The translations under genes were made by a program, and so were the position numbers. A DNA stretch of 64,000 nucleotides from an uncultured Verrucomicrobiae bacterium (GTDB lineage: Bacteria; Chlamydiota; Chlamydiia; Chlamydiales; Rhabdochlamydiaceae), in NCBI GenBank assembly GCA_963718565.1, contig OY970364.1, positions 32,001 through 96,000 of the forward strand, in the 5' to 3' direction. The number at the start of each line of letters is the position of its first letter. Position 1 is the first letter of the stretch. Shown here in pieces: positions 1 to 64,000 of the stretch. Below the pieces are notes generated by a model. That model worked only from the letters and a program-made list of their open reading frames with translations. It did no database searches and was not told the origin of the DNA.

Positions 1-2
1 AA

Positions 3-734
3 GCTTATGCAGCGGCCAAACTCCCCTCTGAGGTCCCCCTAGATCAAGTGGCTAATGTCATTCTTCAGAATTGTGGCGTAGAGATGTTAATCGTCACGCG
101 CTCGGAAGCCGGAATCTCTTTGTTTAATAAGGCGGGCCAGCAATTTGATTTTCCTGTGCGCTCAAAAGAAGTGAAAGATGTCACAGGTGCAGGAGATACT
201 GTTCTTTCCATGATCAGTGTGGCCCTTGCTAATAAATTAGATATCAAATATGGCGCTCAGCTTGCCAATATCGCAGCAGGAATGGCGATCGAAAGATTAG
301 GCTGCGCCCGCATTAATCTCTCCGAGATGGCCGAACGCCTTTTAGAGTTTGATGTCGAAAATAAGATCTTTGATGAAGAACATCTGTTTGCCCTCCAACA
401 AGCCTTGAAGGGAAAGCGTTATACGGTCTTAGGACTGAACAGTGCGCATGGGATGTCAACCGCTCTTTTCCGCTCTTTGCGCAAGCTGTCTTCTAAGGAC
501 AGAGAGAAAAAGTTGATCGTCTATGTGCGCGACAGTGATCCTGATACTGAATTTGTCTCGCTTCTCTCTTCTCTTGCAGAAGTCGATTTCATTGTCCTCA
601 AATGCGAAAGCTTAAAAAACCTTTGCGATATTATCCATCCGGATCAAGTTTTTATTATGGAAGAGGATAAACTGGTCACTCTGGATCACGCCACAGCGCT
701 GCTTTCCAGGGTAAGAGAGAGTTCTCAAGCTTAA
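3..734 (+). CDS. hldE: Bifunctional ADP-heptose synthase HldE/RfaE, 3' part (PfkB kinase C-terminus plus degenerate nucleotidyltransferase-like domain); 5' end lies outside the window
   Basis: PfkB motif VKDVTGAGDTV; the frame is open from the window start. Confidence 0.75.
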   Translation, partial: AYAAAKLPSEVPLDQVANVILQNCGVEMLIVTRSEAGISLFNKAGQQFDFPVRSKEVKDVTGAGDTVLSMISVALANKLDIKYGAQLANIAAGMAIERLGCARINLSEMAERLLEFDVENKIFDEEHLFALQQALKGKRYTVLGLNSAHGMSTALFRSLRKLSSKDREKKLIVYVRDSDPDTEFVSLLSSLAEVDFIVLKCESLKNLCDIIHPDQVFIMEEDKLVTLDHATALLSRVRESSQA

Positions 735-814
735 CATTAAAACATTTAATGTGTTTTATGTTAAGGCCTCCTATAGTATGCTCTCTCTTGCTTAATTAGT
801 GAGAGGGGAGTTCA

Positions 815-1621
815 ATGAAAAGATACATTTTACCTTTGTTAACGGCGACGACAGTTGTGACGACAGGAGGCTTTGCCGAAGAAGAGAAGCCTAAAGTTTC
901 TATTTGTCAAGAGGCTGAATCTCAGGTTGCTGAAAGCCCTGTTCAACAAACCCTTCAAGAAACAAGAAAAAAACTTTCCGAGCTCGTGCATAATGATTCA
1001 GTGGTGATGAAAAACTTTGATCATCTTTCTGAAGGTCTCCTTGCTGCTTTTCAAAAGGAAAAGAGTATGACAGCTCAAGAGATTCAAGAAATTTGTTCTG
1101 GAGTTAGTTTTGCCGCTGAAAAGCATCGTTTCCAAACACGCAAAAACAAAGAAAAAACAGCTTACATTTCACATCCCATCGGTGTTGCCTATCATCTGGT
1201 GGATATCGGCGAAGTGAGAGAGATTTCGATCATTATTGGTGCTCTTCTACACGATACTGTCGAAGACACACAAACGACATTCGAAGAAATTGAGAATAAG
1301 TTTGGCAAACAAGTCGCCAGCTTAGTGCGTGAGGTGACGGATGATAAATCTCTTTCTAGAGAAGCTCGTCAGCGTCTTCAAGTGATCAATGCCTCCCACA
1401 AATCGAAAGGAGCAGCGCAAATTAAGCTTGCCGACAAGCTGTTTAACCTTAGTGATCTTTATAACAATCCTCCGCCTGACTGGACGCAAACCCGTATCGA
1501 CAGATATTACGAATGGGCCCAATCGGTGGTGGATCGTCTTCCTGCTTCTAATGATAAACTCCACGAGGCAGTCGAGGAGATCATCAATCAATATTGGGAA
1601 AAACAGGCTCCAAAAAAATAA
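815..1621 (+). CDS. HD-domain small alarmone hydrolase (Mesh1/SAH-like) with a putative signal peptide
   Basis: Motifs H..Q.RK, YISHP, LLHDTVEDT, EVTDDK, IKLADKL.NL; N-terminus MKRYILPLLTATTVVTTGGFA. Confidence 0.8.
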   Translation: MKRYILPLLTATTVVTTGGFAEEEKPKVSICQEAESQVAESPVQQTLQETRKKLSELVHNDSVVMKNFDHLSEGLLAAFQKEKSMTAQEIQEICSGVSFAAEKHRFQTRKNKEKTAYISHPIGVAYHLVDIGEVREISIIIGALLHDTVEDTQTTFEEIENKFGKQVASLVREVTDDKSLSREARQRLQVINASHKSKGAAQIKLADKLFNLSDLYNNPPPDWTQTRIDRYYEWAQSVVDRLPASNDKLHEAVEEIINQYWEKQAPKK

Positions 1622-1646
1622 ACCCAAAACTTTTGCAAGTGGCTCT

Positions 1647-2558
1647 TTAAGCTAAATGGCGTAGCCGATCGATCCGTTGTTCGAGAGGTGGGTGAGTGGC
1701 AAACAGCATCATCAAACCGCTTTTTCCGTGCGTAGAAATTTTAAGAGCCTGAAAAGAAGGTTTTTCTGTCTGTGGATCGCGGATCTGCTGCATCCTTTGC
1801 AGAGATTCTAAAGCGGCAATCATGTTGTTTTTTCCAGCTAAATCAGCACCCCCGCGGTCGGCGCGAAATTCGCGGAATCTCGAGAACCAGCAGACAACAA
1901 TCGAGCCTAAAATCATAAATACAACTTCAAAAAGGAAGACAAAGATCATGTAGCTAACGTAGGATCCGGAAGATCCTTGATCTCGGCTGCGGCCCATCCC
2001 CGAAAAAACATAGGCGAGGACGCGGGCGAGGAACATGACAAAGGCGTTGACGACTCCTTGAATTAAGGCCATTGTCACCATGTCACCGTTAGAAATATGG
2101 GAAATCTCATGAGCGAGCACGCCCTCCAATTCTTTTTGCGACATCTTACGCAAAAGGCCTGTTGAAACGGCGATGAGAGAGCGCCTTTTGGTTGGACCTG
2201 TCGCAAAGGCATTGGGCTCAGGAGATTCAAAAATGCCAACCTCAGGCATATCAGGGAGATGAGCATCGCGAGCAAGTTGATGAACCGTTGCAATCAAATG
2301 GCGAAGTTCAGAATCGCTCGTATCGGGATTGATGACATGAACGCCCATCATCCATTTTGCCATTTGTTTGGAGAGTGCAAGCGAAATAAAAGCACCCCCC
2401 ATGCCCCAAATAAAGCAAAAGATCAATAGGGATTGAATATTGAGTCCATATCCTTGTAAAAAGGGTTGAACGTGAAAAATATTGAGAATGATGGATAGGG
2501 TAACGACAACGAGAATATTGACTGCAAAAAATAAAAAAATCCGTTTAGCCATAGCCAT
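1647..2558 (-). CDS. htpX: Zinc metalloprotease HtpX (M48)
   Basis: PNAFATG, HEISH, NGDMVTM, REFRAD, THPPLEQRI. Confidence 0.93.
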   Translation of the reverse strand: MAMAKRIFLFFAVNILVVVTLSIILNIFHVQPFLQGYGLNIQSLLIFCFIWGMGGAFISLALSKQMAKWMMGVHVINPDTSDSELRHLIATVHQLARDAHLPDMPEVGIFESPEPNAFATGPTKRRSLIAVSTGLLRKMSQKELEGVLAHEISHISNGDMVTMALIQGVVNAFVMFLARVLAYVFSGMGRSRDQGSSGSYVSYMIFVFLFEVVFMILGSIVVCWFSRFREFRADRGGADLAGKNNMIAALESLQRMQQIRDPQTEKPSFQALKISTHGKSGLMMLFATHPPLEQRIDRLRHLA

Positions 2559-2623
2559 AACAACACCTTAAAAATTGAATCTCAATTATGCCCTCAGGTT
2601 CTCTTGCTGTCAAGGGTAGTAAA

Positions 2624-2695
2624 GAGGGAATTGCAAAACTCCTCGCCGCATAAAATCATCGATTTTCTGCTGACGAGGAGTTTTGCAATTCCCTC
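2624..2695. mobile_element. Palindromic MITE family A, 72 bp
   Basis: Perfect 22-bp TIR GAGGGAATTGCAAAACTCCTCG; 4-bp direct repeat TAAA at 2620-2623 and 2696-2699. Confidence 0.85.
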
Positions 2696-2796
2696 TAAAG
2701 TATGAGAATTTCCTTTGCATAATAATTCGAAAATGTGTCATTTAGGACATTCAAATTTCCTTTTCGCACACTTTTTAACTGAGGTCTTGAGCGCAA

Positions 2797-3033
2797 ATGG
2801 TCATCGAACTCCGAAAAAGAGCAAAATGTAAAAGCAATCTTTCGTCTCAAGATTTACGTAATGCATTGGCAGAAAAAAATGCCTGCTATGTATTGATCAC
2901 TTGTGGTGAGCCAACAGAAGATGGTAAAATGGAGGTTGAAATGACTTTCGAGGGAGATGCTTCATTAGCAGCTTATCTTCTCGAAAGTGCACAGGGTCTC
3001 ATTGAAAGTCAAACTGAAGCTTCCCTCACTTGA
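2797..3033 (+). CDS. Small hypothetical protein
   Basis: 78-aa ORF with an upstream GAGG; co-oriented with the downstream genes. Confidence 0.65.
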   Translation: MVIELRKRAKCKSNLSSQDLRNALAEKNACYVLITCGEPTEDGKMEVEMTFEGDASLAAYLLESAQGLIESQTEASLT

Positions 3034-3123
3034 GTATGTGAATCTTTTTTGCTGCTCATTTCGGTCTACTCAGCAAGTTATACTGTGCACGGTATAAATC
3101 ACGTCCCAGCTACAGAGGTAAAA

Positions 3124-4509
3124 ATGAGCTCACTTTCTCCGGAACAACTGAAAAAATGGTATAAGGAACACTACGACCAGACGATCAAGGACTTTTTCAC
3201 TTTCTTGAGTTTTCCAAGCATTAGTACAGATCCCAATTGTGAACAGGATTCACGTCGTACAGCAGATTGGCTATGCAATTACATGAAAAGTATTGGCTTA
3301 GAGGCCACTCTTTGGGAAACCCCAGGACTCCCTGTAGTTTTTGGCACGCATTTAAAAGCGGGAAAAGATTGTCCGACTCTTCTGATCTATCATCATTATG
3401 ATGTCCAGCCTGTTGACCCTCTCGATCTATGGAAGAGTGATCCGTTCAAACCTGTCATCAAGAATAATCAAGTATTTGCCAGGGGCGCTGCCGATAACAA
3501 AGGACAATGCTTCTATTCATTGACAGCTCTAAAGGCATTTCTCGAACTTTCTAAAGAATTTAACTTCAATATTAAAATATTTATCGAGGGCGAGGAAGAA
3601 TCAGGCGGTCGAGGGACTGCAGCGATCTTAAAACAGAAAGAAGCGGAGCTCAAAGCAGACCATCTATTGGTTATCGATTTTGATGTTCCTAATGCAGCAA
3701 CGCCAGCAATCACATTGGGCATGCGCGGTCTTGTCGGCCTCAACGTTGAATGTTCCAATTTATCTACCGATCTTCATTCAGGTGTGCATGGCGGCATTGT
3801 TTTAAATGCTAATCGCGCTCTTGTGACATTGCTTGCAGGGATATGGAATAAGAATGGAAAAGTGCAGATCCCACATTTTTATGATGACGTTCGCCCTCTG
3901 CCCAAGGAACATCTATCGCGGGTCGATATGTCCTTTGATGTCGAGCAATATAAGAAGAGTTTCGGAGTAGAAGCATTTTGTCCTGAAGAAGGATATTCGA
4001 TCAAAGAATCCAACTGGCTGCGTCCCACTTTTGAAATCAATGGAATGTGGGGCGGCTATACCGGACTGGGGTTCAAAACAGTCATTCCCGCTAAAGCTTA
4101 TGCAAGAATTTCATGTCGCCTTGTTCCCGATCAAGATCCAGAAAAAATCGCAAAAGACATCGCCGAATATCTTAAAAGGGAAGCACCTAAAGGCATAGAA
4201 ATCAAGGTCGAATTGCATCATGGGGCAAATGCTTACCGCAGCGCTCTTGATTCTTTTATTGTCAAAACTGCCGCTTTAGCCTATGAAGAAGTATTTGGCA
4301 AGCCATGTAAGTACCTCTTTTGCGGGGCCTCCGTTCCGATCGTCGTCGATCTTGTCCGTGCTTCTAAAGCTGAAGTGGCCATGATCGGGGTTGGTCTTGC
4401 TGATGATGACATTCATGCTCCTAATGAGCATTTTGGCCTCGATCGATTTGAACTGGGGTATTTGACCATCGGAAGAATTTTAAGCCGGCTTTCCACTGGC
4501 GGTCTCTAA
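3124..4509 (+). CDS. M20 family dipeptidase/amidohydrolase
   Basis: HYDVQP, RGAADNKG, EGEEESG, DLHSG, HAPNE; ATG at 3124 follows GAGGT. Confidence 0.9.
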   Translation: MSSLSPEQLKKWYKEHYDQTIKDFFTFLSFPSISTDPNCEQDSRRTADWLCNYMKSIGLEATLWETPGLPVVFGTHLKAGKDCPTLLIYHHYDVQPVDPLDLWKSDPFKPVIKNNQVFARGAADNKGQCFYSLTALKAFLELSKEFNFNIKIFIEGEEESGGRGTAAILKQKEAELKADHLLVIDFDVPNAATPAITLGMRGLVGLNVECSNLSTDLHSGVHGGIVLNANRALVTLLAGIWNKNGKVQIPHFYDDVRPLPKEHLSRVDMSFDVEQYKKSFGVEAFCPEEGYSIKESNWLRPTFEINGMWGGYTGLGFKTVIPAKAYARISCRLVPDQDPEKIAKDIAEYLKREAPKGIEIKVELHHGANAYRSALDSFIVKTAALAYEEVFGKPCKYLFCGASVPIVVDLVRASKAEVAMIGVGLADDDIHAPNEHFGLDRFELGYLTIGRILSRLSTGGL

Positions 4510-4552
4510 GGGCCGCTAGTCTAATTAAAGATTAAAAAAGTGGGAGAAAGGG

Positions 4553-5518
4553 ATGCAACACACAAATGACCTGAAGTTTCTCACCAAAGAGAATGTTCCT
4601 GTTAATCTGTCTTTATGGAATCAAATCGGTCCTTTTTTATTATTGGGCGCTTTCACCCTTCTTATTTTCAGGTATGCTCCCTTCTTCTCGCTGCTTCTTT
4701 TGACCTCGATTGTCGGTTACGCAGCTAATCTATTTTGGAAAAAAAGGGGATTTTATTTTTCTTTATTTAGCCTCATGGCTGTATCGATTTATACCATCCG
4801 ATCAGGCGTAGATCCTTTCTGGTCTTCTCTGTTCTCTGCTTCGATCGCGCTATCCTGGCTGCTCATATTTTTAGGAAAACAGGAATTCGAAACCCTTTCT
4901 TCGGGTCGAGAAGAAAACATTAAGATTCTTAAGGAAAGATGTGAAACCCTTTCGCAAGACATCTTTGCTTATCAACGCAAGGAAATCGCTTTCCAACACG
5001 GTCTTGAAGATGCACAGTCCCAGCTTTTAAAACTGAAAAATCAACTATACTGCAATCAGCCTGTCGAACAGAATAAGGAAAGCAAACCCGTTTCTGCGAA
5101 CATCATTCCTCAAGAAGAAAATGATCCGCAGGAAAAGGCGCGGCGAGAGCATGTCCAGCGTCAATATACTCTCCTTAGAGAGCAATTCGATGAAAAATCT
5201 GAGGCTCTCGACCAGGCGCGCAAAGATCTCTTTCGAGTCGAGAATGAACTTTTGGCATTACAAAGCATTTATCATGAAAAGACCTTAGAAATCCCTGAAG
5301 AAGATAGATTTCTAATGTCAGATTTGAAGAGGACAGAAGAGGAATGTGCTGAACTTGAGGCACAAGTCTTAGCTCTACAAGAATTGATTTCTGCGCTCCT
5401 TAGCCATAAGAAGCGTGCGGTCCGATCCCGCAAATCCCTAGACACTCAGGAAAGGCTACCTCTTTTGATCCAAGAAAAAATCGATCAGACCATCTCTAGT
5501 GATTCGACGTCAGGTTAA
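4553..5518 (+). CDS. Hypothetical membrane protein with a C-terminal coiled coil
   Basis: About four hydrophobic segments followed by a heptad-rich region. Confidence 0.7.
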   Translation: MQHTNDLKFLTKENVPVNLSLWNQIGPFLLLGAFTLLIFRYAPFFSLLLLTSIVGYAANLFWKKRGFYFSLFSLMAVSIYTIRSGVDPFWSSLFSASIALSWLLIFLGKQEFETLSSGREENIKILKERCETLSQDIFAYQRKEIAFQHGLEDAQSQLLKLKNQLYCNQPVEQNKESKPVSANIIPQEENDPQEKARREHVQRQYTLLREQFDEKSEALDQARKDLFRVENELLALQSIYHEKTLEIPEEDRFLMSDLKRTEEECAELEAQVLALQELISALLSHKKRAVRSRKSLDTQERLPLLIQEKIDQTISSDSTSG

Positions 5519-5523
5519 AACCT

Positions 5524-6390
5524 TCAGGTTAAAATTTCGTGTCCATCTTCTGTGATGAGAAGGGTGTGTTCCCATTGCGCGCTCGGCTTTCCGTCTTTTG
5601 TGCGCGCTGTCCAATGGTCGTATGGGTCGACATAGCCTTCGCGTACGCCAGCATTGATCATTGGCTCAATAGTGAAAGTCATTCCGGTGGCAAGCGGAAT
5701 TTTAATCTGATTGTAGTGATGGGGGATTTGCGGCGGCTCATGAAAATGAACGCCTGTTCCATGGCCGACAAATAGATTGACGACGGAGCAGCCTTGCCCC
5801 GTCGCGTAAGATTCAATGACATTGCCAATTTCGTAAATCATGACACCGGGCTTCAAAATGGCAATCGATCGCATGAGGCATTCATAGGACACATTCACCA
5901 CTTTTTGTTTTTCAGCATCGACTGTGCCAATGGTGACCATCCGGCTACAGTCTCCGTAATAACCGTTGAGAATGCAGGTCACATCGATATTGACAATGTC
6001 CCCCTCTTTGAGAGGAGTTTCATCCGGAATGCCGTGGCAGATGACGTCATTTAAAGAAGTACAAATGCTTTTGGGAAAGGGAGGATTCCCATAGCCAAGG
6101 GGAGCGGGAATGGTGCCCGCCTCGAGATGGAGTTGATGGGCGTAGGCATTGAGGGCATTTGTGGTCACTCCTGGTTTGGCCATTTTGCACGTTTTATCCA
6201 GGATTTGGGCTGCTAATTTACAAGAGCGTCGAATGCCCCGGATCTGTTCTGCAGTCTTTAAAAGGATCCCATATTTTTTTAGATACTGCTCTGAGAGGAA
6301 GGATGGCGATCCTGGTCCAGGATTTGGGAAATGACATTTTTTCCATTTTTGTCCACTTCCGCACCAACAGAGATCATTTCGAGAAACCAT
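5524..6390 (-). CDS. map: Methionine aminopeptidase with an N-terminal SEC-C motif
   Basis: RNDLCWCGSGQKWKKCH; ICHGIP, DVT, GDCSR, GHG.G..FHE, EPM, QWEHT. Confidence 0.95.
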   Translation of the reverse strand: MVSRNDLCWCGSGQKWKKCHFPNPGPGSPSFLSEQYLKKYGILLKTAEQIRGIRRSCKLAAQILDKTCKMAKPGVTTNALNAYAHQLHLEAGTIPAPLGYGNPPFPKSICTSLNDVICHGIPDETPLKEGDIVNIDVTCILNGYYGDCSRMVTIGTVDAEKQKVVNVSYECLMRSIAILKPGVMIYEIGNVIESYATGQGCSVVNLFVGHGTGVHFHEPPQIPHHYNQIKIPLATGMTFTIEPMINAGVREGYVDPYDHWTARTKDGKPSAQWEHTLLITEDGHEILT

Positions 6391-6405
6391 GAATTTACAC
6401 TCAGG

Positions 6406-7170
6406 TTAATAACACACACGTTTCAAAATTAAGCCATGCGCAGGGGCGGTGATGCCAGCTAAGGTACGGTCTTTGCTTGCCAAGATCATCGGGATTTGAT
6501 CTGCCTTGATCTTTCCGCATCCCACGTAAGCAAGGGTCCCTGCGATATTACGCGCCATTCTAAATAGAAAATGATCGCCCGTCATACAAATGTTAAGACG
6601 GTTTTCAGAATGAAAGAGAATTTCAGTGTTCTCGATTCGGCAAATCGGATCGCGGTCCCACAGGGAGCGCTCATTGCAAAAGGCCGAAAAATCATAAGTG
6701 CCGATGAGGTATTCTGCGGCTTTTCTCATCTTTTCGATATCTAAAAAATATGGGAAGTGCCAGGAAGTATGACGGAGAAATGGCAGCTGCAAAAATCCAT
6801 GGCAAATCTGATACCTATATTCTTTTTTCACACAAGAAAGCGTGGGATGGAAATCCTCGCGCATCTCTTCAGCGCTGACAACGGCGATTTCTTTAGGGAG
6901 CATTCCGGGGGAATTGCAATTCCCTCTTCCATTTAAACTAGACTGCAAGGACTTTAAACAAAGAACTTTTGAAGTCATGAAATTGACGACTTGTCCTTCG
7001 GCGTGGACTCCCGCATCAGTGCGGCTAGCAGCTTGAAGCTTGATTTCATGTTGAAGGATTTGCCGAAGAGCCTTTTCTAAAGTTTCCTCAATACTCGGCC
7101 CCATTTTGGTTTTTTGCCAACCCACAAAAGAGGCACCGAAATAGGTAATGACGAGTTTAATATTAGACAT
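6406..7170 (-). CDS. truA: tRNA pseudouridine(38-40) synthase TruA carrying an 8-aa in-frame insertion
   Basis: SRTDAGVHA and TAPAHGL; start MSNIKLVI overlaps the marC stop (TAATG). Confidence 0.93.
   Translation of the reverse strand: MSNIKLVITYFGASFVGWQKTKMGPSIEETLEKALRQILQHEIKLQAASRTDAGVHAEGQVVNFMTSKVLCLKSLQSSLNGRGNCNSPGMLPKEIAVVSAEEMREDFHPTLSCVKKEYRYQICHGFLQLPFLRHTSWHFPYFLDIEKMRKAAEYLIGTYDFSAFCNERSLWDRDPICRIENTEILFHSENRLNICMTGDHFLFRMARNIAGTLAYVGCGKIKADQIPMILASKDRTLAGITAPAHGLILKRVCY
6907..6926. mobile_element. Collapsed family A footprint, in frame within truA
   Basis: GGGGGAATTGCAATTCCCTC flanked by TTCC at 6903-6906 and 6927-6930; net +24 bp. Confidence 0.8.
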
Positions 7171-7997
7171 TACTTGGAAACGTAGTTTATACCGAAACAA
7201 CATGAAGAATCGGTTTTTGGCTGCGCTGGACATCCCAGATTTTGATCCCGGCTGCATCTCACAACTTGTTCAGTGTGCCTGCTTCCCTGACAAAAGAGCA
7301 ATCGTGCTCTTTTGTAAGTGTCCGCAGCGCCGCCGCTTCGCTGGTTCAAACTCCGGGCGCCAGCTTTGCCAAAATCTCGATTCTTCATGTTGTTTCGGTA
7401 TACGAACATATCGGTTCCTTCGAGGAACATCTGCACAGCGATCAACGTCAAGATTAGGCCCATCAATCTTTCACAAGCGACAAGGCCGCGCCATCCTAAA
7501 AGTTTCTTCCATAAAGAAGAACTGAGCAAAATCAGTGTCGAGGCTGCCCACGCAATGACGATAGCGCACAGAGGGAGCATTAAATCATTGTTGTGCTGGC
7601 CTGAATAGAGCATGACAGCGGCCAAAACCGCAGGACCAGCAACTAGAGGGGTTGCCAATGGAACGATGAAGGGTTCTTTATCGTGGGGAAGTTCAACGTC
7701 TGGATCTCTTCTACCCGGGAAAATCATTTTTAAAGCGATGAGGAAGAGAATGATTCCTCCTGAGATGAGGATTGTCGGCATTGTGACGTTGAGAAAACCG
7801 AGCAAAGCATCACCGATAAAATAGAACAGGATGATGATGATGAGCGCAATGATGAGTTCGCGGATAATGATTTTGTGATGTCGGCTCGCATCAATGTCTT
7901 TTAGTACCGAAACAAAAATTGGGACGTTTCCGATGGGATCCATCAGCAAAAAAAGCGCAAGCGCCATTGAGAACATATGCATCCACCAGGAGTCCAT
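7170..7997 (-). CDS. marC: MarC family membrane protein with a 71-aa in-frame MITE insertion near the C-terminus
   Basis: MDPIGN.P, PFIVPLATPLVAGP, ERLMGLIL. Confidence 0.9.
   Translation of the reverse strand: MDSWWMHMFSMALALFLLMDPIGNVPIFVSVLKDIDASRHHKIIIRELIIALIIIILFYFIGDALLGFLNVTMPTILISGGIILFLIALKMIFPGRRDPDVELPHDKEPFIVPLATPLVAGPAVLAAVMLYSGQHNNDLMLPLCAIVIAWAASTLILLSSSLWKKLLGWRGLVACERLMGLILTLIAVQMFLEGTDMFVYRNNMKNRDFGKAGARSLNQRSGGAADTYKRARLLFCQGSRHTEQVVRCSRDQNLGCPAQPKTDSSCCFGINYVSK
7190..7400. mobile_element. Palindromic MITE family E, 211 bp, IS630-type with TA target
   Basis: Perfect TIR TACCGAAACAACATGAAGAATCG at both ends; TA at 7188-7189 and 7401-7402; internal 11-bp hairpin at 7290-7315. 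Confidence 0.9.
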
Positions 7998-8014
7998 ATT
8001 TTACATCCCCTCTC

Positions 8015-9052
8015 TTATATGGATTCAGTTTCAATAATATCCCATAATTGATTTAAGAAACAGATCTGCCTTTCTTCAAGCGGGAATAGAAATAAAAGGA
8101 AGTCGTGATTTTTGCTAAAAGCCGCTTTTGTCCAATTGGCAGACCCCATCACGAGGATTTCTTCATCGATGACTGCCCATTTATGGTGCAAGAGCTCCTT
8201 TCCTTGGCTTAAAAAAAGACTTATCCCCTGCTTTTCTAATGTTTGGATCATTTTTTTGCTTGCGCCGCGGGCAGTATAAGCGTCCACTGCGATTGAGATA
8301 GCGATGCCGCGTCTTTTTGCGCACGAAAGCGCTTCGCCGATTTCAGGGTGCGTCAATGTGAACATGGCAATGGTGATTTTTCTTTTTGCCCTATTAATAG
8401 TATCGATGAGGCGAGAAAACCCGGTTTTGAGAGGATCTGGGAGGAGATAGAGCTCGCCTTGCTGGCGCTCGACCTTAAAAAAATAAGAAGTTGCCGTTGG
8501 ACACTCCAGGAAGGCAGCAAGTTGAGGATGATAAAGACCTACGACGAAATTCGCATGATGGTGTAAAGAAGTTGGAGTGAGATTGGCCGTGCCTAAAAAG
8601 ACCTGGGCTTTATCGACGAGGATGATTTTGCGGTGCATCAATCCCGATGTTTTAATAGGATGAATATGAACTGAAGAGGGCAGTAATTTTTTTAAAGGCG
8701 CAGAAGCTGAAGGGTCGTATTCAACAGAGATGGGAAAATTTTCAGAAGTTTTTTTGCGAATGGTGGCGAGGATCTCGGAATCTGTGATCCCATAAACACT
8801 TAAAAAAATGGACTGGTTGGCCTGATTTAAGGCTTGAAGGAATGTGAGCTTGATATCTTGTCGAGTCTGGTTTGAATAAAACCGGATCGGATGGTCTTGA
8901 TCAGGTAACCTGGCCCGCGTCGCAGAAAAAACAACCCAGGCGTAGAAACAAGCAAAACCGCCTATCAAGGAAAAGAACAAGACCCAACGGGGGATTTTTT
9001 TAATAGACGGTGACAGTGAAAGGGCTAATTTAAATACGTTCGCCTTTGGCAC
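8015..9052 (-). CDS. Phospholipase D superfamily protein; start uncertain
   Basis: Two HKD motifs: MHRKIILVD..GTAN and LHHKWAVID..GSAN. Confidence 0.88.
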   Translation of the reverse strand: MPKANVFKLALSLSPSIKKIPRWVLFFSLIGGFACFYAWVVFSATRARLPDQDHPIRFYSNQTRQDIKLTFLQALNQANQSIFLSVYGITDSEILATIRKKTSENFPISVEYDPSASAPLKKLLPSSVHIHPIKTSGLMHRKIILVDKAQVFLGTANLTPTSLHHHANFVVGLYHPQLAAFLECPTATSYFFKVERQQGELYLLPDPLKTGFSRLIDTINRAKRKITIAMFTLTHPEIGEALSCAKRRGIAISIAVDAYTARGASKKMIQTLEKQGISLFLSQGKELLHHKWAVIDEEILVMGSANWTKAAFSKNHDFLLFLFPLEERQICFLNQLWDIIETESI

Positions 9053-9305
9053 GCAAATCGCGAATGATCATTGGGAGTCCGACTTTATCGATGGTGCGCA
9101 AAGCATTCGTTGAAAGACGTAAAGTAACGAAACGATTCTCTTCAGCAAACCAGAGACGCTTCTTCTTCAGATTAGGTTGAAAACGCCGTTTTTTAATTCC
9201 AGTGATTTTCAAGCCGATTCCCTTTTTACTTTTTGCGATCCCGCGGATCGCATAAGACTTGCCGCGGACAGGGACTTTGCCAGTCACTTGACATCTCTTA
9301 GACAT
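9030..9305 (-). CDS. rpmB: 50S ribosomal protein L28
   Basis: MSKRCQVTGK...KRRFQPNL. Confidence 0.93.
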   Translation of the reverse strand: MSKRCQVTGKVPVRGKSYAIRGIAKSKKGIGLKITGIKKRRFQPNLKKKRLWFAEENRFVTLRLSTNALRTIDKVGLPMIIRDLRAKGERI

Positions 9306-9425
9306 GATTCTTCTCCTAAGAATTCTCAATGAAGGCGTCATCTTATCATCTTAAAACATATTGAACAAGAATATTTTCAGTGTTAATTTAAAAATTAAAC
9401 TTTGCAAATTCACAAATGCGTTTCT

Positions 9426-10826
9426 ATGGTGGAAGAACTTTACGCTGATTTTGTCGTCATTGGATCGGGTCCCGCTGGTCAGAAAGCTGCAATACAGGCC
9501 GCAAAGCTTGGGAAGAGCGTTATTGTCATAGAAAAGGATTCGCACCCAGGAGGTGCGTCGCTGAATTCGGGGACGATCCCTTCGAAATCTTTAAGAGAGG
9601 CGATCCTTGATTTAACCGACTTTTACGAGCGCAGTTTTTATGGTCAAGATCGCGTGATCCGTGAGATTTCAATCAATGATTTGAATTATAGGCTCAATAT
9701 CGTTCTTGAGGAGCAGCGCAAAATGCTGCTGCGGCAATTTGAGAAAAATAACATCCGTTTGATGCACGGCATCGCGCGTTTTCAGGATAGGAATCACATT
9801 GCTGTCATTAGTGAGGGTGGAAGTTCTCAATTCCGCATTACTGCAGACTACAGTTTGATTGCTACAGGCTCTAAACCGCGCAATCCCATCAATGTGCCTT
9901 TTGATAAAGAAAAGATCTTGGATTCAACGCGCTTACTTTCGATCGATCACGTGCCCAAAACGCTCATCGTTCTTGGCGGAGGGATTCTCGGTGCCGAGTA
10001 CGCAAGTTTTTTTGCTGCATTAGGAACAGAAGTGATCGTTGTCGATAGACGAGAGCACCTTTTGCCGCTTTTAGATCATGAGATCGGAATGCACTTGCAA
10101 AAAGCGCTAGGTACCATCGGTTTAAAATTTATTGGCAATAAAGAAGTCGATGATATTCGGCGCGTCGATGACCATGCTGAGGTTTGTTTTAAAGACGGCA
10201 GCAAAATGCAGTGTGAAATGCTGCTTTACGCTCTTGGAAGGGAAGCAAATGTCGATAAGCTTCAGATTGAAAATGTAGGAATTTTTCTCGACGAGTGGGG
10301 CTATATTCCCGTCAATGCTTTGTTTCAGACTATTGTTCCGAACATTTATGCCGCCGGCGATGTGATCGGCGCGCCTGCGCTCGCATCGACAAGCATGGAG
10401 CAAGGGAGGTTGGCCGCACGTCATGCTTTCGGAGCGAAAACACATCACTTTCCCTCATTTTATCCTATTGGCATTTATACGATTCCAGAAATTTCTTCTT
10501 GTGGTTATACTGAAAGTGAACTTAAAGAGCTCGGTTTCCGTTATGAGATTGGGCGTGCATATTATTATGAGATAGCGCGCAATCAGATTGTCGGGAACGA
10601 CCCAGGAATGTTTAAAATCTTATTCCACGCTGAAACGTTGGAAATTTTGGGCATTCACATCATTGGCCGGGCAGCGACAGAAGTGATCCACATTGGCCAA
10701 GTGGCGATGAGTTTTAATGCTCGGATTGATTATTTTATCGATCAGATTTTCAATTATCCCACGTATGCTGAAGGTTATCGAATTGCGGCTTTGAACGGAT
10801 TCAACAAAGTCAAGCATAGGAAATAA
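9426..10826 (+). CDS. sthA: Soluble NAD(P) transhydrogenase
   Basis: GSGPAG; GTIPSKSLRE without the redox cysteine pair; GIYTIPEIS; FNYPT. Confidence 0.88.
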   Translation: MVEELYADFVVIGSGPAGQKAAIQAAKLGKSVIVIEKDSHPGGASLNSGTIPSKSLREAILDLTDFYERSFYGQDRVIREISINDLNYRLNIVLEEQRKMLLRQFEKNNIRLMHGIARFQDRNHIAVISEGGSSQFRITADYSLIATGSKPRNPINVPFDKEKILDSTRLLSIDHVPKTLIVLGGGILGAEYASFFAALGTEVIVVDRREHLLPLLDHEIGMHLQKALGTIGLKFIGNKEVDDIRRVDDHAEVCFKDGSKMQCEMLLYALGREANVDKLQIENVGIFLDEWGYIPVNALFQTIVPNIYAAGDVIGAPALASTSMEQGRLAARHAFGAKTHHFPSFYPIGIYTIPEISSCGYTESELKELGFRYEIGRAYYYEIARNQIVGNDPGMFKILFHAETLEILGIHIIGRAATEVIHIGQVAMSFNARIDYFIDQIFNYPTYAEGYRIAALNGFNKVKHRK

Positions 10827-10832
10827 AATCGA

Positions 10833-11318
10833 ATGGCGATCTACGATTTCTCGAAAACGGAAAAGAATGACCTTAATGCTTCTACGCTTTGCCAACATCG
10901 CAGTTTTGAAGAAAAAGAATTTTCCGCGGAACCAGAAATGCCCGAAACGCTTCAGAACAGAGTGAAAACACGCGATCGCTTCTTCTCTTCGCTTGCAGCA
11001 CGCTTGTTTTTTTTGTTGCTGCTTGGCGGAAATCTACTTTGGACCTGCTATGCTTTGATCCGATTGTCTTTTTCCTTAATCGGTCGTCTGCTTACAGCAG
11101 ATAAAGTCGCCGTTTTTAAATCTATTGGCGAAAAAGCCTGGGTGTCTTTACTGCGATCCCTTATTTGCGGCGTTTCGTTGTTCTTCGCTTTATTTAGCCC
11201 GGCTTTTGGAATTATGATCGCCTGTACTTACTTTCTGATGTATGACAAATCAGGAATCCAAGAAGTCATTCCTTCCTCACTGCAGTCGCAGTTCAAAGAG
11301 TTTTTCCCGAAAGAGTAG
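10833..11318 (+). CDS. Hypothetical membrane protein
   Basis: 161-aa ORF with two to three hydrophobic segments, 6 bp after sthA. Confidence 0.65.
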   Translation: MAIYDFSKTEKNDLNASTLCQHRSFEEKEFSAEPEMPETLQNRVKTRDRFFSSLAARLFFLLLLGGNLLWTCYALIRLSFSLIGRLLTADKVAVFKSIGEKAWVSLLRSLICGVSLFFALFSPAFGIMIACTYFLMYDKSGIQEVIPSSLQSQFKEFFPKE

Positions 11319-11380
11319 AGGGAATTGCAAGACTAACGACCAAAAAATCACTTTTTGGTCGTTAGTCTTGTAATTGCGTG
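11318..11380. mobile_element. Family A variant MITE with a degenerate right end
   Basis: GAGGGAATTGCAAGACTAACGACCAAAAA ... TTTTTGGTCGTTAGTCTTGTAATT hairpin, overlapping the stop codon at 11318. Confidence 0.75.
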
Positions 11381-11430
11381 AAAAATTCTTGGAAAATCCG
11401 CATCTTTTGCAAAAACGAGTCCATAGTTTT

Positions 11431-12035
11431 TTAGGTTGGGATGCATGACCACCCTTTTTTTACCAAAAGAGAGATTAATCCGTCTCCAGTCTCCACATGA
11501 TCGGGAAAGTGATCACACCCTACCGCGAAGAAAGGCAAAAGGGATTTTTCATTGAGGGCTTTGTCCATCTGATCGCTCATCGTGATATTTCTATCGGTTA
11601 TCAAACATTGTAAGACCCCTAGACCATCGTGTTTGCCAACTGCATATTGTACAAGCTTATGAAGGTGTTGTGAGAGTTCATTGGAACTCCCCTTTTCCCA
11701 GCATTGCCGTATTTCAGTCAAATCAGTCAAAGTAGGATAGGGGAAGAAAGGGTTGGACAGACTCACGGCTCGGAAATGATCGCGCTCGCTTTCTAAACTT
11801 ATGACTTGCTTGCCCATTGCTTTGGCTTGCTCTGTAAGCTTAAGGTCCATCGCACCTAATTTTTGACCAAATCGTGATGTAAACCATTTAGCTATTTCTT
11901 TATGTCTACAAAAACGTGTGATGTCTATTTCTGGGAAAAAGGCATTACATTTAGCAAAAGCTTTTTGAATTTTAGGGCGAAACTTGAAGAATTCGACTGG
12001 AATACAATGAGAAGTAGCTAGGGCGTAGCCGCGTG
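11431..12035 (-). pseudogene. TraB/GumN (TIKI)-like protein, 5' end replaced by a family C MITE
   Basis: ATSH, MD..L...A...GK.V.SLE, TDRN..M, FFAVGCDH; the only start codon lies inside the repeat. Confidence 0.55.
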
Positions 12036-12156
12036 AAAAACCTATGGCAAGCACTGAATGTCATTTGGATCCATGCCAGGCTTTGCATTTATCGATCTCA
12101 ATCAGGCATGGATCAAAATGGTCTTCAACTTTTGCCATGAGTTTTTAAGGACGTAC
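12036..12156. mobile_element. Palindromic MITE family C, left end truncated
   Basis: Near-identical reverse complement of 62746-62876. Confidence 0.85.
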
Positions 12157-12260
12157 TTTTTAAGCGATGCCGAACGCGCTTAGCTCAGAGCGCAACACAG
12201 ACAAGAACGGGACAAGAGGATCTCTGCAACAGAACCCGCAGAGGACGAGAAGAAGGCACC

Positions 12261-12318
12261 TTGACTGGGTAAAGTCATAGGTGCCGCTATAGATGTTCAT
12301 CGGGCGCTAGGACCTGGC
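12261..12318 (+). pseudogene. GxxExxY protein N-terminal remnant
   Basis: Translates (LT)GKVIGAAIDVHRALGPG, which matches the start of GxxExxY proteins, then diverges. Confidence 0.6.
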
Positions 12319-12801
12319 TCAATTAAAGGAAACGTTCTTCACATCGACCATAGCAATATGCCCATATTTTCTTAAATCGATTGAAAAATTGTGGCCTGAG
12401 GACCAGTGCATGTTGTCAGTGACATTGGTAGGCGGAACACAGAACTTGAAGTCGATTGTACCATTCATCTGTTCAGGTGGAACATGAAAAGTAAATGTTC
12501 TCTCATAGAAATTCGAAGTCGTTTGCTGATCTGCGTGCCGATCCGTTCCCCAGCTGAGAGGCCCCATACTGCCGCGGATGGTGACGGGATGATCGCTCTT
12601 TTCAGACAGTGTAGCGGCAATGCGCACGACTTTTCCCGCTTGTTGGCAAAACGGCTGGTCGAAAGTTGGATTTTCTGAAATCAGCGTCGCATAGGATATG
12701 GCACCTTTTCCAGGTTCAGAAAGATGCGGCAAGAGAGTTTGGATGTCTCGAAAATGTTGAGCAACGATTGTCTGGGGATTCAATTGTGTTTGCGTGGCCA
12801 T
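12319..12801 (-). CDS. Hypothetical protein with a CBM20-like C-terminal domain
   Basis: IRGSMGPLSW...IDFKF...HWSSGHN pattern. Confidence 0.55.
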   Translation of the reverse strand: MATQTQLNPQTIVAQHFRDIQTLLPHLSEPGKGAISYATLISENPTFDQPFCQQAGKVVRIAATLSEKSDHPVTIRGSMGPLSWGTDRHADQQTTSNFYERTFTFHVPPEQMNGTIDFKFCVPPTNVTDNMHWSSGHNFSIDLRKYGHIAMVDVKNVSFN

Positions 12802-12910
12802 AGATACCTCATCTATTTAAGATGTTTTGAAAAAGTCTTTGAACTCAATGAGAGCAAAAACTTAGCTAAAATTTTATATGGCATTAACAAAAACTTTACA
12901 ATCGAAAAAA

Positions 12911-13822
12911 TCATAGATTGAGAATTTCACGATCGTAATGGTCGAGAAGATCCGGATGGTTTACCAATTGTTGGCGCAAAGCCTTTGTCACAGATTTAAT
13001 GTGGGGAATGTAATTTTTTTTGAGCTTCATCTCTTCGTATTGGATGAGGTCGCCCACATCGATATGAATGGCTCGATTGTCAAGAATTCCATAATTTTTG
13101 CGCAGAACAGGATCATTGTTCGCATATCCCTTTTGAGCACATGCCTTGATCAAAAGGATGACATTGCTCACAAGTTTTTTTGCTTCATCGATCCTGTTTT
13201 CGCGAATCAACGTTTCCAACTTGAAAAAAATCAGATCTGCTTTTCGCTGCAAGAGGAATGTCACATCGTCAAGAGAAATGCGATATTCGTTCCTCATTGT
13301 GTCAACAAGAATCACTGATTTGCCTAAGTGATCAGAGCGGTTGATATGCAAAAGAAGCAACCCTGTTTCTTCCTTAAGATTGGAATAACTGTCTTTATAA
13401 CTTTTGAGATTGACGAGCAGTCTTTCTAGATTGTGCTCTTTGATTTTTTGACGATGCTCATTAAATAAATACGAAAATGGGCGATAAGCCCAAGAAAAAC
13501 GACGCATGTGGGAAGCGTAACGATGAAATTTGATCACATATTGCTGATCTTCAGAAACAAAAGCATAACAATGGCAGCCCTTTGCTAAATAGCGGAACTT
13601 TTGCTTCAAAATCTCATCGATGGATACTTCTTCATTAGAGTCTAATGGGGGAAGCTCCCAGTCAGGATTGTCTTTGATGGAAGAATATAAAAAAGCGACG
13701 CAAAAACCATTATTCTGCTTGAAAAACAGACGATTGATATAAAACAAAGCTCCGAAAAATAGCGTGCACGCAGTTAAAAATAGGATTTTATTCTTCCAGA
13801 GCATCGATTTCCATGATCTCAT
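12911..13822 (-). CDS. Membrane-anchored protein with a kinase-like fold, paralog 1
   Basis: YLAKG..CYAF, VIKF, D....NYG, IDVG; N-terminal transmembrane helix. Confidence 0.65.
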   Translation of the reverse strand: MRSWKSMLWKNKILFLTACTLFFGALFYINRLFFKQNNGFCVAFLYSSIKDNPDWELPPLDSNEEVSIDEILKQKFRYLAKGCHCYAFVSEDQQYVIKFHRYASHMRRFSWAYRPFSYLFNEHRQKIKEHNLERLLVNLKSYKDSYSNLKEETGLLLLHINRSDHLGKSVILVDTMRNEYRISLDDVTFLLQRKADLIFFKLETLIRENRIDEAKKLVSNVILLIKACAQKGYANNDPVLRKNYGILDNRAIHIDVGDLIQYEEMKLKKNYIPHIKSVTKALRQQLVNHPDLLDHYDREILNL

Positions 13823-14705
13823 TGAGGCGCTTTTCGCTATGAGAATAGAGTTCTGGATGATATTTTCGTAAGAAGCGAGATAAGCGTTGTGTTTTGTTGA
13901 TGATTTCTTTTTTATAATTGCTGGGATTTTTTACTGTCTCATCGTAATCAAAGGAGCTTAAGTCTAACGTGACGGCTTTCTCATCTATAAACCCAAAGTT
14001 ATTTCTTAAGGAATGGTCGTAATCGCGGAGGCCTTGTTTACAAAGGGTGAGAAGGCAATTGAGAAAATCGTCAATACATTGTTTAGCTTCGTCCATTTTC
14101 TTTTGTTTTGATAGGTATTGCAGATGCGGAAAGAGAAGATCAGCCCTTTTTTGAACCACGAATTCCGTTTTGTCCAAGTCAATGGTATGGTGGATGCCAA
14201 TATTGTCGATCAAGGTCACGGGCTTATGTTTGCCTTGCGTCTTGTTTAAATGGACATAGAGAATTCCTGACCGCTCTTTTGCTTGGGTATAGAGCAGCAT
14301 ACAGCTTTTAAAATTGAATTCTTGAAAATAAGGAACATTTTGAGGCCAAGGGTCGCTCTGGAGAAAGAGTTTTTTAAATGAAAATTTCTTAAAGAAGGAA
14401 GAGAGAAGGAGATGCGAGTGCTTATAGAATTTGAGAACAGTGTGTTGATCTTCTCCCAAAAAGGCAAAGCACCAACCTCCAGATCCTAAAAAAGTAAAGG
14501 ATTGGCCGAGAAGTTTGTCGATATTTTTTTGTTCTTCATCAGTCAGTGGGGGCGCTTCCCAACGCGGTTCATTGGGAAGATTGGATAGGATTAGATAGGG
14601 GCGGAATCCATGCGTTTGCTTTAGACAAAACAAATAGAGACCTGTAAATAAGGTTGACAATATTAAAAAATAAAAAGAGATGCGCACTGTTTTTTTGAGG
14701 ACCAT
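13788..14705 (-). CDS. Membrane-anchored protein with a kinase-like fold, paralog 2
   Basis: FLGSGG..FAF, VLKF, D....NFG, LDLS; similar to the adjacent ORF. Confidence 0.65.
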   Translation of the reverse strand: MVLKKTVRISFYFLILSTLFTGLYLFCLKQTHGFRPYLILSNLPNEPRWEAPPLTDEEQKNIDKLLGQSFTFLGSGGWCFAFLGEDQHTVLKFYKHSHLLLSSFFKKFSFKKLFLQSDPWPQNVPYFQEFNFKSCMLLYTQAKERSGILYVHLNKTQGKHKPVTLIDNIGIHHTIDLDKTEFVVQKRADLLFPHLQYLSKQKKMDEAKQCIDDFLNCLLTLCKQGLRDYDHSLRNNFGFIDEKAVTLDLSSFDYDETVKNPSNYKKEIINKTQRLSRFLRKYHPELYSHSEKRLNEIMEIDALEE

Positions 14706-14706
14706 A

Positions 14707-15826
14707 TACTCTAGAAAATTGAAGTCTGGAGAGGATTGAGTTCAATTGTTTGGAAATTGTCGTTAATTCGCTTTTTCAGCATGTCTTTTAAATTAATAAC
14801 GCCAGTGTTGAAAAAATCTCTAATTTTCTCAGTAAATTCATTGAATTTTGAATACAGTGTATTATAAGTAACACACTCTCTCATAACTTTCCATAAACGC
14901 TCAATAGCATTCAAATTTGGGGAATACGGAGGTAAGTAGTGTATTTGAATTTTGGTTTGGCTATCCAAATATTTTTGCACTTCCTTATTCTTGTTTGATC
15001 TGCCGTTGTCTAAGATTAAGTGGATTTTTTTTGCATCTGTATTAGCCGCTAACGTTTGGAGAAAATCGACCGCACTTGCAGCATCCACAGTGCTATATTC
15101 CTTCGTCACGACTTGCATTGCAGTCAATTCAATGGCACCAATAAAATGCAATCGCTCTTGCTTAGCGGTTGTTCCTAATGTCTTTATTTCGTTTTTTAGG
15201 ATCCACCCAGCCACAGACTGGCTCTGATACTCAGGGTGTACAGCATCTCCAAAGAAAATTTTCTCGCCTTCTTGGAGACCGGCTTTCAATTCATTGTATT
15301 TTTTAAGGAACGCAGCTTGTTTTTCGGGATCGAGCTTTCCTGGTACTTTGATTGGATGTTTATAAACAAATCCATGCCTCTTCAACCAATTTGTCATACC
15401 AGCCACAGTGTATTTCACTTGATATGCGTCTAGAACGTAGAGACAAATTTTGCTCATTTTGAGATACGTTATTTGACTCAAATGTCTCCTCAGCGCATCT
15501 TCTTGGTCTAGGGTTAACTTGGAGGCCTTTCCCAAATGTGGATCATTGATAGTTTTTTGCTTGGCATCGTATTCTCTTTGATAATCATAAACGGACGACT
15601 CGCTAATTCTTAAAATCGCCGCTATTTCCCCTGGACTGTGGCAATCATCCCTACCTAAAATGACGCATACACGGTTCCGTTCGTTGACATCTCTTGTTTT
15701 TTTTACAAGCTGTTCTAAATATAAACGCTGCTCATTGGACAACTTTTGCATAGAAGCATTATCCACTATCGCTGAAATATTTTTTAGGGAAATTTAAAAT
15801 TTTACAGAATCCAATCATGAATAGTA
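14707..15826 (-). mobile_element. IS630 family element, intact copy 1 (1120 bp)
   Basis: Ends TACTATTCATGATTGG and TACTCTAGAAAATTGA flanked by TA; near-identical to the copy at 54849. Confidence 0.93.
14711..15766 (-). CDS. IS630 transposase
   Basis: FGDAVHP, LILDNG, YLPPYSPNLNAIERLW. Confidence 0.93.
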   Translation of the reverse strand: MDNASMQKLSNEQRLYLEQLVKKTRDVNERNRVCVILGRDDCHSPGEIAAILRISESSVYDYQREYDAKQKTINDPHLGKASKLTLDQEDALRRHLSQITYLKMSKICLYVLDAYQVKYTVAGMTNWLKRHGFVYKHPIKVPGKLDPEKQAAFLKKYNELKAGLQEGEKIFFGDAVHPEYQSQSVAGWILKNEIKTLGTTAKQERLHFIGAIELTAMQVVTKEYSTVDAASAVDFLQTLAANTDAKKIHLILDNGRSNKNKEVQKYLDSQTKIQIHYLPPYSPNLNAIERLWKVMRECVTYNTLYSKFNEFTEKIRDFFNTGVINLKDMLKKRINDNFQTIELNPLQTSIF

Positions 15827-15845
15827 TATACTGCAACCATTATTT

Positions 15846-16379
15846 CTAATTGCGTGGGGTTTTGTCTTTGAGGAGATGTGCTTCGGGTAATTCGAGAGTG
15901 AGGAAGCGGCGCTTGCGGTCCTGGCCCATTCCAAGGGAGAGGAACAAGGCTTTGCCTTGAATCTTGAAACCTTTTTCTGGTTCATCGTAAAAAAGAGAAA
16001 ACCAGTCCCGTTTCCAGGCCCGAAATTTGGGCCAACCCATCTGTTTGCCTTTCCGTTTTCCTTTTTTTGATTTTTGATGAACCCGGATTGCTTCACTAAG
16101 TCTCAAAGCGGTATTTTTTAATGGAGAAGAGTGGACGACTTTTAGAAAGGGGTGCTCTTCCTTGAGTTTTGGAAGTTCATTTCTGAGTCCTCTTTCTGTA
16201 TAGAGGGTCTTTGATGCCTCCGGGTTGCCGGAATGGATAAATTCCCGCTTGAGTTCCAGGCTTTTTTCTAGCAGATGATTATAAAGCCAATTACAGATCC
16301 GCGATTGCCCATCGAGCTCAGAAATTGTTTGAGGGTCTGCTTCAATTCTCAGCTTAAGAACCAGATTCTCTTTAGACAT
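15846..16379 (-). pseudogene. tnpB: TnpB, truncated before the RuvC domain
   Basis: CNWLYN..L, VHS..L, GWPKFR; stops at about 177 aa. Confidence 0.8.
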
Positions 16380-16992
16380 TGGCGACCGCATTTTGAAGGT
16401 TGGCCAAAAGCTGTTTGTTCTTATGGCTTCTTGAACCATATAGCCTTGCAGAAAAGACGGTAATGATTTCCAAAACGTCTTTGGCAAGTTCCTCCTCGAA
16501 GGAAGGTTCGTCTCCCTGGTTGGTAATCACCACTTCGACATTTTTGACTGCGCAAAGAGAGAAGACAAGCTCTGCTCCGAATCGCAAAAGGCGGTCTTTA
16601 TGCGTGAGAACCAGGCGGCCAATCTCTCCGTTCATAATTTGCTCAAGCAGTTGTTTTAGCCCACGTTTATTATAGTTCATCCCGGAACCGAGGTCTTTGG
16701 TTACTGAAAACACCCATCCTTTTGCAGAGCAGTAAATTTCTAACATATGGACTTGTCGTTGTAAATCTTCTTTTTGATCATGACTCGAAACTCTTGCGTA
16801 GGCAACAGTTAGACGATCAGAGGTTTTATCTCCGCAATTAAATGGCTGTAACTGAGTGAGACTATAGCGGCGTTGGCCGCCCTGTGTGCGATGACAGGGA
16901 ACGATTTTCTTTTGTCTTTCCCATCGGCGGAGTGTTTGTGGAGACACTCCCAAACATTTTGCTGCTTCCTGAATGCTTAAAAACTTGTTCAT
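16372..16992 (-). CDS. tnpA: IS607 serine recombinase/transposase TnpA
   Basis: MerR-like HTH (LGVSPQTLRRWE), YARVSS, DLGSGMN, HKDRLLRFG, FSARLYG. Confidence 0.93.
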   Translation of the reverse strand: MNKFLSIQEAAKCLGVSPQTLRRWERQKKIVPCHRTQGGQRRYSLTQLQPFNCGDKTSDRLTVAYARVSSHDQKEDLQRQVHMLEIYCSAKGWVFSVTKDLGSGMNYNKRGLKQLLEQIMNGEIGRLVLTHKDRLLRFGAELVFSLCAVKNVEVVITNQGDEPSFEEELAKDVLEIITVFSARLYGSRSHKNKQLLANLQNAVANV

Positions 16993-17073
16993 TCTGATAA
17001 TATATAATCAGGTTTGAATAAGTTCAAGGGATTCTGTTACAAGCCCCAGTCCAAAAATGCGAATTTATAACTT

Positions 17074-17514
17074 CTAAGAGGAGGGCTTGCTTGGTCGTGC
17101 CTTAACGCTGACACCGGAATTAAGATTCACAATCGAGCAAGGATAATCTGGATCTCCGCTAGGGATAATTTTAACAGGAAAAGGAGTGATCCAAATCGCG
17201 GATGTCGGCACATCGCTAGGAGCTATTTCCCAAAGAGAATTGTCCGAAAGTTCGATCTTCTGACCGTTATCAATATTAATGGAAAGGGAGAGTTCAGACT
17301 GCTGGGGTGGTGGCGCTTCTTCTTTAGACTTCAGAACGAAATTCTGATTCAGCCAAGCCTCTAAAGCCGTCTTTTGAGTTCTAGATAAAGTCGCTACCCC
17401 TGTCTTTTTTTGTTCGTCTCGTGACATCACTTCATCGAGGATGATTTGGGCTTGAAGCTGTGACAAAGTCATCACAAACATCGTCAAGAGGAGAGGAAAT
17501 GTTGTATACTGCAT
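17074..17514 (-). CDS. Exported hypothetical protein
   Basis: Signal-peptide-like start MQYTTFPLLLTMFVMTLSQLQA, preceded by GGAG. Confidence 0.65.
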   Translation of the reverse strand: MQYTTFPLLLTMFVMTLSQLQAQIILDEVMSRDEQKKTGVATLSRTQKTALEAWLNQNFVLKSKEEAPPPQQSELSLSINIDNGQKIELSDNSLWEIAPSDVPTSAIWITPFPVKIIPSGDPDYPCSIVNLNSGVSVKARPSKPSS

Positions 17515-17526
17515 AGCTTTCTCCAG

Positions 17527-17556
17527 AAAAAAACCGCTCACGAGTGTGTGAGCGGT
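17527..17556 (-). terminator. Rho-independent terminator of porin copy 1
   Basis: 9-bp stem ACCGCTCAC/GTGAGCGGT followed by a T run on the minus strand. Confidence 0.8.
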
Positions 17557-17581
17557 CATATTCTAAGGGGCTTAAGTAGAG

Positions 17582-18790
17582 TTAGAACGCGAATTCAGCT
17601 CTAAGAGTGAAACCTTGGAAAGAGAGGTTTCCAGGGGCATTGTTATTCATCAAGAAGAAGAAATTGTTCTGATTGAACCAGATTTGATCTTCCCAGCCAG
17701 CGGCAAGTGAAAACATATAAGCGTCATCGCAGAATGCCCACTCGAAGAAGAGGCCAAGCCCGACTTCGAGGACAGCTGTGACATCAAAGATCTTATCTTT
17801 GGTGTTTTCGCTGTTGAACTCTGTGGCCGCAGACGTATTGATTTCTACTTCACGACGTTCATGGAAACGGTTCCACAATGTTGTTACTGCAAAGTCGCCA
17901 TAGCCGCCGAGCCATTTGCAGAAATACCATTGAGTGTCCATACCAGCGCGGAGTCCAACGCCAAATTCCCTTTGTTTGAAGTCGAGTTTGACATTTGATC
18001 CAAGCGGGATCGTAGAAGTTGAAGACGGAACGTCACTTTGATCTCCTATGAATAGGATGTCATCGTATTTGACTTTATACTTCTGGTGCTGCCATGAGAA
18101 TTTCAAGCCGCCAAAAGGTCTCAAAGTCAGAAATTTACTGATGTAAAAATCACGTCCGAGTTCGAGATCGAGGACATTGAAACTGTTCAATCTCCAGTTG
18201 GCCCCCTCTGCACCCATCAGTACAGCTTCTGGGCATGCCGCTGTCGAAAGCCAATAGTCAGACTTAGTAGTGACAGTCTCAACGACGCAGCAATCTTCTT
18301 CTTCTTCATTACTTTCTGCTTTAGAGCGCAGCCATGTGTATTGAGCGTATAAGTCCCAACCGTCATGAGAAAATTTATTGCCGAGGCCGATCTTAAAACC
18401 AGACTCCCATTTAAACTTAGGGCGGAGCACTTCGCCTGAGGTTGCGCTAGCAGGGTTTACTGCTGTGGGAGCATTGGGGACCCCATCATAGGCATAAGCA
18501 AGACCTTCTTCATAAGCTTTCCAGTAGATGTAATCTGCTGTGATGAAAGGATTGAACGATCCATCTGGCTTAGGATTAGCTACAGGAGTGATTTGGTTGT
18601 CACGCCATCTTTGCTCGAACTGCTTTTGGGATTCTGTCTTCTTTTTTTGATTCATCTGATTCTGATTAGACATTTGAGAATTATTGTTTCCATTCCCACT
18701 ACCTTGGCTAATCATGTTATCCACGTCTGCGCAAAGAGGCGCTATTGCTGCGCAGAGCAATGGAATCGTTGTTAGAGAAAATTGCTTCAT
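17582..18790 (-). CDS. MOMP-like (Lpg1974/Legionella OMP type) beta-barrel porin, copy 1
   Basis: Signal peptide; ADYIYWK, GFKIGLG, DGWDLYAQYT, LDLELGR; C-terminal Phe. Confidence 0.85.
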   Translation of the reverse strand: MKQFSLTTIPLLCAAIAPLCADVDNMISQGSGNGNNNSQMSNQNQMNQKKKTESQKQFEQRWRDNQITPVANPKPDGSFNPFITADYIYWKAYEEGLAYAYDGVPNAPTAVNPASATSGEVLRPKFKWESGFKIGLGNKFSHDGWDLYAQYTWLRSKAESNEEEEDCCVVETVTTKSDYWLSTAACPEAVLMGAEGANWRLNSFNVLDLELGRDFYISKFLTLRPFGGLKFSWQHQKYKVKYDDILFIGDQSDVPSSTSTIPLGSNVKLDFKQREFGVGLRAGMDTQWYFCKWLGGYGDFAVTTLWNRFHERREVEINTSAATEFNSENTKDKIFDVTAVLEVGLGLFFEWAFCDDAYMFSLAAGWEDQIWFNQNNFFFLMNNNAPGNLSFQGFTLRAEFAF

Positions 18791-18877
18791 TTCATACCCC
18801 TTGGTTGGATGCCATACACGGCATATTAAAGTGTATAAGTCTTTGGATGAATTTTTTCAAAATGATTTTTTTATAAA

Positions 18878-18927
18878 GAGGGAATTGTAAAACTCCTCGC
18901 CAGCAGAAAATCGATGATTTTGGCACC
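18878..18927. mobile_element. Family A half-element interrupted by a family B end
   Basis: GAGGGAATTGTAAAACTCCTCGCCAGCAGAAAATCGATGATTTTGGCACC matches the reverse complement of the 59352-59462 right arm. Confidence 0.8.
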
Positions 18928-18960
18928 TATACTGCGCCCAGTCTAAAAATGTGAATTTAT
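18928..18960. repeat. Family B terminus TATACTGCGCCCAGTCTAAAAATGTGAATTTAT
   Basis: Related copies at 17045-17068, 31054-31071 and 36651-36668 (reverse). Confidence 0.65.
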
Positions 18961-19092
18961 GGGGCCATTATAACAGCCCATCTTTGAACGATCGCTCTCT
19001 CCCTTTGCGTCTCTGCGGCTTGGCGTCTTTGCGTTTTCGTCTTTCTGCACTACAATATGGGAGAAAACGCAGAGACGCAATTGTGCAAAAAC

Positions 19093-19122
19093 AAAAAAAC
19101 CGCTCACGAATGTGTGAGCGGT
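19093..19122 (-). terminator. Rho-independent terminator of porin copy 2
   Basis: Same stem and T run as 17527-17556. Confidence 0.8.
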
Positions 19123-19147
19123 CATATTCTAAGGGGCTTAAGTAGAG

Positions 19148-20359
19148 TTAGAACGCGAATTCAGCTCTAAGAGTGAAACCTTGGAAAGAGAGGTTTCCAG
19201 GGGCATTGTTATTCATCAAGAAGAAGAAATTGTTCTGATTGAACCAGATTTGATCTTCCCAGCCAGCGGCAAGTGAAAACATATAGGCGTCATCGCAGAA
19301 TGCCCACTCGAAGAAGAGGCCAAGCCCGACTTCGAGGACAGCTGTGACATCAAAGATTTTATCTTTGGTGTTTTCGCTGTTGAACTCTGTGGCCGCAGAC
19401 GTATTGATTTCTACTTCACGACGTTCATGGAAACGGTTCCACAATGTTGTTACTGCAAAGTCGCCATAGCCGCCGAGCCATTTGCAGAAATACCATTGAG
19501 TGTCCATACCAGCGCGGAGCCCAACGCCAAATTCTCTTTGTTTGAAGTCGAGTTTGACATTTGATCCGAGCGGGATTGTAGAAGTTGAAGACGGAACGTC
19601 ACTTTGATCTCCTATGAACAGGATGTCGTTGTATTTGACTTTATACTTCTGGTGCTGCCATGAGAATTTCAAGCCGCCAAAAGGTCTCAAAGTCAGAAAT
19701 TTACTGATGTAAAAATCACGTCCGAGTTCGAGATCGAGGACATTGAAACTGTTCAATCTCCAGTTGGCCCCCTCTGCACCCATTAGTACAGCTTCTGGGC
19801 ATGCCGCCGTCGAAAGCCAATAGTCAGATTTAGTAGTGACAGTCTCAACGACGCAGCAATCTTCTTCTTCTTCATTACTTTCTGCTTTAGAGCGCAGCCA
19901 TGTGTATTGAGCGTATAAGTCCCAACCATCATGAGAAAATTTATTGCCGAGGCCGATCTTAAAACCAGACTCCCATTTAAACTTAGGGCGGAGCACTTCG
20001 CCTGAAGTTGCGCTAGCAGGGTTTACTGCTGTGGGAGCATTGGGAACTCCATCATAGGCATAAGCAAGACCTTCTTCATAAGCTTTCCAGTAGATGTAAT
20101 CTGCTGTGATGAAAGGATTGAACGATCCATCTGGCTTAGGATTAGCTACAGGAGTGATTTGGTTGTCACGCCATCTTTGCTCGAATTGTTTTTGCGATTC
20201 TGTCTTCTTTTTTTGATTCATCTGATTCTGATTAGACATTTGAGAATTATTGCTTCCATTCCCATTACCTTGGCTAATCATGTTATCCACGTTGTCTGCG
20301 CAAAGAGGCGCTATCGCCGCGCAGAGCAATGGGATCGTTGATAGAGAAAATTGCTTCAT
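19148..20359 (-). CDS. MOMP-like porin, copy 2
   Basis: Differs from copy 1 by four substitutions and one inserted residue. Confidence 0.85.
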   Translation of the reverse strand: MKQFSLSTIPLLCAAIAPLCADNVDNMISQGNGNGSNNSQMSNQNQMNQKKKTESQKQFEQRWRDNQITPVANPKPDGSFNPFITADYIYWKAYEEGLAYAYDGVPNAPTAVNPASATSGEVLRPKFKWESGFKIGLGNKFSHDGWDLYAQYTWLRSKAESNEEEEDCCVVETVTTKSDYWLSTAACPEAVLMGAEGANWRLNSFNVLDLELGRDFYISKFLTLRPFGGLKFSWQHQKYKVKYNDILFIGDQSDVPSSTSTIPLGSNVKLDFKQREFGVGLRAGMDTQWYFCKWLGGYGDFAVTTLWNRFHERREVEINTSAATEFNSENTKDKIFDVTAVLEVGLGLFFEWAFCDDAYMFSLAAGWEDQIWFNQNNFFFLMNNNAPGNLSFQGFTLRAEFAF

Positions 20360-20439
20360 ACGTCTCTCCGTATTTTAGGTTCTCATACTTCGCATGGTAA
20401 AGAAATAAGAATAAATTGCAAACGAATATTTAAAATATC

Positions 20440-22031
20440 TCAAGGCTCGGGACAACTTCTACGTAAGCTTTCTCGAACTGAGCGGAGTGCTTTGGGCTGA
20501 TGTCCTCGTATAAATGCGAGAGATTCCGTTTGTTTTAGGTAGCTCCATGCTTGATTATAATCGAGACGTTCTAAGCATAAAACTGCGAGATAATATTCAA
20601 CAATGCAATTGTGCGGATCGAGCTTATGATAATCTTCTAGAATCTCCTTGGCCTCAGTTGTACGCCCGAGTTGAAGCCATGTCGTGGCAAGGTGGAGCTT
20701 CCCTGCGCGAAAATGGGGGTATTTCTTGAGGATTTGTTCGAGCTCTTTTTGCTTTTTTACAATGGATTCTCGCGTTTCATCCACGGGTAAAAAGACAGCT
20801 TTGAGCCCTTCGACATCAATTTTACTGCTCAGATAATCATCGGGAATGGACTCTGGAGAAACCGACTCGTCAAAAGTCATATGGCGGATTTCTCTGAGGA
20901 GTTTAATGGCATCGCTATTTCTACCGACGAAGAGATAATTGACAGCCATGAACATTTTGAGTAGTGGATCTGTGGGTAGAAAAGGAAAGGCTTTTTCATA
21001 GAGAGAGACTGTTTTAGCATAATCTTGTTTTGCCCAAAATACCGACGCTTGGTTGATGAAGGCCATGCCGATCACTTCCTTTAGATTGCGCTGTTGCAGG
21101 CGGCGAGTGTTAATTCCTAAATAGACTTCAGAAGGCAAATCAATTCCTCTAGCGGTTGTTTCAATGTTGATGATCTTACTGCCATTACTATAACGCACGT
21201 AGATGTGACCTGGGGGAGTGATGATTTCTAAAGGAAGATCTAGTCGCTGCGCGAGAGCCAAATAAAGGATGGATACGCCCAAGCATACACCCTGTCGGTT
21301 ATCCAATACGGACGGAAGAAATGTGTAAAGATCGATGTCATTGGCATAAAGGGAATGGGGGGGAAGCGAAATTGCATTTCTTGAAAAATGAATCGGTTGA
21401 TTTCGCGAATTTTATCTTCATTGGAGGCATTCAAGAGGAGTCGTGTTGCGATCTGTAAGGCCATAAGATCGATGCTAGCCTCATATTGGAGTATTTCATT
21501 CTTGGCGTCTGGAGATTCGTCTAATTGGAAAACAAGTAATCCTCGTGCAATATCGACTTCTTCAGGAAGCAGCCTTAAGATCTCTTCTTTTGTCCAGACT
21601 TGATGCCCTTTGATTTTACGATTGGTTAAACGTTCGGAAATTTTTGCAATGAGTTCGAGCTGCTGCTTGTTTAATGGGACCCGGGATTCAAAAGATTGAC
21701 GGGTGATTAAGGATAGGATTGCCTGAATATCGACGACGGGGAGTGTTGTTGCAGAATCTTTGTCTGACATGGAAACTCCTCCGCTCAGCAGTGACCAAGC
21801 ACGTTTCAAAGAGGCTTTTCCTTCCTTAGTTTCTGGATAAAGCTCATAAAAGGCTAGATGTTGGGAGACGGAGTGGGGATCCAAGCTGTTAAATAAAGAT
21901 TTTATTGAAGACTCTGCATTCTGGGGAGGGACTTCCCTTTCTTCAATTTTTACGTGTTTTTTAGCCAAAAGTTCTGAAGTAGATGTTAGGAAAATGCCAA
22001 AAAAAAGCAGAAATCTAATCAAGTTACACAT
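20440..22031 (-). pseudogene. Transglutaminase-like (SirB1-type) TPR protein split by a one-base deletion in a G7 run at 21357-21363
   Basis: Adding one base joins FRFPP to HSLYANDIDLYTFLPSVLDNRQGVCLG...PGHIYVRY...NIETT; may be a sequencing error. Confidence 0.7.
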
Positions 22032-22067
22032 ACCTTAAGAACCTGAATAATGGACTTCTTTTATATT

Positions 22068-22098
22068 TTTACCACCCGCTTCGCAAGCGGGTGGTAAA
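22068..22098. repeat. Perfect 14-bp hairpin within a degenerate larger inverted repeat (about 22033-22149)
   Basis: TTTACCACCCGCTT-CGC-AAGCGGGTGGTAAA; outer arms TGAATAATGG/CCATTATTCA. Confidence 0.6.
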
Positions 22099-22226
22099 TA
22101 AATTTATAAAAACGTGCCAATGTGGGAAAACCCATTATTCATGGTTAAGAATAATGCCTTGAAGATTTGATGAGAAGAGATTACCGGACCAAAAGGTATA
22201 CCGTCCCGGCATCAACGTGAGAAAGA

Positions 22227-23246
22227 TCAGTTTAAAAGAATATATCCTGCACCGACGAGAGCTGTTTTGGCAGCGTTAGATGCAATTCCGTTCCAGTCGA
22301 CTCCAGAGAGGTCTGCTTCTGCTTGCTGCATCGTTTTGAGTTCTTGGATTTCTTGAGTAATCGATTCGGTTGTTAATACTTCATAGGTACGAGTCGTTGA
22401 AGCTGGGATGGAAAGCTGTTGTTCTATGTCATACAATTCCGCTTCAATTTGTTTTCGGTAAGTGTCTAATCCTTGATAAGCGACTAGAGTGTCTTCACCG
22501 GTCAAGCCGCGCGCAATCGCTGTCTGGTATTTTCTCCAGGCTTGATCGAGTTGTCCATTCCAATCTCCAAAATAATCCCCGCAAAGTTCTTGGTACTTTT
22601 GCTTGAGAAGTTCTTTTCTCAGCTTTAAGTCCTCTTCAAAATTGAGGGCAGCTTTTTCCGTGCTGAGGATCTGATTGAGTTGGTTTTGACGCGCGTCTCG
22701 TTTTGCCACAATTGCCTTAAATCCGTCGATTTTCGTTTTGGCGAATGCTTTCTTATCATTGGGGTCAACGTCAATGCCTAATTGGTCGAAAAGGGCATCG
22801 GGGTCAAGGTTCAATTGGTCGAAAATGGCATCGAATTGATCTGCCCTTTTCACGTTAAATCCAATGGCGGCATATACGGCTTCTACAAGTTTATCCCATG
22901 CCTTTTTCAGTGTGGAATTAGGGTCTTGGTAGTAAGAACCATTCATGCGGGTGAGGGCCTCCACGCATTTTTGCTTTTCTTCTTGAATGGCATGGATTGT
23001 ATTCGAGACTTTACCTTTAAAAACTTGGCCAGTTTTATCTGTCAGAGATTGTTCTAAAGATTGAATCTCTTGAGTAAGACTTGCGGCTTTTTTGGAATGC
23101 TCGTTTTGGGGTAGCCAAGTGGCTAATCTTTCCGCGTTAAGTCCAGTGGCGGCATATACAAACTTGCCCCATGCCTTTTTCGGGGTGGAATTAGGGTCTT
23201 GAGTGGTTGTTGTTGAACTTAGAAATTTTGGAAAGTAAAGTGTCAT
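22227..23246 (-). CDS. Hypothetical coiled-coil protein with an internal repeat; candidate effector
   Basis: QDPNST.KKAW.K.V...YAA.G.N occurs twice; Ser/Thr-rich N-terminus. Confidence 0.65.
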   Translation of the reverse strand: MTLYFPKFLSSTTTTQDPNSTPKKAWGKFVYAATGLNAERLATWLPQNEHSKKAASLTQEIQSLEQSLTDKTGQVFKGKVSNTIHAIQEEKQKCVEALTRMNGSYYQDPNSTLKKAWDKLVEAVYAAIGFNVKRADQFDAIFDQLNLDPDALFDQLGIDVDPNDKKAFAKTKIDGFKAIVAKRDARQNQLNQILSTEKAALNFEEDLKLRKELLKQKYQELCGDYFGDWNGQLDQAWRKYQTAIARGLTGEDTLVAYQGLDTYRKQIEAELYDIEQQLSIPASTTRTYEVLTTESITQEIQELKTMQQAEADLSGVDWNGIASNAAKTALVGAGYILLN

Positions 23247-23337
23247 AATATTTCCTAATTAAATTAAGGATTAATTCTCTGTGCTAATTATAGCGTAAAT
23301 AATTATAAATGTCTAGTTAATAAACTTTATTTATTTT

Positions 23338-24957
23338 TTAAACTTTAACGGAAGGGGGTGTAGGAGAAGAGAGGATTTTTTCTATTTTTGAAAAAAGTCC
23401 TTGATGGGAAACGATCTGTTCCACAGACGGCCTAAATCGATAGCTCCAGTTTTTTGGAGAGACAGTCCCTGGAACATTGATCCGCTCATCTTCAGGATTC
23501 GGCCAGACGAGTTCGGGGAAAAATGCAAGGTATTCTTGCAGCAGGTTCGTATGGAAAAGACTTGTCGTGTGATGGCTTTCCCAAAGGATCTCTTCCCGCT
23601 GCTTTTCTGTTAACTCGGGGGCGTAGGGCCATTGTTTAAAGTTGGCGTAAGCTTTTGCTTCGTCTTTAAAATTTTTCCACCATAGCGTTAAAGTTTCCGA
23701 GTCATGGGTAGAGACACTCGTCATGCTGATGGGAGGGTAATGTTGCATGGGAATATAGCGATTGTCTTCCTCATATTTTCTTTCCCAGCGCATGATTTTT
23801 GTGCTGCAGATTCCCATTTCTTTAAGGACTGGACGCACAACATTCGGCACGGTGCCTAAGTCTTCGGCAATGGGAAGCATACCCGAGGAAGAGCAGATCA
23901 TCGTGAGCAATTCCCTTCCTTGAGGTTCCCATTCCTTTTCATCTTCTGGGATATAATACCCTTCTTTGCTGGGATGGGTAGGAGGAATCGCCCAAATCCG
24001 AAAAAACCCGATGACATGGTCGATGCGAAAAATATCGAAAAAAACTTCAGCGTAGCGAAGGCGTGTTTTCCACCAGGAGAAATGGTTTTTTATCATGGCG
24101 TCCCAATTAAAGATGGGTAGGCCCCAGTTTTGGCCATTAGGATTATAATAATCTGGCGGAGCCCCTGCAGACAGGTGGTGGTCGAAATATTGAGGAAATT
24201 GCCAAGAGTCAGCGCTTTCGCTGCTGAGCATGATTGGGATGTCACCCATTAAATAAACCCCTTTGAGATTTGCATATTCTCGAATTTTTTTGAGCTGATT
24301 AAAGCACAAAAACTGCATGAGATTATAGAAGGAGATGGAAGTATCGTACTGTTCATAGAGGGATTGGAGCTTTTTTGGAGAGGGGAAACGCAAGTCTTCG
24401 GGCCAAGTCCTCCAGGAAGTATTGCTGAGATGGTCTTTGAGGGCGCGGAACAAAGAGTAGGGTCGGACCCACTCATTTTCAGCGATGAATTGTTTGGCCT
24501 CTTCACTTTTTAAAAGCTCAGTGCCCACTTCATCGAAATAGCCTCTGAGCCAGCCTAATTTATGTGCGACGACCTCCGCGTAATTAATCCGGGACGTTTC
24601 ATTGAAGGTGCTGAAGTCTTTGAGTTTTTTCTTTAACTGGGGGAGTCTTTCGATGTAGGGCAATGTTTGCAGCGAAAGATAGAGAAAATTGATCGCACAA
24701 GAAGAAATCGCATTATAAGGACTAGGATCGGATTCGGAATTCGAATTATTAAGAGGAAGAAGTTGGATAAAATCGATTTTCAAGCGATGGCACCAGTCAA
24801 TGATGGGGATAAGATCGAAAAGCTCTCCAATCCCACAACTATTTTCGCTATGAAGGGCAGAGAGCGGCAGATAAATGCCGTGATGATTTTTTACGCCAAT
24901 TTTTTTCCAAGCCTTGCCTGTGAGCGAATGAAGGAGAGAGTCTGTTAATTCATCCAT
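23338..24957 (-). CDS. malQ: 4-alpha-glucanotransferase (GH77)
   Basis: GDIPI, GAPPD, GQNWG, RIDHV.G, AEDLG, STHD, INVPG. Confidence 0.95.
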   Translation of the reverse strand: MDELTDSLLHSLTGKAWKKIGVKNHHGIYLPLSALHSENSCGIGELFDLIPIIDWCHRLKIDFIQLLPLNNSNSESDPSPYNAISSCAINFLYLSLQTLPYIERLPQLKKKLKDFSTFNETSRINYAEVVAHKLGWLRGYFDEVGTELLKSEEAKQFIAENEWVRPYSLFRALKDHLSNTSWRTWPEDLRFPSPKKLQSLYEQYDTSISFYNLMQFLCFNQLKKIREYANLKGVYLMGDIPIMLSSESADSWQFPQYFDHHLSAGAPPDYYNPNGQNWGLPIFNWDAMIKNHFSWWKTRLRYAEVFFDIFRIDHVIGFFRIWAIPPTHPSKEGYYIPEDEKEWEPQGRELLTMICSSSGMLPIAEDLGTVPNVVRPVLKEMGICSTKIMRWERKYEEDNRYIPMQHYPPISMTSVSTHDSETLTLWWKNFKDEAKAYANFKQWPYAPELTEKQREEILWESHHTTSLFHTNLLQEYLAFFPELVWPNPEDERINVPGTVSPKNWSYRFRPSVEQIVSHQGLFSKIEKILSSPTPPSVKV

Positions 24958-24961
24958 GTGG

Positions 24962-25417
24962 CTATTCCTTCATCCCAAATATTCCACTGACTGGTTTAGA
25001 AGCTGTCGAAACAAGGTGAGAAGTATGTCCCGTTTCTATGCCGATGCGCCACTGATTGGCCTTGTCGACAAAAGCTGCCAAAAATTCAGCGAGCTTTTTG
25101 CCAGTTAACCCTGCTAGGCGAAAATAGGAAAAAAGCACTAATTTGTTATTGCGGTCTGAATAAGCAAGTGTCCCGCTTACAGGAAATGGGCCATTGGCTT
25201 TCAGGGCATCTTTGAGAATATTTTCACGGTATTTTCCTGGAGGAATATCGCAGATGAAAGTCGCGACAAGGAGATTTTCTTGATGAGCGTCGCATTCGAT
25301 CTGGAGGTGAAATATCTCGTTGATTTTGAGTGTGCAGGCTCCTTTTCTATCGGGATGTAAAGTTGTTCCCAATTCAGGGCCGAGTTCATGTAATAATTCT
25401 TCAAACCGGTCGATCAT
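24962..25417 (-). CDS. scc1: T3SS CesT/SycE-type chaperone Scc1
   Basis: Position after copN; PPGKYRENILK.ALKAN. Confidence 0.8.
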   Translation of the reverse strand: MIDRFEELLHELGPELGTTLHPDRKGACTLKINEIFHLQIECDAHQENLLVATFICDIPPGKYRENILKDALKANGPFPVSGTLAYSDRNNKLVLFSYFRLAGLTGKKLAEFLAAFVDKANQWRIGIETGHTSHLVSTASKPVSGIFGMKE

Positions 25418-26613
25418 TTTTTGTCTTTTGCCTCGTCCTTTTCTTCTTCATCTTCTTCTTTTCCCTCTTCATCGAGGCGTTCATCTAATTCTTCGATGAC
25501 GTCGATGAAGGCATTGAGAAGGTCTTGTCGGTGTTGATCGGATTTAAAAAGTCTAGGAGCTATTTGGCGCATCGCATCACGCATTTGCGTAAAGATGATG
25601 ATTTGTGCGAGGATCTCTTCGGAAAGGCCGAGTTGGACTCCAAGCTGTAAAATTTTGTCAGCGGAAGGATAACGCTCTTGAACAGCTTTCATAAACTGCT
25701 TAGCGAGCATTTCGAAGGTGAGGCGCATCGGAAGTTGCATTCCTTGACGGTCAAACGCAGAAGCGATGAGATTCATTCGGGATTTAAAGAAGCGAAAAAT
25801 ACCAAGAATGCCTTGAAGTTTGCGCGATTCTGAAAAGAGTCGATGAAGTTCTCCGCGATCGATGGAGGGTCCTTTGGACTTAAGATCGGTTCCCATGGAA
25901 TGCAATAAGAAATCGATCACGGTTTTCATTTTATCGAAATTGAATGTAGAGGTCAGCTCATTGAATAGCGTGCCGGCATCGCGGGGATTTCCAGTGACTT
26001 CGCGATAAAGATTGCGAAGCCCGGTCGGTGTCCCTAATCCTTGCTTTGAGAACTCGCGGGCTGCTTCAGCGATATTCTTTCCGGCTTTAACTTCCCGACC
26101 ATGGAGAGCATTCAGCTCTTCTTTGGCGGCGCGGACCTCTTCTGCCAAAGAGCCTTCGGTTGTCATCAATAAGAAATCTAAAGCTTCGTCGGCTAAAGAG
26201 TAATCGGGGTACATTTCAAGGACTTTTCGCAGGATCTCCTCTCTGCTGTCGCGCTGGGTAATGCGCGCGCGCAACAAGAGAAGAGAGCGTGTCTGCAGTT
26301 CCGGATTTTTTCGACTGAATTGTTCGCCGACCTCTTCTAGACGTTTAACTTGAAGAACTTCTTCTTTGCGCTCTACTTTCTCAGCTTCTTCTTCGCGCCC
26401 TATTCGTTTGCGCTTATTTTCAAGAGTTTCAAAGCGGCGTGACATCATTGTTAGGCTGAAGGCCCCTTCATCGATCCAGGATTGAAATCCTATTTCGGTT
26501 TCTTCTTGAGCGGCCACCATCCCGCGTGCCGTCTGCTGAGCAGCTGCTTGCTGTGCTCTTGTCGTATCGAGTTGCACGGGTTGAATGCGAGATGGGGTAA
26601 GGTCGTCTGACAT
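25414..26613 (-). CDS. copN: T3SS gatekeeper CopN (SctW)
   Basis: NPEL, DYSLADEALDFL, GPSI; synteny with cdsV and scc1. Confidence 0.88.
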   Translation of the reverse strand: MSDDLTPSRIQPVQLDTTRAQQAAAQQTARGMVAAQEETEIGFQSWIDEGAFSLTMMSRRFETLENKRKRIGREEEAEKVERKEEVLQVKRLEEVGEQFSRKNPELQTRSLLLLRARITQRDSREEILRKVLEMYPDYSLADEALDFLLMTTEGSLAEEVRAAKEELNALHGREVKAGKNIAEAAREFSKQGLGTPTGLRNLYREVTGNPRDAGTLFNELTSTFNFDKMKTVIDFLLHSMGTDLKSKGPSIDRGELHRLFSESRKLQGILGIFRFFKSRMNLIASAFDRQGMQLPMRLTFEMLAKQFMKAVQERYPSADKILQLGVQLGLSEEILAQIIIFTQMRDAMRQIAPRLFKSDQHRQDLLNAFIDVIEELDERLDEEGKEEDEEEKDEAKDKK

Positions 26614-26624
26614 TTTTTATCCGT

Positions 26625-28758
26625 TCAAGAGAGTTGGATTCTTCCAAGAGGCTGAATTCTGATTTCTGGGACAATCTCTTGATAAGAAACCACAGCCATA
26701 TCAGGAAATTCTCCTTCGATCAATTTTCGCACAAACCTTCTGACGTCGATTGCGGTGAGCATCACGGGAGGCTGCCCTCCGACAGGAGTAGGGACGATCG
26801 TCGTGCGCATCGCATGTAGAATCAACTGCACGGAGTCAGGGTCTAAAGCCAAATAAGAACCGGCAGAGGTTTGCTTGATCGCTCCACGGACCATATCTTC
26901 GATTTCAGGATCGAGCAAGTAGACGGAAAGAATCGATTGTCCTTGAGAGTATTTGTAGCTGATGTAACGTTTTAAAGAAGAACGCACATATTCGGTCAAA
27001 AGCACTGTGTCTTTTTCTGTTTGGGCCCATTCGGACAAGGCCTCTAAAATCGTCCGCAGGTCTTTGATCGAGATTTGTTCTTGAACTAAGCCGCTTAAAG
27101 ATCTCGGTCAATTTTTGCAGCGGAACAAGGCGCGTGACTTCTTTGATCAGATCGGGGAACGATTTTTCGACGAATTCTAAAATACCTCTGACTTCTTGAA
27201 TCCCGATGAAATCGGCGGCGTGTTGACGATAGAAATAGGAAAGATGAAGGATCATCACGTCAAGCGGCTTCCAAAATTTGATGCCAGCTTTTTGCAAAAT
27301 TTCCTGATATTTACTATCGACCCAGACAGAAGGTTGGCCGATGTTGTTTTTGGTCGTTGTGAAGGGAATATTATAACGACGCAGATTATCGGGAGTCTCC
27401 GTTGTCAGCAAAGCATTTTCGATGATCTTTCCGCGGACGATCGGGACCTCGTTTAAATAGATCGAATACTCGTCTGCTTCCAAAGTAGGAGAATCGGTCC
27501 GAACGTGCACACCGGGAAAGCGCACCCCCAGGTCTTGATAAAGAGCATGTCGCATTTTGGGGATCATGTCCTCGATAAAAGTTGTCCCCTGTTTTTCTTT
27601 GCGGATGACCCCAGAGAGGAGTTTGCCAACTTCGAGGATCACAGGCAGGGTCAGGGCATAGTCGTCGACTCCGCCGCGGATGACAGTATGGCCTTCGATA
27701 TCGGTCTCGACTTTGGCTGCGGAAATTCCTGCCTGGGCTTTGGCAGCTGCCTTTTTGGAGTTGTACCAAACGGTGAAGCCGACGCCGAATAAAAGCAAAG
27801 CGATAACGATAAAAATAATCGTAGGAAAGCCTTGAATAAAAGACATCATGAACATTACGCCAGACGCAAGCATGATCGCTTTAGGTTGATTGAGCAGCTG
27901 TCCAGAGATTTCTTTACCGAGATGAGAATCTTTCTTTTCGGAAGAAACGCGTGTGGTGACAATACCCGCTGTCAGCGAGATCAAAAGTGAAGGAATTTGT
28001 GCCACGAGACCGCCGCCGATGGAGAGCAGGGTATAGGTTCTCGCTGCCTGAAGCGCGGTCATCCCATGCATGGCCACCCCGATGATCAAACCCCCGACGA
28101 TGTTGATGACAGCGATCACGATCCCTGCGATGACGTCTCCTTTGACGAATTTCATCGCACCGTCCATCGCTCCGTATAGCTGGCTTTCTTTCGTCAACGC
28201 CAAACGCAGATCGCGCGCTTGAGCGGCATCGATAATCCCGCTGCGCATGTCGGCGTCGATACTCATTTGCTTACCGGGCATCGCATCCAAAGTGAAGCGA
28301 GCGGCGACCTCTGCGACGCGCTCAGCACCTTTGGTCACAACGATGAACTGCACGATAGTGATGATCAAGAAGATAATACCGCCGACGACAAAATTGCCGC
28401 CGACGACAAAATTTCCAAAAGCAAAGATGATATGTCCCGCATTGGCATGGAGTAGGATCTGTCGTGTTGCAGAGATTTCGATTCCTAGCCGGAAAAGTGT
28501 TGTGATTAAAAGCAGGGAGGGGAACATCGAGAGCTGTACAGCCTTAGGGATGTAGAGAGCCACCATCAGGAGGGCGATCGAAATGGTCATGTTAAGGGCG
28601 ATCAAATTATCGATGATGCCAGGAGAAACGGGGATGATGATCATCATGATGAGCACGATGATGAACAGTGCCAAAACGATGTCGCTGGATGAGTGAATGA
28701 TGTTAAGCGCTTTACTCCCCCCGAGGGTTCGAGCAAGGCGGTCTAAAAAATTTTTCAT
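26625..28758 (-). pseudogene. cdsV: T3SS export gate CdsV (SctV), split by one extra base near 27090
   Basis: FHIPEP motifs GAERVAEVAARFTLDAMPGKQM and YGAMDGAMKFVKGD; removing one base restores FKRLVQEQISIKDLRTILEALSEW. Confidence 0.85.
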
Positions 28759-29828
28759 TTAAAAAGCTCCAATCCCGTTGTCTCTAATGTTTCGATGCCT
28801 TCCAACCAGCGCAAAATCTCTGCTACAGCCTTATAGGTCTCTTCAGGAATATAATCGCTAATTTTCCCTTTTTCAAAAAGGGTTTGTGCCAAAACCACAT
28901 TGCGCATGATCGGAATCCCATTTTCCTGGGCGATCCTCGTAATCAGGTCGGCAATTGTTCCTTTCCCCATGGTGACAATTTTTGGCACTGGTTCTGTCTC
29001 GGCATTGTATTCGACAGCTACAGCGATGTGAATAGGGTTGGTAATGACTGCTTTGGCGCGCTTGACCGACATCGGTCCTTCCTGATACGCGATCTCTTGC
29101 GCTGTCTGCCGACGTTTGCTCTTGATCTGAGGATCTCCTTCTGTATCTTTATATTCCTGTTTGACCTCGAATTTTTCCATCTTCATTTCTTTAGCAAAGT
29201 TTCTTTTTTGGAAAACAAGGTCAAAAACAGCGATGACTAAAAAGAAAATGCCCACACGGATGATGACCTTGATCAAAAAGTCGGAAAAGACGAGGGCGCT
29301 CCCTACTACAGGCAGTGCTGCTGTGGAGATAATTTCTGGAATGCTGTACCAGACAACCGAATAAATCAGTATCAGCGCGCCTGTGATTTTGAAAATAGAT
29401 TTTAAAAGTTCAAACAATGTTTTAAATTTAAAGAGATTTTTTATATTTGTCACAGGATTGAGGCGTTTGATGTCCGGTTTCATCGCTTCAACAGAAAACA
29501 TGGGGCCAACGATAAGAAAGTTAGTCAAGACCCCGATACATACCGTCAGCGCTAAGATCGGCATGCTCGTATTGAAAATCACTTGAATTGCCTGGGAAAA
29601 AATGCCGGGGGCGCGATTTTGTAAATCGATGTTTGTGCTCGAAAGCTTGAACATAGAAATAGTATAGGAGGCCAGGACTTCAAAAAGATACCCCGCGCTG
29701 ATGATCGTAGTAGCGATCGAAACAATAAAAGTAAAAGCAGAAGGAAAATCTTGAGATTTGGCAACCTGTCCTTTTTTGCGCGCGTCGCGCAGCTTTTTCG
29801 GGGTCGCCTTTTCTGTTTTTTCGGCCAT
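28755..29828 (-). CDS. cdsU: T3SS export switch protein CdsU (SctU)
   Basis: MAEKTEKATPKKL...KGQVAKS, EGDP, TNPIH. Confidence 0.92.
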   Translation of the reverse strand: MAEKTEKATPKKLRDARKKGQVAKSQDFPSAFTFIVSIATTIISAGYLFEVLASYTISMFKLSSTNIDLQNRAPGIFSQAIQVIFNTSMPILALTVCIGVLTNFLIVGPMFSVEAMKPDIKRLNPVTNIKNLFKFKTLFELLKSIFKITGALILIYSVVWYSIPEIISTAALPVVGSALVFSDFLIKVIIRVGIFFLVIAVFDLVFQKRNFAKEMKMEKFEVKQEYKDTEGDPQIKSKRRQTAQEIAYQEGPMSVKRAKAVITNPIHIAVAVEYNAETEPVPKIVTMGKGTIADLITRIAQENGIPIMRNVVLAQTLFEKGKISDYIPEETYKAVAEILRWLEGIETLETTGLELFK

Positions 29829-29898
29829 GAATAAATCCTAACACAGGGATCCAATTCCCCAAGGTCACATTGAAATCTATAGAAGAAGATCACTTAGG

Positions 29899-31032
29899 TC
29901 AAGAAGAACTATCGAGCTCTAGCTTGATGGAGATGAGTTTAAAAAGATCTTGGGCGGTTAAAATTCCGACGAGCCGTCTTCCTTTAACTACGAGCAGAAT
30001 CGGCATTTCTGTTTGATTGAGGAGGTCGAGTGCTTCCAAGGCACTTGTTTCTGGGGAGACTGTTTTAAATTCAGAGCTGGGTACCATCACTTCTTTGACT
30101 AGAGTTTTTTTCCGATTTTCGGGAGGAGTTAACTTGACTTCTCTTAAGCTGACATATCCGAGCAGGGTTTCATGTTCCGTGACCGGATAGAGATGATGAT
30201 AGGAATGGTAAACACAATGATCAACGAATTCTTGAATAGAAATGTCTGGAGAGACGCAGATGGGGTTTTTAGTCATAAATTTTTGAACTTTTTCGCCGTG
30301 GAGCTCCTGGGCGATATAATGCTGGGAGCGCGACATCGCGGCCGCTCTTTGCAGAAACAGACCTAGGATGACAAACCAGACCCCAGCGATGAAATTTCCG
30401 GTAATCAGGGAGAAGATGCCCAGAAAAATTAAAATCATCCCAAACCCCGATCCTATTCGCGATGCAACTCTCGTTGCCCATCCGGAATCTTTTTTGATCC
30501 ACCAGAGAATGGAACGGAAGATACGACCTCCATCTAATGGAAATGCGGGAATCAAATTGAAAATGGCGAGCACGATATTGATCAGAGCTAAATAAGCTGT
30601 GACGGCAATCATGGGAACGGGCCAAAAAGAGTGTTGGCCTAAAACCGTTAAAAGATACAACCCTCCTGCGAGGACGACGCTGACAATAGGACCAGCGATT
30701 GCCATCAGAAATTCAACTTTTGGCGTTTGGGGTTCCTTTTTGATTTCGGCAACCCCTCCGAAAACAAATAGAGTAATTTGTGAAATAGGTAATTTATAGT
30801 ATTTGGCAACCATCGCATGGCCCAGTTCGTGCAGGACAATGCATACGAACAGTCCGAGCATTCCAGAGATCCCCATTATCCAATATGTTCCTAAAGAAAA
30901 GTTGGGATAATAGTAGGGGAAGTAGCCAGCGGCAAGTGACCAGGAGAGCAGGATGGCAATTAAAAACCAGCTGAAATCGATACCGATCTTAATGCCCGCT
31001 ATTGAGAGAAAATTAAATCGCCTGCCGAACAT
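29899..31032 (-). CDS. Site-2 (M50) zinc protease with CBS domains
   Basis: HELGH, AGP, FNLIPAFPLDGGR; C-terminal CBS pair. Confidence 0.92.
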   Translation of the reverse strand: MFGRRFNFLSIAGIKIGIDFSWFLIAILLSWSLAAGYFPYYYPNFSLGTYWIMGISGMLGLFVCIVLHELGHAMVAKYYKLPISQITLFVFGGVAEIKKEPQTPKVEFLMAIAGPIVSVVLAGGLYLLTVLGQHSFWPVPMIAVTAYLALINIVLAIFNLIPAFPLDGGRIFRSILWWIKKDSGWATRVASRIGSGFGMILIFLGIFSLITGNFIAGVWFVILGLFLQRAAAMSRSQHYIAQELHGEKVQKFMTKNPICVSPDISIQEFVDHCVYHSYHHLYPVTEHETLLGYVSLREVKLTPPENRKKTLVKEVMVPSSEFKTVSPETSALEALDLLNQTEMPILLVVKGRRLVGILTAQDLFKLISIKLELDSSS

Positions 31033-31127
31033 GGTCCTCGCATGTGAAAAAGCTATACTGCGCCCAGTCTATTCTTGATGTAGCAGATCTATCAGAGAGA
31101 GTACAGTTTTTTTTGTCCCATTCAAAG

Positions 31128-31212
31128 GAGGGAATTGCAAAAGGGTGTAAATAAAAGTGTTGAGGCTAGGCATTACTTCAATGCCTAGCCTCAACACTAG
31201 TTTTGCAATTCC
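31128..31212. mobile_element. Family A termini enclosing a family D hairpin
   Basis: GAGGGAATTGCAAAA...TTTTGCAATTCC around GGGTGTAAATAAAAGTGTTGAGGCTAGGCATT-ACTTC-AATGCCTAGCCTCAACACT. Confidence 0.8.
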
Positions 31213-31312
31213 ATTAACTTATTCATTATTAGATAGATATGATTTTTATGTACAAAATTACCCCTATATTTTATACGTTTTAAGAACGAAATAACCCTAT
31301 ATTTTCATACAC

Positions 31313-32677
31313 ATGCAACGCTTTTTTAGAAAAATACTTAGTAAATGGAAGAATAGCCCGGTCAGGATTCCCTTAATCGTAAGGGGGGCAAGGCAGGTTG
31401 GGAAAACTTTCATTATAGAAATGTTCGGACGCGAAGAATTTAAGAATTTTGTTTTAATTAACTTTGAGTCCTCCTCTGTCTATAAGCAATGTTTTGAGAC
31501 ATTTGACCCTCCCTCTATCTTGAACCAGCTGGAGATTTTAACCCGCCAGAAAATTACTCCAGGGGAAACATTGCTTTTTCTAGACGAGATTCAACAATGC
31601 CCAAAGGCATTGCAGTCTTTGCGATACTTTAAAGAACAGTTACCAGGCTTGCACCTTATTGCAGCAGGCTCACTTTTAGAATTTATTATTCGAGATGAAG
31701 ATTTTTCATTTCCAGTTGGAAGAGTCCAATTTGCTAAACTTTACCCGTTGTCTTTTGAGGAATTTCTCATTGGCTTGGGAGAATCCCCCTTACAGGAGGC
31801 TCTTGCTTCATTTGGTATAGCAAACCCTCCTCCACCTGCTATTCACGCTCAGCTCCTTAAAAAGGTGAAGGATTATTTTATAGTGGGCGGAATGCCGGCA
31901 AGCGTAATTACTTTTTTAAAAACGCATTCCTATTTAGAAGTAAAATACGCTCAAAAAGCTTTATGGGATACTTATGAAGCTGATTTTGGAAAGTATGCGA
32001 CAAGAACCCAACATCGCTATCTTAAGAAAATATTCGAAGAGGGCCCAAAATTAATAGGTGATCATGTCAAATACAGCAGGATTGATCCAGATCTCCCTAA
32101 TCCCGCACGCTCTATGAAAATCGCATTTGAACTCCTCAAGTTAGCGGGGATTTTGCACCCAATTAATTCGACAACAGCTGAAGGCATTCCTCTGATTGCC
32201 ACGGAGAAGCAACATGTATTTAAGGTTGTTTTTTTAGATATCGGTCTAGTTGAGCAAGTGATGGATATAGATCCTCTAGATTCTGATCTCATGACTGGTG
32301 CCCTTGCAGAACAATTTGTTGGGCAGGAACTATTGGCAACATGCGATCCTTTCTTAGAGGAACGATTATTTTTTTGGACACGAGAAAAAACATCAAGCTC
32401 TGCGGAAGTAGATTATGTGATTGCTTACAAAGGCCACATTTTCCCTGTTGAAGTTAAAGCTGGCAAAACAGGAAAATTACGCTCACTTCGTGTGTTTATG
32501 GAAGAGAAAAGATCTCCATTTGGAATAAAAATTTCACAAGATGCCATGAAATTGGAAAAAAACATCTTTTCACTCCCATTTTACATGATATCACACTTGC
32601 CGCGACTGATTGATGCAACTCTTCAATTGATAAAGGGAGACATTCAGGCCGCCATGGTGAAGAGGCCATTCCGATAG
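31313..32677 (+). CDS. AAA ATPase with DUF4143 and a C-terminal PD-(D/E)xK-like domain
   Basis: GARQVGKT, FLDEIQ, AAGS, GGMP, EVDY...PVEVK. Confidence 0.88.
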   Translation: MQRFFRKILSKWKNSPVRIPLIVRGARQVGKTFIIEMFGREEFKNFVLINFESSSVYKQCFETFDPPSILNQLEILTRQKITPGETLLFLDEIQQCPKALQSLRYFKEQLPGLHLIAAGSLLEFIIRDEDFSFPVGRVQFAKLYPLSFEEFLIGLGESPLQEALASFGIANPPPPAIHAQLLKKVKDYFIVGGMPASVITFLKTHSYLEVKYAQKALWDTYEADFGKYATRTQHRYLKKIFEEGPKLIGDHVKYSRIDPDLPNPARSMKIAFELLKLAGILHPINSTTAEGIPLIATEKQHVFKVVFLDIGLVEQVMDIDPLDSDLMTGALAEQFVGQELLATCDPFLEERLFFWTREKTSSSAEVDYVIAYKGHIFPVEVKAGKTGKLRSLRVFMEEKRSPFGIKISQDAMKLEKNIFSLPFYMISHLPRLIDATLQLIKGDIQAAMVKRPFR

Positions 32678-33736
32678 GACAGGACAGCCCGTAGCTTTGA
32701 CTAAGTGAAAAGAAGAGGTCAGCAGATAGGCCCAAGGTGTTGCAGGGCACCGATGATGCAAAAACTGACCGAAGTCGTGATAGATCTGAGTAGGAGCATG
32801 CATCCGCTTTCCAAAGGGGGGATCAGTAATGACAAGAGTAGGGGAGCGCGGCGCTGTTAATTTAGAGATAGGGCTATGGAGAAGAAGGATCTCCTTCTCA
32901 AAGCCTGTTTTATATAAATGCTCACGGCATAAGATGATGGCTTTGGCATCGCTGTCGGCTCCGATAATGTTTCGGGAAGATGTCGCACGCCTTTTTTGAT
33001 CCCAATGATTCTTAAACTCTTCCCATTCGCCCGCTTTAAAGTGGGGTAGATGGAAAAAGCCCCATTTTTTGCGGAAGTATCCTGCTGGAGTCTGTGTGGC
33101 TATGCTTGCAGCTTCGATCAGGAAGGTCCCGGACCCGCAAAAAGGATCGCAAAGAATTTCACGTTCAGAATAGCCCGCCCGCAATAAGATCGCTGCGGCT
33201 AGTGTTTCTGGAAGGCCGGCATCGACATTGCCTTCTTTCCATCCTCGTTTGTAAAGGGGTGCCCCTGAGGTGTCCACACTGATTGTGGCATGATTTTTTT
33301 GAATGAAAACATGGAGTTGCACATCGGGATTTTTTACATCAACCGATGGGCGGGCGCCTTTTTTTTCACGGACGACATCGCAAATGGCGTCTTTGATGAG
33401 CTGGGCGCCATATAACGAGTGGCGGATTTGCGGATGGTGAATATTGGCATCGATCGCGATTGTTTTTGTTTCATCAAGATAATCCAGCCAAGGGATTTTT
33501 TTAGCTTCATTGTATAATGTTTGCGTGTCCGGACAGGCAAATTGAGCAAGCGGCAATAGAACGCGTGTGGCAAGGCGGCTAAGATAATTGATTGTGTAGA
33601 TGTTTTCGAAGGTATTGGGAGCCCAAACTCCACGAAAGCCTAATTTCAAGTCGACAAGGCCTAAACCATTGAGCTCTTCGATCAATAGTGGCTCGAGATG
33701 GCCAGCGCAGCTGATAAACAAATAAGTTTGTGACAT
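32591..33736 (-). CDS. THUMP-domain RNA methyltransferase (RlmL/RlmKL-like)
   Basis: LYKRGW, LPETLAA, DPFCGSGT, DPPFG. Confidence 0.85.
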   Translation of the reverse strand: MSQTYLFISCAGHLEPLLIEELNGLGLVDLKLGFRGVWAPNTFENIYTINYLSRLATRVLLPLAQFACPDTQTLYNEAKKIPWLDYLDETKTIAIDANIHHPQIRHSLYGAQLIKDAICDVVREKKGARPSVDVKNPDVQLHVFIQKNHATISVDTSGAPLYKRGWKEGNVDAGLPETLAAAILLRAGYSEREILCDPFCGSGTFLIEAASIATQTPAGYFRKKWGFFHLPHFKAGEWEEFKNHWDQKRRATSSRNIIGADSDAKAIILCREHLYKTGFEKEILLLHSPISKLTAPRSPTLVITDPPFGKRMHAPTQIYHDFGQFLHHRCPATPWAYLLTSSFHLVKATGCPVLSEWPLHHGGLNVSLYQLKSCINQSRQV

Positions 33737-33739
33737 AAA

Positions 33740-34834
33740 TTAATGGTGCAAAAATTCGATGACGTCGCCATCTTGGACGACATAGTCTTTGCCTTCAGCG
33801 CGCAATTTTCCCGCCTCACGCGCACCTGCTCGGCCATTGCAAGCAACAAGATCAGCGTAAGAGATAACCTCAGCGCGAATAAAGCCTTTTTGAAGATCGG
33901 TGTGGATTTTACCAGCAGCTTCGGGGGCTTTAGTGCCACGGCGGATCGTCCATGCTCGAGTCTCCATTTCTCCGGTCGTAAGATAAGAGATGAGATCGAG
34001 AATGTCGTAGGCCGCTTTAATCAAGCGGTTAAGGCCTGTTTCTTGAAGCCCTAACGCTTTCAAAAATTCGACAGCTTCTTCGTCGCTAAATGGGGCGACT
34101 TCTTCTTCAAGTTTAGCACAGATGGGGATGACTCGATTGCCTTCAGCTGCGGCATATGCCCGGACTTTTTGCACGAATTCATTTTCCATGGAAGGAATCG
34201 AGCTTTCAGAAACATTGCAAGCATAGAGCACTTTTTTATCGGTCAAAAAGGGGTAGTCTTGAATGAATTCCCTTTCTTCATCGGTGAGAGCCAGCGTTCT
34301 CAAAGGCTTATTTTGATTAAGATGAGCAATCGCTTTTCGCATCGTTTCGACGATGGGAACGAATTCTTTTTTCCCTTTCATCTGTTTTTCAAGGCGGGAC
34401 GTGATGTTTTCAGCCATCTGAAGATCAGCCAAAATGAGCTCTAAGTTAATCACTTCAATGTCCGCGATCGGATCTACCTTGCCAGCGACATGGATCACAT
34501 CCTCATTTTCAAAACAGCGCACGACGTGTACAATCGCATCCGCTTCACGGATGTTGGCAAGAAATTGGTTGCCTAAGCCTTCTCCTTCAGAGGCTCCTTT
34601 GACAAGGCCAGCGATGTCGACAAACGTGATCGTTGCTGGAATAATTTTTTCACTTTCTGAAATTTCGGAAAGGACTAGCAAGCGGGGATCGGGAACATCG
34701 ACGATTCCCACATTGGGATCAATGGTGCAAAAAGGATAATTGGCAGCCTGGGCCGCTTTTTTAGTCAGCGCATTAAAAAGAGTTGATTTTCCGACATTGG
34801 GAAGCCCCACAATGCCACATGAAAGTCCAGCCAT
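33740..34834 (-). CDS. ychF: Redox-regulated ATPase YchF
   Basis: [35 protein letters not shown]. Confidence 0.96.
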
Positions 34835-34938
34835 AGGATTTGATTTTTAGATTGATTTGTCAAAGAGAATAGGCCACGTCGACTCAATTGGCAAGTCAAA
34901 AGCTTGGTTAGAGAGCGTCTTATATCGCAATACTAAAT

Positions 34939-36582
34939 TTATTTTTTGTCAGGGAGGTCTGGCGTGAGGGTTCCTTCGGTAATTGAAATGAGTTCTGGAG
35001 GCATTTTCTCAAGCTCTTTGTTCAAATAATTTTGCATGCACTTGACAATTGTGACTTGTGCTTGGTCAGGAAGTACTCCGTTTTTTGGAAACAGTAAAGG
35101 TGAAGTAAAAAAATTGAAAAAAAGCATTTTCCATACTATTGTGTTGGAATTAGCCTGAGGAAATCTGTCTATAATTCCTAGGTTCATCATTTGAGCTAAC
35201 CCACAGATTTCGGAAGGCATGGAATGTTTGTTTTCTATAATCGTTTTTACGAAAGCTGAAAATAGCCGCCTTCCCCATTCCGATTTGACAGATTCAGGTA
35301 TTTGTTCCTTGTCATTTTTACGCTTTTGTTCAGATTCGGTCTTTAGCTCATTCAGTGTATTTTGCACTTTGTTAGCAATGGTCTTGCAAATCCATTCTTT
35401 GCCAAAGTGTTCTCCCCATCTCTGGATATACTGTTCTTCTTTCGAAACTCCTCGACATAAGGTTGTAATATCCGAAAGGTTATAGAGATAGCTTGCAATC
35501 ATCTCTTGAAGCTTATTCTTGTCTGATGAGGGAGCCACTATCGACATGAGTTCTGGAGGCACTTCTTTAAGTTCCTTCTCCACATAATTCCGCATGCACT
35601 CGACAATTATGGTTTGTTCTTTGGCTGAAATTGCAGCTAATGTTCCGTTTTTTGTAGTCGATAAAGGCGGAATGAAAAAATTGAGGAAAAGTATTTTCCA
35701 TACGATTGTGTCAGAATCGACTTTGGAAAATCTGTCCTTGGCTTCTGAGCTCATCATTTGAGCTAACCGGCAGATTTCGAAAGGCATAGAATGTTTGTTT
35801 TCTACAATAGCTTCCACGACAGATAAAAATAGCCGCTTTCCCCATTCCGATTTGACGGATTCAGGAATTTCTCCCTCATTGTTTTGATAATTATCTTGAA
35901 ATTCGAGCAGTAGGTCGTTGAGTGTATTTTTTATTTTTTTGCTGTTAACAATGGTCTTGTCAATCCATTCTTTGCCAAACTGTTTTTCCTCCGATGGCTC
36001 TAAATGCTTTTCTGGAAGAGCACTCACAGTGTGAAGTTCTCGGCGTCGATCATTTATCAGTACGCCGTCGGATATAACTTTAGGAGCCTTCTGTGACTTT
36101 GTCTCGCCAGGCTCATTTTTTTCAGTTGGCACTTGAGAAAGCAGCTGTGGCTTTATCCCGTTAGTCTCATTTGTTTCAGATTTCAGAGGTTTTTTGCCAT
36201 TTCCCGTATTTTTTTTCACAGGGATTCCATGAGAAATGATCTTTTTCCAAAAAGGTTTTCCTTCTGTTAGAGTCGCTGGAGTTGGAGCCGTCGAATGAGT
36301 TTTGGGCGATTCTCTAATCGCCTTCATTCGTTCACTTGGTTTGGCCTGAGAATTCCATCGCCGCCGTGGATGTGTTGAAGAATCTGATTGTGTCAAAGAT
36401 GCCCTAGAAGATTCCGATGATTCTTTATCGCAAGGCGCTAAAGAATCAATCGTCGAGTTGAAAGACACAGTTTTTTTTGCTGGAAGGTGTTTTGGTAAAT
36501 TGTCTTGAGTCTCACTTCTTTGTTTTTCTTGAGAGGTAAAATGATTATTAACCGATGTAATAGAAGACATACGCCGTTCCAT
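34939..36582 (-). CDS. Hypothetical protein with two tandem RasGAP-like helical repeats; candidate effector
   Basis: Disordered Ser/Thr/Lys-rich N-terminus; FGKEWI...SEWG.RLF...SMP.EIC.LAQ...DRF...IVWK.LF.NFF occurs twice. Confidence 0.6.
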   Translation of the reverse strand: MERRMSSITSVNNHFTSQEKQRSETQDNLPKHLPAKKTVSFNSTIDSLAPCDKESSESSRASLTQSDSSTHPRRRWNSQAKPSERMKAIRESPKTHSTAPTPATLTEGKPFWKKIISHGIPVKKNTGNGKKPLKSETNETNGIKPQLLSQVPTEKNEPGETKSQKAPKVISDGVLINDRRRELHTVSALPEKHLEPSEEKQFGKEWIDKTIVNSKKIKNTLNDLLLEFQDNYQNNEGEIPESVKSEWGKRLFLSVVEAIVENKHSMPFEICRLAQMMSSEAKDRFSKVDSDTIVWKILFLNFFIPPLSTTKNGTLAAISAKEQTIIVECMRNYVEKELKEVPPELMSIVAPSSDKNKLQEMIASYLYNLSDITTLCRGVSKEEQYIQRWGEHFGKEWICKTIANKVQNTLNELKTESEQKRKNDKEQIPESVKSEWGRRLFSAFVKTIIENKHSMPSEICGLAQMMNLGIIDRFPQANSNTIVWKMLFFNFFTSPLLFPKNGVLPDQAQVTIVKCMQNYLNKELEKMPPELISITEGTLTPDLPDKK

Positions 36583-36727
36583 AATTTATGCGAGAGGTTT
36601 GGGGATTTTATAAGTACGTGCGGTTTTTCTTCAATGTTAATGAAATGGGGTAGACTGAGCACAGTATAATTTACTTTCCCGATGAAAATTTTCCTCTAGG
36701 AAAATTCTTCGTCGAGAAATGCTCTCT

Positions 36728-38002
36728 TTACGATGCGCGAGAAAATTCGCGGTCAGGATGGTGAAAAATAATCACTGTAAAGACAGCGACGATCGTAAAG
36801 GCGGCGAGCAATAGAAAAGCTCCCTGATAGTTGCCGGTCAAGTCGATCAGCCAGCCGGTAAATAGCGGGGCGACAATTCCCGCTAAGGAAAGGCAGCTTG
36901 AAGTCACGCCTTGCGAAGAAGCAGACCGTTGTTTTGCAACATCGATATTGATGCTAAAAAAAGCAGGCTGCGGCATGAAGCCGAACCCTAGCCCTAAGCT
37001 TAGGAAAAGCAAAGAAAACCCTAAGGAGTGAGTGAAACCTAACAGGACAAAAAAGATGGCCGCAAGGAGTTGGCTACTCCAGATGAGATGCGAACGGGCT
37101 AAACGGCTGCTTCCTGTTTTTTGGTAAAGCCAATCGGAAAGAATGCCGCCAGCTTTTAAAAAGAGCGCTGCACAAAGCCAAGGGATGGTTAAATACCATC
37201 CGACACTTTTTAAATTGAGACCATGCTGGGACAAAAAATATCCAGGCAACCACAGAGTGGCGAAGAATAGCATGTACCCGAAAGCAAAATAAGCCACATT
37301 GTTGGCAACGAGTGCAGGATGCGTAAGAATAAAACGCCAGTCGACAGGAGTTTTCTCCATTTCCACTTTTTCTGAATAGGAGCTAGCGATCAATTTCCTC
37401 TCCGCCTCGCTGACAAATGAGGATTCTTCCGGACGGTCTCTAAATAGCCAATACCAGACAACACCCCAAACAACTCCCAATGCGCAGATCGAAAAGAACA
37501 TCGTTCTCCAGCCGAAGTCTGCGACGAGATAAGTAGAAATAGGCGCTCCGATCACGGCAGATAAAGGAATGGCGACAAGTCCTAAGGAAAGCGCCCTGGC
37601 CCGTTCAGCCGGCGGGAGCCAATAGCTTATTGTCCTAGACATCGCCGGAAAATGCGGCCCTTCTGTGACTCCAAGAAGAAAGCGCAGGCCGATAAATCCC
37701 CAGAAACCTGCTGCAAAGCCGAGCAAGCCGACACACAACGACCAGCTAATCGCTGCCAAAGGCCAGACCAGACGCGCACCCCATAAGTCCACAAGCCATC
37801 CCCCAAACGCTGTCAATAGCACATATCCTAAGCCAAAAGCCGAAAGGATCATTCCAAATTGCGTATCCGTGAAATGAAATTCCTGTTTTAAAGGATCGAT
37901 GACAAATGAAATTGCCGACCGATCGATGAAATTCACAAGGGTAATAAAAAAGACGAGGCTAGCGATGACCCAGCGATAATGTGTGGTTCGAGTATTTTGC
38001 AT
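36728..38002 (-). CDS. MFS transporter (ACS-like)
   Basis: VNFIDRSAIS, RFLLG..EGPHFP, ERARA; about 12 transmembrane segments. Confidence 0.9.
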   Translation of the reverse strand: MQNTRTTHYRWVIASLVFFITLVNFIDRSAISFVIDPLKQEFHFTDTQFGMILSAFGLGYVLLTAFGGWLVDLWGARLVWPLAAISWSLCVGLLGFAAGFWGFIGLRFLLGVTEGPHFPAMSRTISYWLPPAERARALSLGLVAIPLSAVIGAPISTYLVADFGWRTMFFSICALGVVWGVVWYWLFRDRPEESSFVSEAERKLIASSYSEKVEMEKTPVDWRFILTHPALVANNVAYFAFGYMLFFATLWLPGYFLSQHGLNLKSVGWYLTIPWLCAALFLKAGGILSDWLYQKTGSSRLARSHLIWSSQLLAAIFFVLLGFTHSLGFSLLFLSLGLGFGFMPQPAFFSINIDVAKQRSASSQGVTSSCLSLAGIVAPLFTGWLIDLTGNYQGAFLLLAAFTIVAVFTVIIFHHPDREFSRAS

Positions 38003-38143
38003 GTTGTCTCTTTTAACTTTTGGCGGGAATTGGATGATTTCTGAACCTTTTGCAACCAAGCGATTTACCCTCGTACTTTTAAATTGACAATGTCGAACTT
38101 AACAGATCTTCCTTTTTGTTTCAAACTCAGGTTATTTACACCC

Positions 38144-38920
38144 TTAAAAAATGACTTCGATGTCTTTATCTTGGAAGGAGATTCTTGTCTCAAGAAGGTC
38201 TAAGCGGAGCAGCTGCTGCTTGGGCATCACTTGTGCCCTTGCTGGGCAACATGTGGAATTTATCTTAATTCGAACGGTATAGATGCCTTCGGGTGGAAGG
38301 CAGATTCCTGGAAGGAAGAGACAAAAAAATCCATTTTCTTTTTTCAGGCGTCCCATTAGAGAATAGGGCCTCCCCAAACACTCTTGAACCTCTTGCAAAG
38401 CGCCTTGGACAATTGACGAACGGATTCTTCCAGAGGAGACGGGGACTCCTTGGACTAAGGTTTTAGGAAGATAATCGACCTCGAAAGCAAACGTGGAGGC
38501 AAGTTTACGAACGTTTGGCTCATCGCCTTCTTTATTTTTGCCAAACGTGGCTCCTGTTCCCAATGCGAGATAGGAAAAGTTGAGCTGCTTTTTAAGAGTG
38601 TGCAAAAACTCTCGAAAAGATGTTTTGGCGAATTCGAGGGTGAAGGGAATGAGGCAAACAATATCAGCCCCGCAATCGGCAAGGTGCTTGACTTTTTGCA
38701 GTGGAGGACAGATCAGAAACATGGGCTGATCAGGAGTGAAAAGATGGGTGGGGTGGTTTAAAAAAGTAAGGACTGCAAGGACCCCATTCTTAGGCAATTT
38801 GGATCTTAAATGTTTAAGCAATGCTTGATGTCCGAGATGAACGCCATCAAAACTGCCAATGGTTAAACCGCAGGGCTCAGAGGGCGACGGAAGATCAGCG
38901 AGATGGGTAATTAACAGCAT
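38144..38920 (-). CDS. ribF: FAD synthetase RibF with a degenerate riboflavin kinase domain
   Basis: IGSFDGVHLGHQ, VSSGRIR, LGRPY; lacks GFPTAN. Confidence 0.8.
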   Translation of the reverse strand: MLLITHLADLPSPSEPCGLTIGSFDGVHLGHQALLKHLRSKLPKNGVLAVLTFLNHPTHLFTPDQPMFLICPPLQKVKHLADCGADIVCLIPFTLEFAKTSFREFLHTLKKQLNFSYLALGTGATFGKNKEGDEPNVRKLASTFAFEVDYLPKTLVQGVPVSSGRIRSSIVQGALQEVQECLGRPYSLMGRLKKENGFFCLFLPGICLPPEGIYTVRIKINSTCCPARAQVMPKQQLLRLDLLETRISFQDKDIEVIF

Positions 38921-39599
38921 GATCGGTATCTTTTTTGAGATAATGGACCCAATCATAACCGGACTCTAATAATCGCGCACCATCGCAGCAATCCTCAAGT
39001 GTAAAAGTTCCGCTTTTTGTGCGTGTCAAAGAAGAGAGATGAGCTCCACACCCAAGTTCGATGCCGATATCATAGGCCAACGATCTGAGATAAGTCCCTT
39101 TAGAACATTGAACTTTGAGTGTGAGGTTAGGATAGGAATAATCGATCAGTTCACTATGTAAGTTCACAGCGACTGCCTGGCGCTCGATGACAATTCCTTT
39201 CCGAGCGAGTTCATAGAGCTTTTTTCCTCCGACTTTTTTCGCTGAGAACATCGGGGGTGTTTGCATGATGGTTCCTTGGAATTTGAGCAGGACTTCTTCG
39301 ATTTCGGATAAAGAAGGAATATAGGGGCTTTGTGAGGTGATTTGACCTTCGATGTCATAAGTATCTGTAACAATCCCAAGGTGAACTGTAGCAAGGTATT
39401 CTTTATTTTGATGCAGGAATCGATGACTAAGTCGAGTAAAGTGCTTGCCAATCAATAAGATCATGACGCCGTCTGCGAAGGGATCCAACGTTCCTGCATG
39501 GCCAATCGTTCGAATATGGGTTAATCTTCGAAGAAGGGAAACTAAGCTGAAAGAGGTTTTAAATTTGGGTTTACAGACGGGGAGGACACCTTCAAACAT
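38895..39599 (-). CDS. truB: tRNA pseudouridine(55) synthase
   Basis: GHAGTLDPFADG, PPMFSA, CSKGTY.R. Confidence 0.95.
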   Translation of the reverse strand: MFEGVLPVCKPKFKTSFSLVSLLRRLTHIRTIGHAGTLDPFADGVMILLIGKHFTRLSHRFLHQNKEYLATVHLGIVTDTYDIEGQITSQSPYIPSLSEIEEVLLKFQGTIMQTPPMFSAKKVGGKKLYELARKGIVIERQAVAVNLHSELIDYSYPNLTLKVQCSKGTYLRSLAYDIGIELGCGAHLSSLTRTKSGTFTLEDCCDGARLLESGYDWVHYLKKDTDHAVNYPSR

Positions 39600-39601
39600 G
39601 G

Positions 39602-39985
39602 TTACGGACTGTTTTCAGGAGGGGTTTTGCGCGCATTTTGCTCCTCTTTAATTTGGCCGAGGAGCGAATCAATGCGCATCTGTTGCTCCACAGAATTGTC
39701 AAGCCTAAAGGTGAGGACAGGAAAATAGCGCATCGTCACTTTTTTTGAGGACTGGATGGCGATGAAGCCAGCAGCGGATTGCAATGCGAGGATGGTCTCG
39801 TCTTTTTCTTTGGGTGTACCGATCACACTAATATAGACCTTAGCATGTTGGAGGTCGCTTGTGATTTCCACATTCGTTACGGAAACAAGTGGATTGACGT
39901 GCGGATTGCGCACATCGCGATGAATCACTTCGGAAATGACCTCTTTGAGCAGGGAATTAAGTCTGGCAACGCGATTTTTAACCAT
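39602..39985 (-). CDS. rbfA: Ribosome-binding factor A
   Basis: R..RLNSLL.E, DLQHAKVYIS, P.L.F..D. Confidence 0.93.
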   Translation of the reverse strand: MVKNRVARLNSLLKEVISEVIHRDVRNPHVNPLVSVTNVEITSDLQHAKVYISVIGTPKEKDETILALQSAAGFIAIQSSKKVTMRYFPVLTFRLDNSVEQQMRIDSLLGQIKEEQNARKTPPENSP

Positions 39986-40003
39986 TTAATTTGAATACAC
40001 TCT

Positions 40004-42658
40004 CTAAAGTTCTTGCTCAAGGTAGGTGATTTCATAACCTTGCAGCATATCGCCTACTTTGATGTCGTTATTGTTTTGCAGAACGATGCCGCATTCATAT
40101 CCTTTGGAAACTTCACGCACATCTTCTTTGACTCTTTTTAAGGAATGGATGGGGCCTTTCCAAATGACTTTCTTGTCGCGAATTTGGCGCATGTGTGCAG
40201 ACCGCTTAATCGTCCCTTCAGTCACTGTACATCCAGCGATAATACCGAGTTGAGAAGATTTGAAAATTGCCTTGACCTCCGCCTCGCCGATATCTGTTTC
40301 CTGAGGGATCCTATCGAGCATGCTTTGCATAATAGAGCGCACGTCATCGACAGCATGATAGATAATGTCATGAAGCTTGACGTTGACTTTCAGCTCTTTG
40401 ATCAAAGTTTCTGCATGACTTTCAATTTGCGTATGGAAGCCAATGATTGTCGCTTTGGAAGCTTGGGCCAATTGAACATCGGACTCTGAAATTTCCCCAA
40501 CGGCTGCGGAAATGATATTGAGTTCGATTTTCTTAGAGGCGATTTTGAGCAATGAAGTTTTCAATGCTTCTACGGAACCTTGTACGTCGGCTCGCAGGAT
40601 CAGATTGAGCACTTTCTTATGAATGCCATTGGCTTTCTCGGCAAGAAAGCTCTCGGCGCCGCGTTTGGTTTGTTGCAGGAGAGCATGCCGCTGCCCCTCC
40701 GATCTTTTCTCAGCGATCTCCATGGCTTCTTTTTCACTTTTGACAACGATGAATTCGCTGCCAGCTTCGGGAAGGTCGGACAAACCGGTAATTTTTATGG
40801 GAGTGGATGGTCCTGCTTCTGTCAATTCTCTTCCATGCTCATCGTGCATCGTTTTAACACGCGCAAACTGCTGAGCAAACACGAGCGCATCGCCTAGCCG
40901 CAAAGTGCCATTTTGCACGAGGATGGTGGCGACCGCGCCGAGACCTTTATGCATCTGGGATTCGATCACAGTGCCGCGAGCACGAAAATTTGGATTGGCT
41001 TTAAGCTCCAGAATTTCAGCTTGAAGGGCAAGCATTTCCAACAATTCTTTAATTCCCTGACCTGTTACTGCAGAACAATTGACTACAATTGTTTGACCGC
41101 CCCAGCTTTCGGGGAGCAGATTGCGATCAGCGAGACCTCGATAGACATTTTCTGCATTGAAATTCGGCTTATCACATTTATTCAGCGCAACGACGATAGG
41201 AACATGAGCAGCTTGCGCTTGCTCAATGGCCTCGATTGTTTGCGTACGAATCCCTTCATCTCCAGCAATGACGAGGACAACGATATCTGTCACCTCAGCT
41301 CCTCGCGCTCGCATTGCTGAAAAGGCTTCATGGCCTGGTGTGTCGAGGATTGTCAAATCGCCTGCATCCGTATGGCATTTGAATGCGCCGATATGCTGAG
41401 TAATTTCTCCAGCTTCGCCTGCAGCAAGTTTAGACTTACGGATTGCATCGATCAAACTTGTCTTACCATGATCGACGTGGCCCATGAAAGCAACAACGGG
41501 TGGCCGCAGCACCATAGACTCAAGGGGCGACTCTTGAACTTCTTGTTTAATTGTCTTATCGGTAATGCGCAGACGGTCTTCTTCTGTTCTGTCAATGGCA
41601 ATTTCACAATCGAAATCTTGGCCTAAGAGTTGAATTGTCGTTTCATCATCAAGAAAATCATTTAAAGTGATGACAATGCCTTTCATAAAAAGCTTGGAGA
41701 TCAATTGAGATGCCTTCAATTTCATTTCCGCTGCCAAATCCTTGACAGTGATCGGAATGCGGACTTTCAACGTTTTGGGACGGATCACTTCTTCTTGTTG
41801 TAAGGGGCGAGCTTTCTGAGGGGGGCGGCGTTTACGCCACATCTGTTCTTCTGTATCCCTGAGTCCTTGTCGATCGCGCGCATCAAATGACCGCTCTTCC
41901 TGTTTTTTTGCAGGCTTATATTCGCGGAATTCTTTTTGGGGCCCCACTTTGCGCTGAGTGCCTTTGCCTGCTTCTTCGCTGTAGTGAGCTTTACCGCCTT
42001 TTTTTTCTCTGGCTTCTTCAATTCCAGACAGGGGCGCCCTTGGAGCAAGTGGTGGTCGAGGAGAGCCTGGTGCGGGACGATATCCACGATCTGAAGAGGG
42101 GCCAGCTGGGCGTGGGGCATAAGGTGGGCGTGGAGTATAAGGTTCTCGGCGAGGAGGATAAGGTGGACGTCCCCCTGCAGGCGGCGGACCATATCCTGGT
42201 TTGCGATAATGAGGTGCCGCTCCAGGGCGTTGAGAATATCCTGTTCCTGGATAAGACCTCGGTCCAGCATTATAAGGCCTCGGTCCAGCATTTGGACCAG
42301 AATAAGGTCTTGGACCAGCATGTCTGGGAGGGTATTGAGGGGATATAGGCCTAGGCGGCTGTGGCGGCGGTGGGACCGCAGGCTTCTCAGCAGCAGGCTG
42401 TTCCGTAGGCTTAAGGGGAACTGGTGGCGTAGGCGGTGGCAGCGCTTCCTCTTTTTTCTCAAGAGGTGGAGGAGGTGTGGCAGGAGCAACGGATGCCGGT
42501 TTCTCCTCTGCGTGTGTCTTGTCTAAGCCCTCAGCCTCTATAGTCTTTTCAGGTTCTTCAGCTTTTTTCTTTTTTGCAGCAGGTTTTTTGACCTTTCCGA
42601 GCTTGAGTGCTTCTGCAAGCTGAGTATTTTTAACATTAATTTTTAAATTTTTGGCCAA
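40004..42658 (-). CDS. infB: Translation initiation factor IF-2
   Basis: [22 protein letters not shown]; Pro-rich N-terminus. Confidence 0.96.
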
Positions 42659-42661
42659 CGC

Positions 42662-43960
42662 TTAAACCCTCTTTTTACGAATTTGTTCCAAAATCTTGTC
42701 AGCCATCTCTAAACTGATCTCAGGAATTTTAGCTAATTGATCTGCTGTTGCGTTCAAGACTTTACGCGGAGTATCAAAACCAGCGCTGATCAAGCTTTCT
42801 ATGATCATCCTGTCGAGAGCTCTATTCTCCCCGCCCAGGCTGATCCCCTCAATGGAAAGTTTTTCATCCAGTGTCGGATCTTCACTTAAGGCGAGCTGTG
42901 CTCCTTCGATATTCATTGCGGCTTGATATTGGCTCATCTTTTGCACTTGAAGCTCGACTTCAGCGAGTTCTCCGTTGAGACGGGCGTTCATGCCGCGTTT
43001 GCCCAGAGCTGCAGGATAATCTTCGTCATTGACGATGATGTTGATCGTCGATCTGTCTTCGCTGATGAACATCTTCTTAATTTCGATCGGCTGCATTGCA
43101 TTTTGCAAAAGCACAGCAGGATCTTCAGCGTAGGGGATGATGTCGATCTTTTCGTTATTGAGCTCACGGATGATGTTCTTTACGCGATTGCCGCGAATTC
43201 CTACACAGGCGCCGACAGGATCAACTTTTGGATCTTGGGAGCGTACAGCGACTTTAGTGCGATATCCAGCGTCGCGAACGATTTTTTCAATTATGATCGT
43301 TCCATCGCTAATTTCTGGAACCTCTTGAATGAAAAGCTGGGCAACGAATTCAGGATGGCTGCGGGACAGGATGACTTCAGCCCCTCCGTTTTCAGTATCT
43401 CGAACTTCTAGCAATAGCGCTTGGACGCGATCGCCAACATTGTATTTTTCTGTTTTTGGGTAAAAGCGGTCGGGCATGATCGCTTCTACTTTCCCCAAAT
43501 CGACAATGAGCGTGGCCCCGCGAATGATGCGCTTCACGGTTCCGGAGATAATCTCATTGATACGGTGACGATATTCTTCGTAAATGACATCGCGTTCTGC
43601 ACTGCGCAACTTCTGCGAGATGACTTGCCGTGCAGTTTGCGCAGCAATTCTTCCGAAATCTTGAGGTGTTACGGCAATGTCGACCCAAGACCCGATTTCG
43701 CAATTAGGATTGATTTTTCGAGCTTCTTCCAAGGAAATCTCTTCTTCGGGAATCGTCACTTTATCGACGACCTCTTTTTGAGCGATGACATCGATATTGC
43801 CCGTTTTCGGATTGATAGAAACGGAAACATTGATGTGTCCTTTGACGCTTTTACGAGCGGCAGCGCGCAAGGACTCTTCAACCGCAGAAATAATGACTTC
43901 CCGTTTGATTCCTTTTTCTCTTTCGAGGTATTCAAAAATGGCAACTAGATCTTTATTCAT
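42662..43960 (-). CDS. nusA: Transcription factor NusA
   Basis: FGRIAAQTARQV, DPVGACVG.RG, S1 and KH domains. Confidence 0.96.
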   Translation of the reverse strand: MNKDLVAIFEYLEREKGIKREVIISAVEESLRAAARKSVKGHINVSVSINPKTGNIDVIAQKEVVDKVTIPEEEISLEEARKINPNCEIGSWVDIAVTPQDFGRIAAQTARQVISQKLRSAERDVIYEEYRHRINEIISGTVKRIIRGATLIVDLGKVEAIMPDRFYPKTEKYNVGDRVQALLLEVRDTENGGAEVILSRSHPEFVAQLFIQEVPEISDGTIIIEKIVRDAGYRTKVAVRSQDPKVDPVGACVGIRGNRVKNIIRELNNEKIDIIPYAEDPAVLLQNAMQPIEIKKMFISEDRSTINIIVNDEDYPAALGKRGMNARLNGELAEVELQVQKMSQYQAAMNIEGAQLALSEDPTLDEKLSIEGISLGGENRALDRMIIESLISAGFDTPRKVLNATADQLAKIPEISLEMADKILEQIRKKRV

Positions 43961-43966
43961 CTTTAA

Positions 43967-45742
43967 TTATTCCGTCGAACCTTCTTCGGATTCTTTGTCT
44001 TTTTCTTTATTTTGTTTTTCTTTGGCTTTCTTGCTTGGGGTCCGAGTTTTTGCATTGCCAACAACAATGTCATCGTGATTGACTTTGTTTTTATCTATGA
44101 GATATTCTTTGATTGAAAGCGCGATTTTTTTGTGCTCTGGGTCGAGTTTAATCACTTTTGCAGTGACCTCTTCGCCTTTGTTGACGACATCTTCCACTTT
44201 GCCAAAGGGTTGATCGGAAAGTTCTGTCACATGGACAAGGGCTTCAATGCCATTAGGCAATTCTACAAAAGCGCCGAAGGCGGTGATTTTAGAAACGATG
44301 CCTTTGACAAGAGTACCGACAGGCATTGTCTTTTCAATACTTTCCCAGGGATTAAGGCTGAGCTGTTTTACCCCAAGGGTAATTTTTTTGCTTTCTTTGT
44401 CGACCGAGAGGACAACGGCTTCTACCTTATCTCCCTTTTTGAGGACTTCAGAAGGGTGGGAAACCTTTTTGATCCAGCTCAAGTCGGAAATATGAATCAG
44501 TCCATCGATGCCGGGCTCGAGTTCGACAAAAGCGCCGTAGTTTGTCAAATTGCGAATTTCTGCAGTGACGCTGCTGCCAACAGGATATTTTTTCTCAACT
44601 TCGTCCCAAGGGTTCTTTTCTGTTTGTTTTAAACCAAGAGAGATTTTCCCTTCTTCTTTTTGGACAGAGAGAACAACAGCTTCGACTTCATCGCCTTTAT
44701 TGACGATTTCATTGGGGTCAGTGACTGTTTTTACCCAGGACATTTCTGAGACGTGGATAAGGCCTTCGATGCCAGGTTCAATTTCGATAAAAGCGCCATA
44801 GGGCACAAGATTGACGATTTTACCACGGATACGGGTCCCTGGAGGATAACGCTGTTCGATCTCTTCCCAAGGATTGGACTCTTTTTGCTTCATACCCAAG
44901 GCAACGCGCCCTTTTTCTTTGTCAACATGGAGGATCATCACCTCGAGCTCTTGGCCAAGTCCGACCATTTCAGAAGGATGCTTGATCCGTTTCCAGGTCA
45001 TGTCTGTAATGTGGAGGAGCCCATCGATGCCATCTAAATCCAAGAACACGCCAAAGTCTGTGATATTTTTGACAACTCCGCGACGGATATCACCTTCGAC
45101 GATATTTTCAAGGAGCTCTGCTTTGCGGGAGATGCGCTCTTCTTCGAGAAGTTCACGGCGAGAAACAACGATGTTTTTGCGCTCTGTATTAATTTTGAGG
45201 ATTTTAAAATCATAAGTTTGGCCGATGAACTCATCGAGATTTTTAATGCGCTTGTTATCGATCTGGGAGCCAGGGAGGAATGCTTCCATTCCGATATCGA
45301 CCATGAGCCCGCCTTTAACTTTGCGGATCACTTTACCTTTGACAATCGATCCTTCTTTACAGTGGTTGACAATGTATTCCCATTGTCTTTGGCGGCGAGC
45401 TTTTTCACGGGAAAGCACAATTTGCCCATCTTCGCCTTCGGTTTGGTCAAGATAGACTTCGACTTCATGGCTGAGAGAAAGTTCATTGGGTTCGATAAAC
45501 TCATTAATCGGCACCAAACCCTCAGATTTCAAACCGACGTCGACAACGACGAAATCTTTTGTAATCTCGACGATGCACCCTTTGAGGATTTGACCCGAAC
45601 TCATCAATGCGAGAGAGCCTTCGCCAGCCGCTTCCTCTTTACGGTCGAGTAGGTTTTTAAACTGTTTAGCGTCTTCTTCTTGGAATGCGACATCATCAAT
45701 AATGTTGCTTTCATTCCAGTCGGTTTGTTTCTGTTTGGACAT
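43967..45742 (-). CDS. rpsA: 30S ribosomal protein S1
   Basis: Repeated S1 domains (YGAFVEL..GIDGL.H). Confidence 0.96.
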
Positions 45743-45845
45743 GTTAAAGGTTTCTCCTGAGTTTCAAGTGAAAGGGGAGAGATTATCAAAAGATTCGTAA
45801 TATTATCAATGACAAACTTAAGAACATAATGATATCATAATTCTT

Positions 45846-46640
45846 ATGAACTATCAAGAGACCATTGTTTTAAAATTCGGTGGAGCCTCCGTAGCCAACA
45901 CTCAACAGTTTTCAAAAATTGCAGAAATTATTTTAAACAAAAGTCTACAGTATCAGGTCGTTGTTGTCGTGAGTGCGATGGGAGACACCACCAATCAACT
46001 TCTTTCTCTGGCAAGGAGCGTTCATCCTAATCCTCCTCCGCGCGAGCAAGACATGCTTGTTAGCGTGGGGGAAAGAGTGAGTATGTCCCTCCTCGCTATG
46101 GCCTTGCATCTTAAAGATAAAGAAGCGATCAGCTTTACCGGAAGCCAGTCCGGCATTATCACTTCTGCAAAGCATTCGGATGCGCAGGTCATCGACGTAA
46201 AGCCTCACCGCATTCTTGAATCCCTTGGTAAGGGAAAAGTTGTCATTGTCGCCGGATTTCAGGGGGTTAGCAAAGAGGGGGAGATCACGACACTTGGTCG
46301 CGGGGGATCCGATACGACAGCTGTGGCCTTGGGTATAGCACTTGGGGCAACAAGCGTAGAGTTTTATAAGGATGTTGAAGGAGTCTATTCGGAAGATCCA
46401 AAGAAAGACCCCAGGGCGGTCTTGTTTCCTTATTTGTCTTTTGAAGAAGCGATTGAAATCGTGGAACGCGGAGCCAAAGTGCTTCATCCAAGATGTATTC
46501 GACTGGCTGCAAAGAACGGTCTGCCCTTAAAGATACTCTCTTTTTACGACCCGATGATGCGCTATCATTCAGGAACTTTGATCGGCCGGCCTGCTGAAAT
46601 TAGAGAAAATTCCTCTATTTTTGAAGGAAACAATGGATAA
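45846..46640 (+). CDS. lysC: Aspartate kinase, catalytic domain only
   Basis: KFGG.SV, VVSAMG, GFQG, TLGRGGSDTTA; no ACT domains. Confidence 0.88.
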   Translation: MNYQETIVLKFGGASVANTQQFSKIAEIILNKSLQYQVVVVVSAMGDTTNQLLSLARSVHPNPPPREQDMLVSVGERVSMSLLAMALHLKDKEAISFTGSQSGIITSAKHSDAQVIDVKPHRILESLGKGKVVIVAGFQGVSKEGEITTLGRGGSDTTAVALGIALGATSVEFYKDVEGVYSEDPKKDPRAVLFPYLSFEEAIEIVERGAKVLHPRCIRLAAKNGLPLKILSFYDPMMRYHSGTLIGRPAEIRENSSIFEGNNG

Positions 46641-48585
46641 TGCAACGCTGCAAGCAAAAGGCTTGCCGAGGGTTTCATGCGTTTTCGACGACGATCAAAA
46701 TAGTCCTCATAGCCTTCTCTACAGCGGCTCAATTCGCAACACTTTAATGAAGTTGCTTCCCTCTGATTTTTTTTTCTCAGAGGAAGTAGATGAGGGGCTT
46801 GCTTTAGAGTTCAACCGCCTCCTGCCTATTTTGAAATGGATAGAATGGGGGGATCAAAATCAGTATATATCAATTTTTTTACTCTGTCGACATCGTGTGA
46901 ACGGAGTGAAATTTTTTTATGAAATGATCAGTCGCTGGTTGCTTCCTGGAAAGAGACCGAATATCTGCTCTTTTTTCGCAACGGATTTTAGATTCCCGGA
47001 TCTCACGAATGAGACATTTACGATCTGCGAAGCTGTGATTTCTTTTGATAACTCTCTGGACAAAGAAGTGACACGCCATCAGCTTCCCGTTCTTGAAAGC
47101 GAGATACGCTTAGGATTGATTTCTGTTTATCATGCCAGCCGTATTTTGGAGATTAAGGGTTTGTCCGCGGATGAAAAGACGTCGATCATCCAAGAAAGAA
47201 TTGTTTCTTTGCTCGAAAGGCGTCCGCGCGATTTTGACCACGATATTTTCATGCAAATGCAGCATTTTTTAGTGATGTGTACCGAAGAATTCAAAGCAAT
47301 TCGCGAACATGCGCATATGAGTCGTATCATCTATGTGTTTTATCTTTTTCGCAAAATCTTGAAAAACCAGATGGAAAAATTTCCAACGCAACGTTTCATT
47401 CATGTGAAATTGAGCAAGACTTATTTACATCTTCCGTTTGGTATGAGAAAGGTGCTCGGCATTTTCATTGCGGTGAACCTGCAAGGAGATAATGAACTTT
47501 TCGAGGAGCGTCATATCGGCGTGGTTTTGCTCAATCAATTTCCGAAATTGTCTATTGTCAATGATTCTTTCTTTTCACGTTCCTCCAAAGAGGAGCATAT
47601 CCAATTGTTTTATGTGGAGGTCGACAAAGAAGATGGAACAGGTTTTTCTCTTGAGGAAATGAAACAAATTAAAGAACGGCTTCCTGAAGAAATTAGAAAC
47701 GGCATCGAAAAAGTGATGCGTCCCTTGTTTATGCCTCGGAATGAAGAAGAAGTCATGCGCAATATTATTATTCTCTCTAACCAATTAAAATTTTCTCGTG
47801 ATTTACCCCAAGTAGTGATTGCTTTTGACGAACAAACCGAAGGCGAGCTCGGCTTCACCGTGATTTGGATGAGAGTCTTAAAATCCTCCGATGCCGCTCT
47901 TCAAGAAACGTTTGAGCGCAGCGAGACTTTTTTGAAGTTCATTCCCGATCGCATGAAACAAGTCGGTTTTTTGCGTAAAAAATACCCAAAAGAGGTCACT
48001 GTATTTAGAGTGAAACTTGCTGCTTCTGTTTTTGTGCGAGCCGACCACTCCGTTGATCTCCTTAAGGCGCGTCAAGCGATCGTGCAGGAGTTGCAGCGCC
48101 TTTTAGGGGAATTCCGAGATTACAATGGGGGAATGATTGCAAAACAACATGAGCAATTTCTTTCTTTGAGAAGTTTGTTTTCTTCTTTAGACCGAAAAGA
48201 AGAACTTCTTTTAGAAAACTTCTTCCATTCGATTTTTCCTATCGAGTTGCGAAGCGTGTTCAATCCGCAGTTATTAAAAAAATTATTTTCCATGTTTTTA
48301 GAAGGCATACAAAAAAACAAGGAAACGGGTGGGAAGGAGGGTGTTTTCTTAAAAAACAGTAATCACCTTGGCTCTTATCTTTTGATCACTTACAATCAAC
48401 CCGTTTATAAGGAACGGGTTATCGAATGTATACAGGTGCTGCAAATTCCTTCTTCACAGCTTCTTACGTTGTCACTGCACATTTCTGAAACTTCTTATTT
48501 AGGTTTTATTTATTTGGAGGAAAACAGTGAAAAACGGGATAATTTTTTAAAAGGAATTGCCCATGCAACAGAAATTATCCATTAA
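46633..48585 (+). CDS. Hypothetical protein
   Basis: Long ORF overlapping both lysC and rpe; PRNEEE and RDYNGG motifs. Confidence 0.7.
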   Translation: MDNATLQAKGLPRVSCVFDDDQNSPHSLLYSGSIRNTLMKLLPSDFFFSEEVDEGLALEFNRLLPILKWIEWGDQNQYISIFLLCRHRVNGVKFFYEMISRWLLPGKRPNICSFFATDFRFPDLTNETFTICEAVISFDNSLDKEVTRHQLPVLESEIRLGLISVYHASRILEIKGLSADEKTSIIQERIVSLLERRPRDFDHDIFMQMQHFLVMCTEEFKAIREHAHMSRIIYVFYLFRKILKNQMEKFPTQRFIHVKLSKTYLHLPFGMRKVLGIFIAVNLQGDNELFEERHIGVVLLNQFPKLSIVNDSFFSRSSKEEHIQLFYVEVDKEDGTGFSLEEMKQIKERLPEEIRNGIEKVMRPLFMPRNEEEVMRNIIILSNQLKFSRDLPQVVIAFDEQTEGELGFTVIWMRVLKSSDAALQETFERSETFLKFIPDRMKQVGFLRKKYPKEVTVFRVKLAASVFVRADHSVDLLKARQAIVQELQRLLGEFRDYNGGMIAKQHEQFLSLRSLFSSLDRKEELLLENFFHSIFPIELRSVFNPQLLKKLFSMFLEGIQKNKETGGKEGVFLKNSNHLGSYLLITYNQPVYKERVIECIQVLQIPSSQLLTLSLHISETSYLGFIYLEENSEKRDNFLKGIAHATEIIH

Positions 48586-49291
48586 AGTCGAACCTTCGCT
48601 ACTTTCTGCCGATTTTGGCAAGCTAGCGGAAGAAGCGAAACATGCGGAAGAGGCGGGCGCTGATGCCTTGCATATTGATATCATGGACGGGCACTTTGTT
48701 CCGAACTTGACCCTCGGGCCTCGCGCTGTAGCCGCTGTCAATCGGGTGACTTCTCTCTTTCTCGACGTCCATTTAATGATTTATAATCCGTTCGATTACA
48801 TCGAACGCTTTGTCGAGGCTGGAGCTGACCGGATTACTTTTCACATAGAAGCGACGGAGGCCGTCGAGGATACGTTGAACTATATCCGTCGCTGTGGAAT
48901 CGAAGCTGGACTCGCATTTTGTCCTGAAACAAGCGAATCCTTGATCCCAAAGTATCTCGATAAATGCGATTTAGTTTTGCTGATGACAGTCAATCCGGGT
49001 TTTGGCGGGCAGGATTTCATTCCTGAAGTTCTTCATAAAATTCAATTCACGCGAGAAGTTTGTTCTCGGCTCAATATTCGAAAAGGAGGCAAAGTTCCTC
49101 AAGCGGACAAAAAAACAGCGGCAGATTTTACCCCTCCCTTCGATATCCAGGTAGATGGGGGGATCAATGGGGAAATGGCAAAAAAATGTATCGAAGCTGG
49201 CGCGAATGTCCTGGTCTCTGGAACCTACTTATATACTGTACCAAGTATGCGTGATGCCATTGTGCAAATCAAACAAATGGGAAAGGGATAG
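48557..49291 (+). CDS. rpe: Ribulose-phosphate 3-epimerase
   Basis: HIDIMDGHFVPN, DVHLM, MTVNPGFGGQ, VDGG. Confidence 0.95.
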   Translation: MPMQQKLSIKVEPSLLSADFGKLAEEAKHAEEAGADALHIDIMDGHFVPNLTLGPRAVAAVNRVTSLFLDVHLMIYNPFDYIERFVEAGADRITFHIEATEAVEDTLNYIRRCGIEAGLAFCPETSESLIPKYLDKCDLVLLMTVNPGFGGQDFIPEVLHKIQFTREVCSRLNIRKGGKVPQADKKTAADFTPPFDIQVDGGINGEMAKKCIEAGANVLVSGTYLYTVPSMRDAIVQIKQMGKG

Positions 49292-49293
49292 AC

Positions 49294-50256
49294 ATGAAAA
49301 AGATTGTCGTCATTGGGGGAGGAACAGGCAATTTCGCTGTTTTAAGGGGACTAAGAAATTATGAAGTGGATTTAAGTGCAATCGTTTCAATGGCCGACGA
49401 TGGCGGAAGCACAGGGATTTTGCGCGACGAGCTCGGTGTTTTGCCTCCGGGTGATGTGCGTCAATGCCTAGTAGCGCTTTCTAATTCTTCACATATGATG
49501 CGTTCTCTGATGAACTATCGTTTTGAAAACGGCGGCCTAGAAGGACATAGCTTTGGTAATTTGCTTCTCTCGGCGCTCGAAAAAGTGACCGGAAGTTTTG
49601 AGAAGGCTGTCGAAGAGATGGGCAAGATTCTCTTTATAAAAGGAAAAGTGATTCCTGTAACCACTCACGAGGTGCGTTTAAAAATGCTCCTCAACAATCG
49701 TCGCCTTTTAGAAGGAGAAAAAGAAGTTTATCTTTCTCAAGAGATCGATCAGGGATATAAAAGTATTTACTTGGAACCCTTCCCAAAGGCCAATCCTCAT
49801 GCCATCGATGAAATTATGAATTCAGATATGATCGTTATGGGGCCTGGTGGATTACATACGTCTTTGATCCCTAACCTTCTCGTCGAAGGAGTGAGTGAGG
49901 CGCTTCGAAACTCTCAAGCAAAGAAAACCTTTGTTGTGAACTTGATGAACAGAAAAGGGCAGACTACAGGGTTTAAAGTCGGTGATTATCTCAAAGAAAT
50001 TAATCACTTTATCGGCGAAGATATCTTTGATTTCATTTTAGTCAATAGCCAAAAGCCCTCCGAGGAATTAATCGAGGTCTACGCTGAAGAGGGGGAGTTC
50101 GTCGAAAATGACCTTTTTGAAGACCGGGTCATTTTTACGACATTGCTAGGAGAACCTAAGGAAACACCGAAAAAGGATTTGCTCAAACGCAACCTGATCC
50201 GTCACGATTCGAAAAAATTAGCTCAGGAGTTAATGAAGATTGTTAATCATCTTTGA
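49294..50256 (+). CDS. YvcK/GlmR (UPF0052) family protein
   Basis: IGGGTG, ADDGGSTG.LR, PPGD.R, GHSFGNL, RHD. Confidence 0.9.
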   Translation: MKKIVVIGGGTGNFAVLRGLRNYEVDLSAIVSMADDGGSTGILRDELGVLPPGDVRQCLVALSNSSHMMRSLMNYRFENGGLEGHSFGNLLLSALEKVTGSFEKAVEEMGKILFIKGKVIPVTTHEVRLKMLLNNRRLLEGEKEVYLSQEIDQGYKSIYLEPFPKANPHAIDEIMNSDMIVMGPGGLHTSLIPNLLVEGVSEALRNSQAKKTFVVNLMNRKGQTTGFKVGDYLKEINHFIGEDIFDFILVNSQKPSEELIEVYAEEGEFVENDLFEDRVIFTTLLGEPKETPKKDLLKRNLIRHDSKKLAQELMKIVNHL

Positions 50257-50941
50257 TCTTGATGATACTTTGATCGACACATCGGGATGCATCACGCACT
50301 TCAAACTCGAAGATGCTTTAAATGCGATGGTGCGTGCAGGGTTTACTGTTTCCGATTTTCCTACAGCTCTTGAACTTCTGCGAAGACTCAACAGCACATC
50401 CGATAGTGCCCGGTCGGCAATCGCTGAATTTGTGGAAATTTTAGGTGGAGATAAATCTTTTTTTGAAATCGGTGTTAAAGAAGCTTATGAAAATATTCCT
50501 TCCGATTTGCCGGTCTTTCCTTTAGAAGGTGCTATTGAAATACTTACGGAATTGGGTGGCCAGCACCAGCTTGCCTTAGTGACAATCGGCAAGCCAATTC
50601 TGCAAATGGACAAAATGAAAAAAGCTGGTATAGATTCTCGAATTTTTAGTAAAATCGCTGTGACCGAAGAGAAAAACAAAAAGCCTCATTATCAGATGAT
50701 TATGGATGAGCTCGGATACGCGTCGACGGAGGTGCTCGTCTGCGGCGATCGAATCCCGCTCGATTTAGCTCCTGCCTGGGAATTAGGATTAAAGACAGTA
50801 AGAATTCAGTGGGGGAGAGGATTGAATTCGGCTGGATATAAAGGCGAAGTAGATTATTGTATTTCAGAACTCAAAGAACTTAAAGACATTGTAAATAGTT
50901 TAATGACTTTTTCTTCATTTCGAAAGGATAGATATTTATGA
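50240..50941 (+). CDS. HAD family hydrolase
   Basis: FDLDDTL, GDR...D. Confidence 0.85.
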   Translation: MLIIFDLDDTLIDTSGCITHFKLEDALNAMVRAGFTVSDFPTALELLRRLNSTSDSARSAIAEFVEILGGDKSFFEIGVKEAYENIPSDLPVFPLEGAIEILTELGGQHQLALVTIGKPILQMDKMKKAGIDSRIFSKIAVTEEKNKKPHYQMIMDELGYASTEVLVCGDRIPLDLAPAWELGLKTVRIQWGRGLNSAGYKGEVDYCISELKELKDIVNSLMTFSSFRKDRYL

Positions 50942-51495
50942 CCACAAGTAACCAATTAGCTCCAGGGATGACTCTGTCGATGGATGGAAAAATCTATCGT
51001 GTGGAATCTTGCGTTAAAGTCACTGTAGCAAAAGGGGTCCCTTTCATCAAAACCAAATTGAAAAATTTGCTTTCAGATGAAGTTGTCGAAAGAAATTTTA
51101 AACTCAATCAACCCGTCCAAGATGTTTCCATCGCGGAAAGAAAATTAGAGTATTTGTACCTTGAAGGAAAAGACTATCTTTTTTTGGACGTAGGTAATCT
51201 TGAACAAGTCTTGGTGCCTTCCCAGGTCATCGGAGACAAAGTCAATTTCCTTAAAGAAGGAATTGAACTCAAAGCGATGTTCTATGGGGAGTCGATTTTT
51301 TCTGTAGAATTGCCGCAATTTTTAGAGCTCATGGTTGTAAAAACGGAAGAGAGTGAATCCGCTGTCCATGTCGCCAACGCAACAAAACTCGCGATTCTAG
51401 AGACGGGAGCAAAGGTCGAGGTTCCGATGTTTATTGAATCAGGGGATATCATCAAAGTGGACACTCAAACAAACGAATACATACAAAGAGTCTAA
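50938..51495 (+). CDS. efp: Elongation factor P paralog with a non-canonical loop
   Basis: EF-P fold; LETGA.VEVP.FI..GD.I.VDT; loop reads VAKG. Confidence 0.85.
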   Translation: MTTSNQLAPGMTLSMDGKIYRVESCVKVTVAKGVPFIKTKLKNLLSDEVVERNFKLNQPVQDVSIAERKLEYLYLEGKDYLFLDVGNLEQVLVPSQVIGDKVNFLKEGIELKAMFYGESIFSVELPQFLELMVVKTEESESAVHVANATKLAILETGAKVEVPMFIESGDIIKVDTQTNEYIQRV

Positions 51496-51513
51496 AAAGT
51501 CTAAGGAGGAGTT

Positions 51514-52029
51514 GTGGACCTTAAACAAATCAAGGAATTAATGACTGCGATGGAGCGTGCAGGCATTAAAAAATTGACGATCAAACAGAAAGGCGGCGAC
51601 GAACTCCATTTGGAACGTCAAGAAGAACATCCCTCTCAGCTCCATGCCCCTGTTGCCACTTTCTATCCTCCTGTTTATGCCCATCCTCCTGTTCGCGAAG
51701 CAGAAGGCTTCGCGCGGTCTGCGCCTGTTCAAAAATCTGCACATGAAGAAACGTCACCAAGTAAGGATAAGGAAAAGAAATCTGAGGAAAGTTCGGGTAA
51801 GTTCGTCACATCGCCTCTTGTCGGCACTTTTTATTCTGCCCCCTCTCCAGAGGATCCCCAGTTTGCCAAAGTCGGTGATCGCGTCGATGAAAACAGTGTC
51901 GTGTGCATCATTGAAGCGATGAAAGTGATGAACGAAGTTAAAGCGGGAGTGAGTGGAACAATTGCAGAGATTCTTGTCGACAATGCCCATCCTGTCGAAT
52001 TTGGGACAAAGCTCTTCAGAGTCGTATAG
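51514..52029 (+). CDS. accB: Biotin carboxyl carrier protein
   Basis: SPLVGTFY, EAMKVMNE. Confidence 0.95.
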   Translation: MDLKQIKELMTAMERAGIKKLTIKQKGGDELHLERQEEHPSQLHAPVATFYPPVYAHPPVREAEGFARSAPVQKSAHEETSPSKDKEKKSEESSGKFVTSPLVGTFYSAPSPEDPQFAKVGDRVDENSVVCIIEAMKVMNEVKAGVSGTIAEILVDNAHPVEFGTKLFRVV

Positions 52030-52055
52030 ACTACATTATCGGATAATAAGGTGTT

Positions 52056-53426
52056 ATGCAAAAAGTATTAATTGCTAATCGCGGAGAAATTGCCGTACGC
52101 ATCATCCGAGCTTGTCACGATATGGGTTTGCAAACTGTTGCTGTCTATTCTCAAGCAGATGCTGAAGCTCTACACGTTCTCCATGCCGATGAGGCGATTT
52201 GCATTGGCGAAGCCCCTTCACAAAAATCTTACTTAAAGATCTCCAATATCCTTTCTGCCTGTGAAATTACTGGTGCTGATGCACTGCATCCCGGCTATGG
52301 TTTTTTAAGTGAAAATGCGAATTTTGCTTCGATCTGTGCAAGCTGCGGTGTTAATTTTATTGGTCCTTCTGCGGAGACTATCGCTCTTTTAGGAGATAAA
52401 GCTAAGGCCAAATCTACTGCAAAAAATGTGAAGTGCCCGATCATTCCTGGGTCCGATGGCGTCGTCGAAGATGTCAAAGAAGCGCTGAAAGAAGCTAAAC
52501 GCATTGGCTTTCCTATATTCATCAAAGCATCTGCTGGGGGCGGAGGAAAAGGAATACGCATTGCCTATGATCCTGAAGAATTTGTCAGACAGTTTTCCGC
52601 GGCACGGGCTGAAGCAGAAGTCAGTTTTAACAACCCCGATGTCTATCTCGAAAAGATGATTGTCAATCCGCGCCATATCGAGGTGCAGATTATTGGGGAC
52701 AAACATGGCAATTATGCCTATCTTGGAGAAAGAGATTGCACGATCCAACGCCGCCGTCAAAAACTGATTGAAGAAGCTCCTAGTCCGATTTTAACGTCTT
52801 CATTACGAAAAAAAATCTGTGAAGCAGCTGTTGAAATCGCCCGGGCGGCTAAATACCATTCTGTGGGCACTGTCGAATTTTTGCTGGATGGAGATCGTAA
52901 CTTTTATTTCATGGAAGTCAACACTCGGGTCCAAGTTGAACATACAATTACCGAAGAATTGACGGGGATCGATCTTGTCAAAGAGCAGATCAAGATTGCC
53001 ATAGGAGAAAAACTCAAGTTCAAGCAAAAGGACATCGCATTTAAAGGCCATATTATTCAACTTCGCATCAATGCGGAAAATCCTGCGAATAACTTTGCTC
53101 CCTCCCCGGGCAATTTAGAATATTATATTCCCCCTGGAGGGCCACACGTCAGAATCGATAGCGCCTGCTACTCAGGTTATCGCATTCCTCCCAATTATGA
53201 TTCGATGATTGCCAAGCTGATCGTGATGGGAAAAGATCGTGCAGAAGCGATTGCCATCGCCAAACGAGCTTTGCGGGAGTTTCACATTGGCGGTGTTTAC
53301 TCCACAATTCCTTTTCATCAATACATGCTGGACGACCCTAAGTTTCTCAGCAACGACTATGTCATCAATTACATCGATCAGCTGATTCTCGAAGGGTGCA
53401 CATTTACTCCCAATAAAAGCAATTAA
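52056..53426 (+). CDS. accC: Biotin carboxylase
   Basis: IANRGEIA, HPGYGFLSEN, GGGGKG, EVNTRVQVEH. Confidence 0.96.
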   Translation: MQKVLIANRGEIAVRIIRACHDMGLQTVAVYSQADAEALHVLHADEAICIGEAPSQKSYLKISNILSACEITGADALHPGYGFLSENANFASICASCGVNFIGPSAETIALLGDKAKAKSTAKNVKCPIIPGSDGVVEDVKEALKEAKRIGFPIFIKASAGGGGKGIRIAYDPEEFVRQFSAARAEAEVSFNNPDVYLEKMIVNPRHIEVQIIGDKHGNYAYLGERDCTIQRRRQKLIEEAPSPILTSSLRKKICEAAVEIARAAKYHSVGTVEFLLDGDRNFYFMEVNTRVQVEHTITEELTGIDLVKEQIKIAIGEKLKFKQKDIAFKGHIIQLRINAENPANNFAPSPGNLEYYIPPGGPHVRIDSACYSGYRIPPNYDSMIAKLIVMGKDRAEAIAIAKRALREFHIGGVYSTIPFHQYMLDDPKFLSNDYVINYIDQLILEGCTFTPNKSN

Positions 53427-53438
53427 AGAACCAATTCT

Positions 53439-53577
53439 GGGCGTAATTAAAAATGTTGAGGTTGGGTGCTTGAAGCTGGCCTCCATTTCATATGTCGGAA
53501 ACACGCCAGCGCCGTGTTTCCGACATATGAAATGGAGGCATTACTTCAATGCCTAGCCTCCACTTTGATTTACACCC
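53439..53577. mobile_element. Palindromic element family D
   Basis: Ends GGG(T/C)GTAA.T; perfect 27-bp inner stem at 53479-53505/53513-53539; CAATTCTG direct repeat at 53432 and 53580. Confidence 0.75.
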
Positions 53578-54452
53578 GTCAATTCTGCAACTGCTTTAGC
53601 AACATCATCTCCCTCTGTAATGCTGCAGTGTCCATGATTAGGCACAAAAGCATAGCGTGCTTTTTGATTGACTACCTTCATCAAAGTGGAATCATAATTC
53701 GGTACCAGCCAGTCATGGGGCGAGGCAATAAATGTATATTCGCGTATCCATCTAGTTGACATCTCGTTCCATTCTTTATTCAAGCATTGATTGCGTAAGG
53801 AGTCTATGGGCATTTCCTCTGCAATGGGTTGTGACATTAGCGGCGACAGTCTTAAGGCGTTGGCCAAATTCACTAAAGAAGATCCATTACCCGCCCCAAC
53901 AATTGATACAGAATGCAATTTTTTAAGATGCGATGGATGACGGGTATTGCTTTTTGACAACTCAATTTCAAGGGCGCGTGCAATGCGTGCGCCATTGGAT
54001 ATTCCTATTAAGACCAACTCTTTTTCACCCGGAGTATTGGCCCATTTTACAATCTTTTCGAAAATAGGTTTTACCGTAAGATCGAGTTTGGCGTGTCCTT
54101 TTTCGTTAACACGAGGGATAAAAATATCTGTTTCCGAAAGTGTCTTTTTTTGCATTTCGTCGGCAATCTTTTTAAATTGCAAAGGGTCATCACCAAGGCC
54201 GTGTATGCAAACAATGAGTCTTTTTTTTGTAAAGTCCTTGTTTTGAGCATTTATCAATGATTCCCATTGCTTTTCAGCTTGATGCATACTCCGATTTATC
54301 TTGTTGAAAACCCCGATCAAAAAATTTCCACAACTTCGAATGAAGTCGATAACCTTTTTTATTGTATGAGTCTGCTCGTAATAATCAATGCAAGAACGTG
54401 GATTGTCAAAGAATGCAACGCCATGAATTAATGATGTTGGCTTTATAGTCAT
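53553..54452 (-). CDS. Alpha/beta-hydrolase fold protein
   Basis: IHGLG, GISNG nucleophile elbow, DWLVP, GH; stop codon lies inside the family D element. Confidence 0.7.
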   Translation of the reverse strand: MTIKPTSLIHGVAFFDNPRSCIDYYEQTHTIKKVIDFIRSCGNFLIGVFNKINRSMHQAEKQWESLINAQNKDFTKKRLIVCIHGLGDDPLQFKKIADEMQKKTLSETDIFIPRVNEKGHAKLDLTVKPIFEKIVKWANTPGEKELVLIGISNGARIARALEIELSKSNTRHPSHLKKLHSVSIVGAGNGSSLVNLANALRLSPLMSQPIAEEMPIDSLRNQCLNKEWNEMSTRWIREYTFIASPHDWLVPNYDSTLMKVVNQKARYAFVPNHGHCSITEGDDVAKAVAELTGVNQSGG

Positions 54453-54559
54453 TATTTAAATTTCTCCTCTGAATGATATGTTTTGTATTAAAGAGAGTAA
54501 GTTTAGAACATAAGAAAGATAAAGTCCAATAATTGCGTCAAATGAAACAGCCTCTGATC

Positions 54560-54686
54560 GTACGTCCTTAAAAACTCATGGCAAAAGTTGAAGACCATTT
54601 TGATCCATGCCAAACTTACCACTTATCGATCTTGATTGGGCACGGATCGAAATGGTCTTCAACTTTTGCCAGAGTCTTCAAGGAAG
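54560..54686. mobile_element. Family C MITE, fold-back variant
   Basis: First 51 bp identical to the element starting at 62746; long imperfect stem. Confidence 0.8.
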
Positions 54687-55089
54687 TTAATGTACGTGCT
54701 ACCAGTCAAGGTGTGGCCGGAGAAGCCAAGGAACAGCTGAATAGCTTAAGGGTTGAAGGCAAACAGCTGCGACAGCAATGCATTGAAGCGGGATTGGTTG
54801 GTTTTATCAGCTTGGAAGCATGTTGGTAAGGCAGAGGTGCATGAACTATACTATTCATGATTGGATTCTGTAAAATTTTAAATTTCCCTAAAAAATATTT
54901 CAGCGATAGTGGATAATGCTTCTATGCAAAAGTTGTCCAATGAGCAGCGTTTATATTTAGAACAGCTTGTAAAAAAAACAAGAGATGTCAACGAACGGAA
55001 CCGTGTATGCGTCATTTTAGGTAGGGATGATTGCCACAGTCCAGGGGAAATAGCGGCGATTTTAAGAATTAGCGAGTCGTCCGTTTATG

Positions 55090-56390
55090 CAGGGCCATTT
55101 AACTAAAATGTTTTGACATTTTCGAACAGAAAAATGTTGCCAAAATTCCCTTTAAGTACCCACCACCGAAAGTTGCTGCGCGCCTTACGGAGGCGAGCCC
55201 CCTTTCTGGATCTACAACTGCAGCCATGTTCATAGCCAAACGTCGAAACAACCCCATGTTCTCCGCACTATTCCCTCTATCCGTCAATGCATAATCCTCT
55301 TCAAAAATCACATCAGCTACCCAATGGCATTTGTTTTCTATGCTCCAGTGCTGTCGGGTCCATTTAGCAAAATCTTTGGCAGATGCTCGACGACTCGAAA
55401 TATATAGCCGTCTAAATACCTCATTGGCAGTAGATCCAAGTTTTTGCCTCGTGGACCTTACTTCGATGAGACAGACTAAGTTTTTCCATTTGCCCGCATT
55501 TGGCAACCAGTCCAGGTCCTCGACGACTCGTACTTCTCGAATGTCGATTCGACCATGGCCTTTATCTACTTCCTGGTGAAACGAATGGGGGACTTCCTCC
55601 CATTCGACTGCGTGAGCTTGATCAAAAAAATTCTCCATTTCAGCGCACAGCGTTGGCTGGTTGTCCTTAACAGCCAGCAGATAATCTGCCTTCGCATCAA
55701 CGATTTGTTCTGCCGATTCGGCTACGGTGAAATGTGCATCTCCTGAAATAATCGCCCCCTCTACATTCACTTGCTCCAAAATGATTGGTAACGTGCTCTT
55801 TTCGACTGTTTTATTTGGGACCTTTTCCACGGCAAGACATAATCGATCCTCCGCTGCGAATAGCTCCACTACGTGTGTGACACCGCCTAGGAAATTTGCG
55901 CCTTTCATCCGTTTACCATCGATCGCCAATAGCTGATCGCGCAATGAAGCAGGAATTTTGCTGAACCATTTTTGCAAGTAGTGCTTGAGCGCACCAGGGG
56001 GTGTTTTCACTAAAAACCACCAGAGCGCTCCATGGGAAGGTGCTGAGAGCTCCTCACCTAGCAGAGAAGAAAACCACTCCTCCTGCAGAGAAACATATTC
56101 AGCGATTTCCTCAATCGTATTGCATCCACAAAAGAATCCGCAGAGAATAACAAGAGTCAAATACCAAACTGGATATAAGACACGTTTTTGATTACGTCGA
56201 TAATCAGGGAAATCTGCAAACTCTCCCTTGACGGTTTCCGCGAATACACGGGCATCAAAATTCTTACTAGCTTCTAGGATTGTGGCGTCGATTGGCTTAC
56301 GGCGTGACATAATAGGTCCTCCAAATTTGAGGAATTTATTATGCCATCTTAGCTGATCTGGTATCAAAAATTTTTAGTTAAATGGCCCTG
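55090..56390 (-). mobile_element. ISAs1 family element (1301 bp)
   Basis: 19-bp TIR CAGGGCCATTTAACTAAAA; 10-bp TSD TCCGTTTATG at 55080-55089 and 56391-56400. Confidence 0.95.
55099..56310 (-). CDS. ISAs1 transposase
   Basis: AIDGK, GDA, K.NQPTL, GHGRI..R, HWSIEN..HW..D..F.ED. Confidence 0.93.
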   Translation of the reverse strand: MSRRKPIDATILEASKNFDARVFAETVKGEFADFPDYRRNQKRVLYPVWYLTLVILCGFFCGCNTIEEIAEYVSLQEEWFSSLLGEELSAPSHGALWWFLVKTPPGALKHYLQKWFSKIPASLRDQLLAIDGKRMKGANFLGGVTHVVELFAAEDRLCLAVEKVPNKTVEKSTLPIILEQVNVEGAIISGDAHFTVAESAEQIVDAKADYLLAVKDNQPTLCAEMENFFDQAHAVEWEEVPHSFHQEVDKGHGRIDIREVRVVEDLDWLPNAGKWKNLVCLIEVRSTRQKLGSTANEVFRRLYISSRRASAKDFAKWTRQHWSIENKCHWVADVIFEEDYALTDRGNSAENMGLFRRLAMNMAAVVDPERGLASVRRAATFGGGYLKGILATFFCSKMSKHFS

Positions 56391-57281
56391 TCCGTTTATG
56401 ATTATCAAAGAGAATACGATGCCAAGCAAAAAACTATCAATGGTCCACATTTGGGAAAGGCCTCCAAGTTAACCCTAGACCAAGAAGATGCGCTGAGGAG
56501 ACATTTGAGTCAAATAACGTATCTCAAAATGAGCAAAATTTGTCTCTACGTTCTAGACGCATATCAAGTGAAATACACTGTGGCTGGTATGACAAATTGG
56601 TTGAAGAGGCATGGATTTGTTTATAAACATCCAATCAAAGTACCAGGAAAGCTCGATCCCGAAAAACAAGCTGCGTTCCTTAAAAAATACAATGAATTGA
56701 AAGCCGGTCTCCAAGAAGGCGAGAAAATTTTCTTTGGAGATGCTGTACACCCTGAGTATCAGAGCCAGTCTGTGGCTGGGTGGATCCTAAAAAACGAAAT
56801 AAAGACATTAGGAACAACCGCTAAGCAAGAGCGATTGCATTTTATTGGTGCCATTGAATTGACTGCAATGCAAGTCGTGACGAAGGAATATAGCACTGTG
56901 GATGCTGCAAGTGCGGTCGATTTTCTCCAAACGTTAGCGGCTAATACAGATGCAAAAAAAATCCACTTAATCTTAGACAACGGCAGATCAAACAAGAATA
57001 AGGAAGTGCAAAAATATTTGGATAGCCAAACCAAAATTCAAATACACTACTTACCTCCGTATTCCCCAAATTTGAATGCTATTGAGCGTTTATGGAAAGT
57101 TATGAGAGAGTGTGTTACTTATAATACACTGTATTCAAAATTCAATGAATTTACTGAGAAAATTAGAGATTTTTTCAACACTGGCGTTATTAATTTAAAA
57201 GACATGCTGAAAAAGCGAATTAACGACAATTTCCAAACAATTGAACTCAATCCTCTCCAGACTTCAATTTTCTAGAGTATA

Positions 57282-57437
57282 TACTATTCATGATTGGATT
57301 CTGTAAAATTTTAAATTTCCCTAAAAAATATTTCAGCGATAGTGGATAATGCTTCTATGCAAGAGTTGTCCAATGAGCAGCGTTTATATTTAGAACAGCT
57401 TGTAAAAAAAACAAGAGATGTCAACGAACGGAACCGT
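57282..57437 (+). mobile_element. IS630 copy 3, a 156-bp left-end fragment joined head-to-tail to copy 2
   Basis: Matches the copy 2 left end (one SNP) and follows a shared TA at 57280-57281. Confidence 0.9.
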
Positions 57438-57517
57438 TGTCTAGCATTTGGGCTACCGATCCAAGATCGGAAGATCGATGAAAATGCAATCGCTAACAGG
57501 AGAGCCGAATAAAAACA

Positions 57518-58435
57518 ATGAAAGGGATTATTCTCGCAGGTGGACAAGGAACTCGGCTTTATCCGGTCACATTGAGCACATGTAAGCAACTTTTGCCTGT
57601 TTACGACAAGCCGATGATTTATTACCCGTTATCCGTTCTGATGATGTCGGGAATTCAGGAAATTTTGATCATTTCGACCCTCGAAGATCTTCCTCGTTTT
57701 AGGCAATTGTTCCATGATGGAGTCCATCTTGGATTAAGCATTTCTTATGCTGTGCAAGAAAGACCAGAAGGAATTGCCCAAGCCTTTTTGATTGGCGAAG
57801 ATTTTATCGGCGATGACAATGTCGCTCTCATTTTAGGCGACAACATTTTCTACGGACACCACCTTTCATCCTTAGTTTCTTCTTGTCGTTTTCTGGAGAA
57901 AGGAGCGATCATTTTTGGGTATGAGGTCAAAGATCCGCAACGCTATGGGATTGTCGAGTTCGATGACACAGGCAAAGTGACAGCCATTGTTGAAAAGCCC
58001 CAATTTCCTAAATCCAATTTTGCAGTCACAGGACTCTATTTTTATGACAATGACGTCATCGACATTGCCCGTCATTTAAAACCTTCAAAGCGTGGAGAAT
58101 ACGAGATTACTGATGTCAATCGGGTCTATCTTGAGCGGGGCGATCTGAACTTACGCCTGTTTGATCGAGGTTTTGCCTGGTTGGATACTGGCACACACTC
58201 TTCATTACAACAGGCTTCCAACTATGTGCAAACACTCCAAGAAAGACAAGGCATCAGTATTGCATGCCTAGAAGAGATCGCCTATAAAATGGGTTTTATT
58301 TCTCGTGAGGAACTCGAAAAGCGCGTTGCACTCCTTTTGAAAAGCGATTATGGCCAATACTTAAAACAGATGATCGAGCGGGATATACTGCGCCTCCGTC
58401 ATCATGCTGCTCCAGCGATCACGAACTTTTCTTGA
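57518..58435 (+). CDS. rfbA: Glucose-1-phosphate thymidylyltransferase
   Basis: [40 protein letters not shown]. Confidence 0.95.
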
Positions 58436-59330
58436 AAAATTTTGTCCGTTGGCGCTTCTTAAACGGCATCACGCCCTGTTTTCCATAGACAACCTCATGC
58501 AAGTCTTCGATTGCCATGAAAGCGGTTGGATCTACCCGCAGGACAATTTCTTTCAGCTCAGATAAGTCTAAACGCTCGATGATCACAAAGAGAATTTCAC
58601 GCGTATCTCCAGAAAATCCTCCTTTGCCATGCATAATTGTTAGGCCGAGCCCTAGTTCATTCATGATGGCGTTGCCTAATTCTTTAGGTTTGGAAGAGAT
58701 GATGAGCGCGGATTTCAGTTCATCGAGTCCCACAATGACAAGATCGATCATTTTGAACGCCACGATGTAGGTCATGAGTGAACGCAAAGCGATGTGCCAA
58801 TCATGGAAAATCCAGCCATAAGCCGCAAAAATAAAGACATTGATAAAGAGGACAACTTGGCCGACGGTGAATCCTGTGCGTCGGTTAATTAAGATCGCTA
58901 AAATTTCTGTACCGTCTAAGCACCCGCCATGGCGGATGATGAGCCCAACGCCAATCCCTAAAATTGCGCCGCCAAAGACAATAATTTCCAAAGGATCCCC
59001 AATGAATGCTGGAGTTGTACGCAAAAGCATTAAAAATCCTGCGAACAAAAATACTGCGACGAGCATGTGGAGTACAAACGAACGGCGGATATACGTGAAG
59101 GCCCAATAAATAAATGGGATGTTTAGCAAAATCATCACATAGGAGAGATAGTTGTCGCCGTAAAGACGAGAGATAATCAAAGCAATACCGACGACGCCTC
59201 CATCGATCAATTGATTGGGAAAAAGAAAGATGCGGATAGCAACTGCAGCCAAAAATGCGCCCAAGGCGAGCCAAAAAAACGTCACGACGTAATGGAGATA
59301 GGTCTTAGCTGTTGTCTGAGAACCCGGCAT
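58419..59330 (-). CDS. YitT family membrane protein
   Basis: [17 protein letters not shown]-terminal DUF2179-like domain; probable start MPGSQ. Confidence 0.88.
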
Positions 59331-59351
59331 AAACAATACACCCAATATAAC

Positions 59352-59462
59352 GAGGGAATTGCAAAACTCTTCGCCGCCGCCAACCGAACCCGCTGTGCGG
59401 GTTCTGGCAACAGGTGCCAAGATCATCGATTTTCTACTGGCGAGGAGTTTTGCAATTCCCTC
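59352..59462. mobile_element. Family A MITE, 111 bp
   Basis: 24-bp TIR with one mismatch; flanks TAAC/TAAT; internal GAACCCGC/GCGGGTTC hairpin. Confidence 0.85.
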
Positions 59463-59526
59463 TAATTTTCCAAGAATAACTTCTTTTTGCAGGATTGTAC
59501 AGAAAATTTAGTCGTGAAAAACTGCA

Positions 59527-59560
59527 GAGGGAATTGCAAAACTCTTCGCCGCATAAAATC
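59527..59560. mobile_element. Family A left-arm fragment just downstream of tRNA-Val
   Basis: Matches 2624-2657 with one mismatch. Confidence 0.75.
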
Positions 59561-59579
59561 GCGCTGTTTTAAGGGAATT

Positions 59580-59652
59580 TGGGCGCAACAGGACTCGAAC
59601 CTATGACCACCTGTGTGTAAGACAGGCGCTCTACCAACTGAGCTATACGCCC
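59580..59652 (-). tRNA. tRNA-Val(TAC)
   Basis: Cloverleaf GGGCGTA/TGCGCCC, anticodon loop CTTACAC, GGTTCGAGTCC; CCA not encoded. Confidence 0.93.
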
Positions 59653-59953
59653 GATGCGAAAAAAGGCATAGCTTAAAGCGCATTGCGATTTTTCTCAAGC
59701 GCTTTTCATCCGCCCTTCCTCTCGAAGGGCCGGGGTTTTCGTGATCTCCATACTCAATAAATAACAGATATTTGCTCATTTTTAATAACTTTAGTTTTAA
59801 AACATTAAAGTAAATAATTTAATTGTTATTAAATTTATTTAATAAATTGTCCACAACATGCTATTTTGATGTTGTTTAATGTTGAAAAAATATTAATTAT
59901 TGTAATATAATATAATTACTTGTGAGATAAAATTTTTTTTTAGGAGAAAACCT

Positions 59954-62644
59954 ATGGCGATTTCAACGGTCAATAGCGGAAGAGTTAATTTTGAAATGGC
60001 TAATCAACTTTTTCACTCCGTCGCTCTGCCCAATCAACAGACTATTCCTGATGAGTATGACGCATTGCAATCTTATCTCGATGAACTCAATCCAGGCAGC
60101 AGAAATTACGGTACCTTACCTGAACACCGGAAAATAACTTTGGAGAAAAAGATTAGCCAGCTTTTTAAAGAGATCGAACTCAAATTGCATCCCATCCATT
60201 TAAGCACCTCTGAAATCCTCAAAAACCAATACGATGCAGTTCAAGCGTTGATGCGGGGATTGCCTTCTTTGTCCTCCCCTAAGCAATTTCATTTGGCGAT
60301 AAAAGAACTACACCCTGAACTTCAGCAAAAAATCTATTACGCAGCTTGGCTCGCTTCAGGCGCTAATCCTGTAAACCGGTCTGGTCATACAGATCTTGAA
60401 ACTCCTGGAATATTGCAACGAAAGTTTCCGCCGTTATTTGCTTTTATGGAAGGAACCTTGCTAGAGCAGATTTCTGCGGACCTCTGGATGGAACATCAAC
60501 GGGCTCTACATCAAGAAAATGGTGAACAACAGCAGTTGGAACATTTGACTCAGCAAAGAGACAACGATAAAAAGATCATTTTTGAAACTCTTTTTAAGGA
60601 GATCAAAACCAATAATTTTCAAATGCAAGCGCTTTTCGATACCTTACCTAATAGTGTAAAAACCCAAGTTCCACAACCGCCTTATTATGGCCGCGGTTTT
60701 GATCCTGAACTTTATAACACCCTTGGTGCCCATTATGACAACACGACGGGAAAGACGATGTTTCGCGTCTACGCTCCCCATGCACGCGAGATCAAGTTAA
60801 ATTTAACGGCCTGGGGCAATGTTGAGCACACCCTCCAGATGATTAAAAAAGAAGACGGGGTATGGGAAGTTCAGACTGGGGACGCCAAACCAGGGCGGTC
60901 TTATCATTTTATGATCGTTGGCAAGAATGGCGGTGCGCCTTTTAAAAAAATCGATCCCTTTGCCTTTGGCAACATCATTCATCGTCGTGAGCCGCCAGGC
61001 AATCATGAATCGATCGTGCGCGACATTCATAAAGAATTTAACTGGACGGATAATTCTTGGATCACCACCGATCGCGTGAAGATCAATCCAGCAAAAACCC
61101 CAATAGTCATTTATGAAATTCATCCCCCCACATGGAAAAAACAGACAAACGGCAACCCGCTGAATTGGCGCGATCTCGCAGTTGAGCTCAGCAACTATTG
61201 TAAAGACATCGGTTATACCCATGTCGAATTGATGGCCCTGTTAGAGCATCCGCAGCCAGTTTCTATGGGATATCAAGTCACGAGCTTTTTCACACCGAAT
61301 AGTGACATGGGTTCCATCGAAGATCTCCAATACTTTGTGAATTATCTTCACGAACAAAAAATCGGTGTGATTGCAGATTGGATACCTGCCCACTTTGCCA
61401 TCGATGAATTTAGTCTATGTTCTTTTGACGGCACTCCGCTTTTTGAAGATGATAATCCCCATTTCGCGAGCCACCCTGAGTGGGGAACTTATGAGTTTGA
61501 TTTCAAAAAACAGTTTACTAAAGATTTCTTAGGATCCAACCTCGAGTACATCTTACGCGAGTTTCACTTTGATGCCGTCAGGGTTGATGGTGTGCAATCG
61601 ATGCTTAACCTCAGCTATGGAAGAAAAGGAGGATCTCGAGTCAATACATTGGGGACTGAGCACAACTTGGATGCCAAAACTTGGTTACGAAACATCAATA
61701 CTTTTGTCCATAATAAACATCCTGGAGTGCTTATGATTGCTGAAGAAGCAGGGGGGTTTCCGAATCTTACACGCCCTGTGACAGAAAGAGGGGTTCACAC
61801 AAACACTCGTGGTGTCGGCTTTGATCTGACATGGCATATGTGGTTCATGACTAAGGTTTTGGATTATTTCTCAATACCACCTCATTTAAGGACCTTCTCT
61901 TATGACTTGTTTAGCTCCACTATCAAAGATGTCGATTACAGCGAAGATTGCCGTCCCCGAGGACACGTCGTCCTTGCGTTCTCGCATGATGAATTTAAAC
62001 AGCAAAAAGGATCGCCTTATGCCAAAATGGGAGGACGTTCCGCTTATGAAAAATTTGCTAGTGCTCGCGTTTGGCTCGCCTATCACATTTTTAGAGGCGG
62101 CGGAGGCTTTTTGGACTTTATGGGTACTCCTATCCTCCAAACAGAAGAGTGGCACTGGCGTTTGATCAGAGGCCTTACGGCTGTTCAGTGGGAACTACTC
62201 TATCCAAGCAATCCTGACCATAAATACCATATCGGTGTCCGTGAGAGTCGCAAAGCTTTACTCCGTCTTTATCGCGATAATCCAGGATTGCAGGACCAAA
62301 CAGATGCGGGTATTTCTTGGATCGATGGGAAGGATTCTGAGAATTGCGTGCTCAGCATCCATCGCAGAGGGGGCAATCAACAATTTGCCTGCATCTTCAA
62401 CACCTCTGATAGAGATCTCCAAGATTATATGATTCCTTTGCCTAATGCTTCCTATGCTCCAGAATTGGACAGGCTCGTCGGGATTAAAGAAGTGTATAAT
62501 ACGGATGATGTTGCTTTTGGCGGAGAAGGAAGATTAAATGCCTCTGTTGAGATTATTCGTGATTCGTACTCAAATCGCCCTACGCACTTAAGATTGCGCC
62601 TCCCTCCCTGCACTGCAGTTGTGTTGGAAGAGCAATTTTCTTAA
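59954..62644 (+). CDS. glgB: 1,4-alpha-glucan branching enzyme with an N-terminal extension of about 230 aa
   Basis: FRVYAP (CBM48), IYEIH, GYTHVEL, VRVDGV, IAEE, FSHDE. Confidence 0.85.
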   Translation: MAISTVNSGRVNFEMANQLFHSVALPNQQTIPDEYDALQSYLDELNPGSRNYGTLPEHRKITLEKKISQLFKEIELKLHPIHLSTSEILKNQYDAVQALMRGLPSLSSPKQFHLAIKELHPELQQKIYYAAWLASGANPVNRSGHTDLETPGILQRKFPPLFAFMEGTLLEQISADLWMEHQRALHQENGEQQQLEHLTQQRDNDKKIIFETLFKEIKTNNFQMQALFDTLPNSVKTQVPQPPYYGRGFDPELYNTLGAHYDNTTGKTMFRVYAPHAREIKLNLTAWGNVEHTLQMIKKEDGVWEVQTGDAKPGRSYHFMIVGKNGGAPFKKIDPFAFGNIIHRREPPGNHESIVRDIHKEFNWTDNSWITTDRVKINPAKTPIVIYEIHPPTWKKQTNGNPLNWRDLAVELSNYCKDIGYTHVELMALLEHPQPVSMGYQVTSFFTPNSDMGSIEDLQYFVNYLHEQKIGVIADWIPAHFAIDEFSLCSFDGTPLFEDDNPHFASHPEWGTYEFDFKKQFTKDFLGSNLEYILREFHFDAVRVDGVQSMLNLSYGRKGGSRVNTLGTEHNLDAKTWLRNINTFVHNKHPGVLMIAEEAGGFPNLTRPVTERGVHTNTRGVGFDLTWHMWFMTKVLDYFSIPPHLRTFSYDLFSSTIKDVDYSEDCRPRGHVVLAFSHDEFKQQKGSPYAKMGGRSAYEKFASARVWLAYHIFRGGGGFLDFMGTPILQTEEWHWRLIRGLTAVQWELLYPSNPDHKYHIGVRESRKALLRLYRDNPGLQDQTDAGISWIDGKDSENCVLSIHRRGGNQQFACIFNTSDRDLQDYMIPLPNASYAPELDRLVGIKEVYNTDDVAFGGEGRLNASVEIIRDSYSNRPTHLRLRLPPCTAVVLEEQFS

Positions 62645-62745
62645 AACAGTTTCTTTTCCCAAAAGTGGTTGAAAAGCCCCTTTTTGTTTTTTAGAATCAA
62701 TTATAAGAGGGAATTGCAAAACTAACGCGAAAAGGACATTTTTTC

Positions 62746-62876
62746 GTACGTCCTTAAAAACTCATGGCAAAAGTTGAAGACCATTTTGATCCATGCCTGA
62801 TTGAGATCGATAAATGCAAAGCCTGGCATGGATCCAAATGATATTCAGTGCTTGCCATAGGTTTTTGAGGATGTAC
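62746..62876. mobile_element. Family C MITE, complete (131 bp)
   Basis: Ends GTACGTCCTTAAAAAC and GTTTTTGAGGATGTAC; 8-bp TSD ATTTTTTC at 62738-62745 and 62877-62884. Confidence 0.88.
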
Positions 62877-62935
62877 ATTTTTTCGGGGTCTTATTTGCTA
62901 AAACCTGTTTCAGACCCGAAAAACCATCCTTAGTT

Positions 62936-63051
62936 GTAACAAGCTGCTGCTGCTTTTCCGTCAACGGATCAAGCTGTTCTTCCAGCTGAGGAAAAAGTGT
63001 TTCTTGAATTTTGCTCCAATACTGTGATAACGTAGCTGCCAATTGACTCAT
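62936..63051 (-). pseudogene. Transposase N-terminal remnant (probably IS5/IS1182-like)
   Basis: MSQLAATLSQYWSKIQETLFPQLEEQLDPLTEKQQQLV resembles DDE transposase N-termini and lies inside the TIRs. Confidence 0.6.
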
Positions 63052-63300
63052 TTGAGTTGTCCCTTTGGCTGATGTGGTTTGTTTTCCAAGAAGATATCAT
63101 ATCAGCCATAAGGATTTTTGCATTGGTAAATGGAGGCAGAATCGCAGCCATTTTTCGAGCGAATTGCGAGATTGACAAAATGGGGTGATTTCCTGGGGGA
63201 GATTAAGCTGATTAGCTAAATAATTTCCCCCAGGAAATCACCCCGTTTTGTTAGTTTTGCAATTCGCTCATAAAATAAGCCTAAAACTCAGGTTGGAAAA

Positions 63301-63738
63301 ATGAAGAAGCTCATGTGGGCATTTGTTCTCCTCTGCGGTTGTTCACCTAATTCTTCCGAAGAATTCCAGAGGGAAGGCGAGGCGCGCTGCCGTATGTTAG
63401 TCGTCGATTTGCAGAAGATTGAAAACCGCGAGCAACTTCTTCTTACAGAGCCGATCTTGAAAAAGCATTTCGAAGGACTGGTCGATCTCATGATCGAGGT
63501 TAGAGAATTTCAACAAAAGGGGATCGAAGATATTTCCAATGAGCTTCCCTTTGAAGAAAACGTCACAGAGGCTTCTTTAGAAAACGAGTTGAGAAGGATT
63601 TACGCAATAGAAGGAGGGCGTGAAATCATCGAACGCGCCCAGCAAGAAGCCCTTGTGAGATTGGATGCTTATGAGCGCGCCCTTGTTAAAAAAAGAGAAC
63701 AAAGAAAAAACTCATCAAATAACGATTTACGTTCCTGA
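63301..63738 (+). CDS. Putative lipoprotein
   Basis: Lipobox-like MKKLMWAFVLLCGC. Confidence 0.7.
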   Translation: MKKLMWAFVLLCGCSPNSSEEFQREGEARCRMLVVDLQKIENREQLLLTEPILKKHFEGLVDLMIEVREFQQKGIEDISNELPFEENVTEASLENELRRIYAIEGGREIIERAQQEALVRLDAYERALVKKREQRKNSSNNDLRS

Positions 63739-64000
63739 TAGAGTTTGAAATCAGTCATTTCGTTGACGTGGATCGGTACTGCTGTTGCAAAGCCTTGTTT
63801 GAGCAAATACACATCGCTTTCCTCGTGCTCATCATGTTCATCCCATTTTCCGCCGTGCCAAAAATAAGAATGTCCTTCAGGGTGCAGGCGATGAGCAGGA
63901 TCTTCAATCCAATAACCTTTTCCTTGGCGGGCTAGTTTTAAGCCGCGGAGTTCTTGGACATCCGGGAAATTAACATTGAGTAATGTTCCTTGAGGAAGTG
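63669..64000 (-). CDS. surE: 5'/3'-nucleotidase SurE, 3' part
   Basis: Translates LPQGTLLNVNFP...LARQGKGYW...YFW...SDV..L.QG....VP. Confidence 0.8.
   Translation of the reverse strand, partial: LPQGTLLNVNFPDVQELRGLKLARQGKGYWIEDPAHRLHPEGHSYFWHGGKWDEHDEHEESDVYLLKQGFATAVPIHVNEMTDFKLYQERKSLFDEFFLCSLFLTRARS

Follow-up and report, generated by a model that had tools for sequence, protein, structure and literature searches.

TA-duplicating MITEs of the IS630/Tc1-mariner type, such as Stowaway-like elements and the Correia elements of Neisseria, are about 150-210 bp long, carry TIRs of approximately 25 nt, are flanked by a TA duplication and contain no transposase gene. Palindromic repeats lying in frame within protein genes have to our knowledge so far been a curiosity mainly of Rickettsia. 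According to a recent review, the Rickettsia palindromic elements (RPEs) lie in frame in many protein genes that are unrelated to each other, and add a conserved peptide to them; 44 integrations are recorded in genes of R. conorii, and of 12 homologues from other species 11 were in frame (PMC10969869). Coxiella burnetii has two MITEs, QMITE1 and QMITE2, which overlap functional genes at their 3' ends, and in the Dugway strain an in-frame QMITE2 forms a 33-aa C-terminal extension of EnhC (PMC5896051).

The element analyzed here, inserted in the marC gene of an environmental chlamydia, shares with the RPEs that it is a short palindromic repeat of an obligate intracellular bacterium found in frame in unrelated genes, to which it would add a conserved peptide; the likeness meant here is one of pattern. 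It differs from them in belonging to another phylum, in its clear 23-nt TIRs and TA duplication, and in that its family includes subfamilies with lengths other than a multiple of three (non-3n) that stay outside reading frames. With the QMITEs it has in common that it is a MITE of an intracellular bacterium and overlaps the 3' end of a host gene, but the direct repeats around QMITEs vary in sequence and are 2-3 or 7-11 nt long (PMC5896051), the chlamydial MITE is flanked by a fixed TA, and the chlamydial insertions are often N-terminal or internal, whereas those of the QMITEs are described there at 3' ends. Size, TIRs, TA duplication and the lack of a transposase gene are as in the Stowaway and Correia type; a matching autonomous element was not found for the chlamydial MITE (see below).

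The preliminary description of this DNA knew of no such family in Chlamydiota, and this agrees with the literature searched. Searches of the main texts of articles retrieved no chlamydial MITE; the string "chlamyd" does not occur in the 2024 RPE review (PMC10969869), and every "mite" in a Rhabdochlamydia genomics paper is an arthropod. In-frame palindromic repeats as such are already known from Rickettsia; what is described here is a coding MITE superfamily that is widespread in environmental chlamydiae and, as far as searched, previously undescribed, with the marC copy as a clear-cut case. A second, unrelated obligate intracellular lineage with the RPE pattern offers an independent case for studying how proteins put up with mobile inserts or make use of them, and one in which the transposon anatomy (TIRs and TA duplication) is clear.

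The insertion at the marC-truA junction

The features of the locus are collected in Table 1, together with two IS630-family elements of the window, by which we mean the whole 64,000-nt stretch of DNA analyzed. The preliminary description had reported a 211-bp element with perfect 23-bp TIRs and a TA duplication that adds 71 stop-free codons to marC, a MarC of 204 aa upon its removal, an overlap of the marC stop with the truA start and an open frame on the opposite strand, and each of these statements is borne out by the sequence. The inverted-repeat arms (7188-7212 and 7378-7402) are 25 nt long and 100% complementary, each consisting of the TA and the 23-nt TIR. The net gain of marC is 211 + 2 = 213 bp, or 71 codons (Tyr200-Ile270, between Val199 and Asn271), and since the element also contains no stop in the frame and direction in which marC reads it, the marC frame stays open. 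In-silico removal of the element and one TA leaves a protein ending in ...TDMFVNYVSK before the stop. The insert lies five codons before the stop, just past the last conserved helix and entirely downstream of the Pfam MarC domain, which covers aa 6-197 only. The marC TAA (7172-7170) overlaps the truA ATG (7170-7168) as TAATG. Neither the insert nor the antisense ORF matched any Pfam family, and the status of the latter as a gene is without support. An AlphaFold2 model of MarC built with 19 orthologues had a mean pLDDT of 50, with 29-46 over the insert, and is of too low confidence to characterize the tail.

Table 1 Features of the marC-truA locus and IS630-family elements in the window
Feature	Position	Strand	Remarks
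truA (tRNA pseudouridine synthase)	6406..7170	-	PseudoU_synth_1 match (Pfam)
Antisense ORF, 125 aa	7148..7525	+	open through the second stop-free frame of the element (P2)
marC (MarC-family membrane protein)	7170..7997	-	275 aa with insert, 204 aa without
TA target-site duplication, left	7188..7189	.	last two bases of the final codon of the element, ATA (Ile270), minus strand
MITE proper	7190..7400	-	211 bp; in marC orientation read in hydrophilic frame P1 (YRNNMKNRDFGKAG...SSCCFGI)
Left 23-nt TIR	7190..7212	+	from repeat search
Nested small hairpin	7287..7318	.	14-nt arms, 93% complementary; within the ~42-bp (14-codon) central segment
Right 23-nt TIR	7378..7400	-	perfect complement of left TIR
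TA target-site duplication, right	7401..7402	.	last two bases of the original marC codon GTA (Val199)
IS630-family element, intact	14704-15828		
IS630-family element, partial	about 56376-57282		

An alignment of MarC orthologues, which had been suggested as the way to find the empty site, confirmed it. A protein search found marC in 37 of 40 related genomes, and 19 orthologues were aligned, 16 from the same genus and three from sister genera. All 19 stop 2-9 residues past the conserved Phe198 (e.g. ...TDMFMKNCAAK before the stop), and the 71-residue insert is absent from every one of them. The DNA alignment with the closest relative runs to the left TA and resumes past the element, the gap being exactly the element. 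Because the orthologues carry empty sites, the marC element is a true insertion; read against these alignments, it is inserted at the TA inside codon 199 (GTA), which it duplicated. In these relatives truA is also found downstream of marC, with the stop/start overlap in at least two. Some tblastn matches in marC of relatives extended beyond residue 205 and could have represented the element; the loci were examined, the element was absent, and these candidates were rejected.

The repeat family and its in-frame copies in this genome

The genome is a single contig of 2.28 Mb, in which the TIR end (up to 4 mismatches) occurs at 48 places and element-related loci number 62 after merging. Three copies, among them that of marC, form subfamily A (215 bp including both TAs, net 213; 93-94% mutual identity), nine form subfamily B (173 bp, net 171), 12 subfamily C (174 bp, net 172; no open frame), eight subfamily D (174 bp, net 172; a different TIR variant) and three subfamily E (about 291 bp), all lengths but the net ones including both TAs; about 20 other loci are fragments or solo ends. 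Subfamily A differs from subfamily B by an additional 42-bp segment at its center, in which the small nested hairpin lies. Both have one stop-free frame per strand, and in the 211-bp element these two readings, of 71 codons each, are the only long frames. Short, lacking a transposase gene, bounded by TIRs and a TA duplication, with 62 dispersed loci and with empty sites in relatives for the five host genes described below, the marC insert is by its anatomy a MITE.

Some features of individual subfamilies may be added. Copies of subfamily D at positions 445388-445561, 499382-499555, 1038080-1038253, 1156636-1156809, 1415223-1415396 and 1478440-1478613 of the contig (G000:C1) are 99.4-100% identical, several of them fully so, which suggests that the subfamily has transposed recently here. 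In several genomes, long and short forms differ by a module of about 42-45 bp with a nested hairpin, as at L097 and L128 (217 bp vs. 172 bp); the length of this module, 14-15 codons, is again a multiple of three. Five TLC nucleotide-transporter matches were found in the genome, four of them long and near full length, and one such gene is interrupted by a 291-bp element of type E (G000:C1:1638408-1638698) with two codons left before the original stop; this transporter therefore now takes both its C-terminus and its stop from the element.

Five of the 12 copies of subfamilies A and B are in frame in real genes. Besides marC (Pfam MarC), the hosts are ybeY (insert in codon 2, TTA, after the native TTG start; Pfam YbeY), an MFS transporter (after MKQK; MFS_1), a CAAX protease (after residue 76; Rce1-like) and a signal-peptide protein (after MKKF; no Pfam match). 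Relatives have empty sites for all five, the uninterrupted sequences reading, for example, MKQKLSSLL... and ...CHFFLKKDLPKS..., or showing ybeY with a TTG start three bases past the upstream stop. With its insertion in codon 2, the element leaves the native TTG start and the ybeY frame unchanged; the database gene call at this copy (G000:C1:652780-652952; L008) starts instead at an ATG within the TIR of the element. All five hosts read the element in a single shared frame, P1 (YRNNMKNR.FGKAGA...SSCCFGI), which is the more hydrophilic of the stop-free frames (GRAVY -0.92 and -0.98; the other frame scores -0.17 and -0.12). A search of the protein database within a band of lengths found the P1 peptide in four proteins of the same genome only. 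Existing gene calls incorporate the insert in four of the five host proteins, and in practice such inserts both inflate and change the gene calls of metagenome-assembled chlamydial genomes.

The preliminary description had also proposed counting in-frame and out-of-frame intragenic copies from a genome-wide TIR search, and the count came out in favor of a frame bias: every one of the five intragenic copies for which relatives show an empty site keeps the frame and contains no stop. Ten of the 35 full copies have a net length that is a multiple of three (3n). With a stop-free frame flanked by 100 codons or more as the criterion, six of these ten lie in such frames, compared to two of 25 non-3n copies (Fisher p = 0.003, a value that overstates the case because copies are related and events not independent). 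Recognizable genes host five of the six, and the non-3n copies are mostly between genes or in the last few codons of a gene.

The most likely reading of this pattern is a selection filter acting on host genes. Insertions would strike TA sites anywhere, and inside needed genes only those that preserve the frame would survive, so that coding regions would retain copies of the net-3n, stop-free subfamilies, chiefly close to the ends of proteins and in some cases inside them. MarC would gain 71 hydrophilic, basic residues while retaining its last five codons and the stop that overlaps truA, and the insert is probably translated. On an open marC frame, ribosomes may unwind the hairpin of the element and terminate at TAATG, preserving any coupling on which truA depends; ribosomes kept on the mRNA up to this point would presumably help truA expression. 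It is reasonable to infer that the insert is tolerated because the coupling is kept.

It is unlikely that the insertion instead crippled marC, leaving a pseudogene in the making whose open frame is a one-in-three accident and whose loss is buffered by paralogues. Two further MarC-family genes are indeed present (G000:C1:1119428-1119991 and 432784-433356; 45% and 30% identity to marC), and since two of the six possible readings of the element contain no stop, a single open insertion carries no significance and the open frame of marC taken singly could be luck. Against this, marC outside the insert is intact and 92% identical to its closest orthologue, the insert lies past the Pfam domain and so close to the stop, and four other genes of the genome have in-frame copies read in the same frame; the chance of five open frames would be (1/3)^5 = 0.004, and that of the same frame in all five (1/6)^5 = 1.3e-4.

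Another possibility, to which we give little credence, is that the element acts as RNA and not as peptide, its hairpin modulating the stability of the mRNA, its processing by RNase III or the translation of truA, with the in-frame position being incidental. The computed RNA fold of the marC element is a single long hairpin (-109.8 kcal/mol, z = -11.7; 0 of 200 shuffles equalled it) that ends 18 nt upstream of the truA ATG, and for Coxiella QMITE2 it has been proposed that RNase III processes the MITE hairpin at the 3' end of a gene (PMC5896051). However, scans of the marC element showed no promoter-like or terminator-like site, no Rfam family matched it or four other copies, and such a role leaves the in-frame state of intragenic copies across the genome unexplained; it is also compatible with a coding insert under a selection filter, and not exclusive of it.

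Very improbable is an assembly artefact that misplaced a repeat copy into marC: public short contigs span neither junction with 31 or more letters and therefore show neither the filled nor the empty allele, but the TA duplication is precise, exact removal restores an orthologue-like C-terminus, one public contig matches 7257-7407 without differences, and the marC copy, being just 93-94% identical to its two nearest copies, is no collapsed duplicate. Parts of the stretch were found in five DNA runs, from soil and sediment metagenomes, which are the source of these short contigs, and in no RNA run among those listed.

Occurrence and reading frames in other chlamydiae

A search of 60 further genomes from the GTDB family gave matches to the subfamily B element in 28. 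Full elements, defined by a both-ends pattern (up to 2 mismatches), turned up in 34 of 128 further genomes from the family. A phylum-wide sample of 300 others contained 38 positive genomes, from at least eight families, and 30 genomes of one family with genomes of about 1.1 Mb had none. Reversed-pattern controls gave 0-2 matches per genome. Among MAGs titled Chlamydiae, Rhabdochlamydiaceae, Parachlamydiaceae or Anoxychlamydiales, many carry exact ends. They were also seen in MAG contigs titled Pseudobdellovibrionaceae and Bacteroidetes (L064, L258), where misbinning or transfer is possible.

Two samples were used for the analysis of reading frames. The first was drawn from 12 + 30 loci and 51 further regions among the matches listed (202 matches lay outside these) and comprised 87 distinct elements after this genome's own copy and two duplicates had been dropped; the second, from 80 loci out of at least 124 stretches, added 36 new elements. 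TA was present on both sides in 69 of the 87 and 31 of the 36. Long open frames contained 20 of 52 net-3n elements but only 2 of 35 non-3n elements in the first sample, and 9 of 23 vs. 2 of 13 in the second; combined, this gives 29/75 vs. 4/48 (Fisher p = 1.5e-4, likewise overstated, as the counts cover elements among the matches listed, which share subfamily and genome history and come from related genomes). The suggestion of the preliminary description that this is an RPE-like coding repeat is supported by this excess together with the five in-frame insertions of the present genome.

Pfam domains were identified in 11 of the 20 long frames of the first sample and none in the other nine. Four of the 11 hosts have clearly internal insertions, namely an AMP-binding enzyme, UbiE, an ankyrin protein and a RecD-like helicase; in UbiE the insertion falls between profile positions 47 and 48, and the profile picks up at 48 directly past the insert. 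A HigB-like protein has a C-terminal insertion. In the remaining six (OEP, LeuRS, HIT, aldo-keto reductase, GT2 and LicD) the element is N-terminal to the first domain, and here coding and leader positions are indistinguishable, because stop-to-stop frames do not separate them.

It is possible, but in our view doubtful, that the superfamily has been shaped for life in genes, its 3n lengths, stop-free ends and hydrophilic, probably disordered P1 peptide being adaptations by which a TA-targeting MITE could colonize coding sequences across environmental chlamydiae. If this is true, the elements would be a recurring source of new protein tails, leaders and internal linkers and sometimes, as in ybeY, of start-proximal sequence. 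The first sample contains nine distinct length classes that are 3n and 11 that are not, i.e. no 3n excess, and in one other genome (G008) seven of eight copies of a 169-bp 3n subfamily are without any open frame; both observations speak against a simple story of elements designed to code. We consider it probable overall that an RPE-like coding MITE sits in frame in marC, that its family extends across environmental chlamydiae, and that a filter of this kind accounts for the positions of its copies.

Target site and candidate transposases

Duplication of a TA target is an established trait of transposases of the IS630/Tc1-mariner type, and the MITE may be mobilized in trans by such an enzyme. 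The preliminary description had pointed to IS630, and this holds for the target, since 44 of the 48 TIR ends in the genome abut TA. The TA target is the one feature suggesting the link; the resident IS630-family element appears to have different ends. This element is 1125 bp long, encodes a DDE_3 transposase of 351-360 aa, duplicates TA and is present in about 15 copies with 99.5-100% identity. Its ends resemble those of the MITE weakly: 15-16 of 26 positions match at the left end and 9-10 of 26 at the right (null 10.9 +/- 2.6).

None of 30 loci with IS630-like transposases in the family is flanked by MITE ends. Solo MITE ends in the genome have 25-50 nt in common and no transposase, and in 80 further loci pairs of distant ends enclosed ordinary or unknown ORFs and no transposase; two such enclosed ORFs were compared with Pfam and gave no match. 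The mariner transposase profile (PF01359) also gave no match, but its control likewise matched nowhere. The conserved MITE ends provide a handle for tracing the mobilizing transposase.

Next to the intact IS copy of the window lies a repeat of about 590 bp (15848-16439), which occurs at no fewer than nine other sites in the genome with 99.7-99.8% identity. It overlaps a 213-aa ORF (15846-16487) that may be the N-terminal part of a TnpB-type protein.

Follow-up and report, generated by a model that had tools for sequence, protein, structure and literature searches.

Rickettsia palindromic elements (RPE; Ogata et al. 2000) are small, palindromic, non-autonomous repeats of an obligate intracellular bacterium. 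In the part of the review PMC10969869 that describes them, they lie in frame in conserved housekeeping genes, are translated, and are absent from orthologues. The insertion analysed here lies in truA of a Rhabdochlamydiaceae genome. Judged by insertion behaviour against those descriptions of RPE, it resembles them, as do insertions in an rluD-like gene, mutY and an rluA-like gene of the same genome. By analogy, the truA insertion is an RPE-like phenomenon in Rhabdochlamydiaceae. It differs from RPE in that the host phylum is Chlamydiota and in that its repeat family, here called family A, shows clear 4-bp duplications and can be traced to an IS5/IS1182-like parent. In truA, moreover, the copy is a 20-bp remnant giving eight amino acids, not a whole element of about 150 bp. 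What is less usual here is that 20-bp remnants form a class and have become fixed in enzymes.

In 'nearly precise excision' of Tn10, short repeats within the inverted terminal repeats are reportedly the end-points of a deletion that needs no transposase. The deletion is said to keep the target duplication and to leave a small palindromic remnant of both ends, about 50 bp long, as a laboratory reversion event. The truA remnant likewise joins both ends at TTGCAA within the inverted repeats and keeps GGAA on both sides, whereas the family A remnant measures 20 bp, has become fixed within coding regions, and is present at about 24 genome sites and at 23 loci in metagenomes. In Aedes, microhomology-mediated internal deletions miniaturise Tc1/mariner transposons into MITEs, a eukaryotic process that the relevant part of PMC3814204 ascribes to gap repair after excision. 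Family A derivatives shrink in a comparable way, with junction microhomology and both ends kept, and form a size series of 1575 (the parent, in a related genome), 563, 258, 182, 72 and 20 bp. Unlike the Aedes MITEs described in that part of the source, the end-point of family A is far smaller than any MITE expected to move. No paper on chlamydial MITEs was found by title in the literature searched, and the main genomic paper on Rhabdochlamydiaceae discusses transposases without using the word MITE.

A 24-bp insertion in truA

The window, a stretch of 64,000 nucleotides, carries truA (tRNA pseudouridine38-40 synthase) at 6406..7170 on the minus strand, an ORF whose translation gives 254 amino acids plus a stop. 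Positions 6903-6930 read TTCCGGGGGAATTGCAATTCCCTCTTCC on the plus strand and GGAA-GAGGGAATTGCAATTCCCCC-GGAA on the coding (minus) strand. The inner 20 bp (6907..6926, a palindromic family A MITE remnant to which no strand is assigned; plus strand GGGGGAATTGCAATTCCCTC) have 1 mismatch to the class consensus GAGGGAATTGCAATTCCCTC and consist of the two terminal 13-mers of family A, overlapping at TTGCAA. They are flanked by a 4-bp target duplication, GGAA on the minus strand (TTCC on the plus strand), with the 5' copy in the coding direction at 6927..6930 and the 3' copy at 6903..6906. The initial annotation had described fused family A termini with a 4-bp duplication at this place, and both the letters and the flanking GGAA are as it described.

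Together, the 20 bp and the 4-bp duplication amount to 24 bp, or eight codons. The codons at the insert are AAT GGA AGA GGG AAT TGC AAT TCC CCC GGA ATG (N-G-R-G-N-C-N-S-P-G-M), and the protein context is ...SLQSSLN-GRGNCNSP-GMLPKEI, in which the extra residues are RGNCNSPG (residues 82-89). Since the palindrome is free of stop codons in every frame, the scar is translated as eight extra residues. Removal of the 24 bp gives SLN-GMLPKEI, the canonical TruA segment that had been anticipated from the sequence.

The initial annotation had named as contrary evidence any orthologue that has the eight residues although its genome lacks family A. RGNCNSPG is absent from all 29 truA orthologues aligned from related genomes and from all 115 further TruA homologues taken from a collection of 5.8 billion proteins. 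In the nearest orthologue (83% identity) the site reads AGT TTA AAC GGA ATG, an empty site with a single GGAA. The collections searched held no truA allele of the same species, the best match among the 5.8 billion proteins being 80-83% identical. The comparison supports a lineage-specific insertion of the 24 bp, later than the split from the nearest sampled relative, and it is close to certain that the insert derives from a family A insertion.

The remaining readings of the site are that the eight residues form an ancestral or convergent loop with a chance likeness to family A, or that the 24 bp are an assembly artefact. Both are exceedingly improbable, given the match to the repeat class at 19 of 20 positions with an exact 4-bp duplication and the absence of the residues from every orthologue and homologue compared. 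As regards an artefact, four metagenome runs were searched, as contigs of one soil study at a depth of 2-4, and the truA site was covered by two of them. Contigs X1 record 2 (6705-7071) and X4 record 17 (6858-7017) cross it without a single difference or gap, which speaks against an artefact of assembly; X1 is possibly the sample of origin.

A role of the palindrome at the RNA level was considered and dropped. The fold of the region is unexceptional (z -0.82; 38 of 200 shuffles fold equally well), and Rfam gave no match in 6300-7500 of the window, a result that says little about RPE membership. The neighbouring gene marC does bear another MITE-derived tail, as the initial annotation had stated when it called the truA insert the second such peptide. 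The MITE concerned is a distinct one, located between marC and truA at 7188-7402 and having perfect terminal repeats of 25 bp (TATACCGAAACAACATGAAGAATCG). The end of marC is replaced by this MITE, and the marC ORF is about 70 residues longer (275 amino acids); orthologous MarC proteins end at about 200-205 amino acids.

Family A and its parent insertion sequence

With up to 1 mismatch allowed, the window contains 13 occurrences of the 11-mer core of the family A end (GGGAATTGCAA), where 3.06 would be expected; 0 of 100 shuffles gave as many. In the whole genome (G000), a single contig (C1) of 2.28 Mb, the 13-nt end GAGGGAATTGCAA was found 140 times in forward and 131 times in reverse orientation, 271 in all, and the reversed control gave 0. 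The sequence GAGGGAATTGCAAAACT... and its complement form both ends of the 72-, 182- and 258-bp copies, and ends of 17-18 nt are common to all longer copies and the parent insertion sequence (IS). Pairing of ends resolved size classes of 20 bp (19 copies), about 71 bp (6), 182 bp (22) and 257-259 bp (17), as well as many single sizes. A 4-bp direct repeat stands beside most copies in every size class, including 18 of the 22 copies of 182 bp and 12 of the 19 strict 20-bp copies. The 182-bp copies diverge by 2.3% from their own consensus. Family A thus has the features by which MITEs are recognised, namely shared inverted ends, a fixed 4-bp duplication, and many copies at unrelated sites without an inner transposase.

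Two further copies lie in the window, neither with an assigned strand. The 72-bp copy at 2624..2695, with family A ends and a duplication of 4 bp, is a deletion derivative whose junction is AAAATC. The 563-bp element at 62707..63269 has family A ends, the duplication ATAA and an ORF fragment, with a match to the parent at G000 94932-95051. It contains the first approximately 40 transposase codons of the parent and is therefore a deletion derivative of the autonomous IS.

The parent was found by scanning the genomes of 185,579 species with the 17-nt end. The scan identified a 1575-bp element present in two copies in one Rhabdochlamydiaceae genome, with the same 18-nt ends as family A and 4-bp duplications of AATG and TTTT. 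It encodes a 390-amino-acid transposase with the Pfam domains DUF772 and DDE_Tnp_1. Like members of the IS5 and IS1182 families, the element combines these two domains with short terminal inverted repeats and a 4-bp duplication. It differs from the curated members in that its transposase scores below both NCBIfam cut-offs (IS1182, 86.7 bits against 270; IS5, 61.5 against 140), so that the family assignment is provisional. As judged from these shared ends and domains, the autonomous parent of family A is this IS5/IS1182-like element of about 1.6 kb in a related genome. The genome of the window holds no intact cognate transposase, only eight gene fragments, which indicates that family A is decaying here and is currently orphaned.

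This genome has ten multi-copy transposase families, and family A ends border none of them. An ISAs1-like IS was rejected as the parent, since it has ends of its own (CAGGGCC...) and is only nested in the one place where family A ends enclose it. This IS (DDE_Tnp_1_assoc and DDE_Tnp_1) has 11 identical copies in the genome. Its copy at 55090-56390 of the window splits a 1125-bp repeat (54847-57437), of which an intact copy is found at 14704-15828. The 17-nt family A end was also detected in genomes labelled Verrucomicrobia, Victivallales, Acidobacteria and others (loci L073-L152), reflecting either a spread across the PVC group and further or mis-binned chlamydial contigs.

The 20-bp class and the origin of the scar

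When up to 3 mismatches are allowed, the 20-bp form has 25 matches in the genome, one of which is the end of a full copy, leaving about 24. A duplication of at least 4 bp accompanies 17 of these 25 relaxed matches, compared with 0.9% of random positions. The perfect 16-mer palindrome GGGAATTGCAATTCCC is the most frequent in the genome, accounting for 16 of 100 16-mer palindrome sites. Every one of the 19 strict 20-bp copies corresponds to the full element deleted between its two TTGCAA words, a 6-bp microhomology; the word is self-complementary and thus occurs, once in each terminal repeat, as a direct repeat as well. Among the other short derivatives, junction microhomology is AAAATC again for 72 bp, TTTT for 71 bp and TCG for 56 bp, and several others have 0-2 bp. 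The exact 20-mer was also found in 28 metagenome contigs representing 23 distinct loci, with a 4-bp duplication in 19 of the 28. At only about 75%, the likeness of their flanks to this genome places them in other species.

The explanation that we favour, with a confidence somewhat above even, is that family A inserted at truA, that the copy collapsed between the TTGCAA repeats, and that the scar was retained in a loop. A longer family A element, a non-autonomous relative of the approximately 1.6-kb IS, would have integrated at GGAA within truA codons 80-81. Everything between the two TTGCAA words would then have been lost, with the outer 13 nt of each inverted repeat staying behind, overlapped. 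The deletion may have arisen during replication by a slipped-strand or hairpin-promoted event, as in nearly precise excision of Tn10. It may also have arisen by interrupted gap repair after excision, with the nascent ends annealing at the palindromic TTGCAA. The resulting 24-bp scar would have been kept since it is frame-neutral and lies in a loop. A full-length precursor at the truA site and its collapse are likely, as read from the junction. None of the genomes and read sets examined contained a full-length copy at this site, and we found no usable paralogous sites showing the full and the mini state of one locus.

Alternatively, the 20-bp palindrome may have entered truA as such, as a minimal mobile unit with two 10-nt ends that was moved in trans and amplified itself. 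The class is uniform and abundant, as expected of such a unit (about 24 genome copies and 23 metagenome loci, with duplications in 19 of 28 contigs), and its target signature equals that of the longer copies. For 20-bp and longer copies, respectively, T is found at position 1 of the target in 77% and 75% and A at position 4 in 62% and 64%; the AT fraction of the duplicated targets is 0.83 for both. The 20-bp form also outnumbers every other short derivative about tenfold (19-24 copies, against at most three per junction for any other deletion product). It is missing from five other genomes bearing family A: the 16-mer core (up to 1 mismatch) has 0 matches in five related genomes with 8-55 family A ends each. 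Purely spontaneous collapse at an equal rate does not predict that these five family A-bearing genomes lack the 20-bp form. One of the five has two 34-bp remnants whose junctions differ, indicating that collapses occur independently.

Direct entry of the 20-bp form nevertheless seems unlikely. It would leave 10 nt per end, less than the 17-18 nt common to the longer copies and the parent IS. Transposition of IS50/Tn5 has length limits, and by those limits a 20-bp duplex would hardly be able to bring both ends into one transposase complex. The uniformity of the class can in turn be accounted for by a recurrent deletion hot spot, since TTGCAA is the longest self-complementary word of the terminal repeat. 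A point against the collapse model is that the analogous 14-bp product, joined at the 4-bp palindrome AATT, has 0 copies in the genome.

More improbable still is the idea that the 20-bp palindrome is a 'nano-MITE', the smallest form in which the family propagates itself, and that it always adds eight codons together with its 4-bp duplication, is stop-free in all six frames and colonises coding sequence harmlessly. If true, it would explain why this is the commonest short form, why it occurs at 23 metagenome loci and why it is absent from the five family A-bearing genomes.

Several other palindromes and copies were noted. The 16-mer AAAAGACATGTCTTTT (11 copies) was rejected as a remnant, being located inside an IS. 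Another perfect 16-bp palindrome, ATACGGCGCGCCGTAT, occupies six sites in G000:C1 (e.g. 1250659 and 1432173), where the flanks are unrelated and a duplication is not evident. Eight 20-bp copies lack a duplication of 4 bp or more; in two of them (G000:C1:998869 and 1426097) the two flanks form an inverted repeat, ccag/ctgg and actgta/tacagt, as though template switching had extended the palindrome. A 20-bp remnant is found upstream of nrdR both in a metagenome contig of a related organism (L196, duplication TTTA) and at G000:C1:2147310 (TCTA), apparently at the same place, as an old shared insertion or a hot spot.

TruA with eight extra residues and other translated copies

The truA product belongs to Pfam PF01416 (E 5e-27; 94.9 bits against a cut-off of 23.3) and aligns to the E. 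coli TruA structures 1dj0/2nqp with an E value of 2e-34, the insert appearing as a gap between a helix and the LPxDI strand. Its AF2 model has a mean pLDDT of 94 and superposes on 1dj0_A with a TM score of 0.92 and an rmsd of 1.6 Å. In the model, a helix (72-80) is followed by residues 81-94 without secondary structure and then by a strand (95-103). The pLDDT is 75 in residues 81-90 and 92-98 elsewhere except residues 161-180. The possibility of a loop position had been raised in the initial annotation, and mapping on the model places the insert in the loop between this helix and this strand. According to the relevant part of a review (PMC12710931), bacterial TruA dimerises via loops atop the core.

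All 35 invariant columns of an alignment of 116 TruA sequences are kept, including the catalytic R50, T51 and D52. The dN/dS of truA against its closest orthologue is 0.125, a value that averages over the time before the insertion as well. TruA bearing the eight extra residues probably still works, as suggested by this conservation and the predicted fold.

It is also conceivable that the insertion has disabled or is disabling TruA. The ORF would then stay open only through the frame-neutrality of the scar, and a second truA paralogue would cover the function. Such a truA-like gene (39% identity) does exist at G000:C1:2262902-2263633. Moreover, rluD, rluA and mutY are dispensable in model bacteria, and the other genes with validated in-frame copies, described below, are rluD-like, rluA-like and mutY. 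Against this stand the intact ORF with its 35 invariant positions, the confidence of the model outside the loop, and the low dN/dS, with the reservation already given on its averaging. The paralogue is moreover no recent backup, since most of the related genomes searched also have two truA matches. Loss of TruA function therefore appears improbable, and we return to the reading in which a working enzyme retains the scar in a loop.

Other translated copies were sought among the 94 family A copies of at most 400 bp, with an open frame of at least 40 codons required on each side. An open frame spans nine of them, and four of the nine, including truA, were validated against orthologues. The rluD-like gene (S4 and PseudoU_synth_2) has a 20-bp copy at G000:C1:1426097-1426116, which adds seven residues just before HRLD that are found in 0 of 17 orthologues. 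No direct repeat flanks this copy. The sequences on either side lengthen the palindrome to 32 bp (actgta...tacagt), and the gene has gained 21 bp in all rather than 24. In mutY (G000:C1:1721238), a 182-bp copy is translated into 62 amino acids in the C-terminal NUDIX-like domain. This block is found in 0 of 5 orthologues, of which one is interrupted by stop codons. In the rluA-like pseudouridine synthase gene (G000:C1:2153441), a 182-bp copy is again translated into 62 amino acids, absent from all 5 orthologues. All four genes use one shared reading frame of the element ends (RGNC...CNSL), the 62-residue block being RGNCKTPR...EEFCNSL.

These copies bear on the earlier view of the truA scar as frame-restoring, which did not stand: the full form found most often keeps the frame together with its duplication (182 + 4 = 186 bp), and it is translated within mutY and the rluA-like gene. 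Length plus 4 is divisible by three for 62 of the 94 copies; counted by distinct length, the number is only 14 of 34, which gives no evidence of selection.

Two other candidates were left out of the count. For a SET-domain gene with a 257-bp copy, orthologues match downstream of the element only, so that the copy is probably 5' of the gene. The other is a 375-residue ORF bearing a 20-bp copy; it matched no Pfam family, and 5 genomes yielded no orthologue. Three more 20-bp copies lie at gene ends, at the N-termini of a putative LigT-type 2H phosphoesterase and a putative secretin, both names being read from translations alone, and near the C-terminus of a 274-residue ORF. Pseudouridine synthases make up three of the four validated in-frame insertions, with about seven such genes in the genome, and the fourth is mutY; this enrichment is a post hoc observation. 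According to the part of PMC7822408 concerned, mutation frequency in Pseudomonas increases when TruA or RluA is lost.

For annotation, the peptides RGNCNSL, RELQFPL and EGIAIPS and the 62-residue block can serve as flags for MITE-derived protein segments in this group, although their practical value is modest. The family A size series is a natural record of transposon decay. The truA insertion would illustrate a route by which short loop insertions arise in conserved enzymes: a transposon lands, shrinks to a 20-bp palindrome, and eight new codons stay. As an RPE-like phenomenon, the insertion shows that housekeeping proteins with translated mobile DNA, as in Rickettsia, also occur among environmental chlamydiae, which are obligate intracellular bacteria of a second, unrelated group.
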